Origin: Oligoflexia bacterium
Lineage (GTDB): Bacteria > Bdellovibrionota > UBA1018
Assembly: GCA_043732485.1 (NCBI GenBank)
Contig: JAYTHP010000102.1
Location: 1-13,979, forward strand
Length of the DNA: 13,979 nucleotides
Reading direction: 5' to 3'
Part shown: piece by piece, positions 1 to 13,979 of the stretch
Position numbering within the stretch: position 1 is the first letter of the stretch
Layout: every line of letters starts with the position of its first letter
Position numbers and translations under genes: made by a program
The notes under the pieces: generated by a model
The model's input: the letters and a program-made list of their open reading frames with translations, nothing else
Databases searched by the model: none
What the model was told of the DNA's origin: nothing

Positions 1-1
1 C

Positions 2-2593
2 CAGAAAATCGCGCTTTTTGCTGCCCTGATTCCCGCTCCGCTGCCAGGGGCTGCGGCTTCCACCCCCCCTGGTTCGTCCCTCGCACAAGCGTAGACTCAT
101 TTCTCCAAGCGCTCAGCCCTGCAAGAAGCAATCATCGCGTTAAGCCAGCTTGAGAATTATTTGCCCAGCCCGCAAGAAGCGTTCAGCGGGGCTCACGCTT
201 CACCACTGCTCCTCCATCGGGGTGCAAGCCAGCGGATTTTGCGTGAGTTCATGCAGATTATCCTGCAAAATCGCGACCCTGCCGTTGCAACCCCGATCTT
301 AGACCACCCCCTGATCCGGGCGCGTCCGGCCGTCATGCACACCCTGCTCACGCTCACCTTGAAAGACGCCGTTTTGAGCAAGGACAGCAACAACAACAGC
401 AGCCAGACTCTTGGAAACGGAGAGGTTTTGGCGGCACTTTTAGCAAAATACGTCCCGTCGGAAGACGACTCGATCTCTTTTAGCGCAGGTGATTTACTAC
501 GCCAGCCTCAGTTTTTAGAAGCGATCCTGCTTGCGGCCTTAAAACAGTGGATGAAAACCCCCGCAAGCCAGCCTGAACTAGCAGAGCAACACGCCGAGTT
601 TTGTGAGCGTTTTCTCAAGCTATTCGCCCTTCCCGCATCCCCGCCGCTTGCAAGCGCCGACCAGCCCAGTGACCTTGCCCCCTCGTTAAACCGCAGGGCG
701 CGGCTTTATCAAGCAGGACTGGCTTTTCTTGAACACCTGCTCGGGATCACTCCCTTGCCCCGGGGCAAGGGGTTTCTCATACGGGCCACCCTAGCCGTGC
801 AATCCTCAAGCCGGCGCGCGCAGCTGCGACGACTGAGACGTTACTGAGGCTTTGAGCATCAAGGTGGCGGTGTTGGTGGCGGCATGGGCGTCATCTCTCA
901 CCCGCAACCCAACCCGGCAGCCACAAACCCTCCCACTGGCTGGCACCCACCGTACTCAGCAGGGGCCGCAGCCGGAACCGTCGCTCCGCCTCAGTCGCTC
1001 TCACTCCTCCGATTAACCTTACCCCCCACGTCGGCCTTCAGTCCCCTGCTGCAAGGCATTCATGATACGGCGCACCTGTAGGTTCAGCAATAATCCCCAA
1101 GAATTCAAGGACTTGAAGATTTAGCTGCGGCTAGTGCGACGGCTGCAGCCGCTCCCCGCCCTGCGAGATCACCCTCGCTGAGCAAGTCGCTTCCTCTTGA
1201 GCAGCACCCTCATCAACCTGCCGCCCCAACCCTCGCGCGGGAGACAAGAGCCGCAGTCCAGCACCGCGCGCCATCGCACCCTACCACCTCGTATGGCCCT
1301 CACTCAGCAGAAAACAGCCCCCTGAGCGCACTCGATGCGCAGCAGCTAGAAACCCTACAGGAAGTCTTGCAACTCTCACCCAGCTCCCCGCCTCCGGCAG
1401 CGACTTTTTCGGGAGCCATTGCCAAGATGGACCTCAACGAGCTGGAAGCAGCGCTCGTGCCGAAGTATCAAGCGACCCACCGTGAGCTCAACGCTCTTGA
1501 AGCAGAGCTGCAATAGAGTCAGTTCAAGGGAAGAAGGACTCACGACTTGCTGTCGCCCCAAGCCAACGCCCGCAGCGTGCAGGCCTATCACCAAGCGCTA
1601 GCCCGCTACGATAGCTTGTTCCAGAGGGTAAAAAGAGCCGAGGCTTGGGGGATCACAGAGCTCGGCGAGCCAGCAAACAGCCCAAAAAAGGAGTAACAGC
1701 TGCGCGCCCTCTTGCTGCTCATGCAGCGATCAGAACTCTGGAAGTCGGCTGGTAACTTTTTTTTCAATCAAGCACAATCGTATGCCGAGATCAGTCAAAC
1801 TCTGCACTTTGAGACGCTGCAAACCGGGATCACTGACTCTTTAGCGGTCTTGCCACCTACGACGACGACGACAGCCCTCAAACTGCAGTTTCAAAGCAAA
1901 GCAATAGCGGCGCTAGAAAAAACACTAGAACTTTACCAAGTCATGGGGGATGGTTTTGATTACACCGTCTACCCGCCCATCAAGCGCAGCCTGCAACCCC
2001 CTGAAGTCATCCAAGAGATTCATATTGACGTCACCCAAGCCGAACTCAAGGCAACGAGACAGTGGCTTACCCAGCTGTTGGAAGCCCCAGAGACGGGGAA
2101 AGCCAACGATCTCAACCGCCTCCTGAGCCAGGAAAAAGCAAGCTACTCTCGGATCTGGCGCACTGAAGAAAGCAAGCGGCACTTTGTCCCTGCGTCTTCT
2201 CCAAGTAGCGACCCTCAAGACGGCGGTGAGAAACCCGCAGAGGACAACACCAACGCTAAGGCGCAGTCCCCCGCGCAAGACAAAGCCCGAGTCGAGCACT
2301 TCAAAGCGCTCGGCCAGAGGCTTTTACTTTCGACTGGGAAGCATAGCGAGCTTGCCTGGTGGCTTGGCCGCTGCCATTTGCAGATAGCCGAGACTTTGAG
2401 TCGCTCTCAGCCAGCGCCTGGAGGCCAAGACCAGCCGCCCCAGTGGGTGGAAGCGCAAGAGGTTTTGCGGCAAGCAAAGCAAGTTTTTCAAAAACTTGAA
2501 ATCTGCGAGCTTGCCAATGCTGACTTGCAAACCCGCTTAAGAAGAGCGCGCGTGGAATGGGAATCACTGGAGCAACGGCTCTTTCAAGACTAA
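2..2593 (+). pseudogene. 5'-truncated, nonsense-disrupted paralog (A') of the 1038-aa protein at 10355..13471; shared N-terminal domain, linker and helical C-terminal domain
   Basis: Track ORFs 161..847, 884..1081 and 1712..2593 lie in one frame and align colinearly with gene A from its PKIALFAALIP motif (10901) to its end (LEQRLFQD* vs LEQKLFQD*). In-frame stops occur at 92 (TAG), 845 (TGA), 1079 (TAG), 1091 (TAA), 1514 (TAG) and 1694 (TAA), where A has CAG, CGA, CAG, GAA, CAG and CAA. Confidence 0.85.
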
Positions 2594-2861
2594 GTTGCCC
2601 GGCCCGGAGAACGCCAGAAGCGCGGCGACTCCTTGTTACGCTCACGCAGCAACTCATCACACGCAGCAAGCCTCTGGGCTAGCACCGTTTTGCAATGACA
2701 AAAAAAGCACACACGAGAGTGCAAACTGAGCGCCTTTGCCAGCTCTCAAAGACCCCAAGCTCAAGATCGTCTCAAGACGACGACTCAAAGAGGTGAGACC
2801 ACCCGCGCAGGGTGGTGGGCGGCAAGCGTTTTGGCGCTCACGGTTGCGACGCCCATTATGA

Positions 2862-2913
2862 TTACATTTTAATGTAAAAAAAAATTGACTCACGGCTTCA
2901 TTGCTGCTAGACC
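2862..2913 (+). promoter_or_regulatory. Sigma70-like promoter with upstream palindrome (copy 1, upstream of gene B)
   Basis: TTACATT-TT-AATGTAA (2862-2877, perfect 7-bp arms), 7-bp A tract, TTGACT (2885-2890), 17-bp spacer ending in TGC, TAGACC (2908-2913). The same architecture recurs four times in the window. Confidence 0.75.
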
Positions 2914-2990
2914 CAGTCTTCTTTCATACATCGCCGTTGCTAAATTTCATTGTTTTTCCAGTAGTATTTTCAGCAGTCGGAGTCTTTCAT

Positions 2991-3019
2991 TAGCAGCATC
3001 AGTAGCAGCATCAGTAGCA
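2991..3019 (+). repeat. Short tandem repeat (TAGCAGCATCAG) x2.4 in the presumed 5' leader of gene B
   Basis: Read directly: tagcagcatcag tagcagcatcag tagca. Confidence 0.85.
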
Positions 3020-3107
3020 AATGTTACTCGCGTCTTTCGCTTTGTTCACTCAACCGGAAGAAGCGAAAGCCGTTCAAGCCAAGAGCCCAAAAAGGAACCG
3101 TAACCCC

Positions 3108-6100
3108 ATGACGAATTCGATGACCCGCTCGCTTCGCACACCCCTATCCCCTTTGTCCCGGGTCCTCAGCCTCAAGCTTGAAGCAGCAGCAGGAAACCGC
3201 TTGGCTCGGGTTCCTAACAGCCTCCCCGGCAAGCCGAAGCACGGGGTGAAGGACTGCCGCCGGTTCTTACTCGGGGAGAGAGTGGCAGCTGTCATCGTCA
3301 TTCTAGCTTATGGGTGGAGTCCTCCAGCGCACGCCGCACCCGGCGTGAGCGGAGAGATGAGTGGGGACATGCCTGATCGATGGACACTTGAGGAGACACG
3401 GAGGTTAAGGTCTTTTCAAGAAGTAATGACTGATTCCGTCCTGGCTGACTTAGAGCAGGTCAGAGAACTGAGTGCAGCCCATGAAAATGCCATTGCTTTC
3501 TCTGTGTTTGCAAGCTTCAGGGCACTAAAGGGTGCTCCCAGCGATCCTGAGACCAGAGCACGCTTGCTCAATCAACTGGTTGAGGAGCTAACTTTTAACG
3601 TGCCTGCAAGCCGTCACCCAGCAGAATTGCGGGTCGTACGCTTACCCAAAATTGCTATTTTTGCGACGCAATTTCCTTCAGCCGCGGCGCCTGACGTTTT
3701 GTTCGGGTTAACCCGTCTTGAGCGCGATCTCACGTCACCTTCTAGTCCCAACGCTCTCCTTGCCACGAGGATTTTAAGGCACTTTATGCAGGCATTCCTG
3801 CAGGCTCGCGGGCAAAATAGCGCAATCGCGGTCTTAGGAGTCTTCTGGCTTAGGGATTATCCTGCAGTGCTCAAGGTCTTCCTGAGTGTGGTTTTTAAGG
3901 ACTCGGTGATCAGGCGATGCGTTCGCGACGAAGACCCGCAATTAGCCTCTCTTTTAAGCGCACTCCCTGGATTCCACCCAGGCGCTTACCAGCCCCTAGC
4001 AGGCGACCTGCTGCGCGATCGCCACTTTTTGGGCTCGACCCTTGCCGAACCGCTGGAGAAGTGGTTTCACCCGGCCACGAGCGTGCAGGCGGCCGATCAT
4101 CATGCTGATTTTTGTCAAGTCTTTTTCTCGCAACTCGACAAACTTTTTCCAGCAGGCGAAGCCGCGGAGATCTATCACGCGGGCTGGAAGGTCGTGGATG
4201 CGCAAAGCCAAAGTGCGCCGCGCGCTTCAAGCCGGCTTTTGACACGAGAGGAGCACGCGCTTCAAAGCATCTTTGCTGGGAAGCGTTCCGTCTACCAAGA
4301 CTTTGGCGCAGACTATCCTCCAGTCGCCACCCCTCACCCCTTAGCACTGACTCCTGGCAGTCCCCCCTGGGCTCAAGGTTCCGCAGGCCAAGCACCCACC
4401 ACCACTCAGGAAGCGCCGCTTGATCGACAAGCCAGGCAGGCAGCAAGCACCAACCCGCCTTTGCCACCCGCTGCTGCTGCTGGAAGTCATCCGCTAGCGC
4501 TGCAACATCTTCCTTCTTTGACGTTACCGCCCACTTCTCCTACTCCTGCACCGTCTACTGCGGCTGCATCAGGGTCAGGTTCAGGCCCAGGGTCGCTTGC
4601 AGGACTCACTTTCGCGACCACTCAGCAAGCGCCGCACTCCACCTCCCTGCCGGCAGCAAGCGGCGGAGAGGCAAAGCGCTACCCCACGCGGAAGCGAAAA
4701 TCCCCTATTCCACCCAGCTCCCCGACTTCCACCGCTCAGGACCCGCTCGCCCTAGAGAGACTGAAAGAGCTGCTTGCCGAGGAAGAACGAGAGGAAGACG
4801 CGAAGTTAGAGGTCAAGGAAAGTGGTTTTTTGCAAAAGATGCAAATCCATGGGCAAAATGGGCTTTACGCGAAGGTGCCGCTTAAAAAGGGAGCCCTCAT
4901 TGGCTACTACCGCGGTATCATCTTCAACACCTTCGGTGACCGCGACGCAAGAATTGACGCGCTCTTGCAGAAACTGTCGCCCGGGGAACGCGCAGGGTGC
5001 GACGATAGTTACCTCCTCGACGTGATGGACCCCAAAAAACCAACTAAATTGGAGTATCTGATCGATGCCTTCTTTAAAGGCTTCGGGAGTAGTCGGCGCA
5101 GCCGCGCTGCGATAGCTAACCATGACTGTGATGACGATAACAGCGACTGGAGGGTTCAAAAAGTTGAGGAATCGCAAAACAATGACCTGCTTTTCCCGCG
5201 GGGCTACTCAGCTGGGGTTTACGCGACACGGGACATTGCAGCTGGCGAAGAAATCCTCGTCGATTACGGTCCAGGCTACCATGAGGCTTTAATTAAAAAA
5301 CATCCAGATTATAAAAAGTTCGTCGACGAGCGTGACAAAGCCAAGACTTTGCCGACCGATTTATCAACCCAGCTACCTTCTAATGATGATTTTATGCATC
5401 TCCTCGCAGCAGAAGCAGCTAAATTGCAGGAGAAAGACGCGAGCCTTGACGGCGCAGAGTCGGTGCCTCCCACCGCTCAAGCGCCCCGGCAGTATCAGCC
5501 AGCTCCCGCAGCACACTCAGCCCCGTCCGGTGGAGCGAGGGTTCAGTCTGCGGGCGCTGCCGAAAAGCCCCATCCTCGTTTGGCGCAGGGACAAACCGCG
5601 CCAGAGCGTTCTGCTCCGGGTGGCTTTCCAAGCGGCGCCGCTCCAGACGAGACACAGTTTGAGGCTAGTCAGGGAGCCCTCCCACCCACGGGTCAGCAGC
5701 CTTCAAGGAGAGAGGCTTTGAGAGAGCGTTTCTATCAACTCTTAACGGAAGCAGCCCCTGGAACAAGTGACGAGGGTCAAACAAACCTAACGAACTTAAC
5801 GAACCTAATGGCGCTCACCGAACTGCAGAAAGAATTTACTAAAGAGCTCAAAGCTGCCCAGAAATCTGCCACGGCGCAATCAGCAAAAGAGACTCTCATG
5901 CCAGACAAGGTCATTCGAGGCTATGATCGGTCGCTGGTCCACTGGCGACGGCTTGAACGCCTGGTGCAGCGCGCGGAGCAATGGAGTCAAAATCTGGGCA
6001 CTGAGACGTTGAGTGCAGAGGAGGAAATCCGCTTAGTGAAACTGTTCAGTGACATGAAGGCCACCAATATTTGGGAGAAAATTGGCAATACGCTTTATAA

Positions 6101-6896
6101 TCAGGCTAACGCTTATGAGGGGCTCGGTGAGCTGATTCCTTATACTGCACAGCTGACAGGGAGCAAGACTGCCACGCCCTTAAAACAGGACTTCCTTCAA
6201 AAGGCCGTTCGCGTTTTAGAGGAAGCGCTGGCGAATTACCATCTGATGTTGGGCGTTTTTGCGACTCCCCTTCATCCACTCATTAGTCGAAGCGGGGAAT
6301 CTCCTGCCACGATCAAAGAACATTTGCAATGCACCGAGCGCGAGCTCGCCGAGGGGAAAGCCCGACTACAAAAACTCCAGCATAATCTCGCAAAAGGGGT
6401 CGAGGAAGACCTGAACGACCTCGTCAAAAAAGCCGGCAAAGCTCTTCACTGGATCGTGCAACGCGCCCAACTCCGGGGGAGTGTCGCTTCTACGGGAGGT
6501 ACCAGGAACCAAGTAGAAGGGCAAGAAGTGGATCTCACTTCAGACGCCCCTCCCTTTTTCCTAGAAAGAACTCTCCTAGAACCTGCCGCAGCCCACCGCT
6601 TGTTGAATGAGCTAGTTGACATGCTTCTCACTTCTGCTAAGCACCGCGAGGAGCTACTTTGGTCGATAGGTCAGTGCTACTTAGTGCAAGCCACGCTTTT
6701 AAACCAGAAGCAGGACCTCTCCGCCCACCAGCAGCAGTTAGGGATAACCATGCTCCGTAAGGCTGATGTCTTTTTTAGCAGGCTGAAGAACAAAGAAGCG
6801 ATCAGGATCAGGTGGCAGGCGCTCTTAAAAAAAGTGGAGAAGATCACCGAGCCTTTGAGAGTTCGCTTCTCGCCACCCCAAGCCCCGGGCGCCTAG
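3108..6896 (+). CDS. Large putative secreted SET domain-containing protein (gene B): long signal peptide, family N-terminal domain, low-complexity linker with NLS-like motif, SET lysine methyltransferase domain, linker, helical TPR-like C-terminal domain
   Basis: Uninterrupted ORF, longest form 3021..6896 (1291 aa). ATG 3108 is preferred because of AAGGA about 10 nt upstream and MT.. starts in the paralogs; 3021 and 3120 are alternatives. SET motifs GLYAK, GALIGYYRG, LIDA, ANHDC and GVYATRDIAAGEEILVDYG are present. Signal-like segment VAAVIVILAYGWSPPAHA|A. Confidence 0.9.
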   Translation: MTNSMTRSLRTPLSPLSRVLSLKLEAAAGNRLARVPNSLPGKPKHGVKDCRRFLLGERVAAVIVILAYGWSPPAHAAPGVSGEMSGDMPDRWTLEETRRLRSFQEVMTDSVLADLEQVRELSAAHENAIAFSVFASFRALKGAPSDPETRARLLNQLVEELTFNVPASRHPAELRVVRLPKIAIFATQFPSAAAPDVLFGLTRLERDLTSPSSPNALLATRILRHFMQAFLQARGQNSAIAVLGVFWLRDYPAVLKVFLSVVFKDSVIRRCVRDEDPQLASLLSALPGFHPGAYQPLAGDLLRDRHFLGSTLAEPLEKWFHPATSVQAADHHADFCQVFFSQLDKLFPAGEAAEIYHAGWKVVDAQSQSAPRASSRLLTREEHALQSIFAGKRSVYQDFGADYPPVATPHPLALTPGSPPWAQGSAGQAPTTTQEAPLDRQARQAASTNPPLPPAAAAGSHPLALQHLPSLTLPPTSPTPAPSTAAASGSGSGPGSLAGLTFATTQQAPHSTSLPAASGGEAKRYPTRKRKSPIPPSSPTSTAQDPLALERLKELLAEEEREEDAKLEVKESGFLQKMQIHGQNGLYAKVPLKKGALIGYYRGIIFNTFGDRDARIDALLQKLSPGERAGCDDSYLLDVMDPKKPTKLEYLIDAFFKGFGSSRRSRAAIANHDCDDDNSDWRVQKVEESQNNDLLFPRGYSAGVYATRDIAAGEEILVDYGPGYHEALIKKHPDYKKFVDERDKAKTLPTDLSTQLPSNDDFMHLLAAEAAKLQEKDASLDGAESVPPTAQAPRQYQPAPAAHSAPSGGARVQSAGAAEKPHPRLAQGQTAPERSAPGGFPSGAAPDETQFEASQGALPPTGQQPSRREALRERFYQLLTEAAPGTSDEGQTNLTNLTNLMALTELQKEFTKELKAAQKSATAQSAKETLMPDKVIRGYDRSLVHWRRLERLVQRAEQWSQNLGTETLSAEEEIRLVKLFSDMKATNIWEKIGNTLYNQANAYEGLGELIPYTAQLTGSKTATPLKQDFLQKAVRVLEEALANYHLMLGVFATPLHPLISRSGESPATIKEHLQCTERELAEGKARLQKLQHNLAKGVEEDLNDLVKKAGKALHWIVQRAQLRGSVASTGGTRNQVEGQEVDLTSDAPPFFLERTLLEPAAAHRLLNELVDMLLTSAKHREELLWSIGQCYLVQATLLNQKQDLSAHQQQLGITMLRKADVFFSRLKNKEAIRIRWQALLKKVEKITEPLRVRFSPPQAPGA
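4806..5279 (+). other. SET domain within gene B (SAM-dependent protein-lysine methyltransferase fold)
   Basis: Canonical SET motifs occur in the right order: GLYA, GxxIxxYxG, IDA, NHDC (NHSC-like) and DIAAGEEILVDYG (GEELxxDY with the catalytic Tyr). There is no Cys-rich post-SET cluster. Confidence 0.9.
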
Positions 6897-7005
6897 CGTA
6901 TCGAGCTCCGCTCGGCGATCATCCGAAACCTTTCCAAGGCAGACGACGCTCCGCAGCTCTCAGAACCGCAGGCTCTCCTCTTGCCACTTATTTTGCAAAC
7001 AAAGA

Positions 7006-7057
7006 TTGCAATTTAATGTAAAAAATAGTTGACTCTGGCCTCTCAGCCTGCTAGCTC
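7006..7057 (+). promoter_or_regulatory. Sigma70-like promoter with upstream palindrome (copy 2, upstream of gene B')
   Basis: TTGCAATTTAATGTAA (7006-7021), 7 bp, TTGACT (7029-7034), 17-bp spacer ending in TGC, TAGCTC (7052-7057). Confidence 0.72.
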
Positions 7058-7282
7058 ATGGTAATTCAATTTATTGTCATTTAATTTAAGTTCTACGACT
7101 TGTCAGGAAAAAGGACTAAAAAAAATTAGGAGGCTTGGCGTTCTTGCAATCCCCCGCCAACTGAAGGGTGGTGGGTAGCCGCTAGGTCCCTGAAGCTCCA
7201 AAACTCAAAGAAAAAAGCAATGAAAGCCGCAAAGAAGGAATGATCCCGGAGCACCGCGCCTCAAAACCACTCCGAGATCTTA

Positions 7283-8647
7283 ATGCAAAGTAAGAGAAAG
7301 ACTGGAAAACTCATGACCATCCCGCTTCGCCCACCGCAAACCCTGCAACCCTTCAGCTTCAACTTGAGGCCACCCGCTTCCCGCTCAGGCCAGCGCTTAC
7401 AACACGGTTTGCAAGGAAATCAGTGCTGGGTGAGTGGCTTACTTTTACTCACGTTGTGCTGCGGTGGGGCGCAAGCCGCCCCTTTACCTGAGCAAGGAGG
7501 CGAGGCTGAGGCGCTTACGCTGCGGGAGTGCGGTTTGGGGGATTTTGCGGCAGTAAAAGAGGACCTTACTTTAAACCCAGCCACCCACGCGGCGCTGGTT
7601 TCTGCGCTGCTTGAGAGTTTTCGTGAGCTTCAGCACGATCCCCTGGAGCCAGCAACCAGAGCAAGAGTGCTCCAAGCCTTGGTCAGTGAGTTTCACTTCT
7701 TCACTTACACCGGCAACCCACAGCAGGAAGCTCGGGCCGCGCGAACACCAAAAATTGCTGTTTTTGCAGCAGAATATCCGCTCACCGAGACAGAGCGCGT
7801 TCTTTACGCCTTAAGCCGTCTTGAGCGCGATTTGGCTCCTCCGCAAGAGCCTGAAGGCGACGGCCCGCATCAAAACTCCAGCCGTCCCAACCGCCTCCTG
7901 GCTGAGACGATTTTAAGGCACTTCATGCAGGCCATCCTCCAGACTCGCGGTCCACAACGGGCACTTAAAATCCTGCAGCACTGCTGGCTGCAGGATCGCC
8001 CCGAAGTACTGAAACGCTGGCTGCAAGTCACCTTGCAAGACGCGGTGATCAGGAGCTGTGCAAACCAGGAGGACCCGCAGTTAGCCGATCTTTTTAGCAC
8101 GCTGCCGGCTTCTGACCCCGGTTTTGATGCAGCTGCCGCGGGAGATCTGCTGCGCCATCCCGACTTTTTAGCCGCAACCCTGAAGGAACGACTGCAGGCA
8201 TGGTTCTCGCCCACGACCGCCTCGCCTGAGGCCGAGCGCCACGCTGAGTTTTGTCGGGTCCTGATCCAACACCTCCCGCAGATCGTTCATGAAAGCGAGC
8301 AGGCAAGCAGCGTCTATCGACAGGGTCAGCATTTTGTGGAGCGCCAAGTGCAAAACTTCCTGCCTGACAGCAGGGCGCTTTCTATCGAGCAGCGAACGCT
8401 TCGGCGGGCTTTGCACATGAAAGTCGGGGCTTACCAATACTTTGGCTCTCAGACCTTCCCACAAGCTCGTTTAGAGTTACCTCCCCACCAAGCCCAGGGC
8501 GGCGGCGAGGTCCAGGATCAGGGAGAACACGCGGCAGCCAATCAGCTTGAGCACCACGTGCATTTTGACGCTCCGTCCTCCATGCAAGCCAGACAAGCAA
8601 GCACCAGCGACTTACCTGCGGCCTCAGCCAGTCTACCGCCTCCTTAG
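7283..8647 (+). CDS. N-terminal part of paralog B': signal peptide, family N-terminal domain and start of linker (ends at a probably premature TAG)
   Basis: 454-aa ORF (alternative start ATG 7313, MTIPLRPP) with LLLLTLCCGGAQA|A. Clearly homologous to gene B: PKIAVFA, LSRLERDL, ILRHFMQA, DAVIRSC..EDPQLA, AGDLLR, HAEFC, YQYFG. Confidence 0.8.
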   Translation: MQSKRKTGKLMTIPLRPPQTLQPFSFNLRPPASRSGQRLQHGLQGNQCWVSGLLLLTLCCGGAQAAPLPEQGGEAEALTLRECGLGDFAAVKEDLTLNPATHAALVSALLESFRELQHDPLEPATRARVLQALVSEFHFFTYTGNPQQEARAARTPKIAVFAAEYPLTETERVLYALSRLERDLAPPQEPEGDGPHQNSSRPNRLLAETILRHFMQAILQTRGPQRALKILQHCWLQDRPEVLKRWLQVTLQDAVIRSCANQEDPQLADLFSTLPASDPGFDAAAAGDLLRHPDFLAATLKERLQAWFSPTTASPEAERHAEFCRVLIQHLPQIVHESEQASSVYRQGQHFVERQVQNFLPDSRALSIEQRTLRRALHMKVGAYQYFGSQTFPQARLELPPHQAQGGGEVQDQGEHAAANQLEHHVHFDAPSSMQARQASTSDLPAASASLPPP

Positions 8648-8692
8648 CTCCCCTCTCCCCACGCCACTCCCAGGCTTGGCTTTAAAGTCCTC

Positions 8693-9526
8693 TTGAAGCC
8701 TCCCACAGCTAAGACACCTGCTAACGCCCACGGCAAGCGAAAAGTCGGAGCTCCCCTGGAGGACCGAGCCGCACGATCTCAACCCTCCCCTGGGTCCGGA
8801 CCGACTGGCAGCGCTAGGGAAGAGTTTTTGCAAGAAGAGCGCGAAGAAGACGAGAAGTTGCAGTTAGGCGAAAGCCAATTTTTGTTAAAGCTCAATCTTC
8901 ACAATAAGGTTGGGCTCTACGCCAAAGTGCCTATCCCCGCAGGAGCTCTCATTGATTTCTACCGCGGCAGAACATTTCCCGACATTCAAGCGCGAACCGA
9001 GGCGCTCAGAGGGCTACCCATTCCTCAGCGCAAACGCGGCTGCCTTGATCGTTACCTACTCTTTGTTGGAAACCCCGACCACCAGCCCGCCCCAGGCACT
9101 CTCCAGCAGCGCCTCTTCCTGATTGATGCTCTCCTAGTTGGCCGAGGGAGCAGCAGGCGTTCCATGGTTTCCTCCATCAACCATGACACCCAAGAGGACA
9201 ACAGCATGCGGCAGGTGCTGCGCGTGGAGGACTCGGAAAAAAACCGAGTGCTTTTTCCAGAAGGCTACTCGGTCGGGATTTACGCAAAACGAGCTATCAC
9301 CGCTGGAGAGGAGATTTTGATCAATTATGGCGATTTTTGCCATCAAAAGCTGCTCGAGCATTATAGAGTATATCGCGAGTTCGTGAACGACCGCGAACTG
9401 GAGCAGGCTGGCACAAGGCAGCAAACTGCCAGACGGCTGACTGCGAGCAATCGTCAGCGTCAGCAGCCGGCAAGACGCGCCCCGGGGGTCAAGCACGAGA
9501 CACTCAAGCAAAGGGCGGCCCAGTGA
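8693..9526 (+). CDS. SET domain-containing protein, C-terminal part of paralog B'
   Basis: Same frame as 7283..8647, separated only by TAG 8645-8647 and 15 sense codons. SET motifs GLYAKVPI, GALIDFYRG, LIDA, SINHDT and GIYAKRAITAGEEILINYG span about 8858..9331. No Shine-Dalgarno is visible before TTG 8693. Confidence 0.8.
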   Translation: MKPPTAKTPANAHGKRKVGAPLEDRAARSQPSPGSGPTGSAREEFLQEEREEDEKLQLGESQFLLKLNLHNKVGLYAKVPIPAGALIDFYRGRTFPDIQARTEALRGLPIPQRKRGCLDRYLLFVGNPDHQPAPGTLQQRLFLIDALLVGRGSSRRSMVSSINHDTQEDNSMRQVLRVEDSEKNRVLFPEGYSVGIYAKRAITAGEEILINYGDFCHQKLLEHYRVYREFVNDRELEQAGTRQQTARRLTASNRQRQQPARRAPGVKHETLKQRAAQ

Positions 9527-9735
9527 GAGGCGACGAGACGATGGGCGACCAGCCGCAAGAAGCAGCGGCAGCATTGCCTGAGCAGGATCAGCAGCAGCCG
9601 ATGACAATGACAATGACGGCGCTCCCTGATCAGACGCCTGTGAGCAACGATCCGTTGCTCAGTGGTCCGGTGCTGGGCAGTCAGCAGGCGCAAGAAGATG
9701 CCCTGATGGATTACATCCGCTCACAAATCGAATAG
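9523..9735 (+). CDS. Short acidic Gln/Pro/Ala-rich hypothetical ORF (70 aa), or the frameshifted tail of B'
   Basis: The GTG start overlaps the TGA of 8693..9526 (GTGA), with an alternative ATG at 9541. Composition resembles the family linkers. No recognisable domain. Confidence 0.35.
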   Translation: MRGDETMGDQPQEAAAALPEQDQQQPMTMTMTALPDQTPVSNDPLLSGPVLGSQQAQEDALMDYIRSQIE

Positions 9736-10018
9736 TCCCCAGTCTCTAAACGGCTGCGCGCGAGCCAGTGCCTCCCTCATCAGCCCCGCGCCAGAGGATC
9801 CTCAGCCTCCGCAACCCCGTGGCTGCTGCTCTTACCCCTATGCCGTTCCCTCTTCATGGCCCCACCTCTCACTCAATGACCCGCACGAAGGAAGTGAGAA
9901 GGAAAAGAGAAGGAAAAGCGAGAAAAACGCCCTCCATACAAACCAGCAGACCCCGGCAGCCAGCAACGCCCCTCGTCAGGGCGCCCGGGCATCAGTTTTG
10001 CAATTTTTCAAGCAACTC

Positions 10019-10071
10019 TTGCTTTTTAATGTAAAAAAAGATTGACCCCTGCCAGCAAACTCTGCTAGGAC
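10019..10071 (+). promoter_or_regulatory. Sigma70-like promoter with upstream degenerate palindrome (copy 3, upstream of gene A)
   Basis: TTGCTTTTTAATGTAA (10019-10034), 7 bp, TTGACC (10042-10047), 18-bp spacer ending in TGC, TAGGAC (10066-10071). Confidence 0.68.
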
Positions 10072-10354
10072 CTCAACTCCCATGACGTGGCATGCGGTAT
10101 TCCGAGGGGGTGAGGAGTCGAAGCTGAGCGGGCGTGCCAGAGCGAAAGGCAAGGCCCAGGACAGTTGCTCTGACAATTGCTCTTATGAAGTGAGATTACC
10201 CAGGGAAGAGGCTTTTTCCCTCCACGGAAGACTTTTTAGCTCCCGTTGAGCTCCGCCCGTTAGTCGGCTCGGCAGATCAGCGCATCCGCAGGCACCGCGA
10301 AGTCCTGCAGGCACCGTCAGTGAACCTACGCAAGAAAGTGTAGAAGGCTCCTTT

Positions 10355-13300
10355 ATGACTCATGATTACCCAACGACGCATCACACCAGAACTCTGCGCA
10401 ACAGGACTCCGTTTCGCAACCTCCTAGCACCCCACCCGCTGCTGCTGGTTCACCTGAGTCGGCGCTGGGTTGCAGATCTTTGCCAAGCAGGCTGGGTCAG
10501 CAAGGCACCTTGGGGAGGCGGCTCACTCCCGCCGCTTGCTCTCTTGTGTGCGTTGACGTGGCAACCGCTACCGCTTGCCCAGGCGTCTCCCACGGGAGAA
10601 GTCTCGGGAAGTCTCGGGGGAAATCTCGAAAGGACGAGCGTCGGTCCGCACGTTGAGGAGGCCCAAGGGTTATCCGCTCTCGTGGCTCAGGTCTTACGCG
10701 ATCCTGAGGCGTTGACCTCGCCTGCTGCACGCTTCGAGATCGTCGCAAGCATGCTCAGGAACTTAAAAGAGTTAGAACGCTACCATTACCTGCCGCAAGC
10801 CTCCCGCACCCGGCTGTTTGAGAAACTCACTGAGACCTTACCCTTTCGCGTGCGAGTCAACGACCCAGCAAATCCCGGGTCGACGCGCGTGGTGTTTGTG
10901 CCCAAAATCGCGCTTTTTGCCGCCCTGATTCCCGCTCCGCTGCAAGGGGCTGCGACTTCCACCCCCCCTGGTTCGTCGCTCGCCCACTCGCAGGCTGCTT
11001 TCTCCAAGCGCTCAGCCCTGCAAGAAGCCATCATCGCGTTAAGCCAGCTTGAAAATTATTTACCCAACAGCAGACAGCAAGCAGCGCTGAGCGGGGCTCA
11101 CGCTTCGCCACTGCTCCTCCACCGGGGTGCAAGCCAGCGGATTTTGTGTAAGTTCATGCAGATTATCCTGCAAAATCGAGACCCTAACGTGGCAACCCTG
11201 ATCCTAGACCACCCCCTGATCCGGGCGCGTCCGGCCGTGATGCACACCCTGCTCACGCTTGCCTTGAAAGACGCCGTGTTGAGAAAGGACAGCAGCAACG
11301 GTCTTGGCCAGACGCTTGGCCAGACGCCTGAAGCGCGCGGTGGGGTTTTGTTGGCGGCGCTTTTGGCAAAATACGCCCCGTCGGAAGACGACGCGGTCTC
11401 GTTTAGCGCAGGCGATTTACTCCGTCAGCCTCAGTTCTTAGAAGCGATCCTGCTTGCGGCCTTAAAAGAGTGGATGGAAACCCCCGCAAGCCAGCCTGAG
11501 CTTGCAGAGCAACAAGCCGAGTTTTGTGAGCGTTTTCTCGAGCTGTTCGCCCTCCCTGCCTCGCAGCCGCTTGCAAGCGCCGACCAGCCGAGCGACCTTG
11601 CCCCCCCGCTCAACCGCAGGGCGCGGCTTTATCAAGCAGGCCTGACGTTTCTCGAACACTTGCCAGAGCTTACTTCCCTTGCCCCGGGACAAGGGCTCTC
11701 GCACACGGCCTCAGACCGGCGCGCGCAGCTGCGACGACTGGCACGTTACCGAGGCCTTGAGCAGGAAGGGGGCGCTCGGGGTGTCGGTGTTGGCGACAGC
11801 CTCTCTCACCCGGAACCGCACTCAGCAGCAGGGGCCGGAACCGTCGCTCCGCCCCCGCTCCTCAGATTAACCTTACCCCCCGCGTCGGGCCTGAGTCGCC
11901 TCTTACAAGATCATCATCATGAGACGGCGCATCATGAGACGGCGCACCAGACGGCGCACCAGACGGCGCACCAGCAGACAGCTCAGCAAGAATCCCCAAG
12001 ATTTCAAGGGCTTGAAGATCTAGCTGCGGCCAGTGCGACGGCTACAGCCGCTCCCCGCCCTGCCAGATCCCCGTCGTTGCCGAGCTATAAGCATCCTGTC
12101 CCGTGGCGCGAGACAAGAGCTGAAGACCAGCACCGCGCGCCGTCGCACCCGCCTACTCGCTCCTCTCTCGCCCACGCAGCAGAAAGCCGCCCCTTGGAGG
12201 CACTCATTGCGCAGCAGCTAGCCAGTCTGCAGCGAGTCGGACAGCTCTCAGCCACCTCACCGCCTCCGGCAGCGACTTTTTCGGGAGCCATTGCCGAGAT
12301 GGACCTGGGCGAGCTGGAAGCAGCCCTCGTATCGGAGTATCAAGCGACCCACCGGGAACTGAACGCTCTTGAAGCGGAACTGGAGCAGGGGGAGATCAAG
12401 GGCCGAGCGGCGCACGACTTGCTGTCGCCGCAAGCCAACGCCCGCAGCGTGCAGGCCTATCAGCAAGCGCTAGCCCGCTACGATCGCTTGTTCCAGATGG
12501 TCAAAAGAGCCGAGGCTTGGGGGATTCAAAAGCTCGGCGAGCCGGCCACCAGCCAGCAACACGCGCAACAACTGCGCGCCTTCTTGCTGCTCATGCAGCA
12601 ATCGGAACTCTGGGAGTCGGCTGGAAACTTTTTGTTCAATCAAGCGCAATCTTACGTCGAGCTCAGTCAAACGATCCCCCTTGAAACGCTGCAAACCAAG
12701 GTGACGGGGACTTTACCGGCCTTGCCAACAACGACCGCCCTCAAACTGCAGTTTCAAAGAAAAGCGTTAACGGCGTTCGAACAAGCGCTCGAATTTTACC
12801 AAGCCATGAAAGATGATTTTGATTTCACCGTCTTCCCCCCGATCAAGCGCAGCCTCAGGCCGCTGAGCGAAATTCAAGAGCTTCATCTTGACGTCACCCA
12901 AACCGCCATCCAGGCAACGAGACGCAGGCTGACCCAGCTGTTGACAAACCCAGCGAAGGTGCAAGCCGACGATCTCAGCCGCCTCTTGAGCCAGGCAAAA
13001 GCAAGCTTCTCTCGGATCTGGCGCTCGGGAGCAAGCAAACGACGCCTTGTCCCGGCGTCTTCTGCTAGGAGCAACCCGCAAGACGCTCAAGCTGACGGCG
13101 ACGAGAAAACCGCAGAGGGCAACACCAACGCTGAAGCGCAGTCCCCCGCGCAAGACGAAGCCCGCAATCAAGCCCGAATCGAGCAATTCCAAGCGCTCAG
13201 CCAGACGCTGTTACTTGCGGCAAGCCAAGAGAGCGAGATTGCCTGGTGGCTCGCCCGCTGCCATTTGCAGATCGCCGATATTTTGAGTCGCTCTCAGCCA

Positions 13301-13471
13301 GCGCCTGGATGTCAAGACCAAGGGGCAGAAGCGCAAGCATTTTTGCGGCAAGCAAAGCAAGGTTTTCAGCAACTGGAAGTCCGCGAGCCTGACAACGCTG
13401 ACTTGCAAGCCCGTTTAAAAAGAGCGCGCGTGGAATGGGAATCCCTCGAGCAAAAGCTCTTTCAGGACTAA
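10355..13471 (+). CDS. Large putative secreted hypothetical protein (gene A, 1038 aa): long signal peptide, family N-terminal domain, low-complexity linker, helical TPR-like C-terminal domain; no SET domain
   Basis: Uninterrupted ORF with GAAGG 7 nt before the ATG and signal-like LALLCALTWQPLPLAQA|S. It shares N-terminal motifs (PKIALFA, FMQ, AGDLLR, QAEFC) and C-terminal motifs (VKRAEAW, WESAGNFLFNQAQSY, EIAWWLARCHL) with gene B. Confidence 0.9.
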   Translation: MTHDYPTTHHTRTLRNRTPFRNLLAPHPLLLVHLSRRWVADLCQAGWVSKAPWGGGSLPPLALLCALTWQPLPLAQASPTGEVSGSLGGNLERTSVGPHVEEAQGLSALVAQVLRDPEALTSPAARFEIVASMLRNLKELERYHYLPQASRTRLFEKLTETLPFRVRVNDPANPGSTRVVFVPKIALFAALIPAPLQGAATSTPPGSSLAHSQAAFSKRSALQEAIIALSQLENYLPNSRQQAALSGAHASPLLLHRGASQRILCKFMQIILQNRDPNVATLILDHPLIRARPAVMHTLLTLALKDAVLRKDSSNGLGQTLGQTPEARGGVLLAALLAKYAPSEDDAVSFSAGDLLRQPQFLEAILLAALKEWMETPASQPELAEQQAEFCERFLELFALPASQPLASADQPSDLAPPLNRRARLYQAGLTFLEHLPELTSLAPGQGLSHTASDRRAQLRRLARYRGLEQEGGARGVGVGDSLSHPEPHSAAGAGTVAPPPLLRLTLPPASGLSRLLQDHHHETAHHETAHQTAHQTAHQQTAQQESPRFQGLEDLAAASATATAAPRPARSPSLPSYKHPVPWRETRAEDQHRAPSHPPTRSSLAHAAESRPLEALIAQQLASLQRVGQLSATSPPPAATFSGAIAEMDLGELEAALVSEYQATHRELNALEAELEQGEIKGRAAHDLLSPQANARSVQAYQQALARYDRLFQMVKRAEAWGIQKLGEPATSQQHAQQLRAFLLLMQQSELWESAGNFLFNQAQSYVELSQTIPLETLQTKVTGTLPALPTTTALKLQFQRKALTAFEQALEFYQAMKDDFDFTVFPPIKRSLRPLSEIQELHLDVTQTAIQATRRRLTQLLTNPAKVQADDLSRLLSQAKASFSRIWRSGASKRRLVPASSARSNPQDAQADGDEKTAEGNTNAEAQSPAQDEARNQARIEQFQALSQTLLLAASQESEIAWWLARCHLQIADILSRSQPAPGCQDQGAEAQAFLRQAKQGFQQLEVREPDNADLQARLKRARVEWESLEQKLFQD
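11912..11974 (+). repeat. In-frame coding minisatellite (HHETA)x2-(HQTA)x2 in the linker of gene A
   Basis: catcatgagacggcg x2 (11915-11944) followed by caccagacggcg x2 (11945-11968). Paralog A' has a single unit (catgatacggcgcac). Confidence 0.9.
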
Positions 13472-13697
13472 GTTGCCCCAAGCCAGAGACCGGCGCACGG
13501 GGGAAGCAAGGGAACTCCTGGTCAAGCTCCGTCTTGTTAGGACAAAACTACGCGCAGTTGGCCCAACTCTCCAAAGCCCTAGGCTCAGGGTCGCTTCCCC
13601 ACGACGACTCGACAACGACTCAAGGTGGTGAGGGCAACCGAGATCCAGGGTTGCTCTGCAAGCGTTAGGACGCTCTCGGTTGTGATACCCATCAGGA

Positions 13698-13749
13698 TTA
13701 CACTTTAATGTAAAAAAAAATTGACTCACGGTTTCATTACTGCTAAATC
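13698..13749 (+). promoter_or_regulatory. Sigma70-like promoter with upstream palindrome (copy 4, for a gene starting at or beyond the window end)
   Basis: TTACACTTTAATGTAA (13698-13713), 7-bp A tract, TTGACT (13721-13726), 17-bp spacer ending in TGC, TAAATC (13744-13749). Nearly identical to copy 1. Confidence 0.75.
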
Positions 13750-13908
13750 CAAACCTCTTTTAAGCATTGCCCACGCATTGCCCCTGCACCGCCTCTCGTG
13801 TTTTTCAGTGAGTGATTGAGTGAGTAATTGTTCAGGAGTATTTTCGTCAGCATTAGCCCGTCATTCTGAGTCGCAGCATGATCAGTAGCTCCATCAGTAG
13901 TACCCTAT

Positions 13909-13979
13909 TCAGTATCAGTATCAGTATCAGTATCAGTATCAGTATCAGTATCAGTATCAGTATCAGTATCAGTATCAGT
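13909..13979 (+). repeat. Perfect hexanucleotide microsatellite (TCAGTA)n, at least 11.8 units, running off the window end
   Basis: Read directly; preceded by degenerate atcagtag units at 13881 and 13893. Confidence 0.97.

Follow-up and report, generated by a model that had tools for sequence, protein, structure and literature searches.

The four related genes in the window (the whole stretch of DNA analysed, 13,979 nucleotides; all features below lie on its + strand) are part of a six-gene array, in which three ancient paralogs, A, B and B', make up one unit that has undergone a single tandem duplication. We give a probability of roughly 0.5 to the reading that this array encodes a family of lineage-specific effectors, which a Bdellovibrionota-like bacterium living in association with eukaryotes directs at its host. 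Most likely, the proteins are used to reprogram the host cell, and the best reading of the SET domain encoded by B and B' is a predicted action on chromatin or another host protein. The family, defined by an N-terminal domain (NTD) and a C-terminal domain (CTD), is known from one genome.

Architecture and decay of the array

The array runs over five contigs, namely the window and four neighbouring contigs (C216, C103, C127 and C185). A1 (1..2593) is a broken gene of the NTD+CTD type, of which the window contains the 3′ part, while the 5′ part, likewise interrupted, lies on C216; the gene carries in-frame stops at 92, 845, 1079, 1091, 1514 and 1694, and is 75.9% identical to A2 at the nucleotide level over 3048 columns. 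B1 (3108..6896, with the frame open from 3021) is intact and encodes 1262 aa arranged as leader, NTD, linker, SET, linker and CTD. The NTD+SET gene B'1 (7283..9735, likely start 7313) is broken: its NTD (7496-8440) is followed by a stop at 8645-8647 and by the SET domain (8909-9331), the frame ends at 9526, and the tail (9523-9735) continues in a different frame. A2 (10355..13471) is intact, its 1038 aa comprising a leader, NTD (10670-11764), linker and CTD (12257-13468). At the right edge of the window begins B2, with a (TCAGTA)11 repeat inside its leader (13909..13974) and a coding part split between C103 and C127, while B'2, the paralog of B'1 on C127/C185, has a reading frame open across the parts present. 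A1 and B'1 decayed after the duplication, and one open copy of each type is left over the sequence at hand. The four genes, their architectures and the two decaying members had been described correctly in an earlier, sequence-only reading of the window, which also recognized a tandem paralog array, but overlooked that it is a duplicated three-gene unit spread over five contigs.

Each gene is headed by a promoter-like element of predicted function, which at B1 (2868..2913) consists of TTTAATGT followed by an A-tract, TTGAC, 16 nt and GCTA, and which recurs at 7012..7057 (B'1), 10025..10071 (A2) and 13704..13749, this fourth copy, heading B2, having been missed when three genes were credited with their own promoter. 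The element occurs six times in the genome, only ahead of the six array genes, and the suggestion that they are co-regulated agrees with their sharing this private element; the six would be made together, because all appear to depend on copies of a single conserved promoter for their transcription. The spacers between the genes measure 416-619 nt, the longest ATG-started ORF in them being 64 aa.

Putative export signals and protein modules

All six array genes (6/6) encode a leader with a hydrophobic stretch ending in A-[HQ]-A, as called by a hydropathy heuristic rather than by a dedicated signal-peptide predictor; in B1 this signal-peptide-like stretch (3282..3335) follows a long basic N-region and ends in A-H-A. 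Judged by eye, the leader sequences contain no consistent lipobox and no conserved lipobox cysteine. The genome encodes a type II secretion system (a gspC-L cluster in which GspD and GspE exceed their cut-offs). A search for VirB4 in this 89%-complete genome found none, and its one FHIPEP gene is probably flagellar. Judging by their leaders, the proteins look exported, as had been proposed. However, the accompanying proposal that the NTD is a secretion module is unsupported, because the signal peptide and the type II cluster already explain export, and the other eukaryote-like secreted proteins of this genome (LRR, RBR/IBR) do without an NTD; the domain may instead serve in anchoring or targeting after export. 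We envisage that Sec would take the array proteins across via the signal peptide and that the type II system would take them out of the cell, a route that the LRR and RBR-type proteins would use as well.

According to a structure model and a profile, the NTD of B1 (3408..4310) is an orphan domain of ~300 aa, helical with one beta-hairpin (mean pLDDT 78.7, pTM 0.76). It is 31-48% identical among the A, B and B' types over 250-306 aligned residues (long-overlap pairs), its profile recovers the copies in the window with E-values of 1e-158 to 1e-91, and between the two units it is the most conserved module of B (81% identity, dN/dS 0.32). Outside the array, a full HMMER search against 1.84 billion representative proteins gave four matches and no true outside protein, three being from the window and the fourth a turtle AHNAK2, rejected as spurious because its E of 1e-6 is summed over 10 repeats. 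A word-index search returned only the query family among its best 8000 candidates (710-2260 aa), pattern scans of genome and metagenome contigs, sensitive to close relatives only, found none, and an atlas search gave no usable match. The all-helical CTD of B1 (5748..6878; model pLDDT 68.7, with TPR-like hairpins at most) is likewise an orphan. It is common to A and B at 26-28% identity, its profile having four matches, none of them in B'; its homolog search, which covered long proteins only and is weak evidence, returned only itself, and its atlas leads were mostly TPR clusters with scores up to 0.89. The sequence-only reading had recognized neither domain, and neither matches a named family in the searches made, Pfam and NCBIfam included; both are present in 0/126 other genomes of the class. 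The all-helical models recall TPR and HEAT/ARM helical-repeat scaffolds, but Foldseek gave no match at E <= 0.001 for either model, with TM-scores of at most 0.30 and Z within noise; the NTD thus appears, from a confident model, to be a 300-residue domain without a fold match. We propose that it has been retained as a functional part, serving as a helical domain for binding or scaffolding through which A, B and B' would converge on a single host target, and that the CTD would provide a second binding surface, parallel to the ankyrin repeats of the Legionella effector RomA.

The SET domain of B1 (4761..5345, Pfam core 4860-5270) displays the GLY, YRG, NH and EE.L..YG motifs and, together with that of B'1, exceeds the cut-off of PF00856 (46.3 and 33.9 bits vs 22.4). 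In all four SET copies of the genome the NHD and EEIL[VI][DN]YG motifs are intact, in agreement with the two conserved motifs named in PMC3980110, NH (SAM-binding) and an ELxFDY-like motif with the catalytic Tyr. The only NCBIfam match, LegAS4 (NF043024), is weak and below threshold (E 2.7e-4, 19.8 bits vs a cut-off of 550), and a SET profile search (107-363 aa) returned only the array's own copies. The best PDB matches, to the eukaryotic SETD8/KMT5A (6boz, 1zkk), are also weak (E 3e-4) and align ~30 residues over the C-terminal motif, a likeness that, at the sequence level, is evidence neither of origin nor of H4K20 specificity. Ahead of the domain, B1 (4689..4700) and B2 carry an RKRK basic cluster, a candidate NLS, but weak evidence for one because such clusters occur in 14/151 long proteins of the genome. 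The idea that SET was inserted in the linker fits the architecture, although loss is an alternative to insertion: the linkers of A and B align no better than shuffled sequences do (z -0.6 and -1.1).

A SET enzyme requires SAM, which is cytoplasmic, and therefore the domain would work within a host cell, following invasion or attachment by the bacterium. B could enter the nucleus through its basic cluster and methylate lysines of chromatin or of another host protein, whereas A, lacking the enzyme, would act through binding alone.

Probable host association and competing explanations

The genome is Bdellovibrionota-like and encodes a 37-member LRR cluster, RBR/IBR-type proteins and, among its expanded secreted families, some F-box-like proteins. 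A hydrophobic stretch at the N-terminus is present in 21/24 long LRR/RBR proteins, against 168/402 in the background (approximate P 4e-6). Among 60 relatives, LRR_6 was found in only three and IBR in three (controls, 0/14), and the six LRR_6/IBR genomes fall within one 7-row RpoB clade (SH-aLRT 97), the tree requiring 2 changes, whereas shuffles required 5.6 on average and 0/500 were as low. Moreover, the close relative G021 independently has genes combining a signal-like leader, zf-MYND and SET. Expanded LRR, IBR/RBR and F-box-like secreted families make sense only against the eukaryotic ubiquitin system. The host association that had been suggested is supported, in that the organism looks eukaryote-associated and its clade is enriched in eukaryote-like domains, and the bacterium probably lives on or in eukaryotic cells. 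Oligoflexales are placed in the same phylum, Bdellovibrionota. Within that order, an FD111-like bacterium replicates within algal cells, as described in PMC12865303. The clade context suggests a hitherto undescribed shift to hosts that are eukaryotes; a literature search, with subscription journals mostly outside its coverage, found no paper on such a shift by this Bdellovibrionota-like clade.

Division among five contigs and the breakage of two of the six genes might suggest an assembly or binning artefact, or a relic decaying neutrally, which we regard as extremely improbable. Mapping on the sister unit places contig ends no more than 2-3 bases apart, and at one junction the last 92 bases of the window overlap C103 at 100%. 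The stops at 845, 1079, 1091, 1694 and 8645 are identical letter for letter in independently assembled contigs from runs X1/X2 (possibly the source sample), and a second study also yielded pieces at >=99% identity, with 18/19 in its run X3 and 15/19 in X4. Array GC3 (0.56-0.64) lies inside the 5-95% range of the genome, and dN/dS between the two units stays below 1 (0.24-0.50 in the NTD, SET and CTD pieces), these three modules appearing to be under purifying selection. Another possibility is that the proteins are effectors or surface proteins for bacterial prey or for the bacterium's own envelope, the substrate of SET then being a bacterial protein. According to PMC13200544, the phylum Bdellovibrionota is known for preying on bacteria, and a Tad/Kil system is present in most of its genomes; the genome studied here has Tad, pilus and flagellar genes; the absence of the family from all 126 other class genomes searched and the ubiquitin-directed repertoire described above nevertheless render this option rather improbable.

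The remaining alternatives concern the role of the NTD. It follows the signal peptide, is lineage-specific, is the sole part common to all six genes and, as noted, is the best conserved module of B, a pattern agreeing with section 37 of PMC3482391; it could accordingly be read as a constant prodomain for delivery, anchoring or uptake, like APD1/APD2 or MafB-N, with SET and CTD as exchangeable cargo. We find this unlikely, because there are only two cargo modules, the spacers hold no standalone cassette or adjacent immunity gene, the leaders have no consistent lipobox, the LRR and RBR proteins have no NTD, and NTD and SET diverged in step between B and B' (identities of 41-48% for the NTD, in long-overlap pairs, and 42-48% for SET). 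Each orthologous pair of the two units has the same architecture in both members, and neither these architectures nor the identities give a sign of C-terminal replacement by recombination. The earlier polymorphic-effector proposal is supported as regards export, a private promoter, the lack of a named family and eukaryote association, but neither its swappable cargo nor its NTD-based secretion finds support: no further paralogs with other cargo turned up in the 89%-complete genome or in the databases searched, an outcome that the proposal had itself named as refuting it. Alternatively, the NTD might itself be an enzyme, for instance a cysteine-dependent ubiquitin-pathway enzyme of a new fold, with A, B and B' as variants differing in accessory domains. 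The genome is rich in ubiquitin-related mimics, and 58 columns are invariant across the three types, including C236, D165, D200, R203, E105, K81 and W219 (model numbering); however, 58 of ~300 columns are not selective given only three independent lineages, intact A2 has Gln in place of the His close to the Cys, and the fold of the model matches no enzyme, which makes the idea distinctly improbable. A bolder extension of the effector reading, which we entertain only tentatively, is that a Bdellovibrionota clade switched from bacterial to eukaryotic hosts and lives free in their cytoplasm or nucleus, delivering chromatin and ubiquitin effectors by Sec and type II alone; the NTD would then be a new-fold nucleus- or chromatin-docking domain assembling co-expressed A, B and B' into a chromatin-modifying complex of enzyme-plus-reader subunits and an enzyme-less scaffold.

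Relation to known systems

Classical polymorphic toxin systems, as characterized in PMC3482391, resemble the array in their tandem paralogs sharing a 5′ part and in having a constant N-terminal part after the export signal. The array differs in that its genes are all full-length and have a promoter each, and in that standalone cassettes, toxin-immunity pairs and signs of C-terminal replacement are missing; in place of diverse C-terminal toxin domains, only two C-terminal modules were found in the genome and none elsewhere. Further parallels from the same source are APD1/APD2 of Amoebophilus asiaticus and MafB-N of Neisseria, in which a signal peptide likewise precedes a lineage-restricted constant domain and differing C-terminal parts are probably deployed in parallel. 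In contrast to these, the array has two C-terminal modules only, one locus and no consistent lipobox, and it lacks a MafA-like partner and immunity genes; Pfam and NCBIfam models showed no homology of the NTD to either APD or MafB-N.

The SET nucleomodulins RomA/LegAS4 (Legionella), NUE (Chlamydia), BtSET (Burkholderia) and BaSET (Bacillus), covered in PMC3980110 and PMC10653858, resemble the array in having SET domains whose motifs are intact, accompanied by helical accessory domains; the array proteins are probably secreted too, and their basic cluster is a candidate counterpart of an NLS. Those reviewed in PMC3980110 leave the bacterium through type III or IV systems or by an unknown route, whereas the array proteins appear to have a Sec-type export signal. 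RomA needs its ankyrin repeats for H3 binding (PMC3980110 and PMC10653858), but no such repeats were detected in the array proteins, in which two orphan domains flank SET within a protein of 830-1260 aa, SET-less paralogs exist and the organism is Bdellovibrionota-like. If true, a predator-derived lineage with a Sec-signal SET domain built on two orphan domains would provide both a new delivery route and a new scaffold, and the wider context, a Bdellovibrionota-like clade with secreted LRR, RBR-type and MYND-SET proteins, may matter even more.

Genes, domains and extent of the array

The window spans contig C102 from end to end. The source genome is a 2.58-Mb assembly of 250 contigs (89% complete, 0.24% contamination), and domain profiles and Pfam bear out the sequence-only reading of four genes and their architectures in the window. 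Profile searches recovered an N-terminal domain (NTD) of ~300–370 aa common to all four genes and a C-terminal domain (CTD) of ~390 aa common to types A (NTD+CTD) and B (NTD+SET+CTD), with Pfam placing a SET methyltransferase domain in B and B′ (NTD+SET). NTD and CTD are orphan domains; the SET motifs are intact. All genes lie on the + strand, and suffixes denote the array unit: B1 (3108-6896, 1262 aa) and A2 (10355-13471, 1038 aa) are intact, A1 (1-2593) is broken by six in-frame stops, and B′1 (7283-9735) is interrupted by a stop at 8645, its tail lying in a different frame. The A2 linker contains a 12-nt repeat (HETA/HQTA; 11917-11980), which is one unit shorter, in frame, in contigs from runs X1 and X2. 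At the end of the B′ tail (9690-9735) sits an ALMDYI-type motif, acidic and amphipathic, which may be a short linear motif for binding; B′2 contains two copies (L003:1375-1560).

Outside the window, tblastn, blastn and profile searches of this genome confined the family to four contigs, carrying the 5′ end of A1 (C216), the 5′ part of B2 (C103), the remainder of B2 with the beginning of B′2 (C127) and the remainder of B′2 (C185). Because the contig ends, mapped on the sister unit, abut within 2–3 bases at three junctions and share, at the fourth, a 92-base overlap that runs through a (TCAGTA)n repeat, the locus is most simply read as A1-B1-B′1-A2-B2-B′2, a three-gene unit duplicated once. The locus is flanked upstream by a DUF4832 protein gene (L004:45-1658) and downstream by a convergent gene for a 261-aa product without family assignment (L003:123-908). 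The two units are 74–82% identical in nucleotides over long matches. Between them, dN/dS is 0.24–0.50 in NTD, SET and CTD pieces and 0.41–0.58 in the leaders and the majority of linkers; over the 64 codons preceding the B′1 stop it is 0.86. Decay has hit one A and one B′, and each type keeps an open copy over the available sequence.

The element TTTAATGTAAA occurs exactly six times in the genome, once ahead of each array gene, and is followed by TTGAC, then 16–17 nt, then GCTA, an arrangement which we take to resemble a sigma-70 promoter preceded by an A-rich element. It had 0 occurrences in a 1.3-Mb Markov-1 sample. Since the element is kept among paralogs only 31–48% identical, its sequence supports shared regulation of the six genes; allowing two mismatches revealed no further copies in the genome, and the element lends no support to a wider effector regulon beyond the array. 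Between the B2 promoter and coding region lies (TCAGTA)11 (13909-13974), whose length changes could tune B2 expression; B1 has just a brief, degenerate counterpart around 2987-3021. A hydropathy heuristic and inspection by eye show, in each of the six leaders, an extended basic N-region, then a hydrophobic segment, then A-[HQ]-A.

Eukaryote-like proteins in the source genome and its relatives

Besides the array, the genome encodes an LRR cluster of 37 members and five RBR-like proteins together with one more protein with IBR, and it gives a small number of F-box-like hits. A hydrophobic N-terminal stretch is present in 21 of the 24 long LRR/RBR proteins versus 168/402 of the background. LRR_6 proteins with signal-like leaders are encoded at C40:9370-17953 (L020) and about 30 other places, some with an F-box-like stretch ahead of the repeats. 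Six proteins join a signal-like leader to C-terminal RING-IBR-RING-like zinc fingers (C176:6380-15282, L018; C219:2314-6374, L019; C153:6948-10121, L153); all have IBR Pfam hits, two above cut-off, one carries ankyrin repeats, and their sequences suggest RBR E3 ligases of bacterial origin or make. We found no published account of such proteins in literature whose coverage mostly excluded subscription journals. At C210:9307-23660 (L152), gspC-L homologs form a type II secretion cluster (GspD and GspE above NCBIfam cut-offs), FHIPEP is represented by one gene, and neither a T6SS sheath nor VirB4 was found in this 89% complete assembly.

Among 60 relatives, LRR_6 was detected in G021, G024 and G028, and IBR in G005 (six matches), G009 and, weakly, G021. 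By RpoB, the source genome clusters with Bdellovibrionota and Myxococcota (SH-aLRT 97); its GTDB class may be UBA1018, a tentative placement that draws in part on PMC13200544. In a quick single-gene RpoB tree that took in 29 of the 60 relatives, it falls with all five of these genomes (RpoB loci of the six: L017, L122-L124, L132, L149) within one 7-row clade (SH-aLRT 97), grouping with G021 and G024 at SH-aLRT 99. Three other genomes of the class, outside the tree, are also LRR-positive. This clade, enriched in eukaryote-like secreted domains, is probably an undescribed eukaryote-associated lineage of Bdellovibrionota. G024 (1.9 Mb) shows a very large LRR expansion, and G021 (2.0 Mb) has tandem genes joining a signal-like leader to zf-MYND and SET, SMYD-like parts (L106:1270-2454; L108:925-3413; L110:955-3284); their SET resembles that of the array only distantly and has ND where the latter has NH.

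Proposed function and comparison with known systems

We consider it about an even bet (probability roughly 0.5) that the array encodes effectors exported through Sec and type II secretion that act in a eukaryotic host, their SET domains methylating chromatin or another host protein. The six genes would be expressed together and their products exported by Sec and then the type II system to work within the eukaryotic cell, where B and B′ may methylate lysines. An FD111-like Oligoflexales bacterium replicates within algal cells (PMC12865303), so a relative can get to a site at which export of this kind would be enough. NTD and CTD may serve as binding surfaces, by analogy with the Legionella SET effector RomA, whose ankyrin repeats are needed to bind H3 (PMC10653858).

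Other readings assign the NTD or the target differently. The NTD might instead be a delivery prodomain, which we regard as unlikely; it was found in 0 of the 24 long LRR/RBR proteins of this genome. A bacterial target for the array proteins is somewhat less plausible still, and an NTD that is itself enzymatic is improbable. That the array is an artefact we consider very improbable indeed. At five of the in-frame stops in A1 and B′1, contigs from X1 and X2, possibly the source sample, have the same sequence as the window. Runs X3 and X4, from a second study, on a glacier metagenome, yielded short pieces mostly at least 99% identical to the array. The family is real, orphan and known from a single genome. 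Its interest lies in two orphan domains, a SET domain behind a Sec signal and a pointer to a eukaryote-associated clade; it has no breadth so far, and the proposal that this is a polymorphic effector array with swappable cargo fails. Every gene matches its twin in the other unit in architecture, and between B and B′ the NTD (41–48% identity, long-overlap pairs) and SET (42–48%) have diverged about equally; A and B share 31–35% in the NTD and 26–28% in the CTD. One SET gain or loss, one CTD loss and ordinary duplications explain all the architectures.

Cassettes and immunity genes, defining features of polymorphic toxin systems (PMC3482391), are absent from the array, which also shows no sign of cargo replacement; membership of those systems is rejected. 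The nearest concept there is that of lineage-specific domains behind a signal peptide (section 37), exemplified by Amoebophilus APD1/APD2; these, however, have many different cargoes and a lipobox, whereas the array family has neither. Membership of the RomA family is likewise rejected for the array SET proteins. By analogy, the family would function most like the SET nucleomodulins.
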